NCBI GenBank assembly: GCA_964520295.1
Contig: CAZFMQ010000001.1
Location: forward strand, 84,604 to 148,603
Direction: 5' to 3'
Source: an uncultured Candidatus Saccharibacteria bacterium
GTDB taxonomy: Bacteria; Patescibacteriota; Minisyncoccia; Phycocordibacterales; EsbW-18
Length of the DNA stretch: 64,000 bases
The translations under genes and the position numbers were made by a program. How positions within the stretch are numbered: position 1 is the stretch's first letter; the number at the start of each line of letters is the position of its first letter. Positions 1 through 64,000 of the stretch are shown piece by piece. The notes beneath the pieces are model-generated. The model was not told the DNA's origin. It worked only from the letters and a program-made list of their open reading frames with translations, and searched no databases.

Positions 1-788
1 TCCAGAATCGCTTTGCTGATGGTGGCAAGATTGATATCGGTGCGTGGGCGTGGCGCAAACTATCTGTATTTTCAAATACCGTCGATGCACACACACCTGT
101 GGGCGCATTGGTGCGCACAAAAAATAATACTGATGTGTGGTCGTCTGCATTGCGCGAACGTATCCTCGGTGTACAGGAAAAGGGTGCCATTGGATTTTTG
201 CTTGCACAACGAATGGAGGGCGATGATTTGTTTTGGCATGTTGATTTTGACAACGCGCCTGATGGTTGGGTGTTTGCTGATATGTTGGCACGTGCACGAA
301 CGGATTTTGTAGCACGTATACGCTCGGTACTATGGTGGCTTTCCGGCATACTCTCGGTACTCGGCGGCGCAGTCGGGGTGTATTCATTCATTCGCTGGAA
401 AAAGATAACAAAACTACACCGCATGCAAATGCGCTTGTTGGAGAAAAAACTCACGCAGACAGATATAGCAGGCACGAACGTGCGTTGGGACCGTGTGGAG
501 GCCCTCGTTGCCTCTGATAACCCTGGTGATTGGCGCGTTGCCATTATTGAAGCGGACATCATGCTTGATGATTTAGTGACCAATATGGGCTATGGGGGAG
601 ATACGCTCGGTGAAAAACTAAAACGAATAGAAAAAAGTGATTTCACAACGCTGGAGAGCGCATGGGAGGCGCATAAAATACGCAATCGCATTGCGCACAG
701 TGGCTCTGACTTTATTCTCACTGCACGAGAAGCAAAACGCGTTATCGGTTTATTCCGTGATGTTTTTCGAGAGTTTGACTACGTCTAA
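1..788 (+). CDS. Hypothetical membrane protein, 5'-partial; the frame is open from the window start. Internal TM helix and a C-terminal alpha-helical domain with a HEPN-like R-x4-H motif (KIRNRIAHSG, nt 672-704).
   Basis: Frame of ORF 99..788 has no stop back to nt 3. Hydrophobic segment LWWLSGILSVLGGAVGVYSFI. The C-terminal RNRIAH matches the HEPN RNase consensus R-[NHQ]-xxx-H. Confidence 0.5.
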   Translation, partial: QNRFADGGKIDIGAWAWRKLSVFSNTVDAHTPVGALVRTKNNTDVWSSALRERILGVQEKGAIGFLLAQRMEGDDLFWHVDFDNAPDGWVFADMLARARTDFVARIRSVLWWLSGILSVLGGAVGVYSFIRWKKITKLHRMQMRLLEKKLTQTDIAGTNVRWDRVEALVASDNPGDWRVAIIEADIMLDDLVTNMGYGGDTLGEKLKRIEKSDFTTLESAWEAHKIRNRIAHSGSDFILTAREAKRVIGLFRDVFREFDYV

Positions 789-816
789 GTACACGTTATT
801 TGCTATACTACAACGT

Positions 817-2742
817 ATGGTTGATGCACTGGGAGGAGGCGACAGCCCTATTGAATCTCTCAACAAAAAAATCAATATGCCCGGTAATGAGGCACTGACG
901 AACGTACATCGTTCTGGTTTCCATGAGCCGCAGTATGATGTTGCAAATGATTTTCCACACGAACATGAGGTGCACCCTACTATGAAGCACATCACAAAAC
1001 ATCACTCAAAAGTGAAATGGTTTTTTATTGGCGCACTCGTGTTCTTTGTATGTGCACTGGGCTCCGCGTTCTTTTTCTTGTCAGGCAATCGCAATGTAGT
1101 ATCGGCAAGTAAAATTGATATTGCGGTATCGGGTCCAGTGATTATTGCATCGGGCGAGACCTTGCCACTTGCCATTGAGATACGAAACCGGAATGCGACC
1201 GCATTGCAAGTTGCAGATCTTATTATTGAATATCCTGAAGGTACGCGTTCTTCTGAGGATGTCAAAGTGAGCATACCACGTAAACGGTTGTCGTTAGGTG
1301 ATATTGGTGCTGGCAATCAGATTGCCACCGGAACAAGCGCCGTTCTTTTTGCAGAGGAGGGCACCGAACAGGCAATTCATGTAACACTTGAGTATCGTAT
1401 TGCGGGTTCTAATGCAATTTTAGTGAAAGAAGCAGAGTTTGTGGTTCGGGTTGGCGCATCACCGCTTGCGTTGTCAGTGAGTGCGCCAACACAATTCAAT
1501 GCAGGACAGGAAGCAACGATTACGCTTTCTATTGTATCTAATAGCTCGGTGTTGCTTGAAGATGTAGTACTTGCTGCAGAATATCCATTCGGCTTTGTGT
1601 TCAAGGAAAGCACACCGTCTCCAACGGTATCGGAGGGCGTGTGGTCACTCGGCGATATTGAACCAGAAGGTAAGCGCACCATTACTATCAAGGGGACTAT
1701 TGCTGCGCAGAACAACGAAGATCGTGTATTTCGTTTTCGTGCAGGTTTGGCGACGGCGGGCGATGATACCAAGCTCGGTACCGCCTTTGCGCAGGTAGAT
1801 CATGTCGTATCTATTTTGCGACCGTTTATTGAAACACGCGTTTTGGTGAATGGGCAAGCCGATGGCACCGCAAACATTTCGCCTGGTGGACAGACACGTG
1901 TAGACATTTCATGGCGCAATAATTTACCATCACGCATCACTGATGCGGTGGTAACAGCACGTATTGAAGGTGATGCAGTGAATGAACGCACAATCAGCGG
2001 ACTCAAAGGATTTTACAATTCCGCAAATAACACCATGACGTGGGACAAGCGCGACTCGCCAGAGTTAGGTGTCATTGCTGCGGGTGAAACGGGTGCGGTG
2101 ATGTTTACCTTCAATGCACAGACGGTAGCGCAAGGCGGTGGTCGTATTGATCCGAATATTACGGTAGTCGTTTCTATTGTTGGCAATGCAGTGTCTGAAA
2201 GCGGTACGCCACAGCAGGTTACCGCACAGGTGCAACGTGCGGTGCGCGTTTCGTCAGAGATTATGTTGTCTGCGCGTGCGGTGCGCACCGTTGGACCGTT
2301 GGAGACGATGGGACCGTTACCGCCAAAGGTTGAACAAAAATCAACGTACACAATTATTTGGAGTATTGCCAATGCGGTCAACGATGTATCGGGGGCGACC
2401 GTGCGTGCCGTTTTGCCGCAGTACATGTCATGGGAGAATGTACAGAGTCCGTCTTCGGAGGATATTCGCTACGACAGTGCAACACACGAAGTGGTATGGC
2501 GCCCCGGCCTCATTCGCTCTGGTGTTGGCTACAGCACGCCGGCACGTTCAGTAGCATTTCAGGTTGGTTTGACGCCGTCGCTGTCACAAGTTGGCACGCC
2601 ACCAACACTCATAGGCGCAGCCACACTCTCAGGTACTGATGATACCGCTGGTATTTCCGTCAGTGCACAGGCGCAATCACTCAACACGACGCTCTATACT
2701 GATCCAGGCTTCCAAGCGGGCTGGGATAATGTGGTTGAATAA
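817..2742 (+). CDS. Large surface protein with an N-terminal TM anchor and about 5 repeated Ig-like DUF11/CARDB-type domains
   Basis: ORF 637..2742 overlaps the upstream gene, so the likely start is ATG 817 (or 877). Repeated pattern L..I.N.G...A..V.v..lP.G, for example LAIEIRNRNATALQVADLIIEYPEG. Hydrophobic helix WFFIGALVFFVCALGSAFFFL. Confidence 0.6.
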   Translation: MVDALGGGDSPIESLNKKINMPGNEALTNVHRSGFHEPQYDVANDFPHEHEVHPTMKHITKHHSKVKWFFIGALVFFVCALGSAFFFLSGNRNVVSASKIDIAVSGPVIIASGETLPLAIEIRNRNATALQVADLIIEYPEGTRSSEDVKVSIPRKRLSLGDIGAGNQIATGTSAVLFAEEGTEQAIHVTLEYRIAGSNAILVKEAEFVVRVGASPLALSVSAPTQFNAGQEATITLSIVSNSSVLLEDVVLAAEYPFGFVFKESTPSPTVSEGVWSLGDIEPEGKRTITIKGTIAAQNNEDRVFRFRAGLATAGDDTKLGTAFAQVDHVVSILRPFIETRVLVNGQADGTANISPGGQTRVDISWRNNLPSRITDAVVTARIEGDAVNERTISGLKGFYNSANNTMTWDKRDSPELGVIAAGETGAVMFTFNAQTVAQGGGRIDPNITVVVSIVGNAVSESGTPQQVTAQVQRAVRVSSEIMLSARAVRTVGPLETMGPLPPKVEQKSTYTIIWSIANAVNDVSGATVRAVLPQYMSWENVQSPSSEDIRYDSATHEVVWRPGLIRSGVGYSTPARSVAFQVGLTPSLSQVGTPPTLIGAATLSGTDDTAGISVSAQAQSLNTTLYTDPGFQAGWDNVVE

Positions 2743-2762
2743 TTCTGCGCTATACTATATTT

Positions 2763-3818
2763 ATGAACAACATGACTATTCACATTTCTGCGGCATCTGT
2801 ACTCAAGACACTACTCATTCTTGTTGGTGCGTACGTGTTGTATGTACTGCATGATTTGGCGCTCATTGTCCTTGCCGCTATCGTTATTGCATCGGCAACA
2901 GAACCGGCAACGGCATGGTTTATGCGTTGGAAGTTTCCGCGCACTGCTGCAGTGGTGTCGGTATACCTTCTGGTCGCCGCCGCTCTTTCGGGCATCATCT
3001 ACTTCTTACTGCCTTCATTGCTTTCCGAAGTCGCTGCCTTCTTAGGGCAGATTCCACAATACATCAGTGCACTTGATTTCAAGCCACTTATTGAGCGTTT
3101 TGGCGCACCAGAATCAAGCATGACCGTACAAAATCTTTCAGAGACGTTGTCGGCAAATGATCTTGTATCTGCCGCGCGGTCGCTCCTTGCTATTCCGGGA
3201 AGCGCATTCCGCATTATTTCAACGGTGTTCGGTGGCGTGTTCTCATTCGTACTCGTGTTAGTGCTTTCATTTTACCTCTCTGTACAAGAGGATGGTATTC
3301 CAGATTTCTTGCGCTTGATTACACCACACAAGCATCAAGCATACGTTCTTGATCTCTGGAAGCGCTCACAGCGTAAAATCGGTCAGTGGATGCAAGGGCA
3401 GCTGCTCTTGATGATTATCGTGGGTTTGCTCGTGTTCCTCGGCCTCACCATTCTAGATGTAAAGCACGCATTGCTGTTCGCCATCATCGCAGGTCTACTT
3501 GAGCTTATTCCGCTCTTTGGTCCTATTCTTGCCGCTATTCCTGCAGCTGCTGTTGGGTTTAGCCAAGGTGGTGTAACGCTGACCCTTATGGTTATTGGTC
3601 TGTATCTCATCATTCAACAATTTGAAAATCACCTCCTGTATCCGCTTGTGGTGAATAAGGTGGTGGGTGTGCCTGCAATGGTGGTAATTCTCGCGCTTAT
3701 CGTCGGAGCAGAGCTTGCGGGCTTTCTCGGCGCACTCTTGTCGGTGCCTATTGCTGCCGCATTGATGGAGTTAGTGCATGATGCAAAACAGCGCGCACAA
3801 CAGCAACCGTCATCATAG
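2763..3818 (+). CDS. AI-2E family transporter (PerM/UPF0118)
   Basis: 351 aa polytopic membrane protein with a characteristic AI-2E topology and C-terminal half (LELIPLFGPILAAIPAA...). Confidence 0.8.
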   Translation: MNNMTIHISAASVLKTLLILVGAYVLYVLHDLALIVLAAIVIASATEPATAWFMRWKFPRTAAVVSVYLLVAAALSGIIYFLLPSLLSEVAAFLGQIPQYISALDFKPLIERFGAPESSMTVQNLSETLSANDLVSAARSLLAIPGSAFRIISTVFGGVFSFVLVLVLSFYLSVQEDGIPDFLRLITPHKHQAYVLDLWKRSQRKIGQWMQGQLLLMIIVGLLVFLGLTILDVKHALLFAIIAGLLELIPLFGPILAAIPAAAVGFSQGGVTLTLMVIGLYLIIQQFENHLLYPLVVNKVVGVPAMVVILALIVGAELAGFLGALLSVPIAAALMELVHDAKQRAQQQPSS

Positions 3819-3820
3819 TC

Positions 3821-4612
3821 ATGCAGTATCGTTTGTTTGATATACACTCACATCTCAACTTTCCGCAGTTTGATGCTGACAGGGAAGAGATTATTGCGCG
3901 CATGCGCACAGATGGCATCGGTACGATTACCATTGGCACGAGTTTAGAAACATCACGCCAAGCAATTGCACTCGCACGTCAACACGAGCATGTGTTTGCA
4001 ACCATCGGCATACATCCGACAGATACCGAAGTGTTTGATGCACCTGCGTTTGTCGAACTTGTTGCTGATCCAAATGTGGTGGCGATAGGTGAGTGTGGTT
4101 TGGATTACTATCGCGATCAATCCAGCGAGACAAAAGCACACCAACGAAATGTATTTCAACAACAACTGGTGTTTGCGCGTGAACACAACCTACCAGTGAT
4201 GATTCATGGCAGACCAAGCGCAGGAAGTATGGATGCGTACGAAGATACCATTGCATTGCTGAAGGAGTATGAGGTGAAAGGGAATGTGCATTTTTTTGTG
4301 GGTACAACAGCCATTGCACAGCAGTTTTTGGATTTGGGATTCACGCTTTCATTTGATGGTCCTATTACGTTTACACATGACTATGACGACGTCGTGCGCT
4401 ATGTGCCCGCCGACGCACTTATGGCTGAAACTGACTCACCGTTTGCCGCTCCAGCACCGTTTCGTGGCAAACGAGCCGATCCGACTATGGTGCAGTATGT
4501 GGCAGAGCGCATAGCGGAGATTAGGGGGGTAGAACAAGAGGAAATGAAGCGCCAATTGACCGAAAATGCCCTCACGGCGTTCGCCCTTCCACCCCGCGAA
4601 GGGAGGTTCTAA
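3821..4612 (+). CDS. tatD: TatD family Mg-dependent DNase/hydrolase
   Basis: N-terminal FDIHSHLNF, plus GECGLDYY and the FHGR..A/FDG motifs typical of TatD. Confidence 0.88.
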   Translation: MQYRLFDIHSHLNFPQFDADREEIIARMRTDGIGTITIGTSLETSRQAIALARQHEHVFATIGIHPTDTEVFDAPAFVELVADPNVVAIGECGLDYYRDQSSETKAHQRNVFQQQLVFAREHNLPVMIHGRPSAGSMDAYEDTIALLKEYEVKGNVHFFVGTTAIAQQFLDLGFTLSFDGPITFTHDYDDVVRYVPADALMAETDSPFAAPAPFRGKRADPTMVQYVAERIAEIRGVEQEEMKRQLTENALTAFALPPREGRF

Positions 4613-4680
4613 AATCCTGATAAAGTCCTTATTTTACGGTCTTGCGGGGTTTTTGCTTATGTGCTACTGTGTATCCCGCA

Positions 4681-5199
4681 ATGCAAGAATTTGAAAATAC
4701 AGTACATGACGGCGATGACGAGCTTCGTATCTACGAACTCGGCTTTCATATTGTGCCTACCGTCGGCGATGAAGGTGTCACAGGCGAAGTAGAAGGCGTT
4801 CGTGGCGTAATTGCCAAGAATGGCGGTTCAGTGCTTTTTGAAGAGGTGCCACAACTCATGCGTTTGGCATACTCACTTGAGCGCGTTATTGCCCGCAAGC
4901 ACCACTCATTTGATACCGCATATTTTGGTTGGATTGTGTTTGAAGCAACACCACGTGGTGCACACGCCGTAAAAGAAGCAATGCGCCACAATGAGCACAT
5001 TGTCCGTTCACTGATGGTTAAGACTGAACGAGACGCAGACATCGTGCGTCATCCCGCAACAGCACGCGCAGAGAAGCAAGTAGATGCATCACGCACCGAG
5101 GAGCGGGCAGAAGAGAAGCCAGCACCTGCAGCAGAAGCACAAGGAGAGCCAATGTCTACTGAGCAGATGGACGCAGAAATTGAGAAGCTCGTTGTGTAA
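4681..5199 (+). CDS. rpsF: 30S ribosomal protein S6 with acidic C-terminal tail
   Basis: S6 fold signature (YE..F....QLMRLAYSLERV...HSFDTAYFGWIVFEA...VKEAMRH.EHIVRSLMVKTE). Classical rpsF-ssb-rpsR order. Start taken at ATG 4681. Confidence 0.85.
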   Translation: MQEFENTVHDGDDELRIYELGFHIVPTVGDEGVTGEVEGVRGVIAKNGGSVLFEEVPQLMRLAYSLERVIARKHHSFDTAYFGWIVFEATPRGAHAVKEAMRHNEHIVRSLMVKTERDADIVRHPATARAEKQVDASRTEERAEEKPAPAAEAQGEPMSTEQMDAEIEKLVV

Positions 5200-5216
5200 T
5201 TTCGTAACAATCAACC

Positions 5217-5678
5217 ATGTATATCAATAAAGCGCTCTTGTACGGAAATTTGACTCGCGATCCTGAACAGCGCACGTTGCCTTCGGGAGCAGCAGTGACC
5301 TCATTCTCTGTTGCTACGAACCGCGTGTGGAAAGACCGTGATGGTAACCGCCAAGAATCTACCGATTATCACAATGTTGTGGTGTTCGGTAAGCAGGCAG
5401 AGACCGTTGCGCAATATCTTCGCAAAGGTTCCAGCGCATTTGTTGAGGGACGCATTGTCACAAGAAGCTGGGACGGTACTGACGGACAGAAACGCTATCG
5501 CACCGAGATTATTGCCGAGCGCGTGCAGTTTGGTCCACGAGCAGGAGGTGGTGCACCAGCGGCAGGAGGCTTCAATAAGCGCGATGATGCTCCGCAAGAG
5601 AAAGAGCCCGCACTTGATACCATTCAATATCCTGACGCAGAAGAAGAGGGTATCAATCCAGAAGATATTCCATTTTAG
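5217..5678 (+). CDS. ssb: Single-stranded DNA-binding protein
   Basis: OB-fold N-terminus (NKALLYGNLTRDPE...VVFGKQAE), Gly/Pro-rich linker, acidic C-terminus ending DIPF. Confidence 0.93.
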   Translation: MYINKALLYGNLTRDPEQRTLPSGAAVTSFSVATNRVWKDRDGNRQESTDYHNVVVFGKQAETVAQYLRKGSSAFVEGRIVTRSWDGTDGQKRYRTEIIAERVQFGPRAGGGAPAAGGFNKRDDAPQEKEPALDTIQYPDAEEEGINPEDIPF

Positions 5679-5699
5679 TAGACAGACACAGACATTCGT

Positions 5700-5906
5700 A
5701 TGACAAAAACAAACTGCTTCTTCACGGAGCACAACATCAAAAAAATAGATTACAAAGATACCGTATTGCTCAAGCGATTTCTCAATCCGTACGGTCGTAT
5801 CAAGACACGCCGTTACACAGGCGTCTGTGGCAAGCACCAGCGTCAGCTCGCACTTGCTATCAAACGTGCCCGCTTTATGGGTCTTATCCCATACATCACT
5901 AATTAG
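5700..5906 (+). CDS. rpsR: 30S ribosomal protein S18
   Basis: 68 aa. IDYKDTVLLKRFLNPYGRIKTRRYTGVCGKHQRQLALAIKRARFMGLIPY is the canonical S18 core. Confidence 0.93.
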   Translation: MTKTNCFFTEHNIKKIDYKDTVLLKRFLNPYGRIKTRRYTGVCGKHQRQLALAIKRARFMGLIPYITN

Positions 5907-5960
5907 TAGGATATAACAGGGTTCTGCAGGTGCAGGATTCTGTTTTTCTTTTTCTGACGT

Positions 5961-6521
5961 ATGCTCAACTACAACGAAATTACCGCCGGCAAAGTTATTC
6001 TCTTTAACGATGAACCCTATGCGGTGTTGGATTCTCATGTGTTCCGTAAACAACAGCGCAAGCCGGTCAACCAGACAAAACTCAAGAACCTCATTACGGG
6101 CAAAGTGACCGAGAACTCATTTCACGTATCTGAAAAAGCAGAGGAGGCAGAGATTGAGGACAGGGCGTTGACGTACATCTACAACAATCGCGGAGAATGG
6201 TGGTTCCACACAACAGGCAATCCCAGTGATCGCACCACACTTCCTACAGATGTTCTCGGTGATCAGGCACAGTTTCTCAAAGAGAAAATGGAAGTCGTTG
6301 GATTGTATTTCAATGACCGCGTCATCGGCGTGCGCCTTCCGATTAAGGTGGTGTATAAAGTTGTTGAAGCGCCTCCCACCATTCGTGGTAACACTGCACA
6401 GGGGGGCAACAAGTTGGTAAAAATTGAAACAGGAGCGTCCATTACAACGCCGATGTTTGTTGAAGAAGGGGATAGTATTGAAATTAACACGCAGACAGGC
6501 GAATACGTGGGTAGAGCATAG
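5961..6521 (+). CDS. efp: Elongation factor P
   Basis: 186 aa with the KPVNQTKLKNLITG loop region and three OB-like domains. Strong family resemblance. Confidence 0.9.
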   Translation: MLNYNEITAGKVILFNDEPYAVLDSHVFRKQQRKPVNQTKLKNLITGKVTENSFHVSEKAEEAEIEDRALTYIYNNRGEWWFHTTGNPSDRTTLPTDVLGDQAQFLKEKMEVVGLYFNDRVIGVRLPIKVVYKVVEAPPTIRGNTAQGGNKLVKIETGASITTPMFVEEGDSIEINTQTGEYVGRA

Positions 6522-6538
6522 AAAGAATATCAGAGTAA

Positions 6539-6574
6539 GAGCTCTAAGCGCTTGCAGCGCTTAGAGCTCTTTTG
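6539..6574. terminator. Rho-independent terminator: perfect 13-bp stem GAGCTCTAAGCGC/GCGCTTAGAGCTC, loop TTGCA, then TTTT
   Basis: Read directly at 6539-6573, between convergent efp (+) and recA (-). Confidence 0.8.
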
Positions 6575-6613
6575 CTATATGGTACGTGATTTCTGTTCCC
6601 TGTGTCCCTTATT

Positions 6614-7636
6614 TTACTGCACCTCCAACTTCTCGCGAATTGCTTTCATAAGTGCCTTCGCGGTGTCTTTATTTTCTTTATCTTTAAGGAAGAGACGTGC
6701 TGCATCATATCCGCGTCCGAGCATGAGATCACCATATCTGTATGATGAACCACTTTTCTCCACGATGCCGTATTTTTCTCCGAGTGCGAGCATTTCACCC
6801 TCACGTGAAATACCTTCGGGGAAAATCAAATCAAACTCGGCAACACGGAATGGGGCAGCGACTTTGTTTTTTACTACTTTCACACGAACGCGCCCACCGA
6901 TAACATCTTCACCTTTCTTGATTTGCGCAATACGGCGCACGTCCAAGCGTACTGAAGAGTAAAACTTTAGTGCGTTACCGCCCGGTGTTGTCTCTGGGTT
7001 GCCAAACATTACACCGATTTTCATACGGATTTGGTTGATGAAAATCACAATGGTCTTACTGCGCGCCACAATCGCGGTGAGTTTACGCAACGCTTGTGAC
7101 ATGAGGCGCGCCTGTTTACCAACGTGCTGTGCGCCCATCTCTCCTTCAATCTCATCTTTTGGTGTGAGTGCGGCAACGGAGTCTACCACGATGATGTCTA
7201 TCTTACCGGTGCGCACCAAACTCTCAACGATTTCAAGTGCTTGCTCTCCGGTGTCTGGTTGTGAAATGAGCAATTCGTCTACTTTGACGCCTAATTTACG
7301 AGCGTATTCAGGATCCATCGCGTGTTCGGCATCAACGTAGGCGCAAATACCACCTTCTTTTTGTGCTTCAGCAACGGCGTGCATCGCGAGTGTTGATTTA
7401 CCAGAGCTTTCAGGTCCGTAGATTTCTATGATGCGTCCGCGAGGGAAACCACCAATACCAAGTGCCGCATCCAATGAAAGAGAACCTGATGATATGGAGG
7501 CGACATCAACGCGCGGGCGCGTGCCGAGCATCATGATGGCGTCTTCACCAAACTTCGTTTTGATTTGTTTCAGTGTGTCTTCAATTTCTCCCGAGGTTTT
7601 TTTGGGCTCCGCGGAGGCCTTTTTCTTTAGTGCCAT
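6614..7636 (-). CDS. recA: Recombinase RecA
   Basis: Walker [19 protein letters not shown]-like [11 protein letters not shown], and conserved L1/L2 regions. 340 aa. Confidence 0.97.
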
Positions 7637-7692
7637 ATGTCGTTCTACTATGAATATACTTCTAATGGTATCACGTTGCTGATAAAGAATTT

Positions 7693-8202
7693 CTAAAGCG
7701 CATCAGGTGTCGTGCTTGCGTCAAGACGCTCTTCAGGCGCGTCAGACACGTCTGACGCGCCTGTATCCACACCATTGGCATCATCCGCCACGCTATCCTC
7801 AATATGCACGGTTGTGCTGGCAGTGCTAGATGCAACAGGAGGGAAGTATGAAGTGTCATCAGGCGTGTAGAGGCCACGCACAGATACCGTTTTTGTTCGT
7901 CCAAATCTATCGGTAACAGCCGCCTCAATGACCGCATAGCCGGGTACCAACGGCACGCTACGTTCAAAAGTACCTTCCTCATCTATAAAAATAGGGTTGC
8001 CATTGAGTGTGATGTGGGTAATGCGGTGTGCGTATCCGCGCACAATAACAGGGCTCGTGTGCACCGAAAATCCGTCTGTAGGTTCTTGAATAACGATTTC
8101 AGGCCCCATTAAATAGGGATGTGCCTCAAAGTACGCATAGCCGAGAATGATGCACAGCAGAAGGATGAGTGCGCCGCGTGAAATTGCTTTATACGTTGCC
8201 AT
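7693..8202 (-). CDS. Hypothetical membrane-anchored protein with a low-complexity acidic/Ser-Thr C-terminal tail, co-directional between ftsK and recA
   Basis: N-terminal TM helix ([14 protein letters not shown]). No recognisable family. Confidence 0.5.
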
Positions 8203-8204
8203 AC

Positions 8205-10424
8205 CTATGCCTCGTCATCCGCACCACCATCATCCGTTGCGGTGCCATGTGCTACCAAAATTTCACGCGGCTTGCTTCCATCGGCAGGACCGATAACGCC
8301 TCGTTCTTCCAAAATATCCATAAGACGTGCCGCGCGCGAATAGCCAATACGCAATTTGCGTTGCAAGTACGATGTAGACGCTTTGCCGGCGCGAATCACA
8401 ATGTCGCGCGCATCCTCAAACAAATCATCATCAATCTCATTATCGTCTTCTATACCGCTACCAGAACCGCTCTCACCACCGAGATCAATGGCATATTCCA
8501 TTTCCGTTGTGCCGTCATCATGGCTTCGCAAGAAATCAGTCACTTTTTTCACTTCTTTTTCAGAAATAAACGCTGATTGAATACGTCGCGGCTTTGCCAT
8601 CTCACCGCCTTGATAGAGCATGTCACCAGCACCGAGCAATTTTTCGGCACCACTGCTATCCAAAATAGTACGTGAGTCAATTTGTGATGCCACCTGCAGG
8701 GCAACGCGCGCCGGCACGTTCGCCTTAATAAGCCCAGTGATGACGTTGACTGAAGGACGCTGTGTTGAAAGTATGAGGTGAATACCCACGGCGCGCGACA
8801 TTTGCGCCAAACGCACAATGGCTGATTCCAGCTCACGCGGGAACGACGTCATGATGTCGGCGAGCTCATCAATAACCACCACGATATACGGCATTGCTTC
8901 AGGCGCGTCAGGTTGCTCGGCGCTACGAATAGCACCTGCTTCACCCACAACGCTTTCATGATATGAGGCAATATCGCGCACGCGATGTTCCTGCAACACG
9001 TTATAACGGCGTTCCATTTCTTTGGTGAGCCATTTGAGCGACAAAATTGCCTTCTTTGGATCTGTAATCACTGGAGTCAGCAAGTGCGGAATACCGTTGT
9101 ACAGCGTCAATTCCACGCGCTTCGGATCAATCATCACAAAACGCAATGTGTTCGGGCCATTTCGGAACAGCAGAGAATTGATGAAGGCGTGAATGGTAAC
9201 GGATTTACCAGAACCCGTTGCACCTGCAATCAATGCGTGTGGCATCTTTGCGACGTTGGCAAACACTGACACACCTTCCACATCACGTCCTACGGCAACC
9301 ATCAATGGATTGCGCGAGTTGGTGTACTCATCAGAGGCAAGGAGCGATGCAAGTCCAATAGTTGCTTTTGCAGTATTTGGTACTTCAATACCGACAAGTG
9401 CCTTGCCAGGGATTGGTGCTTCAATACGCACAGGGTGCGCCGCCAGCGCAAGTTCAAGATTTTTCTGCAAGCCGAGAATTTTGTTGAGACGCACACCTTC
9501 GGCGGGCTTCATGGCGTAGCGCGTTACCGATGGACCGATTGAGATTTCATCCATGGCCACATCAATACCAAAGTTTTGCAGTGTGCGTTTGATGATATTT
9601 GCATTTGCTTTGATATCACCGACGCCGGGTTTGCCGGAATCTCGCGCAAAGATAGAGAGTGGCGGTGGCGTGTATGCACCTGCAATTGCAGGAATGGCTG
9701 TCAGCGCCACCGCTTCTTTTTTACCAAATGAGAATAGCCCTGCTTTTTTGACGCGTGGCTCGTCATCTTCTGCATCATCTGCATCGGCATCATCCGACGC
9801 CTCATCATCTGCATCAGGCGTTTGTTGGGGAAGGGTAGAGACAACCTCTACATCATCATCTTCAAAATCTTCTTCGTCTTCTTCTTGCTCGGCGCGGAGT
9901 TCTGCACGACGCTCTTGCCATGCACGCCACGCTGCAACAGGGTGTGTGTTGAGGAGCACTAACAGAGAAATAGAGAAGAGTGCAAGCAATGAGACGGCGG
10001 TTCCAGCGATATCAAATAAATTGACAAGCGGATGTGTAATGAAAGCACCGATGAGCCCGCCACTTTCAGGAAATGCTAGCTCAAGCAATCCAAGACCTGC
10101 GAGCAAAAAAAGTGCAGAGCCGATGATATTGGTAGCGGCAAAGTTCGCCTTCTCTGATCTAAAGTAATTGATTGAGAGCAGAAGGGTGAGGGTGGGGAGG
10201 AGGAAGTAGCCGACGCCAAGTAGGTGTGAGAACCATGAAAATACGTGCGAACCAACAACCCCCGCTTTATTGAATGCAGAGAGAAAAAGGAAGAGTGTGA
10301 TAAGTAAAAAAACAACTGCGAGTACCGCGTACCAGGTCTCTTCTTGTAGTCCAAGAGAGAGAGAAGAACGTTCTTTTTCAACGATGCTGCGCTTGTCTTT
10401 CTTTGCTGATTTTTTCTTTGCCAT
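8205..10424 (-). CDS. ftsK: DNA translocase FtsK/SpoIIIE: N-terminal membrane domain, acidic D/E linker, C-terminal motor plus gamma domain
   Basis: Walker A AGATGSGKS, VVIDELADIM, and the C-terminal winged-helix gamma domain (RAARLMDILEERGVIGP). Confidence 0.95.
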   Translation of the reverse strand: MAKKKSAKKDKRSIVEKERSSLSLGLQEETWYAVLAVVFLLITLFLFLSAFNKAGVVGSHVFSWFSHLLGVGYFLLPTLTLLLSINYFRSEKANFAATNIIGSALFLLAGLGLLELAFPESGGLIGAFITHPLVNLFDIAGTAVSLLALFSISLLVLLNTHPVAAWRAWQERRAELRAEQEEDEEDFEDDDVEVVSTLPQQTPDADDEASDDADADDAEDDEPRVKKAGLFSFGKKEAVALTAIPAIAGAYTPPPLSIFARDSGKPGVGDIKANANIIKRTLQNFGIDVAMDEISIGPSVTRYAMKPAEGVRLNKILGLQKNLELALAAHPVRIEAPIPGKALVGIEVPNTAKATIGLASLLASDEYTNSRNPLMVAVGRDVEGVSVFANVAKMPHALIAGATGSGKSVTIHAFINSLLFRNGPNTLRFVMIDPKRVELTLYNGIPHLLTPVITDPKKAILSLKWLTKEMERRYNVLQEHRVRDIASYHESVVGEAGAIRSAEQPDAPEAMPYIVVVIDELADIMTSFPRELESAIVRLAQMSRAVGIHLILSTQRPSVNVITGLIKANVPARVALQVASQIDSRTILDSSGAEKLLGAGDMLYQGGEMAKPRRIQSAFISEKEVKKVTDFLRSHDDGTTEMEYAIDLGGESGSGSGIEDDNEIDDDLFEDARDIVIRAGKASTSYLQRKLRIGYSRAARLMDILEERGVIGPADGSKPREILVAHGTATDDGGADDEA

Positions 10425-10470
10425 GCTACTCGTATTGTAACACGCAATGCCTGTGGATAACTCAAAAATA

Positions 10471-10632
10471 GGGAACGGGGAACAGATGACAGGGAAGAGA
10501 AAATACGAAGAAGACCAAATCTCCCATTGGAGATTCAGTTTCTAGATATTCAGGGTTCGGAGCCCCACTTGGGGCTCCGAACCCCAAGTGCATTCACCCC
10601 GTTCCCTGTGAACTAGCCCCCGTTCCCAACCA
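10471..10632 (+). repeat. MITE/REP-like intergenic element, copy 1. Imperfect terminal inverted repeats (GGGAACGGGG...ACAGGGAA) enclose a perfect 13-bp hairpin (10554-10583) and the conserved tail AAGTGCATTCACCCCGTTCCCTGTGAACTAGCCCCCGTTCCC.
   Basis: Left end 10471-10498 gggaacggggaacagatgacagggaaga. The reverse complement of the right end 10595-10627 is gggaacgggggctagttcacagggaacgggg. The hairpin ggttcggagcccc-actt-ggggctccgaacc was read directly. Confidence 0.55.
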
Positions 10633-10745
10633 TTGGTGGACAACCCCCAGCATCTGTTTTTGAGTATATAAATCACACAAAAAACACTTGTCTTTTACGT
10701 GTCCGAGAGTAGTATTGAGTTGTCTTTGAAACTATATCGGACATT

Positions 10746-11528
10746 ATGGAACGCCAAAAAGACAATCAAAAAGACATTCTCCCCTCTTACCTTTCGGCAA
10801 ATGACTTTTATGACCATGCTCGTAAAATCATTACTGCTATTTACCTCCTCACGGACATACTCAAAGACGAGGAACCAATCAAGTGGACTCTACGAACGAA
10901 CATCATTGAAGTAATGTCTGATACGGGTGTTCTCTCTCGATCATTCGGTGCTCGTCAAACCGACGGTGACGAAAAGGACATTATTGAGAAAATTACCAGC
11001 ATCCAATCACTCCTTGATGCAGGGGTTTTTGCAGGTCTCGTTTCCCCTTCTAATCACGAGATTCTTTCCAAAGAGCTTGCTGTATTTCAGAGAAACGCTG
11101 TTCGCCACTTTCATGAAGTTGAAGGTAATCAATCATTGATAACAAGTGCACTATTCTCTTCATTCTCATGGGACGATGTGCCGCAGATTTCCGAACCTCT
11201 TAAAGGACATTCAGATACATATAAAGGACATATAAAGGACACTCAAACCAACATAAAGCATGTTGCCACAAAAAGGACTTCGGTAGCATCAAAAAAGACA
11301 ACCAAAGCGAAAAACGCAACAGAAAACAATGGTGCCACACAGTCCGATAGAAAATCAAAGATTCTCAGCCTTATCCGCACGAAAGGCAACGTCATGATAA
11401 AAGACATAACACCAGATTTCCCTGGTGTGAGCGAAAAAACCATTCAGCGTGATTTGTTAGACCTTGTTGCAAAAGGAAGTATCTCAAAGACGGGTGAACG
11501 CCGCTGGACCACATACTCTATTATATAA
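10746..11528 (+). CDS. Hypothetical protein: unknown N-terminal domain, K/T/S-rich linker, C-terminal DeoR-like winged-HTH (SEKTIQRDLLDLVAKGSISKTGERRWTTY). Visibly lower GC than its neighbours.
   Basis: ORF 260 aa. HTH pattern at the C-terminus. A-rich codon usage. Bracketed by repeat copies 1 and 2. Confidence 0.6.
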   Translation: MERQKDNQKDILPSYLSANDFYDHARKIITAIYLLTDILKDEEPIKWTLRTNIIEVMSDTGVLSRSFGARQTDGDEKDIIEKITSIQSLLDAGVFAGLVSPSNHEILSKELAVFQRNAVRHFHEVEGNQSLITSALFSSFSWDDVPQISEPLKGHSDTYKGHIKDTQTNIKHVATKRTSVASKKTTKAKNATENNGATQSDRKSKILSLIRTKGNVMIKDITPDFPGVSEKTIQRDLLDLVAKGSISKTGERRWTTYSII

Positions 11529-11538
11529 GCGTCTTCTC

Positions 11539-11613
11539 GTGGCTTAGCCTCCTCTTGGAGGCTAAGCCACTAAGTGCATTCACCCCATTACCTGTGAACT
11601 AGTCCCCGTTCCC
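11539..11613 (+). repeat. Repeat element copy 2: perfect 14-bp hairpin GTGGCTTAGCCTCC-TCTT-GGAGGCTAAGCCAC followed by the conserved tail TAAGTGCATTCACCCCATTACCTGTGAACTAGTCCCCGTTCCC
   Basis: Read directly. The tail is about 90% identical to copy 1 while the hairpin sequence is unrelated. Confidence 0.55.
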
Positions 11614-11805
11614 TAATGTGTAACTTTTTACCCCCTTTTTGGCATTCCCAGAGTAGATAGGAGGATAGTACCGAAACCTTGAAATAAGGCACCGTTTTGT
11701 GCTATAGTGGGCGCTGGGAACAGTCCCAAAAAATGCACAAAATAATCCTCAGAAAACCCGCAAAAAAGTCGCAAAAACGACAAGGGTTATCCACAAGGAT
11801 TTTTG

Positions 11806-11831
11806 GTGTTGTGTGCGGGTAAACCTATAAT
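11806..11831 (+). promoter_or_regulatory. Candidate sigma70-type promoter (TTGGTG-17 bp-TATAAT) inside the ~470 bp non-coding leader upstream of the secreted protein gene
   Basis: Sequence tttTTGGTGttgtgtgcgggtaaaccTATAATggg. Hexamer match only. Confidence 0.25.
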
Positions 11832-12096
11832 GGGTACACGCACGGAAAGAAAGTTTTGGGAGCTGACGACTGCACTTTGACAAATCAATAGAGAGTACGG
11901 AAAAAAGAAAGCGCACAAACGTTTTTCTTCTTTCTAAAATTATTTCTGCCACGATGATATGGGTAGAACGGCACATACTGTGAGTCAGTATTCACTTACG
12001 CAAACTATACCCCGAAGCGGTTGGCCGTCCGGGTGTAGTGATTAAAAAAGTTATTAGTTATCAGCTCCCTATAACCAAGGGAAAAAACAAAAAATT

Positions 12097-13929
12097 ATGT
12101 TAAAGAAAGTAGGCCTCGTAGGTCTTCTCGCCGCAGCTGCATTTGCACTTCCTGCATCAGCAGCAACGGTTGAAGAACTTCAGGCACAAGTAAACGCGCT
12201 TCTTGCACAGCTTGCAGGTTTGCAAGGTGGTTCAAGCAGCTCAGCAGGTTGTTTCACTTTTACCCGTGACCTTACAGAAGGTTCAACAGGTGCAGATGTA
12301 ACAGCACTTCAGAATTATCTCGCAAGCACTGGACACTTTTCAGTAGCCGCAACGGGATACTTCGGTTCAATTACTCGCGCATCAGTTGCTTCATGGCAAG
12401 CAGCGAACGGTGTTGCTCCAGCAGCGGGATACTTTGGCGCAATTTCACGCGCAAAGTACAACTCAATGTGTGGTAGCACAGGTTCAACTGGATCAACCGG
12501 TTCAACTGGCTCAACAGGTTTGAGTGGTGGTGAGGCGGATCTCTCAGATCTCTCACTCTCATCAGGCGACGACTCAACACTTGAAGAAGGTGAAGATGGT
12601 GATGTAGCAGAATTGGAGTTTGACGTTGACGACGCAGACGTAGAAGTTCAGCGTGTTGACCTCGTATTCAAGAACACATCATCACCTGCATCAGGTGATA
12701 AGAAGCCTTGGAAGGTTTTTGAAGACATCACACTCATGCTTGATGGTGATGATGTAGCAGATGTTGACGGTTCTGATGAAGATAACTGGAGCGAGCTCGC
12801 AAATGACGAGTACCGTCTCCGCTTCTCAGGTATTGGCGCAGTTGTAGAAGGTGACGAAACAGCATTGTTTGTTGTGAACGTTGCACTTCAGAACAGCGTT
12901 AAGGATTCAGACGACGGTGTTGAATGGAGCTTGTGGGTTGCAGACGATGGTATCCGCGCACTCGATGGTGAAGGTATTGACCACACTCTCGGTGATGCAG
13001 ATGAAATGGCGGATGCAGACGACGTAGTTTCATTTGACATTGACGAGGAAGGTGCAGACGAAGACCTCAACCTCAAGTCATCATCTGATGATCCAGATGC
13101 AACGACATTCCTCGTTGATGAAGACGACAAATCAGATTGGTTTGAAGCATTCATCTTCAACATTGAAGCTGAAGATGGTGATATTGACCTTGAAGATCTC
13201 GTAATTACTGTTACAACTGACTCAGCTGCATACAACATGGTTGTAGATGATGTTCGTGCCGTAATTGATGGTCGCACCATCAAGAAGGACACCGTAACAA
13301 ACTCAACCTCAACTACAGCTACTGTCTCATTTGATATCGATGGTAAAGTTACCGTTGATGCAGACGACACTGTAGAAGCAGTTATTGAGTTGCGCTTCCG
13401 CCCAACAGCAGAAGGTGCAAACTACGGTTCTGGAACAACAACTGTTGAAGTTGCAACTGTATCTATCACAGGTGAAGGTGCTATTGACCACACAGACACT
13501 GCAACTATCACTAGTGCAGAACACACACTTTCAACATCACCTGCAACGATCTCTAACGTAAGTTGGTCATCGTCAGAGTCAGGTAATGGTGCAACAGGTG
13601 TGATTGACTTCTTCTTCACTGTATCTGCAGATGAAGACGATGTTGATGTTCTTGGTTCAGAAATCATGGACACCATCACAGGTGCTGGTACATTTGACGC
13701 AGGTGTAGGTACTACATCAGCATCAACGTACGGTAACCTCTCACGTGTATCAGGTGATAGCGTAACACCTATCTCTGGTGGATATCGTGTGGGTGAAGGT
13801 GATTCTACCCGCTTCCGTGTTCGCTACAACGCATCAAGCGCTGGTGTATACGAAGTGACTATGATTTCAGTCGCAGGGCAAGCAGTTGCCGACGACGACC
13901 AGTTGTCACCTTCATTGATCCTCGAATAA
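12097..13929 (+). CDS. Secreted protein: signal peptide, two peptidoglycan-binding-like repeats, an (STG)5 linker, and a long D/E-rich beta-strand region
   Basis: Signal peptide MLKKVGLVGLLAAAAFALPASA. Repeats GADVTALQNYLASTGHF...ATGYFGSITRASVASWQAANGV and ...PAAGYFGAISRAKY resemble PG_binding_1 and recur in the M23 peptidase at 18663-19628. Confidence 0.7.
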   Translation: MLKKVGLVGLLAAAAFALPASAATVEELQAQVNALLAQLAGLQGGSSSSAGCFTFTRDLTEGSTGADVTALQNYLASTGHFSVAATGYFGSITRASVASWQAANGVAPAAGYFGAISRAKYNSMCGSTGSTGSTGSTGSTGLSGGEADLSDLSLSSGDDSTLEEGEDGDVAELEFDVDDADVEVQRVDLVFKNTSSPASGDKKPWKVFEDITLMLDGDDVADVDGSDEDNWSELANDEYRLRFSGIGAVVEGDETALFVVNVALQNSVKDSDDGVEWSLWVADDGIRALDGEGIDHTLGDADEMADADDVVSFDIDEEGADEDLNLKSSSDDPDATTFLVDEDDKSDWFEAFIFNIEAEDGDIDLEDLVITVTTDSAAYNMVVDDVRAVIDGRTIKKDTVTNSTSTTATVSFDIDGKVTVDADDTVEAVIELRFRPTAEGANYGSGTTTVEVATVSITGEGAIDHTDTATITSAEHTLSTSPATISNVSWSSSESGNGATGVIDFFFTVSADEDDVDVLGSEIMDTITGAGTFDAGVGTTSASTYGNLSRVSGDSVTPISGGYRVGEGDSTRFRVRYNASSAGVYEVTMISVAGQAVADDDQLSPSLILE

Positions 13930-13970
13930 TAATTCTTGGACAATGGTTCTCTGAAATGAGAACAACAAAA

Positions 13971-13996
13971 ACACCTCCGTAAGGGGGTGTTTTTGT
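13971..13996 (+). terminator. Rho-independent terminator ACACCTCC-GTAA-GGGGGTGT followed by TTTTTG
   Basis: Read directly after the stop codon at 13929. Confidence 0.75.
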
Positions 13997-14082
13997 ATTG
14001 GAGAAAATAACCTTAGTAACCGAACCACTCGTACGAATGGTTCAGTTACTACGTGGGTATATCTGGTATACTAGAGAGCAAT

Positions 14083-14262
14083 ATGAAGCCACTGTTTAAT
14101 CGCACATTCTTTAAGTTTGTGTTTGGGTTTTTGGGGATACTGCTCGTGGGTTTCCTCATTCTTTTTGCGGTTAATGCGGTCATGTTTGCGAAAGGCGTGC
14201 ACCTTGAAGATGATTCCAATGCTGTTCTGACGTGTATAACAAGCTCCGGTGTGCCCTGTTAG
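14083..14262 (+). CDS. Possible small membrane protein (about 59 aa)
   Basis: ORF 14053..14262 with internal ATG 14083 (MKPLFNRTFFKFVFGFLGILLVGFLILFAVNAV). Followed by a terminator. No homology recognised. Confidence 0.35.
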   Translation: MKPLFNRTFFKFVFGFLGILLVGFLILFAVNAVMFAKGVHLEDDSNAVLTCITSSGVPC

Positions 14263-14267
14263 GAAAA

Positions 14268-14312
14268 GAAAAAGCACCCGAAGCGCCCATGGGCGCTTCG
14301 GGTGCTTTTGAT
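14268..14312. terminator. Bidirectional terminator: about 18-bp perfect stem AAGCACCCGAAGCGCCCA/TGGGCGCTTCGGGTGCTT with A-run upstream and T-run downstream
   Basis: Read directly. Sits between the small ORF (+) and the YqeY gene (-). Confidence 0.8.
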
Positions 14313-14326
14313 ATAAGAAAGGGGAA

Positions 14327-14779
14327 TTATCCAAGCAATTCTCCCACGACTTCCTGCACGATTTTGCCATCTGCTTTACCTTTCAAATCCTTCATAAGCA
14401 GACCAATAAACTGACCCTTCTGCTCCGAAGCCGTTGGGATTTCTGCAATCTTTGTTTGCACAAAAGCCACAATCTCTTCTCGGCTCATCTGTGCGGGCAA
14501 AAATGACTCAAGAACAGCCAATTCCGCCTTCTCGGGCTCCGACAAATCGGTGCGTCCTGCGGCATCAAATTGTGCGATAGATTCTTTGTGTTTTTTTGCT
14601 TCGCGCATGATAACAGCCATGGCGTCATCATCTGAAAGCTCTCCATCTGGCTTTTGTCCCTTGATAACGAGCTCGTTGGTGAATGCAGCAGAAAGTGCAC
14701 GCAACACACTAAGCTTGGTGGTTTCTTTTGCCTTCAATGCGGCCATAATGCCTTCTTTTATATCCTGTTGTAACGACAT
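14327..14779 (-). CDS. yqeY: GatB/YqeY domain protein
   Basis: 150 aa all-helical. IKEGIMAALKAKETTKLSVLRALSAA ... EIVQEVVGELLG is typical of the YqeY family. Confidence 0.85.
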   Translation of the reverse strand: MSLQQDIKEGIMAALKAKETTKLSVLRALSAAFTNELVIKGQKPDGELSDDDAMAVIMREAKKHKESIAQFDAAGRTDLSEPEKAELAVLESFLPAQMSREEIVAFVQTKIAEIPTASEQKGQFIGLLMKDLKGKADGKIVQEVVGELLG

Positions 14780-14829
14780 AGTATTGTGTGAATTTCAATA
14801 AACGGATACATGATACCATATACTGCATC

Positions 14830-17457
14830 ATGGAAGAACGACCAATGCACGCGCATACTATTGATGAGGTTGTGGAGTGGTTTGGTTCAAATCTCACCAC
14901 GGGATTGACGGAGGCAGAAGCAAAACGCTTACAAAAGGTATACGGCCCTAACTTTTTTGAAAAGAAAATTCGTCTGACCTTTGTGCGTAAGATAATTCGC
15001 TTTCTTGCAAGTCCTTTGGTACTCATTTTGTTTCTTGCACTGTTTGCGGCATTTTTTCTTGGTGAATATACGGATGCGCTCGTAATTGCACTTGCCATCC
15101 TCATCAATGTGAGTGTGGGATTGTATCAGGAGGGACGTACCGATAGAGCATTTGAGCGTCTTTCGCTTTCGCAAGAGCACACGGCACTCATTATGCGCGA
15201 TGGACGAACGTACCGAGTGCTTGCGCATGAGCTTGTGCCCGGCGACATTGTGCTTATGCATGCAGGGGATGTGGTACCGGCGGACATGCGCTTGGTGTCG
15301 GTGCGCGAAATCTTTATGAATGAAGCACCACTGACAGGAGAGTCGGCACCTGTGGAAAAGGATACTGATGCTGTTGCCACCGACGCACCTATGACAGAAC
15401 AACACAGCATGGCATGGATGGGCACGCTGGTGGTATCTGGTTCTGCGCGCGGGATCGTGATTACCACAGGTGCACAGACCAAAATGGGACAGATTGCAGC
15501 GCAACTGCAAGCGTCACATGATATTGAAACACCTATTCAACGCAATATTTCGCACTTGGCACGCTTTCTTGCACTCGTCGTTGCATTCGTTGTGGTGGGA
15601 ATTTTTGTACTCGGCATTGTACGTGGGGAGGCGATGGGTACGATGTTATTGTTGGCGGTCGCTGTTGCGGTGTCTGCGGTGCCGGAAGGATTGCCTGCTG
15701 CCGTTGCTGTTTCACTTGCCATTGGTGTAGAGCGATTATTGGATCGTGGTGGATTGGTGCGCACGATTGTGACGGCAGAGACGCTTGGTAGTACAACTTA
15801 TATTTTGACAGATAAAACGGGCACGCTGACACGCGCCGAGATGGTATTCCGCGAAGCGTTTGTCCCAGCGGTAGGAGTGGTGACTGAGGGAGAACATGCG
15901 CTCGGTGCGTTGCGTCTCGGCGCGCTTGCATCTGATGTGGTATTTGAATACGCAGAAAAAGGCGAGGTGCATGTGGACGGTCGACCGATGGAGAAAATTA
16001 TGACGGAGAGTGCTGTTCGTCTCGGCATGCCAAAAGATTTTGATATTACGCACCCCGTCGTTGGTGACCGTCCGTTCAATTCAAAATATAAGTTCAGTGC
16101 GTATGTGCGTGAAGATCGAAAAACAAAAGCGCGGATAGTGTACGTGGCGGGTGCTCCTGAAATACTATTGCAGAAAGCGGGGGCGCATGGTTTGTACAAT
16201 CGCACCCCCATGACTGAAGCGGTACGCGCCGAAACAACGGAGATATTCGAGTCCCAAAGTGAGCGTGGGTACCGTATTTTGGGTACAGCATGGAAAGAAG
16301 TTACAAAAGAGTTTGATATTGATGCATCTTCTGACGCCGAGATTCTTGAAAATCTTACCTTCGGTTCGCTCTTGTTATTTGAAGATCCGCTACGTGCTGA
16401 TGCGCGTGAATCGGTGCTTCAGGCGCGAGAATCGGGGGCGGAGGTGCGTATGCTCACCGGAGATAATCCTGCCGTTGCACGCACTATTGCACGAGAGGTC
16501 GGCATTGATGGCCATGAGGAACCGATAACAGGGCAGGAAATTGAAGAAATGTCTGATGCAGAATTACTTGCCGCACTACGTACACACCATGTGTTTGCTC
16601 GTGTACTGCCGTTGCAGAAAATGCGCATGGCGCAAGTATTGCGTAAAGCAGGAGAGGTGGTGGCGATGACAGGAGATGGTATCAATGATGCGCCTGCACT
16701 TAGAGCGGCTGATATCGGCATTGCGCTTGGTAGTGGCACTGAAGTGGCAAAAGAAGCATCCGATTTGGTGCTCATTCATGACAGCTTCTCTATTATTGTA
16801 TCGGCGATAGAAGAAGGTCGGCGCATCATGGATAACCTAAAGAAAATGACAACGCACTTGCTCGCTACATCGTTTGGTGAAGTAATGATTATTGTGAGTG
16901 CTGTTGTGGGAGGATTTGCACTGCCGATTTTGCCGGTTCAGATTTTGTGGCTCAATATCGTACAGGAAGGATTTTTGTCATTTGCATTTGCATTTGAGCC
17001 AGCAGAACCAGGTGTGTTGAAGCGTAATCCGCGTAATAAAAACGTGCGGCGCTTGCTGACAACTGAAGTGCGACAAGGTATTTTAGCCAGCGGTATAATT
17101 TCTGGCGCACTCGCTATTTTGGTATACATTGTACTTACGCGACAGGGTTTTTCTTTGCCATATCTGCAAACGATTATGTTCGGCGCACTGTCGCTGGATG
17201 CATTGGTATTTGCATTTTCACTCAAAAACTTCACGGTGCCTATTTGGCGCATCAATCCCTTTTCAAATAAATATCTCGTTGGTGCGGTATTGATTAGTGC
17301 CGTACTCCTCATCGCAGCATTTCTCATGGCTCCGTTGCGCGATGTGTTGTCGCTGGTGCCATTAGATAGTTTCGGCATCGGACTCCTCATAGTGTTGGCA
17401 TTCCTCAATCTGTGTATTATTGAGGGCACAAAATTCTTTGTATTTCGGGCTCGGTAG
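14830..17457 (+). CDS. Cation-transporting P-type ATPase (P2-type, Ca2+/Mg2+-like)
   Basis: Phosphorylation motif ILTDKTGTLT, hinge MTGDGINDAPALRAADIGIALG, about 10 TM helices. Start placed at ATG 14830, divergent from yqeY. Confidence 0.93.
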   Translation: MEERPMHAHTIDEVVEWFGSNLTTGLTEAEAKRLQKVYGPNFFEKKIRLTFVRKIIRFLASPLVLILFLALFAAFFLGEYTDALVIALAILINVSVGLYQEGRTDRAFERLSLSQEHTALIMRDGRTYRVLAHELVPGDIVLMHAGDVVPADMRLVSVREIFMNEAPLTGESAPVEKDTDAVATDAPMTEQHSMAWMGTLVVSGSARGIVITTGAQTKMGQIAAQLQASHDIETPIQRNISHLARFLALVVAFVVVGIFVLGIVRGEAMGTMLLLAVAVAVSAVPEGLPAAVAVSLAIGVERLLDRGGLVRTIVTAETLGSTTYILTDKTGTLTRAEMVFREAFVPAVGVVTEGEHALGALRLGALASDVVFEYAEKGEVHVDGRPMEKIMTESAVRLGMPKDFDITHPVVGDRPFNSKYKFSAYVREDRKTKARIVYVAGAPEILLQKAGAHGLYNRTPMTEAVRAETTEIFESQSERGYRILGTAWKEVTKEFDIDASSDAEILENLTFGSLLLFEDPLRADARESVLQARESGAEVRMLTGDNPAVARTIAREVGIDGHEEPITGQEIEEMSDAELLAALRTHHVFARVLPLQKMRMAQVLRKAGEVVAMTGDGINDAPALRAADIGIALGSGTEVAKEASDLVLIHDSFSIIVSAIEEGRRIMDNLKKMTTHLLATSFGEVMIIVSAVVGGFALPILPVQILWLNIVQEGFLSFAFAFEPAEPGVLKRNPRNKNVRRLLTTEVRQGILASGIISGALAILVYIVLTRQGFSLPYLQTIMFGALSLDALVFAFSLKNFTVPIWRINPFSNKYLVGAVLISAVLLIAAFLMAPLRDVLSLVPLDSFGIGLLIVLAFLNLCIIEGTKFFVFRAR

Positions 17458-17487
17458 AGAGGATTCACGTCGTGGTATACTGCTTGC

Positions 17488-18540
17488 ATGATGGATATTG
17501 TGTTAATCATTTTTTTGGCGATTGTGGCGCTTGGTATGGGTGTGCTGATTTGGTTATTTGCGCGCGGTAAAAAAACAACCACTGCCGACGATGCAGGGTT
17601 ATCACTCATTCTGCAGCAGCTTAACGAAGTATCGCGCACCGTAGATCAAAAACTCGGCGAAAGTACCAAGACACTGCACGAGTCATTGCGTGGTCAGCTG
17701 TCAGAATCAACACGCATTGTGCGTGAGGTAACGGAAGGGCTGACGAAGCTTGATGAAACGAATAAGCAGGTGGTGTCGTTTGCCGATCAACTCCAATCAC
17801 TGCAAGATATTCTGCAAAATAGCAAACAACGCGGTGCACTTGGTGAGTACTATCTTGAAAAAGTGTTGCAAGATGTCTTTGCACCAACGCAGTACGCATT
17901 GCAGTACCAATTCAAAAATGGGGAAGCGGTTGATGCGGCGCTCTTTTTGCAGGACAAAAAGATTTTGCCGATTGACTCAAAGTTCTCTCTTGAAAATTAT
18001 CGTCGCATTTTGGAATCACGTGATCCCGAAGAGCGCGCACGTTTGGAGAAGGCATTTGTGAATGATTTGAAATTGCGCGTCAAAGAAACGAGTAAGTACA
18101 TTCGTCCTGCAGAAAACACCATGGATTTTGCATTCATGTTCATTCCTTCAGAGGCGATTTACTATGATTTGCTCTCCAACAAGGTGGGCGTTATAGATTT
18201 AGAAGAATCAATTATCCAGCGTGCGTATAAGGAATATAAGGTGATTATTGTTTCTCCTACGACATTCGTGGCGTACTTGCAGACCGTGATGCAAGGGTTG
18301 CGCAGTTTGCAGATTGAGGAGCAGGCAAAGGATATCCAGAAGCGTGTCGGCGATTTAGGCAGGCACCTGACAAGCTACAACGAGTACATGACCAAACTGG
18401 GTAACGCGCTTGGTACGACGGTGAATCATTTCAACACTGCGCACAAAGAGCTCGGCAAGATTGATAAAGATGTGGTGAAAATCGCGGGTGGTGCCGTTGG
18501 TATTGAAACCCTTACACTCTCAAAGCCACAGCAAGAGTAA
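17488..18540 (+). CDS. rmuC: DNA recombination protein RmuC
   Basis: N-terminal TM helix, long coiled-coil, and the conserved C-terminal RmuC region (FAFMFIPSEAIYYDLL...IVSPTTFVAYLQTV). Confidence 0.88.
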   Translation: MMDIVLIIFLAIVALGMGVLIWLFARGKKTTTADDAGLSLILQQLNEVSRTVDQKLGESTKTLHESLRGQLSESTRIVREVTEGLTKLDETNKQVVSFADQLQSLQDILQNSKQRGALGEYYLEKVLQDVFAPTQYALQYQFKNGEAVDAALFLQDKKILPIDSKFSLENYRRILESRDPEERARLEKAFVNDLKLRVKETSKYIRPAENTMDFAFMFIPSEAIYYDLLSNKVGVIDLEESIIQRAYKEYKVIIVSPTTFVAYLQTVMQGLRSLQIEEQAKDIQKRVGDLGRHLTSYNEYMTKLGNALGTTVNHFNTAHKELGKIDKDVVKIAGGAVGIETLTLSKPQQE

Positions 18541-18544
18541 ATAG

Positions 18545-18606
18545 TAGGGAGCAGAGACTAGTTCACAGGCCCGCCCGTACCGACTGGTACAGTCGGGCGG
18601 GGAACA
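18545..18606 (-). repeat. Repeat element copy 3, inverted orientation: GC-rich imperfect hairpin (18570-18601) adjacent to CCTGTGAACTAG (as CTAGTTCACAGG, 18558-18569) and GGGGAACAG
   Basis: Read directly, between convergent rmuC and the M23 peptidase gene. Confidence 0.5.
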
Positions 18607-18662
18607 GAAAATATACAAGCCCGAAACACCAATTGGTGTTTTGGGCTCGTATCCCAACCGTA

Positions 18663-19628
18663 TTATTTCTCGTGCGCGAGGATGTAGGCACGTGTCAGAG
18701 GGCCAAAATAGCCCACTGCAGGCGTAATGCCGACACTTCGTTGATATTCGGCCAATGCTGCTTGTGTGATAGGGCCGAAGTATCCCGTTGCACCTGCACC
18801 TGCTAATTTTTGTGCGTTTGGTCCGCTATTTTTCAAAATAAGAAATGCTTGCAGTGCGGTAACGAGTGGACCTTCCGCACCTACTTCAAGGTCCAAAGAT
18901 GTTTGCGCTGTTTCTGGAGTTTGTGTGGTGGTGCCAAATACTTTTGTGATATCGGCAGGAAGTTTGATACCCGCCATGGTCGCTTGGCGTAATTCGCTGG
19001 CATACTGTGCAACAACAAAATCAATAAGCTCGTCTTCATCCGAAACAGTATCAAGTGCTTCTTCAAGATAGGTTATTTTATCGCGTAGCGAGAGTTCTTT
19101 GGTAATGCGTGGGTATGGGTCTGTGGCACTTCGTCCATCGCGAATTTCGAAGTGCAGGTGTGCTGGTCCTCCTGCGGCATTGCCGGTATTGCCGACGTAG
19201 CCGACGATGTCTCCTGCATCTAATTCGTCTCCTGCATCAACAAGTATTTCGTCTAGATGCATGTAGCGGAATGTCTCACCACCTGGATTTGCGGTGTATA
19301 CATATTTGCCGGAACCCGAACCATTACCGGTGCGCGTGACAATGGCTTCAGTGGGGGAGATAATCGGCGCGCCTTTTGGTGCCATGATGTCCAGGCCCTC
19401 ATGCGAACGTGCCCCTCCGTCACGCGGGTCGCCAAAATTCTCGGTGAGGTGTACGAGTTGTACACCAAAAAGGATAGGAATAAATAATTTTTCTACACGA
19501 TCATCATCAAGGTTGTTGATTTTTCGTTGGATTGAACGTGATACGCCACGACCACCACCATATTGCGCGTATGAAGCAAGAGGAATAATAAGTGCGCAGA
19601 GTACTACGCCAATTAATATTTTTTTCAT
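18663..19628 (-). CDS. M23 family metallopeptidase (LytM-like) with signal peptide and C-terminal peptidoglycan-binding-like repeats
   Basis: Signal peptide MKKILIGVVLCALIIPLASYA. M23 catalytic motifs HEGLDI and GYVGNTGNAAGGPAHLHFEIR. C-terminal ATGYFGPITQAALAEYQRSVGITPAVGYFGPLTRAY. Confidence 0.9.
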   Translation of the reverse strand: MKKILIGVVLCALIIPLASYAQYGGGRGVSRSIQRKINNLDDDRVEKLFIPILFGVQLVHLTENFGDPRDGGARSHEGLDIMAPKGAPIISPTEAIVTRTGNGSGSGKYVYTANPGGETFRYMHLDEILVDAGDELDAGDIVGYVGNTGNAAGGPAHLHFEIRDGRSATDPYPRITKELSLRDKITYLEEALDTVSDEDELIDFVVAQYASELRQATMAGIKLPADITKVFGTTTQTPETAQTSLDLEVGAEGPLVTALQAFLILKNSGPNAQKLAGAGATGYFGPITQAALAEYQRSVGITPAVGYFGPLTRAYILAHEK

Positions 19629-19702
19629 ACTGTACAGTATAGCATTTGTGATGTGCGATTTTGTTTTGCCAATTGCATTTTTTCTGATATACTGCGTGGT
19701 AC

Positions 19703-19774
19703 TGCGGGGTGGAGGAGAGGTACCTCACCAGGCTCATAACCTGGGGATCGCCGGTTCGATTCCGGCCCCCGCTA
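19703..19774 (+). tRNA. tRNA-Met (anticodon CAU), initiator-like: U1xU72 mismatch, A11:U24
   Basis: Hand fold. Acceptor TGCGGGG/CCCCGCT, D-stem GAGG/CCTC with 7-nt loop, anticodon stem CCAGG/CCTGG with loop CTCATAA, T-arm GCCGG-TTCGATT-CCGGC, discriminator A. CCA not encoded. Confidence 0.65.
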
Positions 19775-19790
19775 CAACAATGCAAAAAAC

Positions 19791-19816
19791 AAAAAAAACG
19801 GCATACGTCGTTTTTT
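19791..19816. terminator. A/T-flanked short hairpin (AAAAAAAACGGC-ATAC-GTCGTTTTTT), bidirectional terminator-like. Copy 1 of a twin.
   Basis: Read directly, 3' of tRNA-Met. Confidence 0.55.
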
Positions 19817-19938
19817 GTTTTCTGGGCGGAATCTTTGATTTAAAAAAGACTTGGTCACACATCGTTTTCTGTTGAAAACGCGCGCGACCCCGCCTCGGCC
19901 CGTCGGCCTCCGGCTTTCAAGTCCCGTCAGTCCAAAAT

Positions 19939-19964
19939 AAAAAAAACGGCATACGCCGTTTTTT
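19939..19964. terminator. A/T-flanked short hairpin (AAAAAAAACGGC-ATAC-GCCGTTTTTT). Copy 2 of the twin, immediately 3' of tRNA-Asp on the - strand.
   Basis: Read directly. Nearly identical to the 19791-19816 copy. Confidence 0.55.
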
Positions 19965-19967
19965 CTG

Positions 19968-20042
19968 CGGAACCGACGGGACTTGAACCCGCAACCTCTT
20001 CCGTGACAGGGAAGCGCTCTAACCAAATTGAGCTACGGCTCC
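19968..20042 (-). tRNA. tRNA-Asp (anticodon GUC)
   Basis: Reverse-complement fold. Acceptor GGAGCCG/CGGTTCC (one G-U), D-arm GCTC-AATTTGGTTA-GAGC, anticodon stem CTTCC/GGAAG with loop CTGTCAC, T-arm GCGGG-TTCAAGT-CCCGT, discriminator G. Confidence 0.85.
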
Positions 20043-20140
20043 AGATACCGTGGCATATAGTACCCAAAAATGAACTAAAAATCAATCGTGCCTATGCACG
20101 CGCGCCTGCGGCCTTCGATTCATATACAGTGTGGTGGTTG

Positions 20141-20214
20141 TGCCGGGGGGCAGAATCGAACTGCCGACCTAGGGCTTATGAGTCCCTCGCTCTAACCGAC
20201 TGAGCTACCCCGGC
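20141..20214 (-). tRNA. tRNA-Met or tRNA-Ile2 (anticodon CAU), elongator type (C11:G24)
   Basis: Reverse-complement fold. Acceptor GCCGGGG/CCCCGGC, D-arm GCTC-AGTCGGTTA-GAGC, anticodon loop CTCATAA, T-arm GGCAG-TTCGATT-CTGCC, discriminator A. Confidence 0.8.
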
Positions 20215-20340
20215 AAGTGAGGAAGAAAGAAGGTGCTTGCACATTCTTTACTTCCGAACGCCGCCGAGGCAAGAGGGCGTAGCCCGATTACCCCGGCAAG
20301 TGAGGAAGAAGGGATATGTTCACACATTCTTTACTTCCGA
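20206..20340. repeat. Direct repeat of the tRNA 5' end plus leader: TACCCCGGCAAGTGAGGAAGAA...CACATTCTTTACTTCCGA at 20206-20258 and 20289-20340
   Basis: Read directly. The second copy includes a degenerate extension of the tRNA 5' end (GGGCGTAGCCCGATTACCCCGGCAAG). Confidence 0.6.
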
Positions 20341-20472
20341 CCTGCACGTAGCGCTATTTTACAACAAAAAATGACTTTATGCACTTCTGTGGGCGGGCGG
20401 TATTGTACCGTGGTGAGCATATCGTATACTAGAGGTACGGTGTAACCGTTTTTATCATTTACCTAGGTTTTT

Positions 20473-21102
20473 ATGATTTCAATTAAAGAGATGTTGCATT
20501 CAGCATGGACAGTGTTCAAAAAGCATGCACTAGTCTTGATTGGTGCGACATTAGTTATTGGTGTGGTGTCTGCAATTAGTGGCAGAACAGATTCGCTCAT
20601 TCAACTCATCCTCGTGCTCGTCATGTGGTGGTTGCAGATTGGTTTGTGGCGCATGATATTGGGTGCACACAACGGTGCCCCTGTAAGAATCAATGATTTG
20701 ATTACAGGAAAGCCGATGACACTCTTGCACTTTGCTATCGCCTCAATTCTTTCAGGTCTCATTGTGGGTGTTGGTCTTATTCTGCTTATTGTACCTGGTG
20801 TGATTGCAATGACCGGTTTGGTATTTGCACAGCTTTTCGTTGTAGATAAGGGTATGAAAGGTATTGCCGCTATGAAGGCAAGTTGGGCTTTGACGAAAGG
20901 ACACCGCTGGGAACTTTTCCTCGCGTTGCTCGTATTGTTGTTGGTGAACGTATTTGTTGCGTTTGTCACATTTGGATTTGGTCTGCTTGTGACTATGCCA
21001 ATTTCAATGCTTGCGATCGCATACTTGTACCGAAAGCTTGATCGTGGCATTCAGCCAGCGGCACCTGCTTCTCCAGCAGAGGCTGTTCCCCACATTGCGT
21101 AA
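20473..21102 (+). CDS. Hypothetical integral membrane protein (about 5 TM helices)
   Basis: 209 aa hydrophobic ORF, followed by a strong terminator. Confidence 0.55.
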   Translation: MISIKEMLHSAWTVFKKHALVLIGATLVIGVVSAISGRTDSLIQLILVLVMWWLQIGLWRMILGAHNGAPVRINDLITGKPMTLLHFAIASILSGLIVGVGLILLIVPGVIAMTGLVFAQLFVVDKGMKGIAAMKASWALTKGHRWELFLALLVLLLVNVFVAFVTFGFGLLVTMPISMLAIAYLYRKLDRGIQPAAPASPAEAVPHIA

Positions 21103-21124
21103 ATAACGTATTGGTAGGGTGTAT

Positions 21125-21165
21125 AAGCACCCGAATCCCGCTGTGCGGGATTCGGGTGCTTTTCT
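21125..21165 (+). terminator. Rho-independent terminator: 17-bp perfect stem AAGCACCCGAATCCCGC/GCGGGATTCGGGTGCTT, loop TGTG, then TTTTCTG
   Basis: Read directly. Confidence 0.8.
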
Positions 21166-21191
21166 GACTACAGAATTGCTATACTGCTTGC

Positions 21192-21728
21192 ATGGATACC
21201 AAACGACTGGCAGTGTTTGCGAACGGTTGTTTCTGGTGCTCTGAAGCTGTATTTTCGCGCTTAAAAGGTGTACATGCTGTTGTACCCGTGTACACAGGCG
21301 GTACGGTGGAGAACCCAACATACGAACAGGTGAGCACAGGCACGACTGGGCACGCCGAGGCACTACAGATTACGTATGATCCGTCAGTACTCTCCTACGA
21401 TGATTTGCTTGCAGTATTTTTTAATACACACGATCCTACAACACTCAATCGTCAAGGTGCAGATATTGGTACGCAATATCGTTCTGCTATTTTCTACAGT
21501 ACAAACGAAGAGAAACAGAAAGCAGAGCACCTCATTGCAGAATTGAATGCGACACACGCGTACCCCGGATCGGTAGTAACGGACGTGGTGCCGTTAGGAG
21601 CTCTGTATCCCGCAGAGGAGTATCATCGCCAGTATTATGAACACAATCCTGACGCGCCGTATTGCGTTTTGGTGATTGCGCCAAAATTGGAAAAAATACA
21701 AAAACGTTTTGCTGCATTACTCAAATAA
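21192..21728 (+). CDS. msrA: Peptide methionine sulfoxide reductase MsrA
   Basis: Active-site GCFWC near the N-terminus. Conserved MsrA core (YTGG....PTYEQVSTGTTGHAEALQITYDP). Confidence 0.93.
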   Translation: MDTKRLAVFANGCFWCSEAVFSRLKGVHAVVPVYTGGTVENPTYEQVSTGTTGHAEALQITYDPSVLSYDDLLAVFFNTHDPTTLNRQGADIGTQYRSAIFYSTNEEKQKAEHLIAELNATHAYPGSVVTDVVPLGALYPAEEYHRQYYEHNPDAPYCVLVIAPKLEKIQKRFAALLK

Positions 21729-21738
21729 TCACACAACC

Positions 21739-22143
21739 ATGCACGAAGACGAGTTTAAAGAAAAATTAACACCAGAGGAGTACAGTATATTGCGTGAAAA
21801 GGGTACAGAGACGCCGTTTTCAGGCACACTACTTCATGAAAAGCGTGACGGAACGTATGCATGCAAAGCATGCGGTGCTACGTTGTTTTCTTCAGATGCA
21901 AAATTTGACTCTGGGACTGGATGGCCTTCATTTGATCAGGCACTGCCAGGAGCAGTGCGCGAAGTACCCGATGATAGTTATGAGATGCACCGCACCGAAG
22001 TAGTGTGTGCACAGTGTGGCTCGCACCTCGGGCATGTATTTGATGATGGGCCAACAGACACAGGCAAACGCTACTGTCTCAATTCTGTGTGTCTTGATTT
22101 ACAGACGACGAATCCTACAGATAACACCGCATCCCTTTCGTGA
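21739..22143 (+). CDS. msrB: Peptide methionine sulfoxide reductase MsrB
   Basis: Two CxxC pairs (CKACGATLF, CAQCGSHLGHVFDDGP), which is the SelR/MsrB signature. Start at ATG 21739, overlapping the msrA 3' end. Terminates with TGA. Confidence 0.92.
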   Translation: MHEDEFKEKLTPEEYSILREKGTETPFSGTLLHEKRDGTYACKACGATLFSSDAKFDSGTGWPSFDQALPGAVREVPDDSYEMHRTEVVCAQCGSHLGHVFDDGPTDTGKRYCLNSVCLDLQTTNPTDNTASLS

Positions 22144-22215
22144 GCCACCTCCGAGGATCGAACTCGGGACCCCGGCTTTACGAAAGCCGTGCTCTACCAA
22201 CTGAGCTAAGGTGGC
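22143..22215 (-). tRNA. tRNA-Thr (anticodon CGU)
   Basis: Reverse-complement fold. Acceptor GCCACCT/AGGTGGC, D-arm GCTC-AGTTGGTA-GAGC, anticodon stem CGGCT/AGCCG with loop TTCGTAA, T-arm CCGAG-TTCGATC-CTCGG. Confidence 0.85.
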
Positions 22216-22243
22216 ATCTTTCTCCACTTATTCTAACAACGTA

Positions 22244-22293
22244 CTACCAACTGAGTTTACCCGAATGAACTTTCAGGCGGGCTAAGGTGGCAT
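22244..22293 (-). pseudogene. tRNA-Thr 5'-fragment or pseudo-tRNA. CTACCAACTGAG ... CTAAGGTGGCAT duplicates the 5' half of the adjacent tRNA-Thr with a 26-nt insertion.
   Basis: Direct comparison with 22191-22215. Confidence 0.5.
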
Positions 22294-22331
22294 GGGCTCG
22301 TTTGCCGCATCATACGGACCGGTGAGAAACC

Positions 22332-22407
22332 TGGAGCCGATGGCCGGGATTGAACCGGCGACCTCGTCCTTACCATGGACGCGCTCTACCAACTGAGCTA
22401 CATCGGC
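22332..22407 (-). tRNA. tRNA-Thr (anticodon GGU), CCA encoded
   Basis: Reverse-complement fold. Acceptor GCCGATG/CATCGGC, anticodon stem CGTCC/GGACG with loop ATGGTAA, T-arm GCCGG-TTCAATC-CCGGC, 3' TCCA. Confidence 0.85.
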
Positions 22408-22500
22408 TTGTACCACTGAGGAGCATGTTGGACACTGCCTCAAACGCAGAAATAATACCTAAAAATAGCCTAAAATGGAAGCCAAAAGAGTGTACTGGCT

Positions 22501-23415
22501 TTGCTATACTATAGTGCTGTGGAAAAAGCCGATATTGAAAAAAAGATTACCGCACTTGAGGCGGTCATGGGGCAGGCGAATTTTTGGAATGACAAAGAGA
22601 GTGCTCAACAGGTGATTCGCGAGTATCAAGAATTGAAGTTGCAGGCAGAGGGCAAAGAGAAGCATGATCTCGGTCATGCGCTTGTCACTATTTTTTCTGG
22701 TGCGGGCGGTGTAGATGCAGAAGATTTCGCGCGTATGCTCACGCAGATGTATTTCGCGTATCTCGCGAAGAAGGGGTGGGTGTATGAGATACGCCACCAA
22801 AACGAAAACGATCACGGCGGTGTGCGTAACATTACCTTTGAAGTGCAGGGCAAGGGTGCGTACGGTGCACTCAAACATGAAAATGGTGTGCACCGTCTCG
22901 TGCGTATTTCGCCGTTCAATGCGGCGCAACAGCGTCACACTTCATTTGCAATGGTTGAGGTGTTGCCGAAATTAGATGAGCACGGCGATGTTGAAATTCC
23001 CGACACTGATTTGGATATTCAGTTTACACGTGCAGGTGGTCCGGGTGGCCAGAATGTGAATAAACGCGAAACAGCCGTGCGTATTGTGCATATACCAACT
23101 GGTATTGCAGTACACGCCGCCACAGAGCGAAGTCAAGCGCAAAATCGTTCCTACGCACTGGAGATTTTGCGCGGAAAGTTGTATCATAGACAACAGGAAG
23201 AGAAGTTACGTGCCGCGCGTGGTCTCTCTATCTCAGCAACGACAGACGCGGAGTGGGGAAATCAGATTCGCTCGTACGTTTTGCATCCGTATAAACTCGT
23301 GAAAGATCACCGCACCAATCTTGAAGTACGTGACACAGGCGCCGTGCTTGAAGATGGCGACATTGAGCAATTCATTGATGCGCATGCGCGTCTAGAAACA
23401 GACACTGCACACTAA
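22501..23415 (+). CDS. prfB: Peptide chain release factor 2, with a non-ATG (TTG 22501 or GTG 22519) start and no canonical CUU-UGA-C frameshift site
   Basis: SPF tripeptide (RISPFNA) and GGQ ([12 protein letters not shown]) motifs. The prfB-ftsE-ftsX order. Confidence 0.85.
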
Positions 23416-23427
23416 CCATAGAATCCT

Positions 23428-24108
23428 ATGATTACATTTGATAAGGTCAGCAAGATATATTCAGACGATTCACGGGCACTTGAAGAAGTAACTTTTGCTA
23501 TTGATCCAGGGGAATTCGTATCCATCGTTGGACATTCCGGAGCGGGCAAAACCACATTGCTCAAATTGCTCCTACTTGAAGAATATCCAACGGAAGGTTC
23601 TGTGCTGTTGGGAGAAACAGATATTCATGAACTTGATAAACGTGAAGTGAGCGATTTGCGTCGTCGCATTGGCATGATTTTCCAGGACTTCCGCCTCTTG
23701 CCGCACAAGACCGCATTTGAAAACATCGCATTTGCCATGGAGGCAGCAGGTCGTGAAGATCAAGATATTGAGAGTGATGTACCCTACGCGCTTGAGCTCG
23801 TGGGGTTATTGGATAAGGCGTGGAAGTTTCCAAACCAGATGTCAGGAGGTGAAAAACAGCGTCTTGCAATTGCGCGTGCAATCGTCAATCAGCCTGACGT
23901 ACTCGTTGCCGATGAACCAACAGGCAACCTTGACCCACTCAACACGTATGAAGTAGTGCAGATTTTGAAAAAAATTAACGACCTCGGCACAACGGTGTTG
24001 CTTACCACACACAACAAAGGTGTGATTGATGGTCTTGGTAAGCGCGTGATTACTATGGATCGCGGTCGCATTACGAGAGACGATAAAGAAGGGCGCTACG
24101 TTTTATAA
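23428..24108 (+). CDS. ftsE: Cell division ATP-binding protein FtsE
   Basis: Walker A GHSGAGKTT, ABC signature MSGGEKQR, Walker B VLVADEPT. Adjacent to ftsX. Confidence 0.92.
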   Translation: MITFDKVSKIYSDDSRALEEVTFAIDPGEFVSIVGHSGAGKTTLLKLLLLEEYPTEGSVLLGETDIHELDKREVSDLRRRIGMIFQDFRLLPHKTAFENIAFAMEAAGREDQDIESDVPYALELVGLLDKAWKFPNQMSGGEKQRLAIARAIVNQPDVLVADEPTGNLDPLNTYEVVQILKKINDLGTTVLLTTHNKGVIDGLGKRVITMDRGRITRDDKEGRYVL

Positions 24109-24153
24109 AATAGATAACGAAGCGACCACACACGTTCGCTCATAACATCAGCT

Positions 24154-25080
24154 ATGCTTTGGACAAAAATAAAACGAGTATCAAAAGCAGGTTTCGTGAA
24201 TTTCTGGCGCAATGGTTTCGTGTCATTTTCTTCGGTCTTGATTATGGTAGTAACGCTGTTTACCATTGGCTCCGTTGTATTCCTCGGCGCGGTACTTGAA
24301 TCGTCACTTCTACAACTGCAAAACAAAGTGGACATTAACGTTTACTTCATGACCGATGCACCCGAAAGCGATATTCTCTCACTCAAATCATCACTTGAGG
24401 CACTGCCAGAAGTGGCACAGGTGGAATATGTAACGCGCGAAGATGCACTCGCGTTGTTCCGCGAACGTCACGCGGGCGACCAAATCATTATCGGTGCGCT
24501 TGCAGAGTTGGAAGATAACCCACTCGGTGCAGTGTTCAACATTCGTGCAAAAGAAACATCACAGTACGGCGCGGTGGCAGAATATCTTAGTGGTGATGCA
24601 GCGCTCGGGGCGGGGAATATACCGATAATCTACAAGGTGAACTACAACGACAACAAAATGGTGATTGAAAAGTTGTCTGACATTATTGATTCAACAGAGC
24701 GTCTCGGCTTCGCACTTCTGCTCGTGCTTGTTGCACTCTCCGTTATTATTACGCTCAACACCATTCGTCTTGCAATTTACACCGCACGCGAAGAGATTTC
24801 GGTGATGCGCCTCGTAGGTGCAAGTAATCGCTACGTGCGCCTGCCATTTATTGTAGAAGGTATTTTGTGCGGATTGTTTGCAGGCGTGATTGTACTCGTG
24901 TTGTTTTATCCGCTTACGTTGTGGCTCGGCCCTATGACAGAGCGTTTCTTCGGTTCCATCAACCTCTTTGATTACTACCTTGAACACTTCGGTCAAATGT
25001 TCCTTATCGTTATTATGTCCGGTGTAGTGCTCGGTGCACTTTCAAGTGTACTTGCGGTGCGACGCTATCTAAAAGGCTAA
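24154..25080 (+). CDS. ftsX: Cell division permease FtsX
   Basis: Four TM helices and a large periplasmic loop, typical of FtsX. Follows ftsE. Confidence 0.88.
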   Translation: MLWTKIKRVSKAGFVNFWRNGFVSFSSVLIMVVTLFTIGSVVFLGAVLESSLLQLQNKVDINVYFMTDAPESDILSLKSSLEALPEVAQVEYVTREDALALFRERHAGDQIIIGALAELEDNPLGAVFNIRAKETSQYGAVAEYLSGDAALGAGNIPIIYKVNYNDNKMVIEKLSDIIDSTERLGFALLLVLVALSVIITLNTIRLAIYTAREEISVMRLVGASNRYVRLPFIVEGILCGLFAGVIVLVLFYPLTLWLGPMTERFFGSINLFDYYLEHFGQMFLIVIMSGVVLGALSSVLAVRRYLKG

Positions 25081-25081
25081 T

Positions 25082-25309
25082 ATGTGGTTCAGAAAAAAAC
25101 CGCGTAATCTTCTCAAGTATTTCACAAAAGATTTATCTACCGTGCTCGGATTGGTATTAATATGGCGCGGTATCTGGTATGTGCTAGACGGTATCGATCT
25201 GTATTTCTTTGACGGACATCACGGCTGGCTCGCACTAATTACTATTGTACTCGGTGTATTTATTTTGTACGCACCTGACGGCGATCTCAAAGAAATTGAG
25301 AAGCTATAA
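25082..25309 (+). CDS. Small hypothetical membrane protein (2 TM helices)
   Basis: 75 aa ORF starting 2 nt after the ftsX stop. Confidence 0.4.
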   Translation: MWFRKKPRNLLKYFTKDLSTVLGLVLIWRGIWYVLDGIDLYFFDGHHGWLALITIVLGVFILYAPDGDLKEIEKL

Positions 25310-25310
25310 G

Positions 25311-25724
25311 TTATGCAATAAGATCGGAAAGATCTGGGGGAGCATAGTTTGGCCCTTTGAGCACTTTGCCGTCCTCACGAAAGAGTGGCTTACCTTGGTC
25401 GTCTAATTTACTCATATTTGACTTGTAGACGCGCTCAAACGCTTCAGCAAGGCGCTGGAGGGGTTTAAGCGCTACAGAAGCCCCAGAGGTGACCACCTGC
25501 ACATCGGCAAGCTCTTTGAGCATATTCACCAACAGGGTAGGTGGGATTTCTTCACCCCGCTTCAGGTGTTCAATGGCACTGTCCATATCAGCAAAAAGTT
25601 CTTTGACCTCTTCTTCAATGAGTGTGCGACGCAACTGCAATAGTTCCACAGTCGGCTCTGCGTTGATGTCCTGCCCAAATGCTTCATGAAATGCGCGAAT
25701 ACAATCCTCTCGATGCGTGTGCAT
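25311..25724 (-). CDS. MazG/HisE-like all-alpha nucleotide pyrophosphohydrolase domain protein
   Basis: 137 aa helical. EE..E...A / ELADV-type acidic motifs. Family-level resemblance only. Confidence 0.55.
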   Translation of the reverse strand: MHTHREDCIRAFHEAFGQDINAEPTVELLQLRRTLIEEEVKELFADMDSAIEHLKRGEEIPPTLLVNMLKELADVQVVTSGASVALKPLQRLAEAFERVYKSNMSKLDDQGKPLFREDGKVLKGPNYAPPDLSDLIA

Positions 25725-25733
25725 AGATATATT

Positions 25734-25994
25734 CTAACTTAATAGAGCAGGATTGGCATTACGAATTAAAGTAAGTTTCTTTTCTCTCCGCCAGCCCTTC
25801 AATTGTGCCTCTCGTTTCAATGCAGAACTTCTGTTTGGGTGCTCTTCACTATACAGTAACCTGCGGACTCCACTAGATCTAGTGTAGTGTCCACCCTTTC
25901 CATTTTTATGTTCGCTAAATCTACGACTCACGTCTGTGGTGATGCCTGTATATAGTGCTCCATTTTTACACTCTAAAATATATACAAAATACAT
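25734..25994 (-). CDS. GIY-YIG nuclease family protein (UPF0213/YhbQ-like)
   Basis: MYFVYILECKNGALYTGITTDVSRRFSEH...KGW is the canonical GIY-YIG motif. Start at the internal ATG. Confidence 0.88.
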   Translation of the reverse strand: MYFVYILECKNGALYTGITTDVSRRFSEHKNGKGGHYTRSSGVRRLLYSEEHPNRSSALKREAQLKGWRREKKLTLIRNANPALLS

Positions 25995-26251
25995 AATGTG
26001 CCCTTCGACAAGCTCAGGGCACTTCGCCTCGCTCAATAGAATACGGCTCGCACTGAGCGAGCGTAGCGAGTCGAAGTGTTGCTGGACTAGGAGTCTCTCC
26101 TTCGACTCGATTATGCACCGTCGTGCATAATCGGTCTAGGCACCGACTCCTAGACTGTCACTGGTGTGACAGTCTCAGTCCGTCGTTCGAGTCCTATCCG
26201 TGCAAAGAACTAGTAATCCTCCAATGCTCCGCATCGGAGCATAACTATTTC

Positions 26252-26325
26252 TGGTTGCCGGACTAGGACTCGAACCTAGATTCTATGCTCCAGAGGCATA
26301 TGTCCTACCATTAGACGATCCGGCA
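26252..26325 (-). tRNA. tRNA-Gln (anticodon CUG), CCA encoded
   Basis: Reverse-complement fold. Acceptor TGCCGGA/TCCGGCA (U1:A72), anticodon stem TATGC/GCATA with loop CTCTGGA, T-arm CTAGG-TTCGAGT-CCTAG, discriminator A, then CCA. Confidence 0.85.
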
Positions 26326-26437
26326 GATTTTCTAAACTGCATCTCTACCACGCAATCTGGAAGATAGTGCTGTTCGGAGAGCATTTTACGCCATTTTCGT
26401 ACCTTTTTCAATCACAAAAGGATAGATATTTGCTACA

Positions 26438-27379
26438 ATGTTTTCTATGTTATTACAGGTATTTATTTTCGCATTAGCATTGGTGGCGCTCGTGCACGGT
26501 GCAACGGTGTCTACAAAGTACGCTGAACGCCTTGCAAAATCGTTCCGACTTTCTCCATACACTGTTGGTTTTATTGTCATTGCAATTATTTCTATTTTGC
26601 CGGAGACATTCGTGTCGGTTAGTGCTGTGTTTCAAGGTATCCCATCCTTTGGGTTTGGTACGCTCCTAGGTTCAAACATTGCAGACCTCACGTTGGTGTT
26701 TGCAGTACTGACTCTTTTAATTGGTCGGGGTATCAAGGTAGAGAAAAAAATTCTAAAAGAAGATGCACTCTACCCATTTTTACTCATTATGCCACTCGTG
26801 CTTGGCTTTGACGGTAAATTTTCTCGCATTGAAGGTTTGGCGCTGATAGCTGCGGGCGTCGCATTTTATTACCTGTCTTTAAAAAGTGGTACACGACATG
26901 CAGAAGAGCAGAAACCAGATACGACAGAGCGTTTGAAGAATGCGGGCATGCTACTCGTCGGCATGACGCTCCTTACCGTCGGTGCGCACTTCATTGTGTC
27001 TTCAGCAACATATTTTGCTGTATTCTTTGAGGTAAAACCAGTACTTATTGGAATGCTTATTGTTGGTCTTGGAACGGTTATTCCTGAATTTTTATTTGCG
27101 TACAAGTCAGTCAAGAGCAACAACGACTCATTGGCGATTGGTGATATTCTCGGTACTGTACTTGCAGATGCCACTGTGGTCATCGGTATTATTGCCGTAT
27201 TACAGCCATTCACGTTTTCAAAAACAATTATTTATGTTGCGGGCGTGTTCATGGTGGCCGGCTGCTTTATGCTGTTCTCGTTCATGCGCTCCGGAAGGAT
27301 GATTACGCGCAGGGAAGGATTCGCACTCTTCTTGTTCTGGCTCACCTTCATTCTTGTGGAATTTATTGTAAACGGATAA
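26438..27379 (+). CDS. Ca2+/cation antiporter (CaCA / sodium-calcium exchanger family, YrbG-like)
   Basis: Two alpha-repeats (GSNIADLT...; ...GDILGTVLADATVVIG). About 10 TM helices. Confidence 0.8.
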   Translation: MFSMLLQVFIFALALVALVHGATVSTKYAERLAKSFRLSPYTVGFIVIAIISILPETFVSVSAVFQGIPSFGFGTLLGSNIADLTLVFAVLTLLIGRGIKVEKKILKEDALYPFLLIMPLVLGFDGKFSRIEGLALIAAGVAFYYLSLKSGTRHAEEQKPDTTERLKNAGMLLVGMTLLTVGAHFIVSSATYFAVFFEVKPVLIGMLIVGLGTVIPEFLFAYKSVKSNNDSLAIGDILGTVLADATVVIGIIAVLQPFTFSKTIIYVAGVFMVAGCFMLFSFMRSGRMITRREGFALFLFWLTFILVEFIVNG

Positions 27380-27423
27380 GGGGGGGGCGCGAAAAACCCC
27401 ACTTTTCTGCTATACTCGGTGCT

Positions 27424-28824
27424 ATGGAGAAGTTTTACGTCACCACACCGATATATTACGTCAATGACAAGCCCCATCTCGGGCATGCGTATTCCACGTT
27501 GATGGCGGATGTGTTTGCGCGGTACTGGCGTGGGCGTTTGGGCGCCGATAATGTATTTTTTCTTACCGGCACCGATGAGCACGGACAGAAGATTGCCGAA
27601 GCAGCAGAAAAAGCAGGGAAGCAACCACAGGAATTTGTAGACGAGGTATCGCAACAATTTAAAGATGCATGGAGCACGCTCAATATCTCGCACGATTATT
27701 TTTTCCGTACGACTGATGCACAGCATAAAAAAATTGTGCAGGATATTTTACAGGCGCTTTATGATCGAGGACTCATTTATAAAGATATCTACCGTGGTCT
27801 GTACTGTGTAGGGTGCGAACGCTATTTGCAAAGTGACGATATCGTTGATGGTCATTGCCCACTGCATCCAAACGGTACGCTTGAAGATAGGGAAGAAGAA
27901 AATTACTTTTTGCGTCTCACACAACTTGCACCGCACGTTTTGGAAGCGCTTGAACGTGACGAGTATCGTGTGCTTCCCGTAGAAAAAAAGAATGAGATTG
28001 TATCTAAAGTGCGCGGAGGCATCAAAGATGTATCTATCTCTCGTGCGGGCGTGTCGTGGGGTATTCCTATTCCGTGGGATACACAGCATACCGTGTACGT
28101 GTGGATTGATGCACTTTTCAATTACTTCACTGCAACGCGTATTGTGCCGGGCAAAGAGCAATTCTGGCCTGCTGACATCCACATTCTTGCAAAAGACATT
28201 TTATGGTTCCATGCATTTATTTGGGAGGCGTTGCTCATGGCTTCAGAATTGCCACTGCCGAAGGTGGTGTTTGCACACGGCTTTTTCACCATTGATGGAC
28301 AAAAGATGAGCAAATCTCTTGGTAATGCGGTAGATCCAAAAACGCTTGTAGAAAAGTACGGTGTTGACGGTGCGCGCTACTTACTCTTGTCGGCGTTTCC
28401 GTTCGGTAATGATGGTGATATTTCACTGTCGCGTTTTGATGAGAAGTTCAACGCGGATTTGGCAAATGGTATTGGTAATCTCGTATCGCGCGTTGCAACG
28501 TTATGCGAGAAGGCACAACTGACGGGCTTGCCCGAACCTGAAGTAGACACGGTGTCATCAGATGCATTTGATCGCTTTCAACCCGATGAAGAACTTGCGC
28601 GCATTTGGAATGACATCAGAACGTTGGATAAAAAAATAAATGATGATGCACCGTGGAAGTTGGAAGGTGCGCAACTCAAAACGGTCATTGCTGTGTATGC
28701 AAAAGCATTGTTGCGCATTGGGGTGGCGTTGAAGCCATTCCTTCCAGAGACAGGGGATCGTGTCGTGGAGATTTTCACAAAGCCCGCGGTGACAAAGCCA
28801 CACCCACTTTTTTCACGAGTGTAA
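27424..28824 (+). CDS. metG: Methionyl-tRNA synthetase, short form without the C-terminal tRNA-binding (Trbp111) domain
   Basis: HIGH motif (PHLGHAYS), FFLTGTDEHGQKI, Zn-knuckle CVGCERY...CPLH, and KMSKS. Confidence 0.95.
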   Translation: MEKFYVTTPIYYVNDKPHLGHAYSTLMADVFARYWRGRLGADNVFFLTGTDEHGQKIAEAAEKAGKQPQEFVDEVSQQFKDAWSTLNISHDYFFRTTDAQHKKIVQDILQALYDRGLIYKDIYRGLYCVGCERYLQSDDIVDGHCPLHPNGTLEDREEENYFLRLTQLAPHVLEALERDEYRVLPVEKKNEIVSKVRGGIKDVSISRAGVSWGIPIPWDTQHTVYVWIDALFNYFTATRIVPGKEQFWPADIHILAKDILWFHAFIWEALLMASELPLPKVVFAHGFFTIDGQKMSKSLGNAVDPKTLVEKYGVDGARYLLLSAFPFGNDGDISLSRFDEKFNADLANGIGNLVSRVATLCEKAQLTGLPEPEVDTVSSDAFDRFQPDEELARIWNDIRTLDKKINDDAPWKLEGAQLKTVIAVYAKALLRIGVALKPFLPETGDRVVEIFTKPAVTKPHPLFSRV

Positions 28825-28883
28825 CCTTTATCCCCACTTCGGGCATGTTGTCGTTGTGCGGGTTGCTGGTAGCATACAGATAT

Positions 28884-29303
28884 ATGAAAAAAATAATTCT
28901 TATTGTATGTGTTCTTGCTTTGGCATTTTTTGTGTATACCAAGGTTGCACAGTCGCCCGAACAAGTGACACCCACGAATGAAAACATTACTGTGCACACA
29001 CCGATGTCTGGTGGATTAGTAACATCACCGTTGACCATTACTGGAGAGGCACGCGGTCCTTGGTTTTTTGAAGCATCATTCCCTGTAATGCTCACGAATT
29101 GGGACGGTCTGATTATTGCAGAAGGTGTTGCCACAGCGCAGAGTGATTGGATGACGGAAGAGTTTGTACCGTTTACAGCAACGCTGACGTTTGAGAAGCC
29201 AAAACTGTATCCAGAACGTGGCACATTGATTCTCAAGAAAGATAATCCGTCGGGATTACCAGAACACGATGCGGCGTTTGAAATGCCCGTACGATTTGAA
29301 TAA
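28884..29303 (+). CDS. Secreted Gmad2-like Ig-fold protein
   Basis: Signal/anchor MKKIILIVCVLALAFFVY. Beta-rich domain (VTSPLTITGEARGPWFFEASFPV...). Start at the internal ATG 28884. Confidence 0.6.
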   Translation: MKKIILIVCVLALAFFVYTKVAQSPEQVTPTNENITVHTPMSGGLVTSPLTITGEARGPWFFEASFPVMLTNWDGLIIAEGVATAQSDWMTEEFVPFTATLTFEKPKLYPERGTLILKKDNPSGLPEHDAAFEMPVRFE

Positions 29304-29333
29304 TTATCCATACCATATAACAATCTCTCTATC

Positions 29334-29651
29334 ATGCTTGATCTTTCACACGCAGTAGATGTCTTCTTTGTAGTCATGGCGATTTCTGCGGTCGTCTCCA
29401 CCATTATTGGCGCACTTGTTGGCTGGCACGTGCTCGGCATCGTGCGGGAAACACATCAGGTTATTCGTGTGGTACGTGAGGAGGGTAAGGAGGTGGTGCA
29501 TCGTGCCGCAACTGCTGCACAGGAGGTCATTGAACAGCGTGTGGGCGATATCAACGAACGAGTAAAAGCGCTCGTTGCCACAAAGCCGCGTCGCAAACCC
29601 GCTTCTCGTACAAAGAAATCAGCACCAGTATCTGACACACCACACTCATGA
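29334..29651 (+). CDS. Hypothetical small membrane protein with a basic C-terminal tail
   Basis: 105 aa with one TM helix. Stop overlaps the next start (ATGA). Confidence 0.5.
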   Translation: MLDLSHAVDVFFVVMAISAVVSTIIGALVGWHVLGIVRETHQVIRVVREEGKEVVHRAATAAQEVIEQRVGDINERVKALVATKPRRKPASRTKKSAPVSDTPHS

Positions 29652-30034
29652 GCAAGAAACGAATTATCATTGGCGTTATAGTGGCATTTGTTGTAGGCGT
29701 ATGGGTATATGCGACATTTATTGCGCCCAAAAACGCTCCTGTATCTGAAGAAAAAATTTTTTCTGAAGCACAAAAAGAACTTATTTTGGAACGTGTGGGA
29801 AAGCACGTGGTGTTGCCACATGAAGATCCGACGATCGGTATTATTGGCGCGCGTGATGTGGAATTACTACGTGCCTCACATCCATTTTATGCGCGTGCTA
29901 AGGCAGGGGATGTACTCTTGTTGTACCCAAGCGTATCGCAAGCGATTTTGTTTGACCCAAATCGCGATGAAATATTGGAGATGGGGCCTATCGTCTTTGA
30001 AAATCCAGAAGGCGGTCCTGAGGGAACGTACTAA
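29648..30034 (+). CDS. Hypothetical membrane-anchored protein
   Basis: 128 aa with an N-terminal TM helix. Translationally coupled to the previous gene. Confidence 0.5.
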   Translation: MSKKRIIIGVIVAFVVGVWVYATFIAPKNAPVSEEKIFSEAQKELILERVGKHVVLPHEDPTIGIIGARDVELLRASHPFYARAKAGDVLLLYPSVSQAILFDPNRDEILEMGPIVFENPEGGPEGTY

Positions 30035-30035
30035 C

Positions 30036-30067
30036 TAAAAACCTCCCCATGTCGGGGAGGTTTTTTG
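30036..30067. terminator. Bidirectional terminator AAAAA-CCTCCCC-ATGTC-GGGGAGG-TTTTTT
   Basis: Read directly. Confidence 0.8.
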
Positions 30068-30076
30068 TGTTTAGAT

Positions 30077-30352
30077 TTAGATACCGAGCAATTGCCCAAG
30101 ACGACCTTCGTCAAAACCGATAATGATTTCTTCATGTCCGGGCTGGCCATCCGGGATTGACGGGTCAACAATGGAAATAACCGGTACGCCTAATTGATTC
30201 GTTTTTTCTACCATCTCCTTTCTCTTATCCAAATCTTCAGCGACGTTGTAATCAGTGTAAGTGATATTTTTGTCCGCAAACAAATCCTTCGTCATGTGAC
30301 AGAAGTGACAAGATGGTGTTGAGTAAATGGAAACTGTTTTTGTTTGTGCCAT
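30077..30352 (-). CDS. Glutaredoxin-like protein (NrdH/Grx family)
   Basis: TVSIYSTPSCHFCHMTKDLF, with a CxxC in a thioredoxin-fold context. About 92 aa from the internal ATG. Confidence 0.75.
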   Translation of the reverse strand: MAQTKTVSIYSTPSCHFCHMTKDLFADKNITYTDYNVAEDLDKRKEMVEKTNQLGVPVISIVDPSIPDGQPGHEEIIIGFDEGRLGQLLGI

Positions 30353-30426
30353 AGCAATATTATTACTACTTGTATGTGCAGGAGAGTATACCACGTGCGC
30401 ATGGCATCAGTGTGTTGCCAACACCC

Positions 30427-31584
30427 TTATTTGGTGTCCTGGAGGCGTAGGGTGGGGATAAGTGCAAGAAAGATGGCGCCACCAAGCGCAAAAAAGATGT
30501 AGTGCATTGGATATGCAAGAAATAGCAGGGATGCAAGGAGAGGAGCGACGATGTACCCCAACGGAGAGATGGTGCGATAGAGGCCGATAATGTTTGTGTC
30601 GCTAGCGTTGACCTGCTTGAAGAAATAGGATTCTGTCATACTTTCTACGGTTGCGGCTCCAATACGCGTGCAAAAGAGTGCAATACCCCACACGACAATG
30701 CTCGTGCTCGTAATAAAACCAAGTGCGATGGTTGCTAATCCCATAACAATAAAACCGAGAGAAAGTATTTCCTTTTCTCCTATGCGCGTGTCAGCAAGAC
30801 GTCCAAGTGGATATTCAAGAATGAGGAATGGCACAAGCATGATGGCAAAAACGACACCAATTGCATCCCACTCCATGCCAATGGTGTCGTGCAAGTATAG
30901 ACCCATGTACACCACCATGACTGCGTAGAATGCGCGCAGTAATACATTGGCAAGGAAGATGTTGCGCAGATTGGGCTTGGTGAGTACCGCACGCACTGCA
31001 GGAAGTATGCGTCCTCGCACGTGCTTTGGTTCTTGGTAGGCGCGTGCAATGGAAAGTAGTGGTATGAGTACAGGGATGAGGGCGAGGACAGCGATGATGA
31101 ACACACGTTCAAATGCAGTGGTGTCGCCAAGCACGAAGCCAGCGAAGAGGGAGGCGATGAGAATACTTGCGTTTACCAGAGAAATGAGCAGGCCACGCAG
31201 TCGCCCTGTTAATTCATTCAAGGACAATGACTCAAAAATGATATCGAGTTGCAATGAGAGCGTGTAGATAAGTATCTGATACGCAAAGAATGAGATGATA
31301 ATGAGAGCAACTGAGTGCGAAAACACCATGCCGAAGAGTGCAACTACTTCCAGTATGAGGGCGATAATGGTTGCTCGTATGGTACCTACGCGCTCTAGTA
31401 TTCTCGGTACGTACAACAGTGCACACATCGTGCCGAGTGATGCGAGCGAAAAGAGCAATCCAACCTGTGCTACTGAAAGATGCTTCTCTAGAACGCTCGC
31501 ATTTATGTAGAGAAACAAATTGAGATGCAGGTAGACGAAAAACGAGAAGAAAAACGTTGTGTTGAGAAGAGAGGAGCGCTTCAT
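30427..31584 (-). CDS. MFS transporter
   Basis: About 12 TM helices with the 6+6 arrangement. Short overlap with the rnj stop. Confidence 0.8.
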   Translation of the reverse strand: MKRSSLLNTTFFFSFFVYLHLNLFLYINASVLEKHLSVAQVGLLFSLASLGTMCALLYVPRILERVGTIRATIIALILEVVALFGMVFSHSVALIIISFFAYQILIYTLSLQLDIIFESLSLNELTGRLRGLLISLVNASILIASLFAGFVLGDTTAFERVFIIAVLALIPVLIPLLSIARAYQEPKHVRGRILPAVRAVLTKPNLRNIFLANVLLRAFYAVMVVYMGLYLHDTIGMEWDAIGVVFAIMLVPFLILEYPLGRLADTRIGEKEILSLGFIVMGLATIALGFITSTSIVVWGIALFCTRIGAATVESMTESYFFKQVNASDTNIIGLYRTISPLGYIVAPLLASLLFLAYPMHYIFFALGGAIFLALIPTLRLQDTK

Positions 31585-31585
31585 G

Positions 31586-33628
31586 CTATACACCGATAAC
31601 TACAGGAATTACAATAGGCGATTTCCCAGTTTTTTGGAAGAGGAACTTACGCACATCATCGGTAACCGATGCTTTGACAATATCAAAGTTGATAGGGTGC
31701 ATGCCACGTGTGGTGCTTTCCACCGCTTTTGTGACGAGTGAGCGAGCGCCCGAAATGAGCTCCTGCTGTTCTTTGAGATAGACGAATCCACGCGAAATAA
31801 TGTCAGGTGATTTGCGTAGTTTGCCGGTTTTTGGGTTCACCGACACGACCACAACAAAGATGCCGTCTTCTGAAAGCGTTTGGCGATCACGTACAACGAC
31901 GTGCTGCTGCTCACCAACAGAGAAACCATCTACCATCACAGAACCTGAAGGTGCTTTTTCTTTACGCACTGAGATTTTCTCTCCACCTTCGCTGATTTCA
32001 ATGAGTGCGCCGTTTTCAGGAATGACAATGTTTTCTTTTGGTGCACCCAGTTGCTCTGCCATTTCTGCGTGAATACGCAACATGAAGTGATGTCCGTGGA
32101 GCGGTATGAAGTATTTGTAGTTGAGTTGCTGGTGAATCCAACCGAGCTCATCGCGGTTGCCGTGTCCTGACGCGTGCACTGCGGAATCTTGGTAGGTGAT
32201 GATGCGTGCTTCCTGGCGGTACAAATTGTCTTTCAGTTTTGTAATTGCACGCTCATTGCCCGGGATAACTGATGATGAGAACACAACAGTGTCGGTGCGT
32301 GAAAGCGTAATATATTTGTGTGTTTTGTTTGCGATGCGATCAAACACAGAATACTCCTCACCTTGTGCGCCTGTCGCAAGTACGATGATGCGATTTGCAG
32401 GATAGTCGTTGATTTCTTCAATCGGGATAATGTTGTCAAACTTCACCAAATCAAGTTGTTTGACAATCTCTACGTTGCTCTTCATGGAGCGACCGTCAAT
32501 GGCCACTACTTTGTTGTATTTTTGTGCAAGCTTGATGAATTGAATCACGCGCTCCACCTGTGATGCGAAGGTACCAATAATGAGGCGACCAGGCACACCC
32601 TTGAGGATACCTTCAATCGTATCCATTGCTTTTGATTCTGGAAGCGAGAAGCCTGGTTTTTCTACTGACGTTGAGTCCAATGTGAAGAGCACAATCTTTT
32701 TGTCTTTAAACATTGCCCAGTGCTCTTTTTCTTTGTCGGTTGGCTTGCCATCTACGTGGTCAACACGAACGTCTTCAACAAAGGCTACGGTGCCGACAGG
32801 TGTATCAATAAGCAAACCCATTGAATCAGGAATAGCGTGTGAGATAGGGAAGAAGCTCACTGAGAAGTGTTCCCCTACTTGTATGGTTTCTGTACCGCGC
32901 ACTGTTTTGATATCCAACGGCGCCACATCAGGAAACTCAAGTTGACGTTTCTGAATGATGAGTGAACCAAATTCACGTGAGTAGATAGGTGGGTTGCCGA
33001 TATCTTCGATGATATAGGGAATAGCACCGATGTGGTCGTAGTGACCGTGTGTAATAAAGAGTGCTTTGATTTTTTCCTTACGCTCTTTCAAGTAGGTAAC
33101 ATCGGGCAAAATATAATCAATGCCAGGTGTTTCTGCTTCTGAAAATTGAAAACCTGCATCGACGACAATGATTTCATTACCGTACTCCAAGAGTGTCATA
33201 TTCTTACCGATTTCTTCTGTGCCACCGAGTGGTACGACGCGAAGCGTGCCTGGCTCTGGAGGAGGAATGTGTGTACTACGATTACCGGTGCTCGGTGATG
33301 TTTTTTGAATACGTGTTTTGTCGGGACGGCGCATGCGCATTTTGCCACCACCACGACGTGCGTCACCTGAACCTGCTCCGCGGCGAAAACCGCCACGTGA
33401 GCTGCCGCCACGTCCGCCACGTCGTGGCGGACGTGGACCACGTTCTTGTTGGTTGGGTCCAGCTTGTCCTACAGCAGAAAAGACACGTCGCTTGCGTGGT
33501 GCACTTGTGCTGCTTTCTGTTTTTGCATTTGCCGTGGCACCTGATGTAGTGCGCGCGCTATGTGGTCTCATAACTCGAATACGCCCACGTGAACGTCGAG
33601 GACCGGAATGACCTGAGTGTTGTTCCAT
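31586..33628 (-). CDS. rnj: Ribonuclease J (metallo-beta-lactamase/beta-CASP) with a ~115 aa Arg/Gly-rich N-terminal extension
   Basis: HxHxDH motif (ALFITHGHYDHIGAIP), beta-CASP region, and C-terminal domain. N-terminus PRRSRGRIRVMRP...RGGRGGSSRGGFRRGAGSG. Confidence 0.92.
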   Translation of the reverse strand: MEQHSGHSGPRRSRGRIRVMRPHSARTTSGATANAKTESSTSAPRKRRVFSAVGQAGPNQQERGPRPPRRGGRGGSSRGGFRRGAGSGDARRGGGKMRMRRPDKTRIQKTSPSTGNRSTHIPPPEPGTLRVVPLGGTEEIGKNMTLLEYGNEIIVVDAGFQFSEAETPGIDYILPDVTYLKERKEKIKALFITHGHYDHIGAIPYIIEDIGNPPIYSREFGSLIIQKRQLEFPDVAPLDIKTVRGTETIQVGEHFSVSFFPISHAIPDSMGLLIDTPVGTVAFVEDVRVDHVDGKPTDKEKEHWAMFKDKKIVLFTLDSTSVEKPGFSLPESKAMDTIEGILKGVPGRLIIGTFASQVERVIQFIKLAQKYNKVVAIDGRSMKSNVEIVKQLDLVKFDNIIPIEEINDYPANRIIVLATGAQGEEYSVFDRIANKTHKYITLSRTDTVVFSSSVIPGNERAITKLKDNLYRQEARIITYQDSAVHASGHGNRDELGWIHQQLNYKYFIPLHGHHFMLRIHAEMAEQLGAPKENIVIPENGALIEISEGGEKISVRKEKAPSGSVMVDGFSVGEQQHVVVRDRQTLSEDGIFVVVVSVNPKTGKLRKSPDIISRGFVYLKEQQELISGARSLVTKAVESTTRGMHPINFDIVKASVTDDVRKFLFQKTGKSPIVIPVVIGV

Positions 33629-33676
33629 AATTGAAAAATAGAGTGTGTACCGCACGTAAAAAAGCGGCACGGGTTA

Positions 33677-35383
33677 CTAATGAATAAATATTTTGAAAAT
33701 ACGTTGTGTATGTACGTACCACGAGTATGCATCAAGAAATCGTTCGCTCGGATCTTGAATTGGACCTGTATCTATACCCTGTATATACGAAGGGAGTACA
33801 TAGACCATATCGGGAACGTAGAGGAACACCGATGGCACATCTGCTAGCCACTCGTCCAGAAACGATTCGTACAATGTAGTACGTTCGTCAGGGGAAAGGG
33901 TGGTTCGTAACTCCTCCAGTGTAGCATCAACATCTACGTTTGTATAGAGCGCTACATTCAGCCCTGGATCATTGCGTTGGCTGGAATGCCAGAATGGATA
34001 CAAATCGCCGTCTCGAGAGAGCACTTGCCCGAAGAGAAGTACATCATAATCACGTGTGCGGATTACATTTTGGTTGAGTTGGGCAAGGTCAAATAGTTCA
34101 ATGGTTACTTCTGCGCCTAGTTCATTGAATTGCTTTTGGAGCAGTTCAGCAACAAGTTTTAGTTCGGAGCTGTTCACTGTTTTGATAGAAAATGAGAGTG
34201 TTGTGTCTTTTTTCTTATATACACCAGTGTCTGTATCACGACTCCAACCGTTCTTCTCAAGAAGGATGCGTGCATCTTCAATGGTGTGCGGTGTGGTGGT
34301 TCCTGCATCATACAGATGAGGAGGGAGTGGTGTTGCAATAGGGGTACCGTAGTGTCCAAGTGCGTGTGTGATTATTTCTTCGCGGTCAACGGTGTAGTGC
34401 AATGCTTTGCGCACTGCAACGTCGGTGAACAAACTGTTGTGGTTGTAGTTGAAAAAGAGACCAAAGGTGCGCGGGAGTGGGTAACGCTGTACATGCGCCT
34501 CATCTTCAATATGTGACGCAACGCCATGAGCACGCGTATCTCGGAATGCGTCTATGTCACCATCTTGATATGCTTCTGCAAGTTCAGTATCGCTACCAAA
34601 TATATCAATATAGAGTTTTGAAATGTATGGTGTGCCGAGCGCATAGTGTGTAAAGGGAAGTAGAAGGTAGGAGCTGACAACACCACCACGCTCTTTGATG
34701 TCGCCCACTTTGAAGGGACCAGAACCGACAGGGTGTTCATTGTAGAGGGAACCGCGAAAATCATCTGCAGGGATTGTTTCCCAGATGTGCTGAGGAATGA
34801 TGCCGAGCGTTGTATTGGTGAGAAAACCAGTGTACGGACGAGATAACGTAAAGATAACCGTGCGTGCGCCGTCTGTTTCTACCGTGACGCCATCCCATGT
34901 ACCTGCCTTCGGGCTATTGATGCGCGGATCTTGCACGCTCTTGATGGTGAACATAACATCGCGAGCTGTAATTGGTGTATCGTCGTGGAAGTAAATATCG
35001 TCGCGAAGTGTAAAGGTATAGACGGTGCCATCATCAGAGACGGTATACGATTCGGCAAGGTCGGGAATGAGTGTACCGCCCGGCAATGCTCGCATTAAGC
35101 CTGCATACGTCAGCATGGTGAGGTCACGATCGGCATCGGTTTGTGCTACAAGCGGGTTGATGAAGCGTGGTGTGCCTACAATACCCTCATGGAGCGTGCC
35201 GCCAGGGGCAGGGATAACAACTGTCGCGCGCGTGTGTAGGACTGATACGAGCCACAGACCACTGACAATACCTGCAATGCCACATACTATGACAATAGCG
35301 CGTTCCAAAAATGAAAAACGAGAAAAAGCGGAGCGTGCGTATTCGCGAAAACGGTACGGTCTACCATCGTACGAGTCGTGCAT
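33677..35383 (-). CDS. ABC transporter substrate-binding protein, family 5 (OppA/DppA-like). No adjacent permease genes.
   Basis: N-terminal signal anchor. SBP_bac_5-type core (GGTLHEGIVGTPRFINPLVAQTDADRDLTMLTYAGLMR...). Confidence 0.8.
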   Translation of the reverse strand: MHDSYDGRPYRFREYARSAFSRFSFLERAIVIVCGIAGIVSGLWLVSVLHTRATVVIPAPGGTLHEGIVGTPRFINPLVAQTDADRDLTMLTYAGLMRALPGGTLIPDLAESYTVSDDGTVYTFTLRDDIYFHDDTPITARDVMFTIKSVQDPRINSPKAGTWDGVTVETDGARTVIFTLSRPYTGFLTNTTLGIIPQHIWETIPADDFRGSLYNEHPVGSGPFKVGDIKERGGVVSSYLLLPFTHYALGTPYISKLYIDIFGSDTELAEAYQDGDIDAFRDTRAHGVASHIEDEAHVQRYPLPRTFGLFFNYNHNSLFTDVAVRKALHYTVDREEIITHALGHYGTPIATPLPPHLYDAGTTTPHTIEDARILLEKNGWSRDTDTGVYKKKDTTLSFSIKTVNSSELKLVAELLQKQFNELGAEVTIELFDLAQLNQNVIRTRDYDVLLFGQVLSRDGDLYPFWHSSQRNDPGLNVALYTNVDVDATLEELRTTLSPDERTTLYESFLDEWLADVPSVFLYVPDMVYVLPSYIQGIDTGPIQDPSERFLDAYSWYVHTQRIFKIFIH

Positions 35384-35414
35384 AGTGAAAAGATGAGTAT
35401 AGCAAACGAGCGAC

Positions 35415-35636
35415 TTAGCGAAGGAGAAGTGTGGCAACTGCTGATGCAACGAAGAGCGTAGCAACAATAATGGTTGCGTAGAATAGAGTACGCTCTGCGC
35501 CACGGCGTGTGCGCTCAATACCTCCTGAGTCTTCTCCAAAAGCTGAACCCATGCCAGCATCTGACTGCTGCATAAGCACAAGTGCTATGAGAAGGACGGC
35601 AAGTCCGATTTGTATGAATGGAATCAATGCAATCAT
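35415..35636 (-). CDS. secG: Preprotein translocase subunit SecG
   Basis: MIALIPFIQIGLAVLLIALVLMQQSDAGMGSAFG is the canonical SecG N-terminus. Confidence 0.88.
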   Translation of the reverse strand: MIALIPFIQIGLAVLLIALVLMQQSDAGMGSAFGEDSGGIERTRRGAERTLFYATIIVATLFVASAVATLLLR

Positions 35637-35681
35637 AGATGGCTGACAGTATACCACAGTGTATTTTGATGGTGAAGATGC

Positions 35682-37379
35682 GTGCTACACTACACCATAA
35701 TGATATCTAAAGCGCTTATAGATACACTCTCGTCAACATTTTCAGGTGATATTCGTACTGATGATGCCATTCGTACGTCGCGTAGCACCGATACTTCGTT
35801 GTTTTCGGTACGTCCACAAATGGTGGTGTTTCCAAAAACAGTTGCTGATGTGTGTGCACTCGTACACTGGGCTCGTGCAGCGGGTATTACACTGACAGGG
35901 CGTTCAGCAGGTACGGGTATGGATGGTGGATCACTGACGGAAGGTGTGGTGGTTGATTTTTCGCAATACTTTACGCGCATGGGGCAGGTGATGATACGAA
36001 AGGATGAGGAGCCACGAGTGAGTGCGCAACCTGGCGTGTTCTATCGTGATTTTGAACGCGAAACTATGAAGCACAACTTGCTGATGCCATCGTACCCGGC
36101 ATCACGCGAGCTCTGCATGATCGGTGGCATGGTATCCAATAATGCTGGTGGGGAATTGACGTTACGTTATGGCAAGGTGGAGCGCTTTGTGCGACAGTTG
36201 CGTGTCGTACTTTCAGATGGCCATGAGTATGTGTTAGAACCGCTGAACGAAGAACAGTTACATAAAAAATTATTATTGAAAGGGTTTGAAGGTGATATGT
36301 ATCGTGCCGTGTACAAACTTCTCAATGATAACTACGAACTCATTCAAAAAGCGCGCCCGAAGGTGTCAAAAAATTCCGCAGGATATTTTTTGTGGAATGT
36401 GTATGATCGCGAGCGCGGTGTGTTTGATCTCACACAATTATTTGTTGGTTCACAAGGTACACTTGGATTATTGACTGAAGCAACCTTTGGATTAGTCACA
36501 CCGCCCGCACACTCGCAGATGGTGATTGTGTTTTTGGATTCACTCAAACATATCGGCGAATTGGTACGCGTGGTACTTTCGCATGCGCCGACCACATTTG
36601 AGTCATACGATGACAAGACATTGTCGCTTGCGCTGCGTTTTTTCTGGGATTTTGTGAAGCGTCTTGGTGTACGTAACATTTTTTCTTTGGCGTGGCATTC
36701 GCTCGGGGAGGCATGGTCTATTGTGCGTGGCGGTGGTCTGCCAAAATTGGTATTGCAAATTACGTTTGATGGCGATGACAAGCGCGCGCTTTTGCAAAAA
36801 GCGCGCGCCCTCTCTGCAGATTTGAAAACATTCTCGCCGCGTTATGTGGAAGTGGTATCAAATGCGCATGAAATGGACGAATACTGGCTCATTCGTCGTG
36901 AAAGCTTCAATTTATTGCGTCATAAAGTGAAGGGGATGAAAACCGCACCGTTCATTGATGACATTGTAGTGCCTCCAGCTGTATTGCCGGAGTTTTTGCC
37001 AAAACTGTACGACATTTTGGAGCGATATCGTGCACACATGATTCATAATATCGCAGGACACATTGGTGATGGTAACTTCCATATTATTCCACTCATGGAT
37101 ATGTCGCGTGAGGAAAACCGTACCGTGATTTTTGAAATTGCACAGCAGGTGTACGATCTCGTGTTTGCATACGGTGGTTCCACCACAGGTGAACATAATG
37201 ATGGACTCATTCGCACACCTTTTATAGAACAGCAGTACGGCGCAGAGGTATACAAACTGTTTGTGGACATCAAACGTATTTTTGACCCAAAAAACATCTT
37301 CAATCCAGGCAAAAAAGTTGCACTCGGCAATGACGGAGCGGGCACGCTGGCGTACGCGCAGGCGCATATAAAGCACTAG
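35682..37379 (+). CDS. FAD-linked oxidase (GlcD/D-lactate dehydrogenase family, PCMH-type FAD-binding domain)
   Basis: FAD-binding region (VVFPKTVADVCALVHWARAAGITLTGRSAGTGMDGGS) and C-terminal FAD-oxidase domain. The start could be 35700. Confidence 0.8.
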   Translation: MLHYTIMISKALIDTLSSTFSGDIRTDDAIRTSRSTDTSLFSVRPQMVVFPKTVADVCALVHWARAAGITLTGRSAGTGMDGGSLTEGVVVDFSQYFTRMGQVMIRKDEEPRVSAQPGVFYRDFERETMKHNLLMPSYPASRELCMIGGMVSNNAGGELTLRYGKVERFVRQLRVVLSDGHEYVLEPLNEEQLHKKLLLKGFEGDMYRAVYKLLNDNYELIQKARPKVSKNSAGYFLWNVYDRERGVFDLTQLFVGSQGTLGLLTEATFGLVTPPAHSQMVIVFLDSLKHIGELVRVVLSHAPTTFESYDDKTLSLALRFFWDFVKRLGVRNIFSLAWHSLGEAWSIVRGGGLPKLVLQITFDGDDKRALLQKARALSADLKTFSPRYVEVVSNAHEMDEYWLIRRESFNLLRHKVKGMKTAPFIDDIVVPPAVLPEFLPKLYDILERYRAHMIHNIAGHIGDGNFHIIPLMDMSREENRTVIFEIAQQVYDLVFAYGGSTTGEHNDGLIRTPFIEQQYGAEVYKLFVDIKRIFDPKNIFNPGKKVALGNDGAGTLAYAQAHIKH

Positions 37380-37455
37380 ATACACAACGCTTGCGTCAAG
37401 ATTGATGCACGGCGTATACTACAGGCGCTTATAAATCTATTAATGTTGTTTTCAT

Positions 37456-37839
37456 ATGAAAAAGAAAAAAACTCATGCAAAAAAGAAGACAGCGCGTGCT
37501 GTTTCAGTGGCAAAAAAATCCAATACAAAAAGCAACACATTAGGTATCGAGCCACTTGGAGATCGGGTTGTATTGAAACCATTTTCTGTAGAGGAAACAG
37601 CAGCAAAAACTGTCTCTGGCATTATTCTTCCTGAATCAGACAAGCAACAATTTCCCGAGCAAGGAAAAATTGTCGCTATTGGCGAAGGCACATATAGAGA
37701 TGGCGTGCTCGTGCCAATGCGTGTACGTGTCGGAGATACCGTGGTGTTCTCTAAATACGGCTTTGATGAAATAAAAATAAATGGTACGGAGTACTACATT
37801 CTCAAGGAGGATGCCATTTTAGCGATTATGAGTCACTAA
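37456..37839 (+). CDS. groES: Co-chaperonin GroES with a ~28 aa Lys-rich N-terminal extension
   Basis: LGIEPLGDRVVLKP...GKIVAIGEG...VGDTVVFSKY core. Immediately upstream of groEL. Confidence 0.9.
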   Translation: MKKKKTHAKKKTARAVSVAKKSNTKSNTLGIEPLGDRVVLKPFSVEETAAKTVSGIILPESDKQQFPEQGKIVAIGEGTYRDGVLVPMRVRVGDTVVFSKYGFDEIKINGTEYYILKEDAILAIMSH

Positions 37840-37852
37840 CAAAATCAATCAC

Positions 37853-39481
37853 ATGGCAAGTAAAAAAATCTTATTTGATACAGAAGCACGTGAAGCACTG
37901 AAGCGAGGCATTGATGCCGTTGGTAATGCCGTGCGCGTTACACTCGGTCCACGTGGACGCAATGCAGTACTTGAAAAATCTTATGGTGCACCGACTATTA
38001 CCAATGACGGTGTGTCTATCGCTAAAGAAATAGAATTACCTGATCGTTTTGAAAACATGGGTGCAGAGATTGTGAAGGAAGTTGCTACAAAAACAAACGA
38101 TGTGGCGGGTGATGGTACGACAACGGCGACCGTGCTCGTGCAAGCGCTCGTGCATGAAGGTGTTCGTCACGCCACGCTCGGTGTCAACGCGATGGCCTTG
38201 CGTACGGGTATGGAACAGGCGCGTGAAGATGCCGTTGCCGCATTGAAGGCACTCGCAAAGCCGATAAAAGGTTCTGAAGAAATCAAGCAGGTTGCTACTA
38301 TTTCTGCAGAATCAGAAGAACTCGGCACGATTATTGCAGAAACTATTGAAAAAGTGGGGAAGGACGGCGTAGTAACTGTTGAAGAATCACAAACACTCGG
38401 TATTGATTCAGAGGTTGTTGAGGGTTTGGAGTTTGATAAGGGCTATGTGTCGGCGTATCTCGTGACAAATAGCGAGCGCATGGAGGCGGAATATCGCGAC
38501 GTGCCGGTATTGGTAACGGATAAAAAGATTTCGGTGGTGAAAGATATTCTTCCACTGTTGGAGGGGTTAGCACAGAGTGGCACAAAAGAGCTCGTTATTA
38601 TTGCTGACGATGTTGATGGTGAAGCGTTGACGACATTTGTATTGAACAAATTGCGTGGTGGGTTCAATGTACTTGCAATCAAGGCGCCAGGGTACGGCGA
38701 TCGCAAAAAAGAAATGTTAGCTGACATTGCCATTACGGTTGGTGCACAAGTTGTGTCAGATGAGACGGGTACCAAGCTTGAGAATGCAACGGTGGAGATG
38801 CTTGGACGTGCACGGCGTGTGGTATCTACAAAAGACAAGACCGTCATTGTTGGTGGTAAGGGTAAAAAGGGAGACATTGATGCGCGCGTTGCACAGCTTC
38901 GTTCTCAACTCGCAAAGACAGATGCAAAGTATGACAAAGAAAAACTTACGGAGCGTATTGGCAAACTGACGGGTGGTGTTGCGGTTATTCGCGTGGGCGC
39001 TGCGACAGAGACGGAAATGAAGTATCTCAAACTCAAAATTGAGGATGCGGTCAATGCAACGAAGGCGGCTATTGAAGAGGGTATTGTGCCGGGCGGTGGG
39101 AGTGCATTGGCGAAAGTTTCCAAAAAATTGGAAGCAAAAAAGCTCGGCACAGATGCAGTGTCAGTAGGATACGGCATCGTGATTCGTGCATTGCATGCAC
39201 CACTGCGTCAAATTGCGGTGAACGCTGGCAAAGAAGATGGTCTGGTTATTGTGGATAGGGTGAAGAATGGAGAGAAGCATTCTGGATACGATGCCGGTCG
39301 CGATGAGCTTATTGAGGATATGCTCGGCGCAGGTATTGTTGATCCGGTGAAGGTAACGCGCACTGCGTTGCAAAATGCGGTCTCTGCGGCGGCAATGCTC
39401 ATTACTACTGAAGTAGCCGTTGCCGAAGAACCAAAAGAAGAAAAAGACGTGCCGCACGAACACGGGCAAGGCGGATACTAG
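37853..39481 (+). CDS. groEL: Chaperonin GroEL
   Basis: 542 aa. [30 protein letters not shown], and GGG-M-like C-terminus. Confidence 0.97.
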
Positions 39482-39494
39482 GAGAGGGGAATAC

Positions 39495-39526
39495 GCCCCG
39501 CCCCGACATGTCGGGGCGGGGCTTTC
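39495..39526 (+). terminator. Rho-independent terminator GCCCCGCCCCGACA-TG-TCGGGGCGGGGC then TTTCC
   Basis: Read directly after the groEL stop. Confidence 0.75.
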
Positions 39527-39565
39527 CGTATGGTATACTAAACATATATACAGTAACCTTTTAGT

Positions 39566-40126
39566 ATGTCATTTCTTTCACTGGTACTTATAGCTGTCGC
39601 GGTTGTCGTTGTGTGGGCAATCTTCACCTATAACCGCTTTATACGTTTGAATGGTAATGCCGATGAGGCGTGGTCGGATATTGATGTGCAACTCAAACGT
39701 CGATACGACCTAATCCCTAATTTGGTAGAAACCGTCAAAGGGTATGCAACACATGAGCGAGAGGCATTTGAACAGGTAACGAAAGCACGCGCCAATGCGA
39801 TGGGTGTATCTGCGCACGCAGGTGTGCAGGAGCACGCACAAGCAGAAAATATGCTTTCGAGCACACTGAAATCACTCTTTGCGATTGCCGAAGCGTATCC
39901 GGACTTGAAGGCAAACCAAAACTTTTTGGAATTACAGCGTGAATTATCCGACACCGAGAACAAAATCCAAGCGTCACGCCGATTTTACAATGCGAGCGTG
40001 CGTGATCTCAACATCGCAGCGGACTCATTTCCGGGCAATGTCATCGCCCGTCTGTTTACGTTCGTAAAGCGAGAGTTTTTTGAAGTGCTTGAAGAGCAGA
40101 AAGAGCCGGTAAAGGTGCAATTTTAG
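39566..40126 (+). CDS. lemA: LemA family protein
   Basis: N-terminal TM helix. LemA signature (YNRFIRLNGNADEAWSDIDVQLKRRYDLIPNLVETVKGYATHE...). Confidence 0.9.
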   Translation: MSFLSLVLIAVAVVVVWAIFTYNRFIRLNGNADEAWSDIDVQLKRRYDLIPNLVETVKGYATHEREAFEQVTKARANAMGVSAHAGVQEHAQAENMLSSTLKSLFAIAEAYPDLKANQNFLELQRELSDTENKIQASRRFYNASVRDLNIAADSFPGNVIARLFTFVKREFFEVLEEQKEPVKVQF

Positions 40127-40130
40127 TTTT

Positions 40131-40307
40131 ATGGTGGGTTTGTACGCACGTCACAACCGTACAGTAAGCTCGGTGTGGTACATCGTTTTTATTTTCGTGT
40201 GTGTCGTTGGTTTTACGACGTGGCGTACATACGAAACCATTCAAGACATTGAGATGAATAATAGTCATATGGTGTCGCATATGCGCGATATTATGGCGAT
40301 AGAATAA
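40131..40307 (+). CDS. Possible small membrane protein (58 aa) between lemA and htpX. Not in the ORF track because it is under 60 aa.
   Basis: ATG 40131 to TAA 40307. Central hydrophobic helix WYIVFIFVCVVGFTTW. Tightly packed between the neighbouring genes. Confidence 0.35.
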   Translation: MVGLYARHNRTVSSVWYIVFIFVCVVGFTTWRTYETIQDIEMNNSHMVSHMRDIMAIE

Positions 40308-40309
40308 GT

Positions 40310-41218
40310 ATGGCGTCACTGTATTCGTATAGAGATAGCAACATCAGCAAGACATGGGCGCTCATGCTCGCGTTTTTCACGGTTGTTATTGGTATCGGGT
40401 GGGTATTTGCACAGATATACGGCTCATCACATATTTTGTATATCGCGGTGGCATTTTCACTCATTATGAACGTTGCGAGCTACTGGTTCTCTGACAAGGT
40501 GGCGCTTGCGGTGTCGGGCGCTCGGCCAGCAACACGCAAAGAATTTTTTGATGTGTATACGGTCACTGAAAATCTTGCCATTACCGCTGGTCTGCCAATG
40601 CCAAAACTCTATGTCATCAATGATCCAGCACCGAATGCATTTGCGACAGGACGCAACCCACGTCATGCAAGTGTCGCAGTTACCACAGGGCTTTTGGAAC
40701 GATTGTCTAGAACAGAGTTGGAGGGTGTGATTGCACACGAATTGGCGCACGTAAAAAATTGGGATATTTTACTTTCGTCAGTTGTTGTCGTACTCGTTGG
40801 TTTCTTGAGTTTGCTGGCGGATTTCTTTTTGCGCTCTATGCACTTTCAAGGAGGTAACAATGATCGTGGTGGCAACGCATTGTTTGCACTAGTGGGTATT
40901 GTGTTGGCAATGTTGACACCGATTGCAGGCACCATTATGCAACTAGCGATTTCTCGCAGACGAGAATCACTTGCAGACGCGTCAGGAGTACTGCTGACAC
41001 GCTATCCCGAAGGGTTGGCATCGGCGCTTGAAAAAATTGGGTCGTATAGTGCGCCGATGCGTCGAGTGCATAGCGCTACTGCGCACTTGTTTCTTTCTGA
41101 TCCGCGCGGGAAAGAGGCACAACAAAAAACAAACAAAGTAAGCTGGGTGGCGCGCCTCTTCATGACGCATCCGCCGATACATGAGCGCATTGCCGCATTG
41201 CGTGACGCAGACAGATAG
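40310..41218 (+). CDS. htpX: Zinc metalloprotease HtpX (M48)
   Basis: HEXXH (GVIAHELAHV), TM helices, and the C-terminal HPP. Confidence 0.92.
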   Translation: MASLYSYRDSNISKTWALMLAFFTVVIGIGWVFAQIYGSSHILYIAVAFSLIMNVASYWFSDKVALAVSGARPATRKEFFDVYTVTENLAITAGLPMPKLYVINDPAPNAFATGRNPRHASVAVTTGLLERLSRTELEGVIAHELAHVKNWDILLSSVVVVLVGFLSLLADFFLRSMHFQGGNNDRGGNALFALVGIVLAMLTPIAGTIMQLAISRRRESLADASGVLLTRYPEGLASALEKIGSYSAPMRRVHSATAHLFLSDPRGKEAQQKTNKVSWVARLFMTHPPIHERIAALRDADR

Positions 41219-41220
41219 AT

Positions 41221-41973
41221 ATGACAGATCAAAAACCAATAGCACTTACACCGGAAATTCTTTCACACGCACTACATCATGCACGGGCGCTTATTTTGGT
41301 TGATGAACAAGTGTTTGATGATACAAATCACCTTAAGAAGGTATTGCGTGAGTATGCCATTGTGTTTGATGAGAGTGATGAGCACGAAAAGGCACTTACA
41401 AATCTGCAACAACAGTTGAAGGTACTCAAGCGTATGGTGTATAGAGACGAATTGACGGGTATTCTCAATCGCCGTGGTATTGAAGAAGAGTTCGGCGGTC
41501 TTTTTCGGGAGGCGCTTTCGTATAAAGAACATAAAACGCAACGGCATGGCGTGGTTATCACTGATTTCTCCATCATTTTTCTGGATATTGATAATTTCAA
41601 AAGTATTAATGATCGCTTTGGCCATGCAGAAGGTGATCGCATACTGCAAGCATGTGCACGGGTGTTGAAAGAAAGCGCGCGAGAAACTGACATGGTCGGT
41701 CGTCTTGGTGGGGAAGAATTTCTTATCGGGTTGCTCGGTGCCACAGAATCAGAAGCATATGAGAAAGCGGAGGAGGTTAGAAAAAAGATTGTAGAGACCA
41801 TCAAAACCACAGACGGTAGTGCGGTAACTGCAAGCATGGGCGTGGCATCACTCGCTGCGTCGTCAGCCAATACGCTTGATGCCTTGATTAAAGCAGCTGA
41901 TACAGCGATGTATGAGGCAAAGCACGAGAAGGGTAAAAATACCGTGGTACAATATAGTACTATAACGTCATAA
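41221..41973 (+). CDS. GGDEF-domain diguanylate cyclase
   Basis: RDELTGILNRRG, DIDNFKSINDRFGH, and RLGGEEF (GGEEF active site). Confidence 0.88.
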   Translation: MTDQKPIALTPEILSHALHHARALILVDEQVFDDTNHLKKVLREYAIVFDESDEHEKALTNLQQQLKVLKRMVYRDELTGILNRRGIEEEFGGLFREALSYKEHKTQRHGVVITDFSIIFLDIDNFKSINDRFGHAEGDRILQACARVLKESARETDMVGRLGGEEFLIGLLGATESEAYEKAEEVRKKIVETIKTTDGSAVTASMGVASLAASSANTLDALIKAADTAMYEAKHEKGKNTVVQYSTITS

Positions 41974-41974
41974 T

Positions 41975-42361
41975 ATGTCGCGTGTTCCGTTCGTTTCGTA
42001 TTCGTGGAAAGAGGGGAGAGTGTGGGATTTATGGATGTTTGTGCATTTTCTATCAGGCACGACCATCGGTTTTGCAAATGCATACCTGTCCCTTCCTACA
42101 ACATACCTATTTGGCCTTTGTGCACTCGGTATGATTCTATGGGAGATTGTTGAGATTGTCGGCGGTGTGCATGAAGTGGCAGAAAATCGTTTGCTGGATG
42201 TTGCAACTGGCTTGTTAGGGTTGTTTGTGGCAAGCGAGTTGATTATGTCGCGCGTCTCACTTGATTTCGCACAGGCGTGCTTCTACATCAGCGCCGCTCT
42301 TTTGTTGCTTGGCTGCTATTTTGGTTGGAGTGCATACCAAAAACGCATGCAGGGGATGTAA
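41975..42361 (+). CDS. Hypothetical membrane protein (3-4 TM helices)
   Basis: 128 aa hydrophobic ORF. Confidence 0.5.
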   Translation: MSRVPFVSYSWKEGRVWDLWMFVHFLSGTTIGFANAYLSLPTTYLFGLCALGMILWEIVEIVGGVHEVAENRLLDVATGLLGLFVASELIMSRVSLDFAQACFYISAALLLLGCYFGWSAYQKRMQGM

Positions 42362-42649
42362 AGGTGGTGTAGTGTTTCTCCCGCTCTTTCAAATTAAAAA
42401 CCAAAAACTGGCGGGCTACCTCGGGCTGGAACCGTGGTCGGTCAAGCCCGGGTTGGTTATTTTCATTGATTTTATTGTAGCAATTTAAGGTTCTAACAGC
42501 TCACCATTATTTTCAAAAAGTGACAAAAGTGACAGTACTTTGAGTATATTCGTTACAGCCATTTGTCACTTTTCTTCTAGTGACCATGCGACGAAACGCT
42601 AGTTCTGCATAGTCTATGCACCACCAACTGGTCTGTCATCAATAGGTGT

Positions 42650-43938
42650 ATGGAAACAACAGCGCCAGAGAAGTTGAAATACGTTCTGTATGCTCGAAAA
42701 AGTACCGAGAACGACGAACGACAGGCACTCTCGATTGATTCGCAAGTAAAGGAAATGTTACAGATTGCCGAGCGAGAAAGTCTTGAAATAGCGGATATAC
42801 GAAGAGAGGCGCATTCCGCAAAAGATTCAGGACAGCGACCAGTCTTCAAAGAACTTCTTAGCGACATTAGGCAAGAGAAGTTCAACGCGATTCTCACTTG
42901 GGCACCAGATCGTCTTTCGAGAAATGCAGGAGATCTGGGTCGATCGTAGACCTTATGGACGAGAAGAAATTGATATCCATTCGCACTTATGGACAGACCT
43001 TCTCCAACTCCCCGAACGAAAAGTTCCTCCTCATGATTCTCTGTTCTCAAGCGAAACTAGAGAACGATAATCGAGGCATCAATGTAAAACGAGGTCTACG
43101 CGCGCGGTGTGAGCTAGGACTATGGACGACTACGCCGCCAACAGGCTACCTCAAAGAAAAGCGGCTCGACAGGAAGAACGAATGCTATCCAGATCCAGAC
43201 AGAGAAGCCGTGATACGGCAGATATTTGAGAAAGTGGCGTACGAAAAATGGTCAGGACGCAAACTCTATCACTGGCTCACGTTCGAGCTGAACTTTAGAA
43301 CTGCCGCAGGAAAGAAACATTTAAGTCTTGGAAATATCTACCGCATACTTGAGAACACTTTTTACTACGGAGCATTTGAGTATCCGCGAGACAGCGGCAT
43401 CTGGTATCAAGGCAAGCACAAACCGATTATCACTAAGGAACTTTTTGATTTAGTCCAAGAGCAGATAAAGAACTCTCAGCTCGTCCGCAAGGAAAATATC
43501 GAGTTTGCCTTCACGAAGATTATGAAGTGCGGACTATGTGGCTCTGGTGTATCGGCAACCGAAAAGTTTAAGAAGCAGAAGAATGGACCATCGAAACGGC
43601 ATGTCTATTATGGTTGTACCAAAGCGAGAGACAAGAATTGCAAATGCGGGTATATCAACGAAACGGAGCTGATCGAGCAACTGCAAGATCTTACCGATAA
43701 GCTGGACCTCAAGAAAACGCCAATGCAGAACAAAATCAAAATGGAGATCAGGAGATTCAAGAAGTTCCAGGGAATGGTCACCGGAAAGAGCGACAGCATC
43801 GATGTCGATGATGTGGATATTCAGAACTACGCAAGATTTCTACTCAAAGAGGGTGATGATCAGGAGAAACGAGATTTGCTTGGTTGTTTAAAAGGAGAAA
43901 TATTATTAAGTAATAAGCTCATTTCATTAAAGCTTTAA
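42650..43938 (+). pseudogene. Large serine recombinase: resolvase catalytic domain, recombinase domain and zinc ribbon, interrupted by a 1-nt frameshift at about 42940-42950
   Basis: ORF 42650..42949 has catalytic YARKSTE and ends ...LSRNAGDLGRS*. ORF 42898..43938 continues IVDLMDEKK... in another frame with CGLCGS...YYGC...CKCG. The join needs one extra nucleotide in GGTCGATCGTAGAC. Confidence 0.75.
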
Positions 43939-44019
43939 TCGTAAAATTGACCGTAAGTGCCTACAGGTATATACTTTCTTTATAAAGCTATGAATGTGAA
44001 TAGTAAGTCGCAAGACTGA

Positions 44020-44202
44020 ACCAACCCAGGAGCTGCCTGCGATGAGCAGAGACGGAAATCCCAACCGTAAAATAGGGTGGCTGTATTTACAGCTGACAAG
44101 GGTTGTAATAGTGATATTGCAACCAAAGCAAGGTGGTACCACGAGTGATCCTCGTCCTTGCAGAGCCTATTCTTTTAGGTTTTGCAAAGACGGGGATTTT
44201 TC
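44020..44202 (+). promoter_or_regulatory. T-box riboswitch leader (proline specifier CCC) with a terminator, upstream of csaA-like and proS
   Basis: Stem I GA/K-turn motif GCGATGAGCAGAGA (44038-44052). Specifier loop ...GAAATCCCAA (CCC at 44060-62). T-box sequence AAAGCAAGGTGGTACCACGAG (44124-44145). Antiterminator A1 GCAAGG/CCTTGC flanks the bulge TGGTACC and the A2 hairpin ACGAG-TGATC-CTCGT. The terminator CGTCCTTGCA...TGCAAAGACG then TTTTT (44153-44201) shares its 5' strand with the antiterminator. Confidence 0.7.
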
Positions 44203-44226
44203 ATTTTATAATTAACCTACAACATC

Positions 44227-44559
44227 ATGATTACATATGACGATTTTACAAAAGTAGACATTCGCGTCGGGAAAATCACAAAGGTCGAAGATTTTCCCGA
44301 AGCTCGGAAGCCAGCATATAAAATCTGGATTGATTTTGGAGTAGAAATTGGTACTAAAGTTTCTTCTGCCCAAATCACAAAGCATTATTCAAAAGATAAC
44401 CTTATCGGCAAGCAAGTAATTGGTGTTGTGAATTTCCCACCAAAACAAATTGGTCCGTTTAAATCAGAAGTACTGACTCTTGGATTAACAGATGAAAATG
44501 GCGATGTTGTCATTGTTGCACCAACTAAAGAAGTTCCATTAGGCGGAAAACTATTTTAA
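44227..44559 (+). CDS. csaA: tRNA-binding protein (CsaA/Trbp111-like OB-fold, EMAP/MetRS C-terminal-domain type)
   Basis: DFTKVDIRVGKITKVEDFPEARKPAYKIWIDFG...IGKQVIGVVNFPPKQIGPFKSEVLTLG is the canonical Trbp111 domain. Confidence 0.88.
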   Translation: MITYDDFTKVDIRVGKITKVEDFPEARKPAYKIWIDFGVEIGTKVSSAQITKHYSKDNLIGKQVIGVVNFPPKQIGPFKSEVLTLGLTDENGDVVIVAPTKEVPLGGKLF

Positions 44560-44564
44560 CTATT

Positions 44565-45995
44565 ATGAAGTTTACTAAAAGAGACTTGCCAAAAAAATCA
44601 GAAAACCTTTCTGATTGGTATAACAAAGTAATTTTGATGGCTGAGCTTGCTGACTATGGCCCAGCAAAGGGAACGATGATTTACCGTCCCTATGGTTATG
44701 CTATCTGGGAGCTTATACAAAAAGAAATGGATAGTTTGATAAAGGAGCGCGGAGTTGAGAATGGATATTTCCCTCTTTTTATCCCTGAATCTTTGCTCAA
44801 AAAGGAAGAAAGTCATATTGAAGGATTTTCTCCAGAGCTAGCAGTTGTAACAATTGGCGGAGGTGAACAATTGACAGAAAAGTTGGTAGTAAGACCAACC
44901 AGCGAAACAATAATGTATGACGCTTATTCACGCTGGATCCACTCTTGGCGTGATTTACCGTTGATGATTAATCAGTGGAATAATGTCGTTCGATGGGAGA
45001 AAAGAACTTATATGTTTTTGCGCACAACAGAATTCTTATGGCAAGAAGGACATACTGCTCATGCGACACATGATGAAGCATGGGAGATGGTTTTATGGGC
45101 GATGAAAATGTACCAGAAAGTTTATCGTGAACTTTTTGCAATGCCTGGATATGTGGGAAGAAAATCTGAGTCAGAAAAATTTGCAGGCGCTGACAAGACT
45201 TTGACCTTTGAATCACTTATGCCTGAGGGAAAAGCTTTACAAAGCTGTACTTCGCACGATTTAGGTCAAAACTTTTCAAAGACATTCGATATTTCCTTCC
45301 TTAATTCAGAAGGAAAATCAGAGAATGTATGGCAGACGAGTTGGGGTCTATCTACACGCTCAATTGGTGGCCTTATTATGATGCATGGCGATGATGCGGG
45401 ATTGGTCTTGCCGCCTCGTCTAGCTCCAATTCAAGTTGTAGTTTTGCCAGTAAAAGGCGATGAAGAAATCATGGTGATATGTAAAGATATACAAGAGAAA
45501 TTAAAGGCCAAAAGTATTCGGGTAAAAATTGATGACTCAGATAATGAGACAATTGGATTCCGTATTAATAAGTGGGAATTAAAAGGTGTTCCTCTAAGGA
45601 TTGAAGTTGGCATAAAGGAAGTTGAGCAAGGCAAAATCACGGCTGTTCGCAGAGATAATGGAGAAAAGTTTAGCTTCTCAAATAATGAGTTGATCGAAAA
45701 GACTAGCGAACTCTTGCACACGATTCAGAGCGAGTTATATCAAAGAGCAGAAAAGTTTCTGCAGGAAAATACTCGGAACGTAAAAACGTACGAGGAGTTT
45801 AAAGAAACTTTGTCTGAAAAGCGAGGATTTATTTCTGCATTCTGGTGTGAGAATGAGGAATGTGAAAAAAATATAAAAGAAGAAACAAAAGCAACTACTC
45901 GGTGCCAACCAATTGATTCAGAAGAATTGGACGGAAAATGTGTCTATTGTAATAGGCCTGCAAAATACAGCTGGCTCTTTGGCCAGGCTTATTAG
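44565..45995 (+). CDS. proS: Prolyl-tRNA synthetase, archaeal/eukaryotic type (no INS editing domain, C-terminal Zn-binding domain ending in Tyr)
   Basis: Class II motifs, anticodon-binding domain, and a C-terminal CxxC...CxxC...Y (CENEECEKN...CVYCNRPAKYSWLFGQAY). Length 476 aa. AT-rich codon usage. Confidence 0.9.
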   Translation: MKFTKRDLPKKSENLSDWYNKVILMAELADYGPAKGTMIYRPYGYAIWELIQKEMDSLIKERGVENGYFPLFIPESLLKKEESHIEGFSPELAVVTIGGGEQLTEKLVVRPTSETIMYDAYSRWIHSWRDLPLMINQWNNVVRWEKRTYMFLRTTEFLWQEGHTAHATHDEAWEMVLWAMKMYQKVYRELFAMPGYVGRKSESEKFAGADKTLTFESLMPEGKALQSCTSHDLGQNFSKTFDISFLNSEGKSENVWQTSWGLSTRSIGGLIMMHGDDAGLVLPPRLAPIQVVVLPVKGDEEIMVICKDIQEKLKAKSIRVKIDDSDNETIGFRINKWELKGVPLRIEVGIKEVEQGKITAVRRDNGEKFSFSNNELIEKTSELLHTIQSELYQRAEKFLQENTRNVKTYEEFKETLSEKRGFISAFWCENEECEKNIKEETKATTRCQPIDSEELDGKCVYCNRPAKYSWLFGQAY

Positions 45996-46056
45996 CCACC
46001 CAAACTCAAGTGTTACTTGAAGCGAACACGAGCTTCCTCGTGCTAGCTGTTAAATG

Positions 46057-46143
46057 CGGAGACAAGAGGATTCGAACCTCTGGTCGGATTTCTCCGACAC
46101 CACCTTTCCAAGGTGGCGCATTCGACCGCTCTGCCATGTCTCC
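46057..46143 (-). tRNA. tRNA-Ser (anticodon GGA), type II with long variable arm
   Basis: Reverse-complement fold. Acceptor GGAGACA/TGTCTCC, 3-bp D-stem GCA/TGC, anticodon stem CCACC/GGTGG with loop TTGGAAA, variable arm GTCGG...CCGAC, T-arm AGAGG-TTCGAAT-CCTCT, discriminator G. Confidence 0.85.
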
Positions 46144-46166
46144 GTGTGTAGTGTTATACCACACCA

Positions 46167-47057
46167 CTATTCTTTCAAAAAATTCTTTGAAAGTGTTTGG
46201 ATTTTTGAAAACGCGGTAGGTGGGAACCAGTGTATGGATTGATTGCGTTTGAACCACGTCATTTGCCGTTTAGCATAGCGATAAATCTCTGTTTCAAGTT
46301 TTGCGAGCATTGCTTCGCGAGACAGTTTTCCTTGCAGATGTTGTGCGATATATCTGTACTCAAGCCCTAATTCCTCAAGACGTTTCCACGACACACCGTG
46401 CGCATGCAAGCGACGCACTTCAGCGACCATGCCGTGCTTCATACGTTCATGCAGGCGCGTATGTATTTTTTGTTTCAGTTTCGCCATGGGAAGTGTAATA
46501 CCAATATAGAGTGCATCATACGGGGATTGTGTGTGTTGTTTCGGCACTGCACCAAGTGCGTTTATGATTTCTAATGCACGTATGAGGCGGCGTTTGTTGT
46601 GTTTGTCTATGTCATGCGCGCGTTGCGGGTCTTTTTTCTGCAACATGACGTACAACTCTTCAGCGCTTTTTTTCTCAAGACGTGCGCGTAGTATCTTGTT
46701 CGGTGGCACATTTGGCAGTACGACACCTGCAACCAATGCATCAATGTAGTGTCCTGTGCCACCAACAATAATTGGTGTTTTGCCCCCGTTGCGTATTTTT
46801 GTAATTGCTTTCTGCGCATCACGAGTAAAGTGTTGCGCGGTGTAGGTGCGCTTTGGTGACGCGACATCAAGAAGATAGTGGGGTATACCCTGCATCTCTC
46901 GTTTTGTAATTTTGCCACTGCCGATGTTCAATCCTTTGTATACCTGACGAGAGTCGCCAGAGATAATTGCACCACCAAGGGTGCGCGCGAGCCGAATGGC
47001 GAGCGCACTTTTTCCAACTGCAGTTGGCCCGACAATGACAATGAGTTTTGGTTTCAT
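46167..47057 (-). CDS. miaA: tRNA dimethylallyltransferase MiaA
   Basis: P-loop GPTAVGKS, DSRQVYKGLNIGSGK, and conserved MiaA core. Start at the internal ATG (MKPKLIVIVGPT). Confidence 0.92.
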   Translation of the reverse strand: MKPKLIVIVGPTAVGKSALAIRLARTLGGAIISGDSRQVYKGLNIGSGKITKREMQGIPHYLLDVASPKRTYTAQHFTRDAQKAITKIRNGGKTPIIVGGTGHYIDALVAGVVLPNVPPNKILRARLEKKSAEELYVMLQKKDPQRAHDIDKHNKRRLIRALEIINALGAVPKQHTQSPYDALYIGITLPMAKLKQKIHTRLHERMKHGMVAEVRRLHAHGVSWKRLEELGLEYRYIAQHLQGKLSREAMLAKLETEIYRYAKRQMTWFKRNQSIHWFPPTAFSKIQTLSKNFLKE

Positions 47058-47107
47058 TGTTGAGAACATACCGCATGTGGTGTATTTCAGCAATATGAAA
47101 GATCTAG

Positions 47108-47150
47108 AGACCGAAACGCCAATGGGCGTTTCGGTCTCTTTTAAAAAGGA
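47108..47150. repeat. Perfect 15-bp-stem hairpin AGAGACCGAAACGCC-AATG-GGCGTTTCGGTCTCT. Copy 1 of a 2-copy hairpin family, in the miaA 5' region.
   Basis: Read directly. A related copy is at 50625-50672. Confidence 0.6.
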
Positions 47151-47416
47151 AGGACCCGGCTAAACGTTTACCAGATAGAGCTTTAGCGAAGGCGGGCTCG
47201 CTCAAAGCCGTCGCTTCTCGTAATAGAAGAGGGACTCGGTCACGAATCACTAAGTATTTTACTCGCTGGCGCTTCGTAAAATCCTAAGTGTTCGCGACCC
47301 CACCTCGGCGACAAGCACTCGCTACGCTCGTCTTGTATACCGCCTACGGCTTTCTCGTCCCTTCCCAGTGACAAACAAAATCGCCCCATGCGTTGCATGA
47401 GGCTCATTTGTTTGTT

Positions 47417-47498
47417 GTGCCGGAGGAGGGACTCGAACCCTCACCCCTTGCGAGACACGATTTTGAGTCGTGCGCGTATACCATTCCGCCACTCCGGC
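47417..47498 (-). tRNA. tRNA-Leu (anticodon CAA), type II
   Basis: Reverse-complement fold. Acceptor GCCGGAG/CTCCGGC, 3-bp D-stem, anticodon stem CACGA/TCGTG with loop CTCAAAA, long variable arm, T-arm GAGGG-TTCGAGT-CCCTC, discriminator A. Confidence 0.85.
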
Positions 47499-47609
47499 AA
47501 AAACAGCACCAGTATACGGTTCTTTTTCCATTTTTGCACGCCTGCTCTATGCTGAAACGTACACGGCAATACACACGCATAGAGGGTATTTTTTTGGTAC
47601 AATAAGCAC

Positions 47610-48560
47610 ATGGCGTTTCATAATGACTCAATTTTTTGGGTGGAGGTGGAGAAAATCGTACCGAACCCATTTCAGCCACGACGCTTTTTTGATGAACAAA
47701 AACTGAAGGAACTTTCCGACTCCATTCGTCAGTACGGTATTTTGCAACCGTTGGTGGTAACACGCCGTGAGAAGTTGCGCGATGATGGAGGATTGCGTGT
47801 TGAGTACGAGTTGGTGGCAGGTGAACGTCGTTTGCGTGCAAGTAAGCTTGCGGGTGTGTCGCTTGTGCCGGTGATTATTCGTGATGAGGATGAGAGCGAG
47901 CAAATGAAGTTGGAGCTCGCCATTATTGAAAACCTTCAGCGTGAAGATATCAACGCCATTGAACGCGCACGCGCTTTCCAGCAGCTTGCGGAACATTTTC
48001 ATCTTACCCATGCAGATATTGCACGCAAAGTAGGGAAGAGTCGCGAGTACGTCTCCAACACTATTCGTTTGCTCCGTTTGACGGAGGAGATGCAACAGGC
48101 GCTTTCAGAGGGAAAAATAAACGAAGGGCACACACGTCCACTGCTCATGTTGGCAGATAGACCAGAAGAGCAGGCGGTATTGTTCAAAGAAATAATTTTG
48201 AAGAAGTTGAATGTGCGCGATGCCGAGCAAATCTCTCGTCGTATTGCGGTGGAGAAAATCCGCAGGCGTGATAAGGCATACGATCCAGAGATTTTGGAGC
48301 TTGAAAAACTCGCATCACAAAAACTTGGTACACGCGTGCAGATTGAACCACGCGAGGTGGGTGGGCGTGTTTCCATTGAATTTGGCTCAGAAGATGATTT
48401 GCGTAAGATTTTGGCAATGCTCAACGAAGAGCAACAGGCGGCACAACATACACAAGCAGAATCAGAAACAGACGGTGGTACTCCTTCAGAATACACACCC
48501 TCCCCAGAGGAGAAGAAAGCAGATGACGATTTGTATTCTATCACCAACTTCTCTGTTTAG
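47610..48560 (+). CDS. parB: Chromosome partitioning protein ParB/Spo0J. No parA adjacent.
   Basis: ParB box GERRLRAS, HTH region (ADIARKVGKSREYVSNTIRLLRL), and an acidic C-terminal extension. Confidence 0.9.
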   Translation: MAFHNDSIFWVEVEKIVPNPFQPRRFFDEQKLKELSDSIRQYGILQPLVVTRREKLRDDGGLRVEYELVAGERRLRASKLAGVSLVPVIIRDEDESEQMKLELAIIENLQREDINAIERARAFQQLAEHFHLTHADIARKVGKSREYVSNTIRLLRLTEEMQQALSEGKINEGHTRPLLMLADRPEEQAVLFKEIILKKLNVRDAEQISRRIAVEKIRRRDKAYDPEILELEKLASQKLGTRVQIEPREVGGRVSIEFGSEDDLRKILAMLNEEQQAAQHTQAESETDGGTPSEYTPSPEEKKADDDLYSITNFSV

Positions 48561-50044
48561 TGTTTTTCCAGCGCGATCTTGATACGTTTTCGCGCCGCAC
48601 TCGTCTTGACCCATTCCAACCATTTGTGTGAGGGTTTTGCGGTGCGATGTTTTTCAATGTGCACGACATCACCTTGTGAGAGTTTGGTGGAGAGTGCGAC
48701 GAACTTTCCATTGACGCGCGCACCTGATGCGTGATTACCTAAATCCGAGTGCACCGCGTACGCGAAATCAAGTGGTGTTGCGCCGGTGGGCAGATCAATC
48801 ACTTCACCTGTTGGTGTAAATACCAAAATACGATCATTGAAAAAGTCACTCTTGAGATCGCGGATGAATGACACAGAGCGTTCAGTGCCCGCTTGTGTCT
48901 TCGTCATATCTTCAAGCCAAGATGCTGTTGGTGTCGCAGGGCGTGTGTTTTTTCCGAACACCTGTGTTGCGAGCGTTGCGCTGGATGTGCCACGCACTTT
49001 TTCACGTTCTTTGTATGAGACGTGTGAGGCAATACCGTATTCAGCAATGTGATGCATCGCCTCTGTTCTGATTTGTACTTCCACGAGTGCACCGTCACCG
49101 GTGAAAATTGTGGTGTGTAAACTTTGATAACCGTTTTTCTTTGGCATGGCGATGTAATCTTTGATGCGTCCAGGGAGCGGTTTCCATGCGCTGTGTACGA
49201 TACCGAGTGCGACATAACATTCTTCAATGGTGTCAACGATAATACGCAGTGCGGCTATGTCGTACACCTGCTCTATGTTCATGTCTTTCTGTTTTAATTT
49301 TTTGTACAGAGAATAAAGATGCTTGATGCGATAATCCATGGCAACGGTCTTGATGTTTGCCTGTGCAAGACGCTTCTTAAGTTCGTGTGAAATGGTGTGC
49401 AGTTGCTCAATGGTTTCTTTGCTTTTTTCTTCACGTAACTTTAGTGTGCGTGCATACTCATCAGGAAATGCCACCATGAATGCACGGTCTTCAAGTTCGC
49501 CCTTGATGTTACCGATACCGAGACGGTGGGCTATAGGTGCATAGATTTCAAGTGTCTCATGCGCGATGCGTTCTTGTTTTGCGCGCGGCAAAGGCTCTAT
49601 AGTTTCAAGGTTGTGGAGGCGATCGGCAAGTTTGATGAGAATGACGCGCGGATCTTGTGCGGTTGCAAGAAACAGTTTACGCAATGTTTCCACATGCCGT
49701 TTCAATCCACGATACTTGAGCTTGCCGAGTTTGGTGACACCATCAACAAGAAATGCAACTTCGTCACCAAACTCGGTGCGAATATTGTGGAGTGTTACAT
49801 CCGTATCTTCTACAGTATCGTGCAAAAGACCACCAATGATAGTTTCAGTATCGGCACCGATGCGCGCCAAATTGATGGCGGTGGCAACCGCATGGGTGAA
49901 GTATGGTACGCCCGACTCTCGCACGTGACCTTCGTGTGCTGACTGTGCATACGCATACGCACGGTTGATGCGCGTTTCATCACCCGCGGAGCATGCTCTT
50001 TGTGCATGAGACAGTATCTGTTGTACGTTCGGTGTTGCGGTCAT
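48557..50044 (-). CDS. rel: RelA/SpoT-family (p)ppGpp synthetase/hydrolase, short form (HD + synthetase + TGS)
   Basis: HD motif (LLHDTVEDT), synthetase motif (RIKDYIAMPKKNGYQSLHTTI), and C-terminal TGS (GEVIDLPTGATPLDFAY). 495 aa. Confidence 0.92.
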   Translation of the reverse strand: MTATPNVQQILSHAQRACSAGDETRINRAYAYAQSAHEGHVRESGVPYFTHAVATAINLARIGADTETIIGGLLHDTVEDTDVTLHNIRTEFGDEVAFLVDGVTKLGKLKYRGLKRHVETLRKLFLATAQDPRVILIKLADRLHNLETIEPLPRAKQERIAHETLEIYAPIAHRLGIGNIKGELEDRAFMVAFPDEYARTLKLREEKSKETIEQLHTISHELKKRLAQANIKTVAMDYRIKHLYSLYKKLKQKDMNIEQVYDIAALRIIVDTIEECYVALGIVHSAWKPLPGRIKDYIAMPKKNGYQSLHTTIFTGDGALVEVQIRTEAMHHIAEYGIASHVSYKEREKVRGTSSATLATQVFGKNTRPATPTASWLEDMTKTQAGTERSVSFIRDLKSDFFNDRILVFTPTGEVIDLPTGATPLDFAYAVHSDLGNHASGARVNGKFVALSTKLSQGDVVHIEKHRTAKPSHKWLEWVKTSAARKRIKIALEKH

Positions 50045-50141
50045 TGGTGCATGATACTACGTCCACGTGTGTGTTGACAGTAGAGCGAATGTTTGCATAA
50101 TTTCCATACAGAAGCAATCTCAACGGAAAGGGGGAGGAGGT

Positions 50142-50591
50142 ATGAAGATTCCAAAGATAGATGCCGAGCGAATGCGAAACGCATTCGCTGGTACCGTACT
50201 TGAGCTGTTTGATTTCGAGAAGCTCAAGTCACACGGGCTGTACATTCGTGACATGGAAGATGTCGCGGAGCTCTCTGCAATGCTTGAGTACACCCGTGAC
50301 CTGCAGGATAGGTGCATCATCCTGGACATGTTGCGTGTGCGTGTGGGTGCATTCTTGCACAAGCATCCGCCGTTGGAAGCATGTCTCCAGCTCTCACTGG
50401 ATGTTGCGGAGGATACCGAGGCGGATAAATACCTCAGCCATTACATCGTGAAGCTGTTGCACGATGGGGTTGAGCAGAGTACAGACCCGATGGCAACGAT
50501 GGGTGCGTACTATCCGCTCGTGTCCCCGTACCCCCAGGTGTTGCATACATTTATGCGACTGCTGGGAGAGAAGTTCTTTACGGAAGAGTAA
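50142..50591 (+). CDS. Hypothetical protein preceded by an unusually strong SD (AAAGGGGGAGGAGG)
   Basis: ORF 50067..50591 with internal ATG 50142 after the SD. No family recognised. Confidence 0.5.
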   Translation: MKIPKIDAERMRNAFAGTVLELFDFEKLKSHGLYIRDMEDVAELSAMLEYTRDLQDRCIILDMLRVRVGAFLHKHPPLEACLQLSLDVAEDTEADKYLSHYIVKLLHDGVEQSTDPMATMGAYYPLVSPYPQVLHTFMRLLGEKFFTEE

Positions 50592-50624
50592 TCAGAGGGC
50601 TCAAAGCACCAACGGTGCTTTGAG

Positions 50625-50672
50625 CCCTGTACACACAGAGACCGAAATGCCCACAGGCGTTCCGGTCTCTTC
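50625..50672 (+). terminator. Hairpin AGAGACCGAAATGCC-CACA-GGCGTTCCGGTCTCT then TCTTTGTT. Copy 2 of the hairpin family, acting as a terminator between convergent genes.
   Basis: Read directly. Stems differ from copy 1 at 2 positions. Confidence 0.65.
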
Positions 50673-50683
50673 TTTGTTATGTG

Positions 50684-52873
50684 CTATTTCTCTGCCTTCT
50701 TTTTCTTCGCAAATCCGCGACGCTTTTTCGGTTCTTTCAAGATTTCTAATGCGCGTTCCAATGTGATGGTGTACACATCATCAGTTTTTAGTGAGCGAAA
50801 ATCTCCATCATGACCAATGTACGGACCAAATCGTCCAATATTTGCCATAATATCTTTTCCGGTGTCAGGATGCGCACCAAGTGTGCGAGGTAGTGAGAGA
50901 TAGTGCAGTGCGTCTGCAAGCGTTACGGTTAGAATGTCTTTATCTTTCGGAATACTTGCACGTCGCGGTTTCTTGTTTTTTGCAGTTTTGGTGCCAATTT
51001 GCACATACGGACCATACGGACCTTCAAGAATAAAGATAGGTTCACCGCTTTCTGGATCGTTACCAATGGCTTCTGGTGCTGTTACCTCCTTACCTTCTGC
51101 GGTACGCGCACCATCACAATCAGGGAAGCGCGAGCAACTCATGAAGGTGCCTTGTCGCGAAAGCTTCATAACCATCGGGTTGCCACACTTCGGGCATAAA
51201 AACTCTGCGGGCGCAGGGCCAAGGTCGGTAAGTTTTTTCACCGCTTTGTCTTTTTTAGCAACATCTTTGGTGAATGGATCATAAAAATCTTTCAGTGTTT
51301 TTACATACGCACGTTCACCACGCGCGATTTCGTCTAATTCGTCCTCCATTTCTGATGTGAACGAATCGCTGATGTATTCGCTGAAGTTTTGTTCAAGGAA
51401 TGTAGAGACGACGTCGCCCGTAGCTGTCGGTGTGAGCGTGCGGTTTTCTCGTGTGACATACCCACGGTCTTCGAGTGTCTTGATGATTGATGCGTAGGTA
51501 GACGGTCGGCCAATACCACGTTTTTCAAGTTCTTTGATGAGACCTGCTTCTGAATAGCGTGATGGTGGCTGTGTTTGTTTTGCCTCTGACAACAATTCTT
51601 TCAAGGTGAGCGGTTCACTTTCAGCCAGCTTCGGCATTTCTACATCTTCACCACGCGAGCGCGGGTCAGCAGCGAGCCAGCCGGGGAATATAACGCGTGA
51701 GCCCGTTGCAGAGAACGCGGGTACAACAGACGCATCAGTAGTTGCGGTTACTTTCGTTTGTAGCAATTTTGCTGGTGCCATTTGTGATGCGACAGCACGT
51801 TGCCAGATGAGTTCGTAGAGACGCTTTTCATCATCAGTTGCACCAGCACTGCGTGTGCCTGCGTTTGTGGGACGTACTGCTTCATGCGCCTCTTGCGCGT
51901 TTTTGCTCGCGCTTTTGTAGTTGGTAGGGGAGACGTACTCTTTACCATACTCGCTGGCGACGATGGCAATGATTTGTTTCTGTGCCACAGATGCAAGGTT
52001 AGTGCTGTCGGTGCGCATGTACGTGATGTGTCCTTTTTCGTAGAGTTTTTGCGCCGCGCGCATCGTGCGTGATGGTGAAAAACCGAGGCGCGTGGACGCG
52101 CTCTGTTGGAGTGTTGATGTGGTGAATGGTGGGCGCGCGCGACGCGACACCTCTGTTTCCTTTGTATGTGCGATTGACCATGATGCACCCTTGCCGGTCT
52201 CAACGATTTCATCGACACGTGCCTGTGTCGTTGGTTCTTCTTCACACGTCAATGTGATAGATGCTCCCTGTTTTGTACTCACGTTGGCTGTGAGTACCCA
52301 AAAATCTTCTGGTGTGAATGCACGGATTTCACGCTCGCGTTCCATGAGAATACGTAACGCGGGGGATTGCACGCGACCCGCTGACAGTCCGTAGCGCACT
52401 TTTTTCCAAATGAGGCCAGAGAGATCATACCCTACGAGACGGTCCAGGACGCGCCGCGCCTCCTGCGCGGCGCGCAAATTATCATCAATATCGCGCGGGT
52501 GTTTGATTGCTTCTGTAACGGCACCCTCAGTAATTTCGTGAAAGACCACACGCTTTGGTTTGCGTTTTCCTTTTGCCAAATTGAGCGCTTCGGCGAGGTG
52601 CCATGCGATCGCTTCTCCTTCACGGTCGGGGTCAGTGGCAAGCAACACCTCATCAGCATCTTTTGCCGCCTCTTTCAATTCCGCAATCACTTTCTTTTTT
52701 TCAGGAACGATTTGATAGTTCGGTACAAATCCACCAGGGATATCAATGGCATTCTTATTGCTTTTTGGAATATCGCGAATGTGTCCCACTGATGCTTTTA
52801 CGACAAAATCGCCACCGAGATATTTCTCAATGGTTTTTGCTTTTGCAGGTGACTCTACAATAACGAGTTTCAT
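50684..52873 (-). CDS. topA: DNA topoisomerase I
   Basis: TOPRIM N-terminus (MKLVIVESPAKAKTIEKYLG...VGHIRD), active-site Tyr region, and C-terminal C4 zinc ribbons (CPKCGNPM..., CSRFPDCDG). Confidence 0.96.
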   Translation of the reverse strand: MKLVIVESPAKAKTIEKYLGGDFVVKASVGHIRDIPKSNKNAIDIPGGFVPNYQIVPEKKKVIAELKEAAKDADEVLLATDPDREGEAIAWHLAEALNLAKGKRKPKRVVFHEITEGAVTEAIKHPRDIDDNLRAAQEARRVLDRLVGYDLSGLIWKKVRYGLSAGRVQSPALRILMEREREIRAFTPEDFWVLTANVSTKQGASITLTCEEEPTTQARVDEIVETGKGASWSIAHTKETEVSRRARPPFTTSTLQQSASTRLGFSPSRTMRAAQKLYEKGHITYMRTDSTNLASVAQKQIIAIVASEYGKEYVSPTNYKSASKNAQEAHEAVRPTNAGTRSAGATDDEKRLYELIWQRAVASQMAPAKLLQTKVTATTDASVVPAFSATGSRVIFPGWLAADPRSRGEDVEMPKLAESEPLTLKELLSEAKQTQPPSRYSEAGLIKELEKRGIGRPSTYASIIKTLEDRGYVTRENRTLTPTATGDVVSTFLEQNFSEYISDSFTSEMEDELDEIARGERAYVKTLKDFYDPFTKDVAKKDKAVKKLTDLGPAPAEFLCPKCGNPMVMKLSRQGTFMSCSRFPDCDGARTAEGKEVTAPEAIGNDPESGEPIFILEGPYGPYVQIGTKTAKNKKPRRASIPKDKDILTVTLADALHYLSLPRTLGAHPDTGKDIMANIGRFGPYIGHDGDFRSLKTDDVYTITLERALEILKEPKKRRGFAKKKKAEK

Positions 52874-52933
52874 GTGTGTATCAGTAGTACCACGATATGC
52901 AACGGATGTGCAACCGCTGTACGATGCGTGATA

Positions 52934-53800
52934 CTACACGTACCTTTCAATTTTGCCAAGTCGGACAGCAACAAGACGCTTCAATTCAAGCATAGAAATA
53001 ATAATATTGAGTTGTGTAATTGACAGCCCTGTTACGCGCGCAATTTCGTCGGCGGTCGCGGGTTCCGCGACCGCTTCTAGCACCGCGCGCTCCTCGGGAG
53101 ATACTGTGTCAGGGATGGGCGCCACTGCGCTCTCGCGTATGGGGATAGCGAGTGCCTGCAAAATGTCTGCACCACAGGTAACGGCTTGCGCGCCGTTGCG
53201 CAATAATTGATTAGAGCCCGCGTGTTGTGCACTGTAGATTGCGCCGGGCACAACGAGCACATCTCGATTGTATTCCATGGCGAGGCGCGCGGTAATGCAG
53301 GTGCCAGATTTTTCGCGCGCCTCAATGATGAGTGTTGCATGACACATGCCCGCCATAATTCTATTGCGACGCGCAAACACCCATGCACCGCCGGCATCAT
53401 CATTACTGAGTTCAGAGATGAGTGCGCCACCAGCACCGCAGATGGCGTGTGCAAGTCCGAGATGTGCACGCGGATACAATCGCTCATCTGTTATCGGCGA
53501 GCCGGGAACCGCGACGGTCTTCAATCCCGTGGCGAGTGCCGCTTCATGTGCGATGCTATCAATGCCGAGCGCTAATCCCGATACAATCACCACAGGATAG
53601 CCGGCGAGTTCTTGAATGAGTTTTCGGCATACCGATGCGCCGTAGGGGGAGTAGGCGCGCGAGCCGACCACGCAGAGCCAGACGCTTTGCTCGTCGGGGA
53701 GCGTGCCGCGCATATATAATTGTGTGGGTGCATCGGGGATTTCGCGCAAAAGCGCGGGAAAATCCTTACGGCGCAGTGTCAGTATCGGGTTGTCCTTCAT
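52934..53800 (-). CDS. dprA: DNA processing protein DprA (Smf)
   Basis: Rossmann-like DprA core (LCVVGSRAYSPYG...VVIVSGLALGIDSIAHEAAL...GGALISE). ORF-track start at 54304 rejected; start set at ATG 53800. Confidence 0.88.
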   Translation of the reverse strand: MKDNPILTLRRKDFPALLREIPDAPTQLYMRGTLPDEQSVWLCVVGSRAYSPYGASVCRKLIQELAGYPVVIVSGLALGIDSIAHEAALATGLKTVAVPGSPITDERLYPRAHLGLAHAICGAGGALISELSNDDAGGAWVFARRNRIMAGMCHATLIIEAREKSGTCITARLAMEYNRDVLVVPGAIYSAQHAGSNQLLRNGAQAVTCGADILQALAIPIRESAVAPIPDTVSPEERAVLEAVAEPATADEIARVTGLSITQLNIIISMLELKRLVAVRLGKIERYV

Positions 53801-53867
53801 GCGGTCACTATGCCACGGGGGATATGAAGAATAGATAAAAACCATTTTTACGCTATAGTAGAGGCAT

Positions 53868-55139
53868 ATGTTGGATATCAATTTCATTCGAGAAAACAAA
53901 GAAAGCGTCGCCGTGGGTGCAAAAAAGAAGCGCATGGAGGTGGACATTGACGCACTCATCGCACTTGATGACACACGCCGCACACTCACGCAGGTGGTGG
54001 ACGATATGCGCGCACAACAAAACACTGCAAGCGAAAAAATCCCACAGGCATCAGCAGAAGAGCGCACCGCACTGTTGGCAGATATGAAGACGTTGAAAGA
54101 AGCACTGCAGGCAAAAGAAGAAGAACTCAAGGGCGTGATGGAAGAATGGAAAACACTGATGTTGCAGGTGCCGAATGTGCCCGATATTTCGGTGCCAGAT
54201 GGCGACAGCGATGCAGACAATAAAGAAATAAAAGTATGGGGTGAGCCGAAGCAATTTGATTTTGAACCGAAAACCCACATTGAGATTATGGAAAATCTCG
54301 GCATGCTTGATTTGGAGCGCGGTACAAAGGTGCACGGCTTTCGAGGTTACTTTCTCAAAGGTGATGGTGCACAGCTCACATTTGCCATTTGGAATCATGC
54401 GCTCAACTTTTTCATGCAGAAAGGATTTGAATTGATGATTACACCTGCAATTGTAAAAAAACAATTGCTGTATGGCACGGGGCATTTGCCAAATGATGTT
54501 GAAGATATTTTCCGTACACAAGATGACGATTATCTTGCGGGGACCGCCGAGGTGCCGGTGATGGGATATCACAGCGATGAAGTGTTGGATCTAAAAGGAT
54601 TACCAAAAAAGTATCTCGCATTTTCTCCTTGCTATCGTCGCGAAGTAGGCAGTTACAGCAAAGATGTGAAGGGACTTATTCGTGTGCACGAGTTTTATAA
54701 GTTTGAACAAGTTATTCTCTGCGAAGCAAATCACGAAGAGTCAGTGAAGTGGCACGAATGGCTCAATCGTAATGCCGAAGAGTTTATTGAAAGTTTAGGT
54801 ATTCCGTATCATACCGTGTTGAATTGTGGTGGTGATTTAGGATTGGGACAGGTGAAGAAGTACGATATTGAGTTGTGGGTGCCTCTGGAGCAAAAGTATC
54901 GCGAGATCGGGTCGGCATCGTATTTCCACGATTTTCAATGTCGTCGTTTCAATATCAAATATACTGATGCAGAAGGACAGCGCCGATTTGCGCACTCACT
55001 CAATGACACCGCAATTCCCACACCACGTATTCTCGTCTCATTGATAGAAAATTATCAGAATGCTGATGGGTCGGTTACTATTCCTGAAGTATTGCGTCCG
55101 TACATGGGTGGTCGCGAGAAAATAGAGAAACGCTCATAG
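53868..55139 (+). CDS. serS: Seryl-tRNA synthetase
   Basis: N-terminal coiled-coil arm and class II motifs (FRGYFLKGDGAQL, GLIRVHEFYKFEQV, GSASYFHDFQCRRF). Confidence 0.95.
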   Translation: MLDINFIRENKESVAVGAKKKRMEVDIDALIALDDTRRTLTQVVDDMRAQQNTASEKIPQASAEERTALLADMKTLKEALQAKEEELKGVMEEWKTLMLQVPNVPDISVPDGDSDADNKEIKVWGEPKQFDFEPKTHIEIMENLGMLDLERGTKVHGFRGYFLKGDGAQLTFAIWNHALNFFMQKGFELMITPAIVKKQLLYGTGHLPNDVEDIFRTQDDDYLAGTAEVPVMGYHSDEVLDLKGLPKKYLAFSPCYRREVGSYSKDVKGLIRVHEFYKFEQVILCEANHEESVKWHEWLNRNAEEFIESLGIPYHTVLNCGGDLGLGQVKKYDIELWVPLEQKYREIGSASYFHDFQCRRFNIKYTDAEGQRRFAHSLNDTAIPTPRILVSLIENYQNADGSVTIPEVLRPYMGGREKIEKRS

Positions 55140-55143
55140 TGCT

Positions 55144-55983
55144 ATGTTTAGAAAGTTTACATCCGAACGCGTGCGCCGTGTTCGCCGTAAACGGTTTGCG
55201 CGAACAACACTCTTGCATATTGTGCTTGCATTGTCGGTCGTGACAGTGTTGTGGCAATTGTCGTATGCACCATGGTGGCGCGTTGATGCGTTGTCTGTGC
55301 GTGGTACCAAAGCAGTGTCACATGATGAAGTATTTGCAACAGCATCTGGCGTATTGGAGGGTTCGTATCTTGGTCTCTTTTCAAAACGCAATATCTTTTT
55401 AGTACCGCGGGGCAGTATCGTGCGCGCACTACGATCAACATTTCCGCGCATCAGTAGTGTGTCGGTTGCACGCTCAGGCCTGCACATATTGGCTATATCA
55501 GTACACGAGCATACTGCAGAGGCATTATTGTGTCGTACCACAGGAGATGAGTGTTATTTCATGAACAAAGATGGATTTGTGTTCAGTGAGGCACCACAAT
55601 TTTCCAGTGTCGCATTTAGTACGTACAGCGCGAAACTTGTAGATAACCCAATAGGGAAAACTTTTTTGGCATCGGATAATGGTTTTGCTCGGCTTGATGC
55701 ATTTGTTTCTTCGCTTGCATCACTGTCACTGGCACCTCAACGAACAGAAATAACAAATGAGTACATCACCGTAACCGCGCGCGTCGGTGCATCAGCCATT
55801 GCACTACTCTTTAGTCGTGCCGTTCCATTTGAACAATCGTATAGCAATCTTGAAGCGGTACTGCGCGATCCAGGTTTTGATGTACACGAGGTGTCGCGCA
55901 TTGATGTACGTTTCGGCAATAAAATCTTTTTTGTACCGCGTGGTGAAGAAGTGTTTTCAGAGGATGCAATGACAGAGGAGTAG
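55144..55983 (+). CDS. Hypothetical membrane-anchored protein, possibly FtsQ/DivIB-like (POTRA)
   Basis: N-terminal basic segment plus TM helix, followed by a beta/alpha domain (VDALSVRGTKAVSHDEV...). Weak resemblance only. Confidence 0.45.
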   Translation: MFRKFTSERVRRVRRKRFARTTLLHIVLALSVVTVLWQLSYAPWWRVDALSVRGTKAVSHDEVFATASGVLEGSYLGLFSKRNIFLVPRGSIVRALRSTFPRISSVSVARSGLHILAISVHEHTAEALLCRTTGDECYFMNKDGFVFSEAPQFSSVAFSTYSAKLVDNPIGKTFLASDNGFARLDAFVSSLASLSLAPQRTEITNEYITVTARVGASAIALLFSRAVPFEQSYSNLEAVLRDPGFDVHEVSRIDVRFGNKIFFVPRGEEVFSEDAMTEE

Positions 55984-55992
55984 GAAATGAAA

Positions 55993-56030
55993 AAGCCCCG
56001 CCCTGTACCACAGGGCGGGGACTTGTACTC
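55993..56030 (-). terminator. Terminator CCCCGCCCTG-TACCA-CAGGGCGGGG with T-run on the - strand (complement of GAAAAAG)
   Basis: Read directly. Sits downstream of the small - strand ORF. Confidence 0.7.
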
Positions 56031-56039
56031 GTGCGATGC

Positions 56040-56231
56040 TCATTCATCGAATTCGTGCCGTGTGTACGAGAAGAGGCGGCGATACAATATCTTGTTGTAA
56101 TCACGACCCCACGTTGTTTTATTGAAGCGTGACGCGTTTTCTCTACGAAGTTTCCGTTTCCGCCGCTCTTGACGGCGACTCTCGTGCTGGGTTTTGCGCA
56201 CACGCTTATGCTGTTTTTCGCGCTTCTCCAT
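56040..56231 (-). CDS. Small highly basic protein (63 aa, K/R/E-rich). Candidate ribosomal-type or nucleic-acid-binding small protein.
   Basis: ORF 56040..56282 with internal ATG 56231 (MEKREKQHKRVRKTQHESRRQERRKRKLRRENASRFNK...). Followed by a - strand terminator. Does not overlap the corrected dus start at 56298. Confidence 0.4.
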   Translation of the reverse strand: MEKREKQHKRVRKTQHESRRQERRKRKLRRENASRFNKTTWGRDYNKILYRRLFSYTRHEFDE

Positions 56232-56297
56232 TGCACCCCTCCCGTGTTTGGTACGTCTCTCTGTAGTATAGTACACGGACAACTGAATGCGCCAGCT

Positions 56298-57245
56298 ATG
56301 TCATTTTGGAACACACAACACAAACCAAGTATGTGCCTTGCGCCGATGGCGGACGTTACCGACCCGGCATTTCGCCGCTTGATTGCAAAGTACGGCGCGC
56401 TTGATGTGCTGTGGACGGAGTTCGTTTCTGCTGACGGTTTATTCCGCGGTGGCTACGATGCGCTTTCAAAAGATTTGCAGTACAGCGAAGATGAACGACC
56501 AATTGTTGCGCAATTTTTTACCGCGCACCCCGAGTACATGGAAAAAGCAGGGGCGTTGGCACGCGAGATGGGTTTTGATGGTGTTGATATCAACATGGGG
56601 TGCCCTGACCGCTCGGTAATGAAACAAGGTGCCGGTGCATCACTGATTGGCAACGGTTCATTGGTGCAAGAATTACTCGCAGCAACACAACAAGGAGCGG
56701 GCGATGTGCCTGTGTCAGTCAAGACGCGCATCGGCAACACAAAAAATGAATTGGACACGTGGTTGCCGATGCTGTTGGAGGCGCGCGTGTCTGCCATCAC
56801 CGTGCACGCACGTACGCGCAAAGAAATGTCTAAAGTGCCCGCGCAGTGGGAGACCGTTGCACAAGCAGTTGCTATTCGCGATGCATTTGAAAAAAACAGC
56901 GACCACCACACGTTGATTATTGGCAATGGCGATGTTGTTGATTTTGCAGATGCGCGTGCGAAAGCAGAAGCGTCAGGCGCAGATGGTGTGATGCTGGGGC
57001 GCGCGGTGTTTGGCAATCCATGGCTTGGTAATGCGCGCCCCGAAGTGCTTTCGGAGCGTCTCGCCGTACTCGCGGAGCATATACGATTATTTGATGAATT
57101 ACTGCCACACAAATCATTTGCATTGATGAAAAAGCACTTCAAATCATACTTCCACGGGGAGGGGAATGACAAACAATTACTCGCTGCGCTCATGGAAACG
57201 AGGAATGCAGGCGACGCGCTCGCCGTGTTACAATCACACGTATGA
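56298..57245 (+). CDS. dus: tRNA-dihydrouridine synthase
   Basis: LAPMADVTDPAFRRL, FDGVDINMGCP, and TIM-barrel FMN motifs. Start at internal ATG 56298. Confidence 0.9.
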   Translation: MSFWNTQHKPSMCLAPMADVTDPAFRRLIAKYGALDVLWTEFVSADGLFRGGYDALSKDLQYSEDERPIVAQFFTAHPEYMEKAGALAREMGFDGVDINMGCPDRSVMKQGAGASLIGNGSLVQELLAATQQGAGDVPVSVKTRIGNTKNELDTWLPMLLEARVSAITVHARTRKEMSKVPAQWETVAQAVAIRDAFEKNSDHHTLIIGNGDVVDFADARAKAEASGADGVMLGRAVFGNPWLGNARPEVLSERLAVLAEHIRLFDELLPHKSFALMKKHFKSYFHGEGNDKQLLAALMETRNAGDALAVLQSHV

Positions 57246-58279
57246 AGCACGACCACGTAGCGTTGTACCGTAAATATCGCCCACAAGCATTTGCTGATGT
57301 GCGTGGTCAGGAGCAGGTGGTGCGTGTACTAGAGCGCGCGCTAGAGCAGGGGCATGTCGGACATGCATATCTTTTTACTGGCAGTCGCGGTACGGGCAAA
57401 ACATCAGTGGCGCGCATTTTTGCGCGCGCTATTGGCACACAAGACACTGATTTGCACGAATTAGATGCCGCATCTAATCGTGGTATTGATGACGTGCGTG
57501 CATTGCGTGAAGCGGTGAACACATTGCCGTTTTCGTCACCCTACAAGGTTTACATCATTGACGAGGTGCACATGCTCACAAAAGAGGCATTCAACGCATT
57601 ACTCAAAACGCTTGAAGAGCCACCCGCACACGTTGTCTTTATTTTAGCGACCACAGAAACCGATAAGTTGCCCGAGACCATCGTGTCGCGCTGCGAGGTG
57701 CACCACTTCAAACAGCCATCGCGTCAGATTTTGAAAGACCACGTCACCACGGTAGCGGACGAAGAAGGATTTACACTTGAACACGCTGCTGCTGATTTGA
57801 TTGCATTGCTTGCAGACGGTTCATTCCGTGATGCACATGGTATTTTGCAAAAGATTTTGTTTGCGTCATCTGATAAAAAGGTGAGTGTTGATGAAGTATC
57901 ACTTGTTACCGGTGCGCCAAGTAATGCACTCGTCAACGAAGTGCTCTCGGCGTTGCAGGAGCGCGATGCATCAAAGGGAATTGCGGCGCTGGTCAGCGCC
58001 GCAGACGCAGGTGTGGATATGCGTGTCTTCGCCACACTCTTACTTGAAAAACTACGTGCCGTGTTGCTCTTGCGTTACGCCAGCGACATGAAAGAGCGTT
58101 TTGCTGAAGAGTTTTCTCCCGAAGATTTGGCATTGTTGACGACACTATCGGCAAAAGACAGCGCCATTACATCGGCAGTATTGTCGCGTTTTTTGGAAGC
58201 GTACGCGTCAGTAGGACGCGCGCATGTGGCCCACATGCCACTTGAGTTGGCACTTCTTGATTGCGTTGGTGAAAAATAA
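57242..58279 (+). CDS. dnaX: DNA polymerase III subunit gamma/tau, short form (clamp-loader AAA+)
   Basis: YRKYRPQAFADVRGQEQVV, P-loop GSRGTGKTS, DEVHML, and SRC sensor (IVSRCEVHHF). 345 aa. An alternative call is delta' (holB). Confidence 0.8.
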   Translation: MKHDHVALYRKYRPQAFADVRGQEQVVRVLERALEQGHVGHAYLFTGSRGTGKTSVARIFARAIGTQDTDLHELDAASNRGIDDVRALREAVNTLPFSSPYKVYIIDEVHMLTKEAFNALLKTLEEPPAHVVFILATTETDKLPETIVSRCEVHHFKQPSRQILKDHVTTVADEEGFTLEHAAADLIALLADGSFRDAHGILQKILFASSDKKVSVDEVSLVTGAPSNALVNEVLSALQERDASKGIAALVSAADAGVDMRVFATLLLEKLRAVLLLRYASDMKERFAEEFSPEDLALLTTLSAKDSAITSAVLSRFLEAYASVGRAHVAHMPLELALLDCVGEK

Positions 58280-58367
58280 AAGTGCCTAATCGGTCTGGCG
58301 TTCGAATCCTACCCGAACAAAGACCAGCGACGCCTTGGTGCTTCGCACCCAGTCGAAGCTGCTCTAG

Positions 58368-58438
58368 TTGCCGGACTAGGATTCGAACCTAGATACCCTC
58401 CTCCAAAGGGAGGTGTCCTACCATTAGACGATCCGGCA
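58368..58438 (-). tRNA. tRNA-Gln (anticodon UUG)
   Basis: Reverse-complement fold. Acceptor TGCCGGA/TCCGGCA, anticodon stem CCTCC/GGAGG with loop CTTTGGA, T-arm CTAGG-TTCGAAT-CCTAG, discriminator A. CCA not encoded. Confidence 0.85.
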
Positions 58439-58547
58439 GATGCGGCGCCATTGTAACATTTTTAGGCGTGATTGGTATACTATGAGTGAGGGAACAGGGA
58501 ACGGTTCATGGGGAACGGAAATCACATAGCACGTAACACATATCATT

Positions 58548-59282
58548 ATGGCAACAAAAATTATCGCAGGTTTGGCACTCCTCTTTGCACTCGGCGCAGG
58601 TGCCTTTTACTACTCTGAGAAAAACACAGTCAACACACCAGCAGACACCGATGAGCAAGTATTCTGTACCATGGACGCACTCATGTGTCCTGATGGTTCT
58701 GGTGTTGGACGCGTTGGTCCTGCGTGTGCATTCCAAGCATGTCCGCAACAAGCATCATTTGTCGGCGAATTGCAGAGCACAACAGGCGGTTTTCAATTGG
58801 TGTTTGAGCCAACAGACGCCACGATGCCAATGCAGGAGTACACAATGCCACTAATTGTGGAGGATGCAGATGCGTTCAAAAACTTTGTCGGCAAACGAGT
58901 AGTTGTACGTGGTACTTTCACACACGGAAGCACCTACAACGTTGAAAGTATGGAACTTGCTACAGAAGCAAACACTACGCACGGTATTGTTGCACTCGGT
59001 GAGACGAAAGTAATCAATGGTGTCAGCATCACACTCAATGCAGTGACACAGGATAGCCGTTGCCCTATTGATGCGGTCTGTATTCAAGCAGGTTGGGTTG
59101 AAGCAGATGTGACACTCTCACGCGGTCCTGATACAAAAACAGTGACACTTGATTCTCGCGAAACCTACCCGTTCACTATTTTTGATATTGCCATGATTTC
59201 TATTGCGCCTGCACGTATGGCAAGCGAACCATTTGATGACAATGCGTACCGCATTACGTTTGAAGTGACCCTTCGTCGCTAA
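58548..59282 (+). CDS. Hypothetical secreted or membrane-anchored protein with a Cys-rich N-terminal segment
   Basis: Signal anchor [20 protein letters not shown]. Beta-rich. Confidence 0.55.
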
Positions 59283-59349
59283 CGCTCCTCAGGGTCTTCG
59301 ACACCCTAGCAAAAGATTAGTGCGAGCCGTACTCTGGTACACTGTGGGT

Positions 59350-59721
59350 ATGAAGCCAACCAGTGAAGCAACACTGAAGCGTGTATATGGATACATCTTT
59401 GCAAATGTGTATCCGATGTATATTGCCAAGGCAGAAAAGAAAGGTCGCACCAAAGAAGAAGTCGATGCGATTATTCGCTGGCTTACGGGATACACACAAA
59501 GCAAACTGAATGCACAGATACAGAAAGGGATGGATTTCAAAACATTTTTTAAAGAAGCGCCTGCACCTAACCCATCGCGCACACTCATCACGGGTATGGT
59601 TTGTGGTGTGCGCGTAGAAGAGATTAAGGACAAGGTTATGCGTGAAGTGCGGTATCTTGATAAACTCGTAGATGAGCTCGCAAAAGGAAGGCCGATGGAG
59701 AAGATTTTGCGAAAGCCATAA
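59350..59721 (+). CDS. DUF2200-like protein
   Basis: [38 protein letters not shown] matches the DUF2200 family pattern. Confidence 0.6.
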
Positions 59722-59731
59722 TGAAACACAC

Positions 59732-60037
59732 ATGCTTAAAAAATATATAGCGTATGTAAGAAAGAATCCGGAACGCTACTGGTTCAAGCGAAAGATTTGG
59801 GGGTGGGGCTGGGTGCCGGTGACGTGGCAAGGATGGTGTGCCACAGCATTGTATCTTGTGTTCGTTTTTTTGCTTGTCTATAGCAGAGAAGAGGCAATTC
59901 CAGGCAATCCTGATTCTGGAAGCAATTTCTTAGTGTTTGGACTACCGTTTATTGTGCTCACCGCTCTTTTTCTTCTCATCGCTTATAAAAAGGGGGAGAA
60001 GCCGAAGTGGCAATGGGGAGTACCAAAAGAGAAATAA
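59732..60037 (+). CDS. Hypothetical membrane protein (Trp-rich N-terminus, 2 TM helices)
   Basis: ORF 59672..60037 with internal ATG 59732. Confidence 0.45.
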   Translation: MLKKYIAYVRKNPERYWFKRKIWGWGWVPVTWQGWCATALYLVFVFLLVYSREEAIPGNPDSGSNFLVFGLPFIVLTALFLLIAYKKGEKPKWQWGVPKEK

Positions 60038-60063
60038 TTACTACTAACTAATTTTTTAATGTT

Positions 60064-60507
60064 ATGGAAAAGCTTACGTTCACAACAGTTATCAACGCAC
60101 CGAGAGAAAAAGTGTGGAATACTATGCTTGAAAAAGAGACCTACCAACAATGGGTTGCACCATTTCATGAGGGTTCTACCTATGAAGGGACCTGGGAGGA
60201 GGGAAGCGAAATAAAATTTACCGGACCAAGCGAAGATGGAAGTGTTTCGGGTATGTATGCAGTCATCGCAGCCAATCGACCGCATGAGTTTATATCAATA
60301 AAGCATCAAGGAGCATTCAAAGATGAAGAAAAAACACCATGGCCTGTTGTAGAAGGACAAGAGGGATACGAAAACTATTCATTCAAGGATGTTGATGGTG
60401 GTACAGAGGTACTCGTTGAGTTGCTGGTGCCTGCAGAATGGAAAGATATGTTTACTGACACGTGGCCAAAAGCATTGGCCAAGCTCAAAGAAATCACTGA
60501 AAAATAG
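60064..60507 (+). CDS. SRPBCC-fold protein (AHSA1/Activator-of-Hsp90-ATPase-like)
   Basis: 147 aa. VINAPREKVWNTMLEKETYQQWV..F is typical of the AHSA1/START-like superfamily. Confidence 0.65.
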   Translation: MEKLTFTTVINAPREKVWNTMLEKETYQQWVAPFHEGSTYEGTWEEGSEIKFTGPSEDGSVSGMYAVIAANRPHEFISIKHQGAFKDEEKTPWPVVEGQEGYENYSFKDVDGGTEVLVELLVPAEWKDMFTDTWPKALAKLKEITEK

Positions 60508-60562
60508 TGAGCGTACAAGAGGTGTTATTCAGTAATTTTTTGAAAAGCGATATACTTAATTT

Positions 60563-61114
60563 GTGAATGAAACCGACATCCTTAATTTGATAAAAAGCGA
60601 CCCAGGAATGATGCGAATTCTTGAAGTAGCTGAAAGTATGAATCTTCCTGATTGGTTAATAGGTGCAGGATTCGTTCGTAATAAAGTATGGGATTATTTG
60701 CATGGATATAAGAAGAACACTCCTCCTACTGATATTGATTTAGTTTATTTTGATAAAGAAATTAGATTTAACGAAAAAGAAATTGAAAAAAGACTAAGTA
60801 CTCAAATACCAAATGTTGATTGGGAGGTAGTTAACCAAGCTACTGTCCATGGTTGGAATGAAGAAGAGCCATACACTTCAACCACTGATGCTATATCCAA
60901 ATGGCCAGAAACAGCAACAGGAGTTGGTGTGGCTCTAAAAAACGGTGAGCTTGAACTGGTCGCGCCGTTAGGTATAGATGATTTGGTGCATATCATTGCT
61001 AGACCAACCCCAGCCTTTCAAGTATCTGATAGGAAGAGGGCGAGAGTACAAGAAAGGATTATCCAAAAGAGATGGAAGGAGAAATGGCCGAAACTTCAAA
61101 TTCTTGAGGACTAG
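60563..61114 (+). CDS. Nucleotidyltransferase family protein (pol-beta-type GS...DxD motif)
   Basis: LIGAGFVRNKVWDYLHG...TDIDLVYFD. AT-rich gene. Confidence 0.6.
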   Translation: MNETDILNLIKSDPGMMRILEVAESMNLPDWLIGAGFVRNKVWDYLHGYKKNTPPTDIDLVYFDKEIRFNEKEIEKRLSTQIPNVDWEVVNQATVHGWNEEEPYTSTTDAISKWPETATGVGVALKNGELELVAPLGIDDLVHIIARPTPAFQVSDRKRARVQERIIQKRWKEKWPKLQILED

Positions 61115-61222
61115 TAATTATGCGCATATTGTTTGGGAAAGGGCATAGGTTCTGCTTTTAGTAATCCACAGAATTGAGGGGAGGGGGGTCGGCAGGGCGA
61201 GTGAGTGTGCTATGCTTTTTGT

Positions 61223-61465
61223 ATGACTATCATACCTATTGTTTCCATTGCGCTTGAGGCAGTGATTGCCATTGTGGCACTGTACAGTGCGATGCGCGGG
61301 CGCTCGTACATGGCGGGTCTCGCCGTTACATTTGGTATTTATGTGTATTACGATCTTGCACGGCACTACGCATGGGCGACAGCAGAACAGACGCTTCAGC
61401 TGATGTTCCTCGTTGCGACGGTTGCCGCGTTCTGGTCGGTTATGAGTATCGTTCGTAACAAATAA
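61223..61465 (+). CDS. Hypothetical small membrane protein
   Basis: Two TM helices. Confidence 0.4.
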   Translation: MTIIPIVSIALEAVIAIVALYSAMRGRSYMAGLAVTFGIYVYYDLARHYAWATAEQTLQLMFLVATVAAFWSVMSIVRNK

Positions 61466-61467
61466 CT

Positions 61468-61704
61468 ATGTTTGCATCTATTGGACTTGGTATTGTCGTA
61501 CTTGCGTGGATATCGCAACTCGTTGCATTGATTTCGAAACAGAATCATCGCATTCAACCATTGTTTGTGTTGCTGTATGCGCTTGGTGTTGTACTCCTTG
61601 TCATTGATGGATTTTCAGCAGGGCTCACGACACTTGCGTATTTGAATCTCGCCTCGTTGGTCTGTGCGCTTCTCGTGTTTGCATTTGCAATACGCAGAAA
61701 CTAA
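61468..61704 (+). CDS. Hypothetical small membrane protein
   Basis: 78 aa with 2-3 TM helices. Tightly packed after the previous ORF. Confidence 0.4.
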   Translation: MFASIGLGIVVLAWISQLVALISKQNHRIQPLFVLLYALGVVLLVIDGFSAGLTTLAYLNLASLVCALLVFAFAIRRN

Positions 61705-61709
61705 TACGT

Positions 61710-62285
61710 ATGCACACAAAACAATCAGTGCTCGCCGTGCTCTTGTTAGTTGTGGGTTTTTTTGCAGTGCGCTCGTTTCTCTCGCGGCAACCACACGTAG
61801 GCATATCCACTGAGTATAAGAGTGTTGCGTACATGATTGAGGGACAGCGCATACAACTGGAGCATGGTGTGGCAGAAACTCCGCTTGCACCAGATTCCGC
61901 GTTGAAAAGTATCACCCAGTATTTTGGTAATGAACTCATTACCGATCTTGATGGTGATGGCGACGATGATGTTGCTTTTGTTCTCTCACACACAACAGGC
62001 GGAACGGGTACGTTTTACTACGCTGTGGCTGCACTTGCCACTGAAAATGGCTATGTTGGATCGGATGGTTATCTCCTTGGGGATCGTGTTGCACCACAAT
62101 CAGTGGAGCTTAGTCCAAATCCTAGACATGTATATGTTGTGGTCTTCAACTATGCTGATCGCGCACTCGGCGAGCCGATGGCTGCGCAACCATCAGTGGG
62201 CAAGAGTGTGTATTTGAAAATGGTGCCCGAAACAGCACAGTGGGCAATTGTAGAGCCAGATTTTGAAGGCGAGTCTAATTTTTAG
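61710..62285 (+). CDS. Hypothetical secreted or membrane-anchored protein
   Basis: N-terminal anchor LAVLLLVVGFFAV. DGDGDDD segment. Confidence 0.5.
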   Translation: MHTKQSVLAVLLLVVGFFAVRSFLSRQPHVGISTEYKSVAYMIEGQRIQLEHGVAETPLAPDSALKSITQYFGNELITDLDGDGDDDVAFVLSHTTGGTGTFYYAVAALATENGYVGSDGYLLGDRVAPQSVELSPNPRHVYVVVFNYADRALGEPMAAQPSVGKSVYLKMVPETAQWAIVEPDFEGESNF

Positions 62286-62297
62286 TACAGAAAATCT

Positions 62298-62338
62298 CCG
62301 CGTCTCGCCCTGCACACAGGGCGAGACGCGGGTTTTTT
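62298..62338 (+). terminator. Rho-independent terminator: 15-bp perfect stem CCGCGTCTCGCCCTG/CAGGGCGAGACGCGG then TTTTTT
   Basis: Read directly. Confidence 0.85.
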
Positions 62339-62519
62339 ATATTCAAGAATATCGCCGTGTTGGCGGGAGCGTGCAGTGTGGACAACGCACATGAAGAGCA
62401 TATATGCCCAGCATACATAACGAAAACGGACTTTATAATTTTTTTATCACGCATCCGTATACTGTGCTTCAGATAGTTCGTCATGGTGACGACTGTTCTT
62501 TCACAAAAAGGAGAAGAAG

Positions 62520-64000
62520 GTGCGCACACTCACGCAGTACCTCTGCAAGATCATCATCGGTCTTGCGGTGCTCGCCGGCACGGCCGCGAGTGCCAACGTC
62601 ACGGTCAAACTGCAGGGCAACTACACGGTTACATCTGGCACCACGAGAATCACGGTGCCGCTGACGCTCCTGCAGGCAGGCCACGTCTATACGATGACGG
62701 CGGCTCCTGTATCCGGCAATGTTACCGCGTACGGCGACCCGTATCTCTGGGGCCTCGTGTACAAGGAGGGCTCCACCACTGCGCGTGTCGTCAGTCAGTC
62801 GCGTCACAGCCCCGATCTGGGCGAGCGCGTCTATCTCCGCAAGGAGATGCTGAACTCCGGTGAGAACAAGGCGGAGTTCTGGGCGCGTTGCGAGACATCG
62901 TCCTGCTACATGCGTCTGACGATCTACGAACGTGCCAAGGGTACATTCGACAAACGCACGTTCTATCGTGAGGGCGTCGAGCCCGGTGTCATCGACGGCC
63001 AGTTCTCACTCTACAAGGATTTTTATCATCCAACGGAGAAGAACGGCACATACGGTCTGCAGGTGGATTACCAGACGAATCGGTACATCTATCTCTATCG
63101 TGATGACAACTTCAGCACGAGTGGTATGAACGCGCTGTCGTTCTGGGTGCGGAGCAGTGGTTCCATCGATGATGGCGACTTGTATGTCGCACTCACGACG
63201 AGCAATCACGGCATGATCACGAGCTGGATACCGCTGTCGTACTACGTGGACATGCCACAGAGCCACACGTGGTATCGCGTGCTCATTCCGTTCTCGGATC
63301 TGAACCCCTCGGGTCAATCCGTGCGCGGTCTCGCTGTTCTGAGCACTCATTCCGGCTTCGTGTACTTCGACGACATGGAGTTTGTGTCGACATCGCTTCC
63401 GGAGCCGTTCAAACTACGTCTGCCGGTATCTGGCTACACGCCTTACTCGGTGCCTATCAGTGCTGTGATGGACAACAGCCTCAACACTCCTGGTGTTATC
63501 ACCGCGTACAACGGTCAACAGGGTCTGTTCAGTAACGGTTGTAAGGAGTATCTCGTTTCAGGCTCCTACATCAACTGTTCTGGTTCGGTGAATAATTACG
63601 AGCCTCCGGACGACGTTCTGGGCTACCGTAGGGCCGGTGGTGGGCTGTTTACTCTCGGCATCAACTACAATGACGGTGTGTCTGCAAGTGGAAAGGAATA
63701 TCTTTTCTACGACGAACACACTGGGTACGATTTTGTACCTGCCGGAGCGTCGAATCTCAACGTTCCTGTGTACGCCGCAACCAGCGGAACGGTGAGCTAT
63801 GGGCAGGCACCGTGGAATGAAGTCATCATCACGCACGGTGATGGGTGCTCAACACATTACCTGCACATGATGTATGACAGCTACCTCATTTCAAGCGGGG
63901 TAACTGTTACCAAGGGTGCTCGCATCGGCACAGTCGGGAACACCGGCGGTGTGAGCCCTCATTTGCACTTCACAGTGAAGTGCAACGGTAATCGGGTTGA
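62520..64000 (+). CDS. Secreted M23 family metallopeptidase with a large (~390 aa) N-terminal domain. 3'-partial, running off the window. High GC.
   Basis: Manual translation from GTG 62520 after the SD AAAGGAGAAGAAGG. Signal peptide MRTLTQYLCKIIIGLAVLAGTAASA. C-terminal M23 motifs (YDF...NVPVYAATSGTV; THYLHMMYDS; GNTGGVSPHLHF). No in-frame stop to nt 64000, so it is absent from the ORF track. Confidence 0.8.
   Translation, partial: MRTLTQYLCKIIIGLAVLAGTAASANVTVKLQGNYTVTSGTTRITVPLTLLQAGHVYTMTAAPVSGNVTAYGDPYLWGLVYKEGSTTARVVSQSRHSPDLGERVYLRKEMLNSGENKAEFWARCETSSCYMRLTIYERAKGTFDKRTFYREGVEPGVIDGQFSLYKDFYHPTEKNGTYGLQVDYQTNRYIYLYRDDNFSTSGMNALSFWVRSSGSIDDGDLYVALTTSNHGMITSWIPLSYYVDMPQSHTWYRVLIPFSDLNPSGQSVRGLAVLSTHSGFVYFDDMEFVSTSLPEPFKLRLPVSGYTPYSVPISAVMDNSLNTPGVITAYNGQQGLFSNGCKEYLVSGSYINCSGSVNNYEPPDDVLGYRRAGGGLFTLGINYNDGVSASGKEYLFYDEHTGYDFVPAGASNLNVPVYAATSGTVSYGQAPWNEVIITHGDGCSTHYLHMMYDSYLISSGVTVTKGARIGTVGNTGGVSPHLHFTVKCNGNRV

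What the first reader, a model, noticed from the sequence alone, without database searches (positions are those of the whole stretch)
10440..11625. Family of hairpin-plus-conserved-tail repeat elements, one pair bracketing a low-GC wHTH-protein gene
Two elements (10554-10627 and 11539-11613) share an ~45-nt tail AAGTGCATTCACCCC(G/A)TT(C/A)CCTGTGAACTAG(C/T)CCCCGTTCCC. Each tail is preceded by a different perfect 13-14 bp GC-rich hairpin. Copy 1 additionally has imperfect terminal inverted repeats: GGGAACGGGGAACAGATGACAGGGAA at 10471, versus the reverse complement of the right end, GGGAACGGGGGCTAGTTCACAGGGAACGGGG. The two copies flank gene 10746-11528, whose composition is clearly AT-richer than ftsK or the secreted-protein gene on either side. 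This resembles a MITE/REP-like element family mobilising or marking a gene cassette. Alternatively they are paired regulatory sites, as GGGAAC(R)G half-sites recur upstream of ftsK and of the gene at 58548.
Basis: seen in the sequence. Interest (0 to 1): 0.7.

Follow-up and report, generated by a model that had tools for sequence, protein, structure and literature searches.

The report
REP-like hairpins fused to heptamer-repeat arms
The two "hairpin plus tail" units are small non-coding repeats (a REP-like hairpin next to a degenerate 7-base repeat arm) that entered the spacers of a Campbellbacteria genome; the gene between them is an old resident, not a mobile cassette.

Summary
There are two perfect 14-bp hairpins (10553-10584, 11539-11570), each followed by a 42-nt tail that is 39/42 identical. 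An inverted partner at 10471 makes copy 1 a 157-nt stem-loop element.

The "cassette" reading fails. The wHTH gene sits in the same recA-ftsK | wHTH - PG-binding neighbourhood in relatives down to 48% identity. Those relatives lack the elements.

The units are composites of two parts.

1. **Tails.** They are arms of degenerate tandem heptamers (GGGAACR on the opposite strand). The window holds six arms. Arm A is near-canonical for a widespread class of heptamer-repeat hairpin elements (TA|GGGAACAGGGAACAGGTKACAGGGAACAG...). This class occurs in metagenome contigs of 38-68% GC and often abuts stop codons. The closest described relatives are cyanobacterial STRR repeats.

2. **Hairpins.** They carry CTTRG...CYAAGTG(C), the signature of palindromes around, inside and dispersed from a RayT-like Y1 transposase gene in related Campbellbacteria. 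One relative has such a doublet in the same ftsK-wHTH spacer.

No transposase was found in the window, so mobilisation and function are inferred. Verdict: an ordinary kind of thing (REP/MITE-like selfish repeats) in an unusual host and combination. Interest is moderate.

The parts
10471..10627 (.). Copy 1, complete element (157 nt): arm A, small hairpin, GC hairpin, junction, arm B. Lies between the divergent ftsK and wHTH promoters.
   Evidence: arms 21/26 complementary; fold z about -9.3 on both strands. Absent from the same spacer in L002, L004 and L007.
10471..10510 (+). Arm A: GGGAACG GGGAACA GATGACA GGGAAGA GAAAATA, preceded by TA. A near-canonical heptamer array.
   Evidence: Lag-7 self-identity 0.58. 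24/26 identical to arms in 12 or more metagenome loci. Matches the class consensus at 11 of 14 positions that the search pattern did not force.
10514..10539 (.). Small AT-richer hairpin (AATCTCC-CATT-GGAGATT core) inside copy 1.
   Evidence: flagged as terminator-like on the - strand.
10553..10584 (.). GC hairpin of copy 1 (14-bp stem). Overlaps a second palindrome, CACTTGGGG-N7-CCCCAAGTG; the CTTRG...CYAAGTG signature is present on both strands.
10586..10627 (-). Arm B plus junction. On the - strand: GGGAACG GGGGCTA GTTCACA GGGAACG GGGTGAA TGCACTT.
   Evidence: Heptamer periodicity is weak (0.34).
11539..11570 (.). GC hairpin of copy 2 (14-bp stem), starting 10 nt after the wHTH stop codon. 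The 3' arm plus flank, GCCACTAAGTG, is identical over 11 nt to the palindrome at the 3' end of the RayT-like gene in L007.
11572..11613 (-). Arm C plus junction, 39/42 identical to B, followed by TA. No partner arm.
   Evidence: The whole block 11529-11613 is an insertion relative to L002 and L007.
18547..18616 (+). Arm D: GGGAGCA GAGACTA GTTCACA GG, then a 31-nt GC hairpin (18570-18600), then GGAACAGAAAATATAC. Starts 6 nt after the stop codon of the RmuC gene (17488-18540) and is preceded by TA.
   Evidence: (I2, I6).
58490..58547 (+). Arm E: GGGAACA GGGAACG GTTCATG GGGAACG GAAATCA CATAGCA CGTAACA CATATCA. Fills the space from a TGgTATACT -10-like box to the ATG of gene 58548.
   Evidence: lag-7 identity 0.57. 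28/30 identical to an array in L090.
6574..6608 (-). Arm F: GGGACAC AGGGAAC AGAAATC ACGTACC ATATAGC. Starts 5 nt after the recA stop codon, before the intrinsic terminator.
   Evidence: lag-7 identity 0.54. Not present after recA in L002, L004 or L007.
14011..14052 (.). Lone imperfect palindrome, CTTAGTAACCGAACCA...TGGTTCAGTTACTACGTG, at the site where relatives carry the RayT-like gene. Possibly a relic.
   Evidence: The gene is present at this position in L004, L007, L132 and L136.
10746..11528 (+). Context, not part of the element: resident wHTH (DeoR-type HTH) gene, conserved in position.

Best explanation
The 'hairpin + tail' units are composites of two kinds of small non-coding intergenic repeat. 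Both entered or expanded in the spacers of this Candidatus Campbellbacteria lineage after it split from the sampled relatives.

Component 1, the hairpin, is a REP-type palindrome. Its loop, 3' arm and flank follow CTTRG-N9-16-CYAAGTG(C). In related Campbellbacteria the same signature marks species-specific palindromes. These lie beside and inside a RayT-like Y1 (HUH) transposase gene and are also scattered elsewhere.

Component 2, the tail, is one arm of a degenerate tandem-heptamer array (GGGAACR, seen as YGTTCCC on the tail strand). It belongs to a widespread class of heptamer-repeat elements. In that class two arrays face each other (outer ends TA|GGGAAC...), form a long stem-loop, and often sit directly on or after a stop codon.

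Copy 1 is a full inverted pair (A+B) enclosing two hairpins. Copy 2 is one arm plus a palindrome. D, E and F are further single arms.

How it works (inferred, not shown):
- The palindromes are moved as single-stranded hairpins by a RayT-like enzyme acting in trans.
- The heptamer arms change length by replication slippage and spread by an unknown, possibly TA-targeting, insertion process.
- B and C, which share a fixed junction (AAGTGCATTCACCCC), arose by a recent copy event 986 bp apart.
- If transcribed, the stem-loops would act as transcript-end, insulator or stabiliser structures.

The wHTH gene between them is not mobilised.
For: **The gene is resident**
- Synteny is conserved in L002, L004 and L007.
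- The protein family has 314 homologues.

**The elements are lineage-specific**
- They are absent from both spacers in the three relatives.
- blastn-short finds no hit in the relatives' loci L002-L008.
- They are fixed in a second strain.

**The arms are heptamer arrays**
- Six arms in the window show period 7: lag-7 identity 0.475 and lag-14 identity 0.468, against 0.28 +/- 0.03 in shuffles (0 of 2000 reach it).
About 77 of the 120 are true arrays of 4 or more units.
- The consensus is CA/TA-GGGAACAGGGAACAGGTGACAGGGAACAG. Unforced positions are 57-75% conserved.
- 32 of the 120 arrays are preceded by TA. 21 carry the identical 27-mer.
- Inverted partner arrays lie downstream in 26 loci and upstream in 4, giving 60-220-nt hairpin elements. 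Several have TA at both ends.
- Array starts overlap or lie within 0-7 nt of stop codons in about 30 cases, by crude gene calls. Window arms D and F do the same.
- A heptamer array also follows a stop codon in a Campbellbacteria relative (L136/L137) but not at the orthologous site in others.

**The hairpins are REP-like**
- The signature is shared in alignment A2.
- The motif occurs in the window only at B and C.
- Palindromes flank and sit inside the Y1 gene in L004, L007, L132 and L136.
- L002 carries a doublet of the L136/L137-type palindrome in the same ftsK-wHTH spacer (I6, 94).
- The Y1 protein passes the Pfam Y1_Tnp threshold. Its only NCBIfam hit is REP-associated tyrosine transposase, and JGI names homologues RayT.
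Against: - Only 64 kb of this genome could be read, so genome-wide copy number is unknown.
- The stems of B and C are essentially unrelated (5/14 identical), whereas a classical REP family shares its stem.
- No Y1 transposase is encoded in the window, and it is missing from the syntenic site.
- Arms B and C have only weak heptamer periodicity (0.34) and link to the class through A, D, E and F.
- The right end of copy 1 is followed by AA, not TA.
- The search pattern was derived from the window, so 17 positions of each metagenome match are forced.
- Gene calls in the metagenome loci are crude.
- Nothing about transcription, mobility or function was measured.
Confidence: 0.6

Rival explanations
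1. The GGGAAC arms are operator or activator sites for a DNA-binding protein (the adjacent wHTH protein or another factor). This factor would co-regulate ftsK, the wHTH gene, the PG-binding protein gene and gene 58548. The hairpins would be incidental terminators.
For: - Hexamer repeats lie at spacings of 7, 14-15 and 21 nt.
- In four of the five longer arms (A, B, C, E) the GTTCCC end points toward a nearby promoter-like site. A and E lie about 45 nt behind divergent TGTTACAAT -10 boxes. B and C lie 61-65 nt upstream of -35 boxes. This is my reading.
- GGGAACRG is enriched 5-fold.
Against: - Orthologous wHTH proteins keep their own conserved upstream motif (TTGTCTTT x2), but relatives have no GGGAAC arms.
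- Arms D and F lie after stop codons, and C is antisense to the wHTH gene.
- B and C are 93% identical over 42 nt, including non-repeat spacer. That is typical of recent copying, not of operator sites.
- The same array sequence occurs in Acidobacteria-like and cyanobacteria-like contigs.
Confidence: 0.13
2. Copy 1 is a classical MITE of a DDE (IS630/Tc1-mariner-like) transposon that duplicates TA. The other arms are solo terminal inverted repeats left by deletions, and the hairpins are cargo.
For: - Terminal inverted repeats match at 21/26 and the element is 157 nt.
- TA precedes arms A, C and D.
- In the metagenome class, outer ends are consistently GGGAAC-out (26 versus 4). TA is found at 32 of 120 starts, and at both ends in L037, L049, L029 and L116.
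Against: - No transposase lies between distant inverted arrays. They flank def, tgt, pheS, rplT, carB and pyrG.
- None was seen in the window ORFs scanned.
- Array length varies in 7-nt steps, even at orthologous sites (L102 versus L116).
- Single arms outnumber pairs.
- The right flank of copy 1 is AA.
Confidence: 0.15
3. The elements are RNA-level signals. (GGGAACA)n read as (ACAGGGA)n would be a platform for a GGA-binding RNA-binding protein (CsrA-like, cold-shock or S1-like). Alternatively copy 1 is a small-RNA gene, acting in 5' and 3' untranslated regions.
For: - Arm E spans the whole presumed 5' leader of gene 58548.
- Arms D and F lie in 3' UTRs in sense orientation.
- Arrays abut stop codons in sense orientation in the metagenome set.
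- TAACTGA heptamer repeats directly upstream of start codons have been proposed to act in translation (PMC4679880).
- The match to the CsrA SELEX core ACA-R-GGA is from my memory, not tested.
Against: - B and C are on the opposite strand to any gene reading into them.
- Copy 1 sits behind both divergent promoters, and the scan found no sigma-70-type promoter-like site inside or next to it.
- There is no Rfam match.
- The elements are not conserved in relatives.
Confidence: 0.08
4. The two 42-nt direct repeats are attachment or recombination sites (integron attC, IMEX/dif-like or integrase att) bracketing an acquired gene cassette.
For: Direct repeats flank a slightly AT-rich gene next to ftsK.
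Against: - The gene is syntenic in relatives that lack the repeats.
- There is no integrase next to it.
- There is no attC-type R''/L''/L'/R' organisation and no dif-like 11-6-11 palindrome in the tail (read).
- Other arms do not bracket genes.
Confidence: 0.03

Closest known systems
REP / BIME sequences and their RAYT (REP-associated tyrosine transposase) genes ('REPtrons'), as described in Enterobacteria and Pseudomonas (from my knowledge of the literature)
   Same: - Short GC-rich palindromes lie in intergenic spacers.
- A conserved short motif sits at the foot of the hairpin (here C[CT]AAGTGC).
- In relatives, a single Y1 HUH transposase gene is flanked by its own species-specific palindromes, which are also dispersed.
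- Inverted pairs form larger hairpins.
   Different: - The two window hairpins have unrelated stems.
- No RAYT gene was found in the 64 kb.
- The CPR enzyme is about 225 aa and scores only 29 bits against the NCBIfam REP_Tyr_transpos model (cut-off 80).
- In relatives the palindromes also lie in frame inside the transposase gene.
- The hairpins are joined to a non-palindromic heptamer arm.
STRR (short tandemly repeated repetitive) 7-bp repeats of filamentous cyanobacteria (PMC2670836 and references in it)
   Same: - Tandem heptamers lie in intergenic DNA and can form hairpins.
- Function is unknown; transcript stability or translational coupling has been proposed.
- Several low-GC metagenome hits look cyanobacterial by gene content, for example L063 next to hydrogenase genes (my inference).
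   Different: - The window arms are degenerate (at most 2 near-identical units in a row) and few.
- The host is a CPR bacterium.
- The unit is GGGAACR rather than the classical STRR units I recall (CCCCAGT, TTGGTCA, CAACAGT).
- The conserved 4-unit terminal block, the TA flank and the stop-codon adjacency are, as far as I could find, not described.
TAACTGA heptamer direct repeats of marine Beggiatoaceae, cyanobacteria and some Bacteroidetes (PMC4679880)
   Same: - Intergenic heptamer arrays are often in 'forward' orientation directly upstream of start codons, as with arm E.
- Distribution across phyla is patchy.
- Arrays are absent from orthologous spacers of close relatives.
- Written as GATAACT, the unit resembles GGGAACA and GATGACA.
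   Different: - The unit sequence differs.
- Those arrays are mostly direct repeats, with a single inverted set reported.
- No link to palindromes or Y1 transposases is reported.
Correia elements and other bacterial MITEs (from my knowledge: about 100-155 bp, 26-bp terminal inverted repeats, TA duplication)
   Same: The size (157 nt), the roughly 26-nt imperfect terminal inverted repeats, the TA at the ends of several copies, the intergenic location and the long RNA hairpin if transcribed.
   Different: - No cognate transposase is known.
- The termini are built of tandem heptamers and vary in unit number.
- Single arms are common.
- TA duplication is not demonstrated.

Membership tests
REP/RAYT system | Unit is a short (about 20-40 nt) palindrome able to form a hairpin, located between genes | tested here: met
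   Perfect 14-bp stems at 10553-10584 and 11539-11570, both intergenic.
REP/RAYT system | Copies within one genome share the palindrome sequence and a conserved flanking motif | tested here: inconclusive
   The flank and loop signature CTTRG...CYAAGTGC is shared, but the stems are only 5/14 identical. Only two copies are visible.
REP/RAYT system | Many dispersed copies per genome | not testable with these tools
   Only a 64-kb window plus 6-kb and 1.3-kb Logan contigs of this species are reachable. The tail pattern found no related sequence in genome contigs (one hit, in a Terracidiphilus MAG contig, which I take to be chance) and nothing in metagenome contigs or viral contigs.
REP/RAYT system | Cognate Y1 (HUH) transposase gene flanked by the same palindromes | tested here: not met
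   tblastn with the L004 and L007 proteins finds nothing in the window. The syntenic site 13930-14083 holds only a lone palindrome. The feature is met in relatives L004, L007, L132 and L136. The rest of this genome is untested.
MITE (DDE-transposon derived) | Terminal inverted repeats on a short (<300-500 bp) non-coding element | tested here: met
   Copy 1: 157 nt, ends 21/26 complementary.
MITE (DDE-transposon derived) | Target-site duplication flanking the element | tested here: inconclusive
   Copy 1 has TA on the left and AA on the right. TA is next to C and D. TA is at both ends in some metagenome elements. No empty site was available.
MITE (DDE-transposon derived) | An autonomous element with the same termini encoding a transposase | tested here: not met
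   None was found in the window or between distant inverted arrays in 5 metagenome loci. Other genomes were not surveyed.
STRR-type heptamer repeats | Tandem repetition with a 7-nt period | tested here: met
   Lag-7 and lag-14 identity are 0.475 and 0.468 against 0.28 in shuffles (0 of 2000 reach it). The signal is strong in A, E, F and D and weak in B and C.
STRR-type heptamer repeats | Several near-identical units in a row | tested here: inconclusive
   A has 4 consecutive units within 1 mismatch of class units. B, C and E have at most 2 (criteria, 98).
Integron gene cassette / attC | Imperfect palindrome with conserved R''/R' core sites (GTTRRRY); integrase nearby; cassette content variable between relatives | tested here: not met
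   No such cores are seen in the sequence. The neighbouring genes are FtsK and a PG-binding protein, not an integrase. The gene is syntenic in relatives.
Intrinsic (Rho-independent) terminator | GC-rich hairpin followed immediately by a U-tract | tested here: not met
   The scan does not flag the B or C hairpins. They are followed by (C/T)AAGTGCATT. Other hairpins of the window do have A/T tracts.

The most novel reading that the evidence does not exclude
The GGGAACA-type heptamer arms are the termini of a cross-phylum family of tiny mobile hairpin elements. The family is seen here in Acidobacteria-like and cyanobacteria-like contigs and in CPR. These elements would insert at TA, preferentially into or just after stop codons (TA+G regenerates TAG), and would be mobilised in trans. 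The fixed REP-palindrome/arm junction in copies B and C would then be a trace of mobilisation by a RayT-like Y1 transposase. That would give the 35-year-old STRR repeats a mechanism.
Probability: 0.15. Interest if true: 0.7.

Novelty: new member of a known kind. Interest (0 to 1): 0.38.

Why it matters
CPR/Patescibacteria genomes are small and are usually regarded as poor in repeats and mobile DNA. Here, one Campbellbacteria lineage shows two kinds of selfish or structural intergenic repeat side by side. Its relatives carry a conserved RayT-like gene with species-specific palindromes.

The side result may matter more than the window itself. A specific four-unit heptamer block, TA|GGGAACAGGGAACAGGTKACAGGGAACAG, recurs in contigs of very different base composition, faces outward in inverted pairs, and sits on stop codons. 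If that holds in a proper survey, it makes the origin and function of STRR-like heptamer repeats testable. Their function has been unknown since their description in cyanobacteria.

For annotation, the practical message is that direct repeats flanking a gene are not evidence of a cassette when synteny says otherwise.

Tried and rejected
- **Known RNA family.** Rfam gave nothing at gathering thresholds and only noise at E<=10 in 10300-12200. Typical metagenome arrays also had no family.
- **Replication origin.** Perfect DnaA boxes flank the wHTH gene, and a fine-scale cumulative GC skew dips near 11.6 kb. At 2-kb scale, however, skew is positive on both sides of the region. The dip reflects the minus-strand recA-ftsK genes, so I dropped this.
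- **ECF-sigma promoter (GGAAC-N16-17-CGT), LexA box, dif/Xer site, KOPS.** Spacing or symmetry does not fit the sequence (read).
- **Exact-tail scans.** Genome contigs gave 1 hit, in a Terracidiphilus MAG contig, which I take to be chance. Metagenome contigs and viral contigs gave 0. This species is not in those collections.
- **PWM scan of the window for more full arms.** It found only the training copies. D and F were found by eye from GGGAACRG hits.
- **Search for the window species' own RayT gene.** Of the homologues of the L007 protein, the closest three are other species. P0123 occurs in the same sample (SRR30015103) as the strain variant L010, but its contig has no nucleotide similarity to the window.
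- **Literature search by sequence strings.** It returned only primers and unrelated hits.
- **Canonical 27-mer in viral contigs.** 1 hit in 2.9 million contigs, so the arrays are not phage-borne.
Full report
**What is in the sequence**

- Two perfect 14-bp, 4-nt-loop hairpins lie at 10553-10584 and 11539-11570.
- Each is followed, one base later, by a 42-nt tail. The tails (10586-10627 and 11572-11613) are 39/42 identical, with none expected by chance.
- The sequence at 10471-10496 is an imperfect inverted copy (21/26) of the end of the first tail.
- 10471-10627 is therefore a 157-nt element. It folds at -80.6 kcal/mol on the + strand and -95.4 kcal/mol on the - strand, with z about -9.3 in both cases.
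- GGGAACRG occurs 12 times in the window against 2.3 expected.
- A second strain from another sequencing run carries both units with three SNPs.

**The organism and the gene in between**

- Homologues of the 260-aa protein (C-terminal DeoR-type HTH) come from Candidatus Campbellbacteria and other Patescibacteria. There are 314 hits, mostly full length.
- In three relatives (59%, 50% and 48% identity) the gene lies in the same neighbourhood: EF-P, RecA, a small protein, FtsK | wHTH, PG-binding protein..., YqeY, P-type ATPase.
- Its promoter-like region with two TTGTCTTT repeats is conserved in those relatives.
- None of the three has the hairpin-tail units in either flanking spacer, and blastn-short finds nothing there.
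- Relative to L002 and L007, the block 11529-11613 is an insertion between the stop codon and a conserved (A)ATGTAAC-TTTTT stretch.
- The gene's GC (0.418) is third lowest of 44 ORFs but within 2 sd.
- The gene is therefore a resident, and the units are lineage-specific additions to its spacers.

**The tail is a heptamer-repeat arm**

Read on the opposite strand, the tails and the left end of copy 1 fall into 7-nt units:
- A: GGGAACG GGGAACA GATGACA GGGAAGA GAAAATA.
- B: GGGAACG GGGGCTA GTTCACA GGGAACG GGGTGAA.

Following GGGAACRG hits gave three more arms.
- D (18547-18616, +) starts 6 nt after the RmuC stop codon and is split by its own GC hairpin.
- E (58490-58547, +) fills the leader of gene 58548.
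- F (6574-6608, -) starts 5 nt after the recA stop codon.

Over the six arms, identity is 0.475 at lag 7 and 0.468 at lag 14, against 0.28 +/- 0.03 in shuffles; 0 of 2000 shuffles reach the observed value. The signal is strong in A, E, F and D and weak in B and C.

**The same arm exists far outside this genome**

The exact tail occurs nowhere relevant in the three public collections. Its single genome hit, in a Terracidiphilus MAG contig, I take to be chance.

Its 17 specified bases would by my own rough estimate give on the order of a hundred chance hits. The hits, however, were coherent:
- About 77 of 120 are arrays of 4 or more units.
- The consensus is GGGAACA GGGAACA GGT(G/T)ACA GGGAACA G.
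- Positions not fixed by the pattern are 57-75% conserved.
- 21 loci carry the identical 27-mer.
- 32 arrays are preceded by TA.
- Arm A matches this consensus at 11 of the 14 unforced positions and is 24/26 identical to a dozen loci. Arm E is 28/30 identical to L090.

Architecture of the class:
- The arrays typically face an inverted array 5-400 nt downstream (26 loci, against 4 with one upstream).
- This gives 60-220-nt hairpin elements with GGGAAC ends outward. Several have TA on both sides. Copy 1 has this architecture.

Position relative to genes:
- With crude gene calls, the outer end overlaps or lies 0-7 nt after the stop codon of the gene reading into it in about 30 cases. TA|G forms a TAG, or TAGAACA/TGAAACA appears as the first unit. 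Arms D and F behave the same way.
- Distant inverted arrays flank housekeeping genes, not transposases.

Hosts:
- One locus carries Acido-Lenti-1 RNA.
- Low-GC loci look cyanobacterial by gene content (my inference).
- A Campbellbacteria relative has GTGAATA GAGAATA GTGAATG... directly after a stop codon, where the window, L007 and L132 have nothing.
- The 27-mer is almost absent from viral contigs.

No paper in the library contains these sequences. The nearest described things are the following.
- Cyanobacterial STRR 7-bp repeats are hairpin-forming and of unknown function (PMC2670836).
- TAACTGA heptamer repeats are intergenic, often lie just upstream of start codons, and are absent from orthologous spacers of close relatives (PMC4679880).

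**The hairpin is REP-like**

Relatives carry a roughly 225-aa Y1 transposase gene between the PG-binding protein gene and a 60-aa gene.
- It passes the Pfam Y1_Tnp threshold (29.7 bits against a cut-off of 23).
- Its only NCBIfam hit is REP-associated tyrosine transposase, at 29 bits, below the cut-off of 80.
- It has 2591 homologues at E<=1e-10. Those that carry a source name come from Patescibacteria lineages, and JGI calls some of them RayT.

In each species the gene is preceded by, and contains in frame, perfect palindromes. Their inner stem is species-specific, but their foot is conserved as CACTNAG...CTNAGTG(C):
- L004: CTTAGAAGTTAAACTTCTAAGTG.
- L007: TTAGTGGCGAGGCCTCT...AGAGGCCTCGCCACTAAGTG.
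- L132: CACTCAGTAGCTAAGTTACCAAGT/AACTTGG...CTGAGTGCTC.
- L136/L137: CGTCCCTAAGGGACG.

Links to the window:
- The B and C hairpins carry the same signature, CTTGG-N13/14-C(C/T)AAGTGC. It occurs in the window only there.
- C shares GCCACTAAGTG (11/11) with L007.
- L002 has a doublet of the L136/L137-type palindrome in its own ftsK-wHTH spacer. In a sister species, RayT-type palindromes have thus landed in the very spacer that holds copy 1.
- The window lacks the Y1 gene at the syntenic site, where only a lone palindrome remains (14011-14052). tblastn finds none in the 64 kb.

**Most likely explanation**

The units are composites of a REP-type palindrome and a heptamer-repeat arm. Both are non-coding repeats that colonise spacers.
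- Shown: the repeats, their absence from orthologous sites, the class membership of arm A, the shared palindrome signature, and residency of the gene.
- Inferred: mobilisation of the palindromes by a RayT-like enzyme in trans; slippage and an unknown, possibly TA-directed, insertion process for the arms; a recent copy event producing B and C with their identical junction; and stem-loop effects on transcripts.

I put 0.6 on this overall picture and considerably less on any one mobilisation step.

**Rivals**

- Operator sites for a transcription factor (0.13). The orientation of A, B, C and E towards promoters argues for it. Absence from relatives with a conserved wHTH protein, the 3'-end copies, and occurrence in other phyla argue against it.
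- A DDE-type MITE with TA duplication (0.15). The architecture fits, but no transposase is found, unit number varies, and single arms are common.
- An RNA-level signal or small RNA (0.08).
- Cassette or att sites (0.03), contradicted by synteny.

**Limits**

- Only 64 kb of this genome is available.
- The metagenome pattern came from the window.
- Gene calls in metagenome loci are rough.
- Taxonomic labels for those loci are mostly inferred.
- Nothing was measured experimentally.

**Verdict**

The finding is a new member of known kinds (REP/RAYT-type palindromes, STRR-like heptamer repeats) in an unexpected host, with an interesting unexplained cross-phylum heptamer block as a by-product.

Noticed in passing
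window 10452-10460 (-) and 11787-11795 (+); L004 about 5862 and 6930; L007 about 5878 and 6908; L002 about 6897: The only two perfect DnaA boxes (TTATCCACA) in the 64 kb flank the wHTH gene. Both are conserved in position in the relatives. GC skew at 2-kb scale does not indicate an origin here, so they may be DnaA-controlled promoters.
   Followed up: partly
window 11679-12096; L002 6810-7170; L007 6815-7177; L004 6835-7197: The roughly 400-nt non-coding region upstream of the PG-binding protein gene shows 70% mean column identity across four species whose wHTH proteins are only 48-59% identical. It contains two promoter-like sites and conserved blocks (TACTGTGAG-TCAGTAT, ACGCAAACTA, TAGTGATTAAAAA-GTTATTAGTTATCAG). 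It is a candidate cis-regulatory leader RNA with no Rfam match. The window has two private insertions in it, one carrying a solitary GGGAACAG just after the -10 box.
   Followed up: partly
L004 9469-9499; L007 9491-9516 and 9932-9971; L137 in-gene CGTCCCTTAGGGACG: The RayT-like Y1 transposase genes of related Campbellbacteria contain their own species-specific palindromes in frame within the coding sequence, at two sites. The encoded peptide segment therefore differs between species (QLRSLTSKSGK, QLRGLATQSDK, QLRPLGTQLEK).
   Followed up: partly
window 10689-10740 and the same position in L002, L004, L007: A promoter-like region (TTGTCT-16 nt-TAGTAT) lies upstream of the wHTH gene and is conserved in all four species. 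A second TTGTCTTT(GAAAC) box downstream of it is present in the window, L002 and L007 but not in L004. This is the probable autoregulatory operator of the wHTH protein.
   Followed up: no
window 18570-18600, 39495-39522, 55996-56020: Three GC-rich hairpins share CCCGCCC...GGGCGGG arms, and two also share a TGTACCA centre. All lie just after gene ends without a clean T-tract. They may form a second small hairpin family.
   Followed up: no
window 42898-43938, within the low-GC stretch 43-46 kb (GC 0.39-0.41): This ORF has Recombinase and Zn_ribbon_recom domains (large serine recombinase type, no N-terminal resolvase hit). It sits next to the prolyl-tRNA synthetase gene in the most AT-rich part of the window. 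It may be a remnant of an integrated element.
   Followed up: no
L102 813-891 versus L116 8276-8496; L013 versus L022; L032 versus L067: Pairs of metagenome contigs with clearly orthologous flanks carry heptamer-hairpin elements of different length (78 versus 220 nt) or with different inner parts at the same site. This shows rapid turnover of these elements.
   Followed up: partly
L026, L028, L100, L108, L126: Five acidobacteria-like loci have the array directly after a gene ending ...ALRYE* (a permease-like C-terminus). This suggests the array travels with, or repeatedly lands behind, one paralogous gene family.
   Followed up: no
window 5961-6521 versus L002, L004, L007: The EF-P gene is on the + strand (convergent with recA) in the window. 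In the three relatives it lies on the same strand as recA, which indicates a local inversion next to arm F.
   Followed up: no

What the first reader, a model, noticed from the sequence alone, without database searches (positions are those of the whole stretch)
42362..46150. Lower-GC islet: frameshifted serine recombinase, Pro T-box, stand-alone Trbp111 (CsaA), archaeal-type ProRS and tRNA-Ser
From about 42.4 to 46.15 kb the base composition becomes visibly AT-richer than the flanking genes (GGDEF cyclase upstream, miaA downstream). The segment carries: (i) a large serine recombinase split by a single-nucleotide frameshift; (ii) a T-box leader; (iii) a stand-alone tRNA-binding OB-fold protein; (iv) an archaeal/eukaryotic-type prolyl-tRNA synthetase; and it ends at a tRNA-Ser gene. 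This combination looks like a horizontally acquired aminoacyl-tRNA-synthetase cassette with its own regulatory RNA, delivered by a now-decaying integrative element. T-box control is unusual for the small-genome lineage suggested by the rest of the window, which points to a Firmicute-like donor.
Basis: partly seen in the sequence, partly recalled or inferred. Interest (0 to 1): 0.75.

Follow-up and report, generated by a model that had tools for sequence, protein, structure and literature searches.

The report
Mobile T-box-controlled csaA-proS operon
A 2-kb self-regulating operon (a proline-sensing T-box RNA, a small tRNA-binding protein CsaA and a prolyl-tRNA synthetase) lies beside a broken recombinase gene in a variable slot next to a tRNA-Ser gene of a small-genome (CPR) bacterium. 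It seems to have come from another, AT-richer CPR bacterium rather than from a Firmicute, and its T-box has an unusually short first stem.

Summary
All five listed features are present. They form two units. Unit one is a large serine recombinase gene (42650-43938) broken by a single missing base at 42938-40. Unit two is a compact operon (43947-45995): a sigma-70-type promoter, a Pro-specific T-box leader, csaA and an archaeal-type proS. The low-GC signal belongs to the operon. It is the lowest-GC 2 kb of the window (0.39 against 0.474, z about -3.5).

The same operon occurs at 76-82% DNA identity in other CPR contigs, in unrelated contexts. It keeps about 0.39-0.41 GC there, while host flanks range from 0.40 to 0.53. 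In about 60 other proS loci, proS GC tracks its flanks.

Four relatives share the flanking gene order. Their slot between the membrane-protein gene and tRNA-Ser(GGA) is either empty (233 nt in L072) or holds other genes. None holds proS.

This supports acquisition into a tRNA-adjacent hotspot. The donor was CPR, not Firmicute: CPR ProRS hits are 66-85% identical and Clostridia about 50%. Delivery by the recombinase is unproven.

The more interesting points:
- The T-box lacks the distal Stem I platform yet ends in a strong intrinsic terminator.
- csaA is repeatedly linked to Pro-T-box-controlled proS.

The parts
41975..42361 (+). Left backbone boundary: a conserved 128-aa membrane-protein gene that follows the GGDEF gene. 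It is not part of the insert.
   Evidence: Orthologues lie next to the GGDEF gene in L072, L074, L075 and L077.
42516..42573 (.). A perfect 12-bp inverted repeat, AAAAGTGACAAA / TTTGTCACTTTT, with a third half-site at 42525. It lies about 75 nt upstream of the recombinase start and is a candidate recombinase-binding or operator site.
   Evidence: There are no other exact copies in the window. Its function is inferred only.
42650..42949 (+). N-terminal part of the large serine recombinase (Resolvase catalytic domain), which ends at a premature stop codon.
   Evidence: PF00239, E = 1e-14. Residues 8-97 align to residues 9-98 of the intact homologue P0365 at 62% identity.
42937..42940 (+). The frameshift site. 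One base is missing in or after the GGG run: ...GAT CTG GG_ TCG ATC...
   Evidence: The homology to P0365 switches reading frame exactly at DRLSRNAGDLG|SIVDL.
42937..43938 (+). C-terminal part of the recombinase (Recombinase and zinc-ribbon domains), in the -1 frame relative to the N-terminal part.
   Evidence: PF07508 and PF13408. 47% identity to P0365 residues 98-430. Intact homologues are 430-565 aa long.
43947..43975 (+). Sigma-70-type promoter of the operon: TTGACC, a 17-nt spacer, then TATACT.
   Evidence: It is the best promoter match in the region, 10 of 12 positions. The -35 and -10 hexamers are conserved in L061, L065 and L069.
43981..44207 (+). The T-box leader. Its parts are: Stem I with a K-turn (43986-44035), the specifier CCA at 44021-44023 followed by A, a 3-bp distal stem capped by a GCAA tetraloop, Stem II (44036-44051), Stem IIA (44052-44068), pseudoknot IIB (44060-62 pairing with 44075-77), an extra hairpin (44079-44094), Stem III (44101-44124), the antiterminator (44129-44160) with its UGGU bulge at 44134-37, and the terminator hairpin (44143-44202) with a U-tract running to 44207.
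   Evidence: Rfam RF00230, E = 2e-13, with 53 consensus positions of Stem I deleted. The terminator folds at -36.6 kcal/mol, z = -8.2. The model is 98% paired, with 6 compensatory pairs among 4 homologues.
44227..44559 (+). csaA: a 110-aa tRNA-binding OB-fold protein of the CsaA subfamily.
44565..45995 (+). proS: an archaeal/eukaryotic-type prolyl-tRNA synthetase. It starts 5 nt after the csaA stop codon.
45996..46055 (.). A spacer with two small hairpins that contains the right-hand junction. Homology to the other operon copies ends at 45995. Similarity to the region downstream of tRNA-Ser in L072 begins at about 46020.
46056..46143 (-). tRNA-Ser(GGA). This is host backbone and marks the right edge of the variable slot.
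   Evidence: The order tRNA-Leu(CAA)-miaA-tRNA-Ser(GGA) is conserved in L072, L074, L075 and L077.

Best explanation
The segment holds two adjacent but separable units. Both lie in a hypervariable slot between a conserved membrane-protein gene and the host's tRNA-Ser(GGA).

Unit 1 (42650-43938) is a large serine recombinase gene inactivated by one missing base.

Unit 2 (43947-45995) is a self-contained operon: promoter, Pro-specific T-box attenuator, csaA and proS.

Proposed mechanism, inferred from the general T-box mechanism and not tested here:
- Uncharged tRNA-Pro(UGG) pairs its anticodon with the CCA specifier in a shortened Stem I. Stem II and the IIA/B pseudoknot assist.
- The tRNA's free ACCA-3' end pairs with the UGGU bulge. 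This stabilises the antiterminator, and RNA polymerase reads through into csaA-proS.
- Charged Pro-tRNA cannot make this contact, so the -36.6 kcal/mol terminator forms.
- CsaA is probably translationally coupled to ProRS. It most likely acts as a trans-acting factor that binds tRNA 3' ends and supports ProRS.

Origin. The operon, or at least its proS, belongs to a low-GC CPR clade that has spread horizontally into higher-GC CPR hosts, including this Paceibacteria-like genome. It is not of Firmicute origin. Whether the neighbouring recombinase delivered it is open.
For: Anatomy and regulation
- The Rfam T-box match has E = 2e-13.
- The specifier varies only among proline codons: CCA in the window and L061, CCC in L065 and L069, and CCC or CCU in L012, L016, L023, L115 and L128.
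- The antiterminator is canonical, and the terminator folds with z = -8.2.
- The model is 98% paired, with compensatory changes in Stem II, the extra hairpin, Stem III and antiterminator helix A1.
- The promoter is conserved.

Module
- DNA homology to L061-L071 runs exactly from 43965 to 45995 at 76-82% identity, in four different contexts.

Horizontal transfer
- The operon has GC 0.39-0.41 while flanks range from 0.40 to 0.53.
- In a control set of about 60 proS loci, proS GC stays within -0.04 to +0.07 of its flanks. The exception is the clade at 80% identity or more: window -0.085, L065 -0.065, L069 -0.121 and L159 -0.128. L001 and L061 look like native low-GC hosts of that clade.
- ProRS is 80% identical to that of L159, whose TopA, RelA, ParB and DprA are only 40-45% identical to the window's.

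Synteny
- L072, L074, L075 and L077 share more than 13 flanking genes.
- Their slot is 233 nt long in L072, where it contains a 53-nt partial copy of tRNA-Ser, or it holds unrelated genes. None has proS.

CPR origin
-.

csaA-proS link
- L128 has T-box(CCC)-csaA followed by a type-II ProRS that lacks the INS domain.
- L087-L092 have T-box(CCC)-proS-csaA in a lineage of about 0.5 GC.
- CsaA keeps K28, K73, I75, S80 and L83 at the positions that contact the tRNA 3' CA in Trbp111 (residues from PMC11286949).
Against: - No second proS, and no tRNA-Pro, could be looked for. Only 64 kb of a 181-kb contig is available, so replacement cannot be told from addition.
- CPR ProRS is very conserved in general (65-73% identity across classes). 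The identity discordance is therefore weaker than it first looks, and the transfer case rests mainly on composition and synteny.
- The relatives are only moderately close (MiaA at most 64%, GroEL 85%). L072 could have lost the segment rather than the window having gained it.
- No att sites were found.
- The function of CsaA is inferred. In other CPR genomes close homologues lie near secA, which fits a role as a secretion chaperone.
- The T-box scores below Rfam's gathering threshold. The pseudoknot and Stem I pairs do not vary among the four close homologues, so covariation says nothing about them.
Confidence: 0.72

Rival explanations
1. One integrative element. The serine recombinase and the csaA-proS operon arrived together as a minimal integrase-plus-cargo element of about 3.6 kb, similar to an SCC element. 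It inserted next to tRNA-Ser, and the integrase was later inactivated.
For: - Only 8 nt separate the recombinase stop codon (43938) from the operon's -35 hexamer (43947).
- Both units lie inside the slot that is empty in L072.
- The best NCBIfam matches are the cassette-chromosome recombinases CcrB and CcrC, and XisF.
- Serine integrases leave no long direct repeats, so the absence of att repeats does not count against this (established knowledge).
- A 12-bp perfect inverted repeat lies upstream of the recombinase gene.
Against: - Codon composition differs strongly: recombinase GC3 is 0.533 and proS GC3 is 0.348.
- No relative of the recombinase lies next to the operon in any of the other loci that carry it.
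- In L061 the operon is flanked by an IS3 transposase and a tyrosine-integrase fragment instead.
- No copy of the inverted-repeat motif lies at the right-hand end.
Confidence: 0.25
2. Vertical inheritance. csaA-proS is simply this genome's native housekeeping proS operon. Its low GC reflects gene-specific constraint, and the slot differences among relatives reflect ordinary rearrangement and loss.
For: - ProRS and CsaA are both typical CPR proteins.
- CPR ProRS is unusually conserved.
- The operon is probably essential.
- The relatives are not very close.
Against: - In about 60 control loci proS GC follows the host. Only this clade stays at 0.36-0.41 in hosts of 0.46-0.53.
- It is the most deviant 2 kb of the window in GC, and nearly so in tetranucleotide usage.
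- Four syntenic relatives lack it at this site.
- Near-identical operons lie in unrelated contexts.
Confidence: 0.15
3. One reading: the cassette and its T-box were acquired from a Firmicute-like donor.
For: - T-boxes are most abundant in Firmicutes (PMC7583486).
- The nearest non-CPR ProRS relatives are Clostridia/Bacillota, and many of these have a T-box upstream of proS.
Against: - Clostridial ProRS is only 47-53% identical, against 66-85% for CPR.
- The clostridial leaders have a long Stem I with AGAGA and GNUGNAA motifs, and no csaA.
- The short-Stem-I Pro T-box architecture is shared by several CPR lineages.
Confidence: 0.03
4. Assembly artefact. The low-GC block, or the frameshift, results from chimeric assembly of a metagenome-assembled genome or from a sequencing error.
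For: - The source is a metagenome-assembled contig.
- Similar operons probably co-occur in related populations.
- The frameshift lies in a short G run.
Against: - The same kind of GC discordance appears independently in L065, L069 and L159, which come from different assemblies.
- The junction sequences are unique.
- Apart from the frameshift, the recombinase reading frame is intact over 430 codons.
Confidence: 0.05

Closest known systems
Transcriptional (class I) T-box leaders of Firmicute aminoacyl-tRNA synthetase genes, including proS (Rfam RF00230)
   Same: - A K-turn at the base of Stem I.
- A specifier loop with the S-turn motifs (AGUA and GAA), the codon, then a purine.
- The conserved T-box sequence, with a UGGN bulge in the antiterminator.
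- A competing intrinsic terminator.
- A downstream synthetase that matches the specifier codon.
   Different: - The distal part of Stem I is missing (AG bulge and distal loop, the interdigitated T-loop platform that stacks on the tRNA elbow). Fifty-three consensus positions are replaced by a 3-bp stem and a GNRA tetraloop.
- There is an extra hairpin between the pseudoknot and Stem III.
- The match scores below the Rfam gathering threshold.
- The first regulated gene is csaA.
Actinobacterial ileS T-boxes with short or 'ultrashort' Stem I (Sherwood et al. 2015; PDB 6UFG and 6UFM, as reviewed in PMC7583486)
   Same: - A truncated Stem I that lacks the elbow-binding platform.
- Stem II and the IIA/B pseudoknot are retained. 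In those systems they become essential for tRNA binding.
- In the CPR relatives L012, L128, L115, L016 and L005 the specifier sits in a 7-nt terminal loop, as in the ultrashort type.
   Different: - The actinobacterial leaders act on translation by sequestering the Shine-Dalgarno sequence.
- This one and its CPR relatives end in a strong hairpin followed by a U-tract, and no Shine-Dalgarno sequence lies in the switch, so they appear to act on transcription.
- The review states that transcriptional T-boxes generally need the long Stem I.
- The specificity is proline rather than isoleucine, and the phylum differs.
CsaA, Trbp111 and Arc1p/AIMP1: tRNA-binding OB-fold proteins
   Same: - A 110-aa stand-alone PF01588 domain.
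- It matches the crystallised CsaA proteins strongly (PDB search E = 2.5e-42 for 2q2i and 5e-36 for 2nzh).
- Several of the Trbp111 residues that hold the tRNA 3' CA are conserved.
- Arc1p and AIMP1 show that such domains can act in trans as synthetase cofactors. AIMP1 binds the Glu-Pro synthetase.
   Different: - No published link between CsaA and ProRS or a T-box was found.
- Here csaA is the first gene of a tRNA-Pro-controlled operon.
- CsaA is annotated as a secretion chaperone, and other CPR copies lie near secA.
Genomic islets next to tRNA genes, and SCC-type cassettes moved by large serine (Ccr) recombinases
   Same: - The location at the 3' side of a tRNA gene.
- Compositional deviation.
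- An empty site in a relative.
- A large serine recombinase at one end.
- A partial tRNA copy in the relative's slot.
   Different: - No att repeats or half-sites were identified.
- The recombinase is frameshifted, and its composition differs from that of the cargo.
- The cargo is a housekeeping-type synthetase operon.
Horizontally transferred aminoacyl-tRNA synthetase genes (xenologous replacement, and resistance copies such as IleRS2/mupA; general knowledge)
   Same: - A synthetase whose phylogeny and composition disagree with its host.
- A self-contained regulatory element travels with it.
   Different: - The transfer is within the CPR.
- Nothing shows that this is a second, resistance-conferring copy.

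Membership tests
T-box leader (RF00230) | A significant match to the covariance model. | tested here: inconclusive
   66.4 bits, E = 2e-13, below the gathering score of 93. The canonical-looking clostridial proS leaders also stay below the gathering score.
T-box leader (RF00230) | A specifier loop whose codon matches the regulated gene, followed by a purine. | tested here: met
   GAA-CCA-A at 44018-44024. Homologues carry CCA, CCC or CCU, all proline codons, upstream of proS or proB.
T-box leader (RF00230) | The conserved T-box sequence forming an antiterminator with a UGGN bulge, mutually exclusive with a terminator. | tested here: met
   AAGGUGGUACCACGAG. The antiterminator is 44129-44160. 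The terminator, 44143-44202 plus a U-tract, folds at -36.6 kcal/mol with z = -8.2. Helix A1 shows an A-U to G-C compensatory change.
T-box leader (RF00230) | A long Stem I with the distal AG bulge and distal loop, which form the tRNA-elbow platform. | tested here: not met
   Fifty-three consensus positions are deleted in the window and 74 in L023. Only GUC-GCAA-GAC lies above the specifier loop.
Actinobacterial-type translational T-box (class II) | A Shine-Dalgarno sequestrator in place of a terminator. | tested here: not met
   A strong hairpin plus U-tract lies 20 nt before the start codon, and no Shine-Dalgarno-like sequence lies in or after the switch.
CsaA (TIGR02222) / PF01588 tRNA_bind | A score above the curated cut-off, and similarity to solved CsaA structures. 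| tested here: met
   TIGR02222 159.5 bits (cut-off 119.65). NF007495 182 bits (cut-off 117). PDB 2q2i E = 2.5e-42.
CsaA (TIGR02222) / PF01588 tRNA_bind | Binding of tRNA 3' ends, or chaperone activity. | not testable with these tools
   Only residue conservation was examined. K28, K73, I75, S80 and L83 correspond to Trbp111 K33, R75, I77, S82 and M85.
Archaeal/eukaryotic-type ProRS (TIGR00408) | A class II core, an HGTP anticodon-binding domain and the C-terminal zinc-binding ProRS-C_1 domain, with no INS editing domain. | tested here: met
   602 bits (cut-off 437). PF00587, PF03129 and PF09180 all match. The protein is 476 aa long and ends in Tyr.
Large serine recombinase | Resolvase, Recombinase and zinc-ribbon domains in one intact reading frame. 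| tested here: not met
   All three domains are present, but they are split by a 1-nt frameshift. The gene is therefore a pseudogene, or the lesion is a sequencing error.
tRNA-associated integrative islet | An empty site in a relative, and compositional deviation. | tested here: met
   In L072 the membrane-protein gene and tRNA-Ser are 233 nt apart. GC z is about -3.5.
tRNA-associated integrative islet | Flanking att repeats or half-sites. | tested here: not met
   Nothing better than chance-level matches of 14-20 nt was found.

The most novel reading that the evidence does not exclude
CPR bacteria carry a distinct class of T-box. It acts on transcription yet lacks the Stem I elbow platform that is thought to be needed for tRNA capture within the short time that transcription allows. 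Its recurrent partner CsaA binds tRNA 3' ends and is functionally part of the switch and/or of ProRS. CsaA might deliver or buffer uncharged tRNA-Pro 3' ends, or act as a ProRS cofactor in trans. The result would be a portable module of RNA sensor, cofactor and enzyme that moves between CPR genomes.
Probability: 0.2. Interest if true: 0.8.

Novelty: new variant of a known kind. Interest (0 to 1): 0.55.

Why it matters
Three points would matter if confirmed.

1. Reviews state that transcriptional T-boxes need the long Stem I platform. A family of platform-less T-boxes that carry a terminator would test that rule, and would show how such RNAs capture tRNA quickly enough.

2. The function of CsaA is unsettled: secretion chaperone or tRNA binder. 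Repeated placement under proline-T-box control next to two different types of ProRS gives a concrete, testable hypothesis for a role in tRNA metabolism.

3. It documents exchange of a self-regulated housekeeping synthetase operon among CPR lineages with tiny genomes. It also marks the downstream side of tRNA-Ser(GGA) as a recombination hotspot in this group.

The islet itself is an ordinary kind of event.

Tried and rejected
- Exact look-ups of the window's ProRS in the contig index found nothing.
- The search for att repeats found only chance-level matches. These were a 14-nt inverted match between 42357-42370 and the tRNA-Ser anticodon arm, and a 20-nt gapped direct match. A possible tRNA-like fragment on the minus strand of 42360-42460 did not align convincingly to any tRNA and was not reported by Rfam at E up to 10.
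- Viral contigs hold no close relative of the ProRS or the recombinase.
- Rfam at its gathering threshold misses the T-box. The simple terminator scan also misses the T-box terminator, because the hairpin has a long interrupted stem.
- A MAFFT alignment across short and ultrashort leaders was too poor for pair counting. Counting was therefore restricted to four close homologues.
- Literature searches for T-boxes in CPR/Patescibacteria, and for a link between CsaA and ProRS, found nothing relevant. Sherwood et al. 2015 is not held in the library.

Full report
**1. Observation**

- GC falls to 0.37-0.41 between about 43.5 and 46.0 kb, against 0.44-0.51 on both sides.
- Among 311 sliding 2-kb windows, the lowest GC is 43801-45800 (0.389; mean 0.474, sd 0.024).
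- The same stretch ranks second for tetranucleotide deviation.
- The dip does not cover the whole 42.4-46.15 kb. The recombinase region has GC 0.445. Its longer reading frame has GC3 0.533, above the host mean of 0.45. proS has GC 0.392 and GC3 0.348.

The segment is therefore compositionally heterogeneous.

**2. Genes and RNAs**

Pfam and NCBIfam identify the following:
- a Resolvase domain in ORF 42650-42949;
- Recombinase and zinc-ribbon domains in ORF 42898-43938;
- a CsaA-subfamily tRNA_bind protein at 44227-44559;
- a family-I (archaeal/eukaryotic-type) ProRS at 44565-45995.

ARAGORN and Rfam place tRNA-Ser(GGA) at 46056-46143 on the minus strand.

The frameshift was tested against an intact 433-aa homologue, P0365. 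The first ORF aligns to residues 9-98 and the second to residues 98-430. The frame switches at DRLSRNAGDLG|SIVDL. The DNA reads GAT CTG GG_ TCG ATC, which indicates one base lost at 42938-42940. No other lesion is seen. The gene is either very recently inactivated or the lesion is a sequencing error.

**3. The T-box**

Rfam misses the leader at its gathering score. At a relaxed threshold it matches 43981-44162 with 66.4 bits and E = 2e-13. Reading the sequence against that alignment shows:
- a K-turn;
- a specifier loop (AGUA ... GAA-CCA-A, codon at 44021-44023);
- a distal stem of only three base pairs capped by GCAA, where 53 consensus positions are missing;
- a short Stem II;
- Stem IIA with a CCC/GGG pseudoknot;
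- an extra hairpin;
- Stem III;
- the canonical antiterminator, CAAGG-UGGUACC-ACGAG...CUCGU-CCUUG.

The 3' strand of the antiterminator is also the 5' strand of a long hairpin followed by AUUUUUCAUUUU. That hairpin folds at -36.6 kcal/mol, with z = -8.2 against shuffles.

The best sigma-70-type promoter match of the region (TTGACC, 17 nt, TATACT) lies directly upstream.

Four homologous leaders (window, L061, L065, L069) fit this model with 98% of cells paired. Six pairs show compensatory changes. Versions of the model with the 3' partners slid by 1-3 columns pair at only 28-44%. Four sequences are few. The Stem I and pseudoknot pairs never vary, so they are neither supported nor contradicted by covariation.

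The specifier is CCA or CCC in these four. It is CCC or CCU in more distant CPR leaders. This is the pattern expected for a proline sensor.

**4. The operon as a discrete module**

BLASTN of 41-48 kb against loci fetched through CsaA and ProRS relatives shows 76-82% identity running exactly from 43965 to 45995. That span runs from the promoter to the proS stop codon. The contexts of these copies differ:
- L061: an IS3 transposase, a ThrRS fragment, and a tyrosine-integrase fragment downstream;
- L066: next to pheS;
- L069: next to ruvA and rpsT.

None of these loci contains a relative of the serine recombinase.

**5. Host and synteny**

MiaA finds Paceibacteria-type CPR genomes (Campbell-, Taylor-, Zambryski- and Nomurabacteria) at 64% identity or less.

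Four contigs carrying the best MiaA hits share the gene order of the window on both sides:
- on one side: FAD oxidase, GroES, GroEL, LemA, HtpX, GGDEF and the small membrane protein;
- on the other side: tRNA-Ser(GGA), miaA, tRNA-Leu(CAA), ParB, RelA, TopA, DprA and SerRS.

Between the membrane-protein gene and tRNA-Ser the contents differ:
- L072 has only 233 nt, including a 53-nt partial copy of tRNA-Ser.
- L074 and L075 have a sigma factor, a YggT-like gene and small ORFs.
- L077 has three unknown ORFs.
- In L075 the tRNA-Ser gene is inverted.

None of the four has proS there. The slot is therefore a recombination hotspot. tRNA-Ser belongs to the host backbone, not to the insert.

**6. Origin**

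- The best ProRS hits are all CPR (66-85% identity). Clostridia follow at about 50%.
- The best CsaA hits are CPR at 75-93%.
- The clostridial proS leaders have a long Stem I with the usual AGAGA and GNUGNAA motifs, and no csaA.

A Firmicute donor is not supported.

A control analysis is the strongest evidence for transfer within the CPR. Across about 60 proS loci, proS GC lies within -0.04 to +0.07 of its flanks. The clade at 80% identity or more to the window behaves differently. Its proS GC is 0.355-0.408 whatever the host:
- it equals the flanks in L001 (0.35) and L061 (0.40);
- it is 0.065 lower in L065;
- it is 0.085 lower in the window;
- it is 0.121 lower in L069;
- it is 0.128 lower in L159.

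L159's backbone proteins are only 40-45% identical to the window's, while its ProRS is 80% identical. CPR ProRS is conserved in general, at 65-73% across classes. Identity alone would therefore be weak evidence. Composition, the empty or variable site, and the multiple contexts together make horizontal acquisition the best reading.

**7. Role of the recombinase**

The recombinase abuts the operon, with 8 nt between its stop codon and the -35 hexamer. It also lies inside the same variable slot. Three observations count against joint arrival:
- its codon composition differs from that of the operon;
- it never accompanies the operon elsewhere;
- no att sites were found.

Serine integrases do not create long repeats, so that last absence is not decisive.

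A 12-bp perfect inverted repeat with a third half-site lies 75 nt upstream of the gene and could be a binding site. I rate joint delivery at about 0.25.

**8. What is unusual**

A review states that transcriptional T-boxes generally require the long Stem I with its elbow-binding platform. It also states that short or ultrashort Stem I is typical of translational actinobacterial ileS leaders, in which Stem II becomes essential (PMC7583486).

The window's leader has a truncated Stem I yet appears to act on transcription. So do nine relatives seen here (L061, L065, L069, L012, L023, L115, L128, L016 and the proB leader of L005). Eight of those nine end in a hairpin followed by a U-tract and also appear transcriptional; L016 does not, and its expression platform is unclear.

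csaA is repeatedly associated with Pro-T-box-controlled proS:
- with the archaeal-type ProRS in the order csaA-proS in CPR;
- with a bacterial-type ProRS that lacks the INS domain, in L128;
- in the order proS-csaA, behind a long-Stem-I Pro T-box, in a lineage of about 0.5 GC.

In all, 15 of 80 CsaA loci from the metagenome scan have a ProRS gene next to csaA.

The Trbp111 co-crystal structure shows that this fold grips the tRNA 3' CA, not the elbow (PMC11286949). The window's CsaA keeps the equivalents of K33, R75 (as K), I77, S82 and M85 (as L).

A tRNA-related role next to ProRS is therefore plausible. It is not shown. Other CPR csaA copies lie near secA, and one precedes a class IIb synthetase.

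I found no paper describing T-boxes in CPR or a CsaA-ProRS link. The searchable library is incomplete.

**9. Verdict**

It is wrong about the donor, about tRNA-Ser being part of the islet, and about T-boxes being foreign to the lineage. It is unproven about the vehicle.

The islet itself is ordinary. The T-box architecture and the csaA link are a new variant of known systems and are worth a targeted survey and a simple in vitro test.

Noticed in passing
window 27424-28824 and 53868-55139: The MetRS is only 466 aa long, so it lacks the C-terminal Trbp111-like domain found in many bacterial MetRS. Neither MetRS nor SerRS has a T-box upstream. The stand-alone CsaA could also serve MetRS in trans.
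   Followed up: partly
window 12000-14200: This is the other strong tetranucleotide outlier of the window (distance 0.42, with normal GC of 0.46). It covers a 610-aa ORF with a PG_binding_1 domain.
   Followed up: no
window 42516-42573: A perfect 12-bp inverted repeat (AAAAGTGACAAA / TTTGTCACTTTT, 34 nt apart) with a third overlapping half-site lies just upstream of the recombinase gene. There are no other exact copies in the window.
   Followed up: partly
window 42418-42475: A GC-rich hairpin (CCTCGGGCTGG...CAAGCCCGGG) followed by a T-rich run lies after the membrane-protein gene. It is probably that operon's terminator. If so, the left junction of the insert lies between about 42460 and 42650.
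   Followed up: partly
L072 11190-11243: A 53-nt partial copy of tRNA-Ser(GGA), from the anticodon loop to the 3' end, lies just downstream of the intact gene in the otherwise empty slot. A shorter fragment that resembles the tRNA 3' end lies further on. These look like scars of earlier integration events.
   Followed up: partly
L075 10798-10884: tRNA-Ser(GGA) is inverted relative to miaA in this relative. This is another sign of rearrangement at the hotspot.
   Followed up: no
L005 11457-11674 (minus strand): A Pro-specific T-box with CCC in a 7-nt terminal loop of an ultrashort Stem I, plus a terminator, precedes a gene resembling glutamate 5-kinase (proB). The proS of this genome, 4 kb away, has no T-box and no csaA.
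   Followed up: partly
L128 5837-7561: T-box (CCC, ultrashort Stem I), then csaA, then a 410-aa bacterial-type ProRS that lacks the INS editing domain. csaA is therefore paired with both types of ProRS.
   Followed up: partly
L087, L089-L092, L098: In a lineage of 0.51-0.56 GC, a long-Stem-I Pro T-box precedes an archaeal-type proS, and csaA follows 48-770 nt downstream. In L098 the two genes are convergent.
   Followed up: partly
L079 2149-6333, L080 336-4191, L099 1619-3347: CsaA homologues 79-80% identical to the window's lie two genes after secA in L079 and L080. In L099, csaA is followed after 2 nt by a class IIb synthetase (Asp/Asn/Lys type).
   Followed up: partly
L061 1848-6578: Here the operon is flanked by an IS3-family transposase, a 115-aa fragment of the ThrRS anticodon-binding domain, a Trp-repressor-like HTH gene and a 176-aa tyrosine-integrase fragment.
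   Followed up: partly
L159 9769-11359: A ProRS 80% identical to the window's (GC 0.41, host 0.53) lies directly after tRNA-Leu(CAA), with no T-box and no csaA. This host's TopA, RelA and ParB are only 45% identical to the window's.
   Followed up: partly
L016 5064-5622: A T-box-like leader (CCC in a terminal loop) has no clear U-tract terminator. It is followed by a small ORF of about 40 codons before csaA. Its expression platform is unclear.
   Followed up: no
ProRS across loci L005-L016: CPR ProRS proteins are 65-73% identical across classes, while other housekeeping proteins drop to about 45%. This reflects either unusual constraint or repeated exchange of proS within the CPR.
   Followed up: no

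What the first reader, a model, noticed from the sequence alone, without database searches (positions are those of the whole stretch)
42920..42960. Large serine recombinase disrupted by a single-nucleotide frameshift
The catalytic resolvase domain (42650-42949, Ser in YARKSTE) and the recombinase plus zinc-ribbon domains (42898-43938) are in different frames. Restoring ...GDLGR-IVDLMDE... requires one extra nucleotide within GGTCGATCGTAGAC. Either the integrase is a pseudogene, in which case the islet is fixed, or this is a sequencing or assembly indel. An inverted repeat CAAAAGTGACAAAAGTGACAG / TTGTCACTTTTC at 42521-42585, just upstream, could be a remnant att or binding site.
Basis: seen in the sequence. 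Interest (0 to 1): 0.5.

Follow-up and report, generated by a model that had tools for sequence, protein, structure and literature searches.

The report
Freshly frameshifted serine integrase remnant
A mobile-element integrase gene in an uncultured (CPR/Patescibacteria-type) bacterium has lost one base and is split in two; the break is real, recent and an ordinary case of gene decay, although the conserved DNA just upstream of it is unexplained.

Summary
ORF 42650-42949 carries the first 82 of 145 positions of the resolvase catalytic domain. ORF 42898-43938 carries the rest plus the recombinase and zinc-ribbon domains, one frame away. One added base gives a 429-aa large serine recombinase (LSR).

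All 120 best homologues read DLGS[LV]VDL, so the lost base is the third base of the Gly97 codon (CTGGG^TCG, 42939/42940; GGGG to GGG, or GGTT to GGT).

The same frameshifted sequence occurs, 100% identical, in assemblies of two other sequencing runs, so an assembly error is unlikely. dN/dS against intact relatives is about 0.03 on both sides of the break, and the 333 downstream codons have no other lesion. There is no slippery heptamer, no stimulatory fold, and no shift in any homologue. I read this as a recent genuine pseudogene.

The islet is about 1.53 kb (42410 to about 43940). The same unit occurs with an intact gene elsewhere. Larger relatives carry methyltransferase, terminase genes and defence cargo.

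The module and boxes also occur in many loci without any recombinase, sometimes in arrays. That is unexplained.

The parts
42410..42528 (+). Conserved ~120-bp 'end module' that forms the left edge of the islet. It contains the near-invariant core GAACCGTGGTCGGTCAAGC (42429-42447) inside a ~48-bp imperfect dyad.
   Evidence: nhmmer profile hit, E 7e-18, the only copy in the 64-kb window. Homology to L078, L003 and L075 starts exactly at 42410/42411 with unrelated DNA to the left. The Logan contigs break here: L006 starts at 42411 and L009 ends at 42426. The exact 19-mer occurs in 97 metagenome stretches.
42516..42573 (.). Four-box motif. Box1 GTGACA is at 42520-42525 and box2 GTGACA at 42529-42534 (tandem AAAAGTGACA). 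Box3 GTTACA is at 42552-42557 and box4 TGTCAC at 42564-42569 (a palindrome).
   Evidence: Perfect 12-nt inverted repeat. The same arrangement is conserved in L078. Tandem boxes occur in 51 distinct sequence contexts, 35 of them with an inverted box downstream, with or without a recombinase. Three matches to the 12-mer with up to one mismatch occur in the window, against 0.68 expected by chance.
42586..42643 (+). Conserved upstream (promoter/operator) region of the recombinase gene: ATGCGACG (42586-42593), palindrome TCTGCATAGTCTATGCA (42604-42620) and TCTGTCATCAAT (42632-42643).
   Evidence: Aligned and conserved in L001, L003, L078 and L084 upstream of intact genes. The function is inferred.
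42650..42949 (+). 5' fragment of the recombinase gene. It has the catalytic Ser18 in YARKSTE and the DRLSR motif, and it terminates at TAG 42947-42949 after two out-of-frame codons.
   Evidence: Pfam Resolvase positions 2-82 of 145, E 1.1e-14. tblastn of the repaired protein gives residues 1-97 = 42650-42940.
42937..42940 (+). Frameshift site GGGT. One base is missing from the third position of the Gly97 codon or the adjacent base (ancestral CTG GGG TCG or CTG GGT TCG).
   Evidence: The closest homologue, L001, has CTC GGG TCG. All 18 distinct homologous DNAs are in frame.
42940..43938 (+). 3' part of the recombinase gene in the -1 frame: the rest of the catalytic domain (E-helix), the recombinase domain and the zinc ribbon. 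It has 333 codons without a further stop.
   Evidence: Pfam Recombinase and Zn_ribbon_recom. Match to SPbeta SprA over residues 14-397. dN/dS about 0.03.
43947..44162 (+). Host DNA that sets the right limit of the islet: promoter-like TTGACC-17-TATACT (43947-43975) and a T-box leader (43981-44162) for the tRNA_bind/ProRS operon.
   Evidence: 10 of 12 promoter match. (T-box, E 1.1e-13, 66 bits, below Rfam's gathering score of 93). Homology with L078 ends near the stop codon.

Best explanation
This is a genuine, evolutionarily recent one-base deletion in a large serine recombinase (integrase) gene, either G from a GGGG run or T from GGTT, at 42939/42940.

The deletion cuts the catalytic domain between the DRLSR motif and the E-helix. 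Normal translation therefore gives a 99-aa stub. At best an internally initiated C-terminal protein without the nucleophile is also made. Neither product can catalyse strand exchange.

The gene is the only surviving gene of a ~1.53-kb islet (42410 to about 43940) inserted between a small membrane-protein gene and the promoter and T-box of the tRNA_bind/ProRS operon. It belongs to a very large family of Patescibacteria (CPR) integrases. The fuller elements of that family carry a ParB-methyltransferase, small and large terminase genes and variable defence cargo.

With its only recombinase inactivated, the islet cannot move by itself. This immobility is inferred.

Shown: the lesion, its exact place, its presence in independent assemblies, past purifying selection, and the family context. 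Inferred: loss of function and immobility.
For: - Lesion. The domain is split across two frames and repaired by one base. The exact position comes from 120 homologous proteins and 18 homologous DNAs, all in frame.
- Reality of the lesion. The same sequence is 100% identical in Logan contigs from SRR9016293 (L006, covering 42411-45463) and SRR31189353 (L007, from 42931), each assembled per run.
- Recency. Nucleotide identity to the closest intact gene is 82% against about 93-94% at protein level. dN/dS is 0.03-0.04 both upstream and downstream of the break, with synonymous sites saturated and no further stop in 333 codons.
- No programmed-shift signals. There is no X_XXY_YYZ heptamer in GAT CTG GGT CGA TCG TAG. 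The downstream fold has z = -0.97.
- Family decay. Other copies beside the same module are visibly decayed. In L144/L147, residues 45-326 are replaced by about 1 kb of other DNA. L142 keeps only residues 6-58, and L091 only residues 249-427.
- LSR identity. SPbeta SprA E 1.4e-17, PHROG 95 'integrase' E 4e-65.
- Element context. Methyltransferase, TerS, TerL and recombinase with type I R-M cargo. The same minimal unit with an intact gene occurs in the L078-L083 loci.
- Copy number. There is only one recombinase copy in the window.
Against: - I could not inspect reads. If the window was itself assembled from SRR9016293, L006 is not independent at the read level, and only L007 is. In L007 the site lies 7-10 nt from the contig end.
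- A gene that is otherwise pristine is also what a base-calling error next to a homopolymer would look like.
- No intact allele of this exact gene (more than 94% identical) is in the database for comparison.
- Low-level spontaneous -1 slippage at G_GGU would yield exactly the conserved DLGS sequence, so residual activity cannot be excluded.
- The minimal unit with an intact gene persists under purifying selection in other genomes. The gene may therefore have a host-level role that I did not identify.
Confidence: 0.75

Rival explanations
1. Sequencing or assembly artefact. The real genome has GGGG (or GGTT) and an intact 429-aa integrase.
For: The lesion is a single-base indel in or beside a short homopolymer, in a gene with no other defect and strong past purifying selection. 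The source and technology of the window are unknown.
Against: The identical CTGGGTCGATCG occurs in two other per-run assemblies from different run series, and those contigs are 100% identical to the window over 3053 and 2804 nt. A three-base G run is short for a systematic homopolymer error. Gene callers on those contigs also produced the 99-aa and 327-aa pair.
Confidence: 0.1
2. Programmed -1 ribosomal frameshift (or transcriptional slippage) that makes full-length integrase at a regulated low level.
For: The shift is in the -1 direction. Slippage of tRNA-Gly from GGU back to GGG would restore exactly the conserved ...DLGSIVDL... sequence. The next 0-frame codon is CGA, and a stop follows two codons later. 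Programmed -1 shifts are known in transposase genes such as IS1 and IS3 (my own knowledge).
Against: There is no canonical slippery heptamer and no A/T run. There is no stable downstream structure (z = -0.97). None of the 120 homologous proteins or 18 homologous DNAs has the shift. A conserved regulatory device would be shared by relatives.
Confidence: 0.03
3. The split is tolerated because the C-terminal product has a function. The product would be 327 aa from ATG 42955, with the E-helix, recombinase domain and zinc ribbon but no nucleophile. It would act as a DNA-binding protein, for example a repressor or a blocker of the conserved upstream sites or of related elements.
For: The downstream ORF is intact, starts with a possible ATG, and retains all the DNA-binding domains. 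Conserved candidate binding sites lie directly upstream.
Against: There is no evidence of selection on the truncated form, because only one such allele is known. No obvious ribosome-binding site precedes ATG 42955. Decay of other copies follows different patterns, as expected for neutral loss.
Confidence: 0.05

Closest known systems
Large serine recombinases (phage and mobile-element integrases such as SPbeta SprA/YokA, TP901-1 Int, Listeria A118 Int, phiC31 Int)
   Same: The repaired protein has the same three-domain order: N-terminal resolvase catalytic domain with a Ser nucleophile, then a recombinase domain, then a zinc ribbon. It aligns to SprA over residues 14-397 (E 1.4e-17) and to the TP901-1 catalytic domain. 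It matches PHROG 95 'integrase'. In relatives the gene sits at the edge of an element next to packaging genes.
   Different: Identity to any integrase in the phage collection is below 30%. The protein belongs to a separate, very large clade of mostly Patescibacteria-labelled proteins whose members are 79-94% identical to it. No att sites have been defined for this clade. In this window the gene is interrupted.
Cryptic or decaying prophage and island remnants with inactivated integrase genes
   Same: It is a lone integrase gene with a single inactivating lesion. The rest of the element is missing. Other copies of the family show larger deletions or replacements.
   Different: The same minimal unit (module, boxes, promoter, integrase) is kept with an intact, selected gene in other genomes. 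The 'remnant' form is therefore not simply rubble.
Packaging-gene islands and phage satellites (PICI-like elements) that carry defence cargo
   Same: The common context of the family is ParB-like methyltransferase, small terminase-like HTH protein, large terminase and integrase, followed by variable type I R-M or other defence genes and no capsid genes in the stretches seen. Islands with type I R-M systems are reported in Patescibacteria (PMC12455944).
   Different: None of these genes is present in the window. Satellite behaviour (helper phage, packaging) is untested.
Integron cassette arrays and SCC-type composite islands (comparison for the upstream module only)
   Same: The ~120-bp module occurs in same-orientation arrays 0.45-3.7 kb apart. 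Small accessory genes (NUDIX, HIT, GrpB, nucleotidase) end at each copy. The same module is joined to at least five unrelated left flanks at one nucleotide.
   Different: There is no tyrosine integrase and no R''/R' attC consensus. There is no consistent single-strand fold (median z = -0.6). Most module loci show no recombinase at all in the DNA fetched.

Membership tests
Large serine recombinase (LSR) | N-terminal resolvase-type catalytic domain with a serine nucleophile and conserved Arg residues | tested here: met
   PF00239 positions 2-140 of 145, E 5.7e-21, on the repaired protein. Ser18 lies in YARKSTE and the DRLSR motif is read directly from the sequence.
Large serine recombinase (LSR) | Recombinase domain (PF07508) followed by a zinc ribbon domain (PF13408) | tested here: met
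   E 2.5e-14 and 5.4e-8. The Cys residues in KCGLCG...YYGCTKARDKNCKCG are read.
Large serine recombinase (LSR) | Sequence relationship to experimentally characterised LSRs | tested here: met
   SPbeta SprA (9dxh) E 1.4e-17 over residues 14-397. TP901-1 integrase catalytic domain E 3.9e-10.
Large serine recombinase (LSR) | One uninterrupted reading frame that encodes all domains | tested here: not met
   The frame changes at 42939/42940 and there is a stop at 42947. Every homologue examined is uninterrupted.
Large serine recombinase (LSR) | Cognate 40-50-bp att sites with imperfect dyad symmetry around a central dinucleotide, and integration or excision activity | tested here: inconclusive
   A ~48-bp imperfect dyad around GAACCG-TGG-TCGGTC lies in the module, and a palindrome TGCATAGTCTATGCA lies upstream of the gene. 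Neither is shown to be a crossover site. No conserved sequence follows the stop codon in relatives. No empty site was found.
Programmed -1 ribosomal frameshift | Slippery heptamer X_XXY_YYZ at the shift site | tested here: not met
   The 0-frame sequence is GAT CTG GGT CGA TCG TAG. No heptamer of that form is present.
Programmed -1 ribosomal frameshift | Stimulatory downstream structure | tested here: not met
   Region 42944-43030 folds at -15.1 kcal/mol, z = -0.97 against shuffles.
Programmed -1 ribosomal frameshift | Conservation of the shift among homologues | tested here: not met
   The shift is found in 0 of 120 homologous proteins and 0 of 18 distinct homologous DNAs.
Integron (for the upstream module and its arrays) | IntI tyrosine recombinase next to attI and the array | tested here: not met
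   The only recombinase linked to the module is a serine recombinase. Large ORFs near the arrays look like housekeeping genes, judged by my own reading of their translations.
Integron (for the upstream module and its arrays) | attC sites with R''/R' consensus that fold as single strands | tested here: not met
   There is no GTTRRRY at the boundary. The median fold z-score of 98 copies is -0.6, and RNAalifold gives no consensus structure.
Integron (for the upstream module and its arrays) | Same-orientation arrays of sites, each following one or a few small genes | tested here: met
   Fifteen loci have 2-3 copies in the same orientation, with ORFs ending at the module. The cassette-like genes are NUDIX, HIT, GrpB and NT5C.
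Methyltransferase-terminase-integrase island (family context) | ParB/N6_N4 methyltransferase, TerS-like and TerL-like genes upstream of the integrase | tested here: not met
   These genes are present in L068 and L182-L189. In the window only 240 nt of non-coding DNA separates the islet's left edge from the integrase start.

The most novel reading that the evidence does not exclude
The conserved module and four-box DNA directly upstream of this integrase may be more than a leftover. It could be the landing or recombination site of an undescribed system in CPR bacteria that uses a serine recombinase to capture genes or islands.

The window (and L078) would then be the 'empty platform': recombinase, divergent control region and site. 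The same-orientation arrays of module-flanked NUDIX, HIT and GrpB genes elsewhere would be captured cassettes that often lack their recombinase.

My evidence neither shows this nor excludes it.
Probability: 0.1. Interest if true: 0.75.

Novelty: new member of a known kind. Interest (0 to 1): 0.27.

Why it matters
The finding itself matters little. It is a clean, datable example of the first step of integrase decay in a reduced CPR genome, and it tells an annotator to call 42650-43938 one pseudogene rather than two genes.

The surroundings are more useful.
- The gene belongs to a very large and unusually conserved integrase family. This family appears to be the integrase of methyltransferase-terminase islands that carry defence systems in Patescibacteria. 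No member has been characterised, and no att site is known.
- The ~120-bp module and the GTGACA boxes are a widespread, unannotated DNA element with signs of junction formation. If the element is the recombination site of this family, it would give a handle on how these small genomes exchange accessory genes. It might also provide new integrase and att pairs as tools.

Tried and rejected
- **Empty site.** I searched one genome per species with the flanking ProRS and then ran tblastn with all neighbouring proteins. The closest relatives (64-83% ProRS identity) do not keep the gene order, so no empty site was found. An all-against-all search for insert/empty pairs among 100 module loci also found none.
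- **Known RNA.** Rfam found nothing for the module in the window or in six other loci. RNAalifold gave no consensus structure on either strand. Per-copy folds are not more stable than shuffles. I therefore dropped the ncRNA and attC-like hairpin readings. The window's own copy does fold well (-24.9 kcal/mol, z = -2.7), and an earlier fold of 42400-42540 gave z = -0.81.
- **tRNA-fragment target.** ARAGORN finds no tRNA near the islet, and the module does not resemble a tRNA 3' end.
- **att half-site after the stop codon.** The TTGACCG at 43947 matched part of the module core in reverse. It is the -35 of the host T-box promoter and is absent after the stop codon in seven other loci.
- **Module as a recombinase-specific site.** I rejected this as stated. 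Only about 10 of 80 module loci have a recombinase-like hit in the DNA fetched. The abundant 427-aa clade lacks the module, the boxes and the upstream palindrome.
- **Phage and plasmid databases.** There is no DNA match to 42410-42650.
- **Literature.** I found no paper on serine recombinases or integron-like arrays in Patescibacteria.
- **Composition.** There is no GC anomaly for the islet.

Full report
**1. The observation**

The + strand between 42650 and 43938 holds two overlapping ORFs in different frames. ORF 42650-42949 (99 aa) matches only the first 82 of 145 positions of the Pfam resolvase catalytic domain. ORF 42898-43938 (346 aa) matches the recombinase domain and the recombinase zinc ribbon. 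The downstream frame is -1 relative to the upstream one.

Adding one base anywhere between about 42930 and 42948 produces a single 429-aa ORF. In that ORF the catalytic domain is complete (positions 2-140 of 145, E 5.7e-21) and is followed by the other two domains.

**2. Where exactly the base is missing**

A search of the repaired protein against the large protein collection hit the 8000-candidate ceiling. The 120 best hits are 420-468 aa long (most 427-442), 78-94% identical, and where a source names the organism it is mostly Patescibacteria/CPR.

Every one of the 120 reads DRLSRNAGDLGS[LV]VDLMD. In 18 distinct homologous DNAs the region is in frame, with Gly (GGA/GGT/GGC/GGG) followed by Ser, Thr or Ala. 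The closest relative, L001, has CTC GGG TCG GTC.

The window has CTG GGT CGA TCG TAG. The lost base is therefore the third base of the Gly97 codon or the adjacent T (GGGG to GGG, or GGTT to GGT), between 42939 and 42940.

**3. Error or mutation?**

I could not see reads, but the exact-protein look-up gives a partial substitute.

- The 99-aa stub and the 327-aa downstream gene call are on a contig assembled from run SRR9016293 (L006).
- The neighbouring tRNA_bind protein led to two more contigs, from SRR31189353 (L007) and SRR9016294 (L008).
- L006, L007 and L008 are 100% identical to the window over 3053, 2804 and 1399 nt. L006 and L007 both contain CTGGGTCGATCG.

At least two run series, each assembled separately, therefore carry the shifted sequence. 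If the window came from SRR9016293, only L007 is independent at the read level, and the site there is close to the contig end. I leave about 10% for an artefact.

**4. Age of the lesion**

Against intact relatives (L001, L078, L003, L084) the nucleotide identity is 76-82%, while the protein identity is 86-93%. Nei-Gojobori dN/dS is 0.03-0.04 both for the 96 codons before the break and for the 332 after it. Synonymous sites are saturated. The 333 codons downstream contain no other stop or shift.

The gene was under strong purifying selection for essentially all of its history. The break is young relative to any divergence I can measure.

**5. Programmed frameshift?**

The direction (-1) and the product of a tRNA-Gly slip (DLGS) would fit. 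But there is no X_XXY_YYZ heptamer and no A/T run. There is no stable structure downstream (z = -0.97). No homologue shares the shift. I give this 3%.

**6. What the gene is**

The repaired protein aligns with the SPbeta integrase SprA/YokA over residues 14-397 (E 1.4e-17) and with the TP901-1 integrase catalytic domain. It matches PHROG 95 'integrase' at E 4e-65. It is less than 30% identical to any integrase in the phage collection.

It meets the domain definition of a large serine recombinase. It fails only the requirement of an uninterrupted frame.

The break lies between the DRLSR motif and the E-helix, inside the catalytic domain. The two fragments are therefore not separate functional domains. 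This last point is an inference from established knowledge of serine recombinase structure.

**7. What element it belongs to**

For the abundant 427-aa clade (P0077, P0115) and for an IMG/VR contig (L068), the conserved neighbourhood is:

- a 132-aa ORF;
- a ParB-like N6/N4 methyltransferase;
- a small-terminase-like HTH protein;
- a large terminase (PHROG 38, E 8e-75 in L068);
- the integrase;
- then, on the other strand, variable cargo such as type I restriction-modification genes.

Islands with type I R-M systems have been noted in Patescibacteria (PMC12455944).

The closest relatives of the window's gene sit in reduced versions of this layout:

- L084 has the methyltransferase, a small ORF in the TerS position, a reverse transcriptase with an Avd-like gene, and the integrase.
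- L003 has the methyltransferase, a small ORF in the same position, and the integrase.
- L001 keeps only the TerS-like gene.
- The L078-L083 loci and the window have the integrase alone.

The window and L078 are collinear at 81% identity from 42411 to about 43902, with unrelated flanks. On the right, the host promoter (43947-43975) and the T-box leader (43981-44162) limit the islet to at most 8 nt beyond the stop codon. The islet is thus about 1.53 kb. There is no second recombinase in the window.

Other copies of the family beside the same upstream module are more heavily decayed. In L144/L147, residues 45-326 are replaced by about 1 kb of other DNA. L142 and L091 keep only fragments. A frameshift in the window's copy fits this pattern.

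**8. The inverted repeat and the DNA upstream**

There are two tandem AAAAGTGACA boxes, a ~14-nt spacer, and then a GTTACA-N6-TGTCAC palindrome. Tandem boxes occur in 51 distinct sequence contexts, and 35 of them have an inverted box downstream. Most of these have no recombinase nearby.

To the left of the boxes lies a ~120-bp module (42410-42528) with a near-invariant 19-mer. That 19-mer occurs in 97 metagenome stretches. A profile of the module finds one copy in the window. In 15 other loci it finds arrays of 2-3 same-orientation copies, 0.45-3.7 kb apart.

With the module written on the + strand, the ORFs to its right are on the - strand and end at the module. They encode NUDIX, HIT, GrpB, nucleotidase and kinase-like proteins and small unknown proteins. 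From my reading of the translations, the surrounding genes look like housekeeping genes.

Nearly identical modules (92-100%) are joined to at least five unrelated left flanks at the same nucleotide, often just after a terminator-like hairpin. Assemblies break at the module edge.

Wherever a family recombinase or a fragment of one is present, it lies to the right of the module on the same strand. In two loci (L114, L143) a distant recombinase-like hit, 30-35% identical, lies to the left on the same strand.

Within the module, the bases before a CTCGAGC-like motif covary as a direct repeat with a second copy 74 nt away. They covary as a complement with a segment between the two copies.

The module does not fold consistently as a single strand and matches no Rfam family. 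I read it as a double-stranded protein-binding region with a ~48-bp imperfect dyad and several half-site-like repeats. This is the kind of DNA a site-specific recombinase or a packaging or regulatory protein would recognise. I cannot say which.

The common 427-aa clade has neither the module nor the boxes. The link to the recombinase is therefore real but not obligatory.

**9. Verdict**

The finding is confirmed and its main interpretation is supported. This is a large serine recombinase gene inactivated by loss of one base, most likely a genuine and recent mutation (0.75), in a minimal remnant of a CPR integrative island.

This is an ordinary event and scores low. The unexplained module and box element next to it is the part that deserves follow-up. 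Its most novel reading, a gene-capture site based on a serine recombinase, has perhaps a 10% chance.

Noticed in passing
window 42410-42528; loci L085-L181: A ~120-bp conserved DNA module (core GAACCGTGGTCGGTCAAGC) is widespread in CPR-type metagenome contigs. It often forms same-orientation arrays with one or a few small accessory genes (NUDIX, HIT, GrpB, NT5C) ending at each copy. It is joined to unrelated left flanks at one fixed nucleotide. It has no Rfam match and no consistent single-strand fold.
   Followed up: partly
window 42516-42573; 51 distinct sequence contexts: A four-box motif (AAAAGTGACA twice, about 14 nt, then AAAGTTACA-N6-7-TGTMACTTT) recurs next to the module with or without a recombinase. 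It looks like an operator or a multi-site protein-binding region. The binding protein is unknown.
   Followed up: partly
window 43981-44162: A T-box leader (E 1.1e-13, but below Rfam's gathering score) lies upstream of a tRNA_bind gene (44227-44559) and ProRS (44565-45995). Stem I is drastically shortened: 4 nt where the model has 53. The apparent specifier after GAA is CCA (Pro), which matches the synthetase. A good promoter-like site, TTGACC-17-TATACT, lies at 43947-43975.
   Followed up: partly
L182-L189, L068: The abundant 427-aa clade of this integrase family has a fixed neighbourhood: ParB-like methyltransferase, small terminase-like HTH protein, large terminase and integrase, followed by variable type I R-M or other defence genes and no capsid genes in the stretches seen. 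This suggests a satellite-like or packaging-competent defence island common in Patescibacteria.
   Followed up: partly
L144 2287-3622 and L147 7227-8553: Another copy of the integrase next to the module and boxes is broken differently. Residues 1-44 and about 327-384 remain, and about 1 kb of unrelated DNA containing a NUDIX-like ORF replaces the middle.
   Followed up: partly
L084 6371-7773: An Avd-like gene and a reverse transcriptase, which together look like a diversity-generating retroelement, lie immediately upstream of an 88%-identical integrase.
   Followed up: no
L001 1817-2124: In the closest relative, about 316 nt holding a small (~100-aa) ORF lie between the conserved promoter region and the integrase start. 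The ORF's stop overlaps the start (ATGA). This stretch is absent from the window.
   Followed up: no
window 42604-42620: The palindrome TGCATAGTCTATGCA lies about 30 nt upstream of the integrase start. It is conserved in L001, L003, L067, L078, L084 and L127 but absent from the 427-aa clade. It may be an autoregulatory operator.
   Followed up: partly
L078 14856-16697 versus window 39566-41218: The genome that carries the intact minimal unit also has LemA and HtpX-type (Peptidase_M48) genes, 65-69% identical at the DNA level to those left of the window's islet. There they lie 5-7 kb to the right and are inverted. The two hosts are related, but the integrase unit (81% identical) is better conserved than these housekeeping genes.
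   Followed up: no
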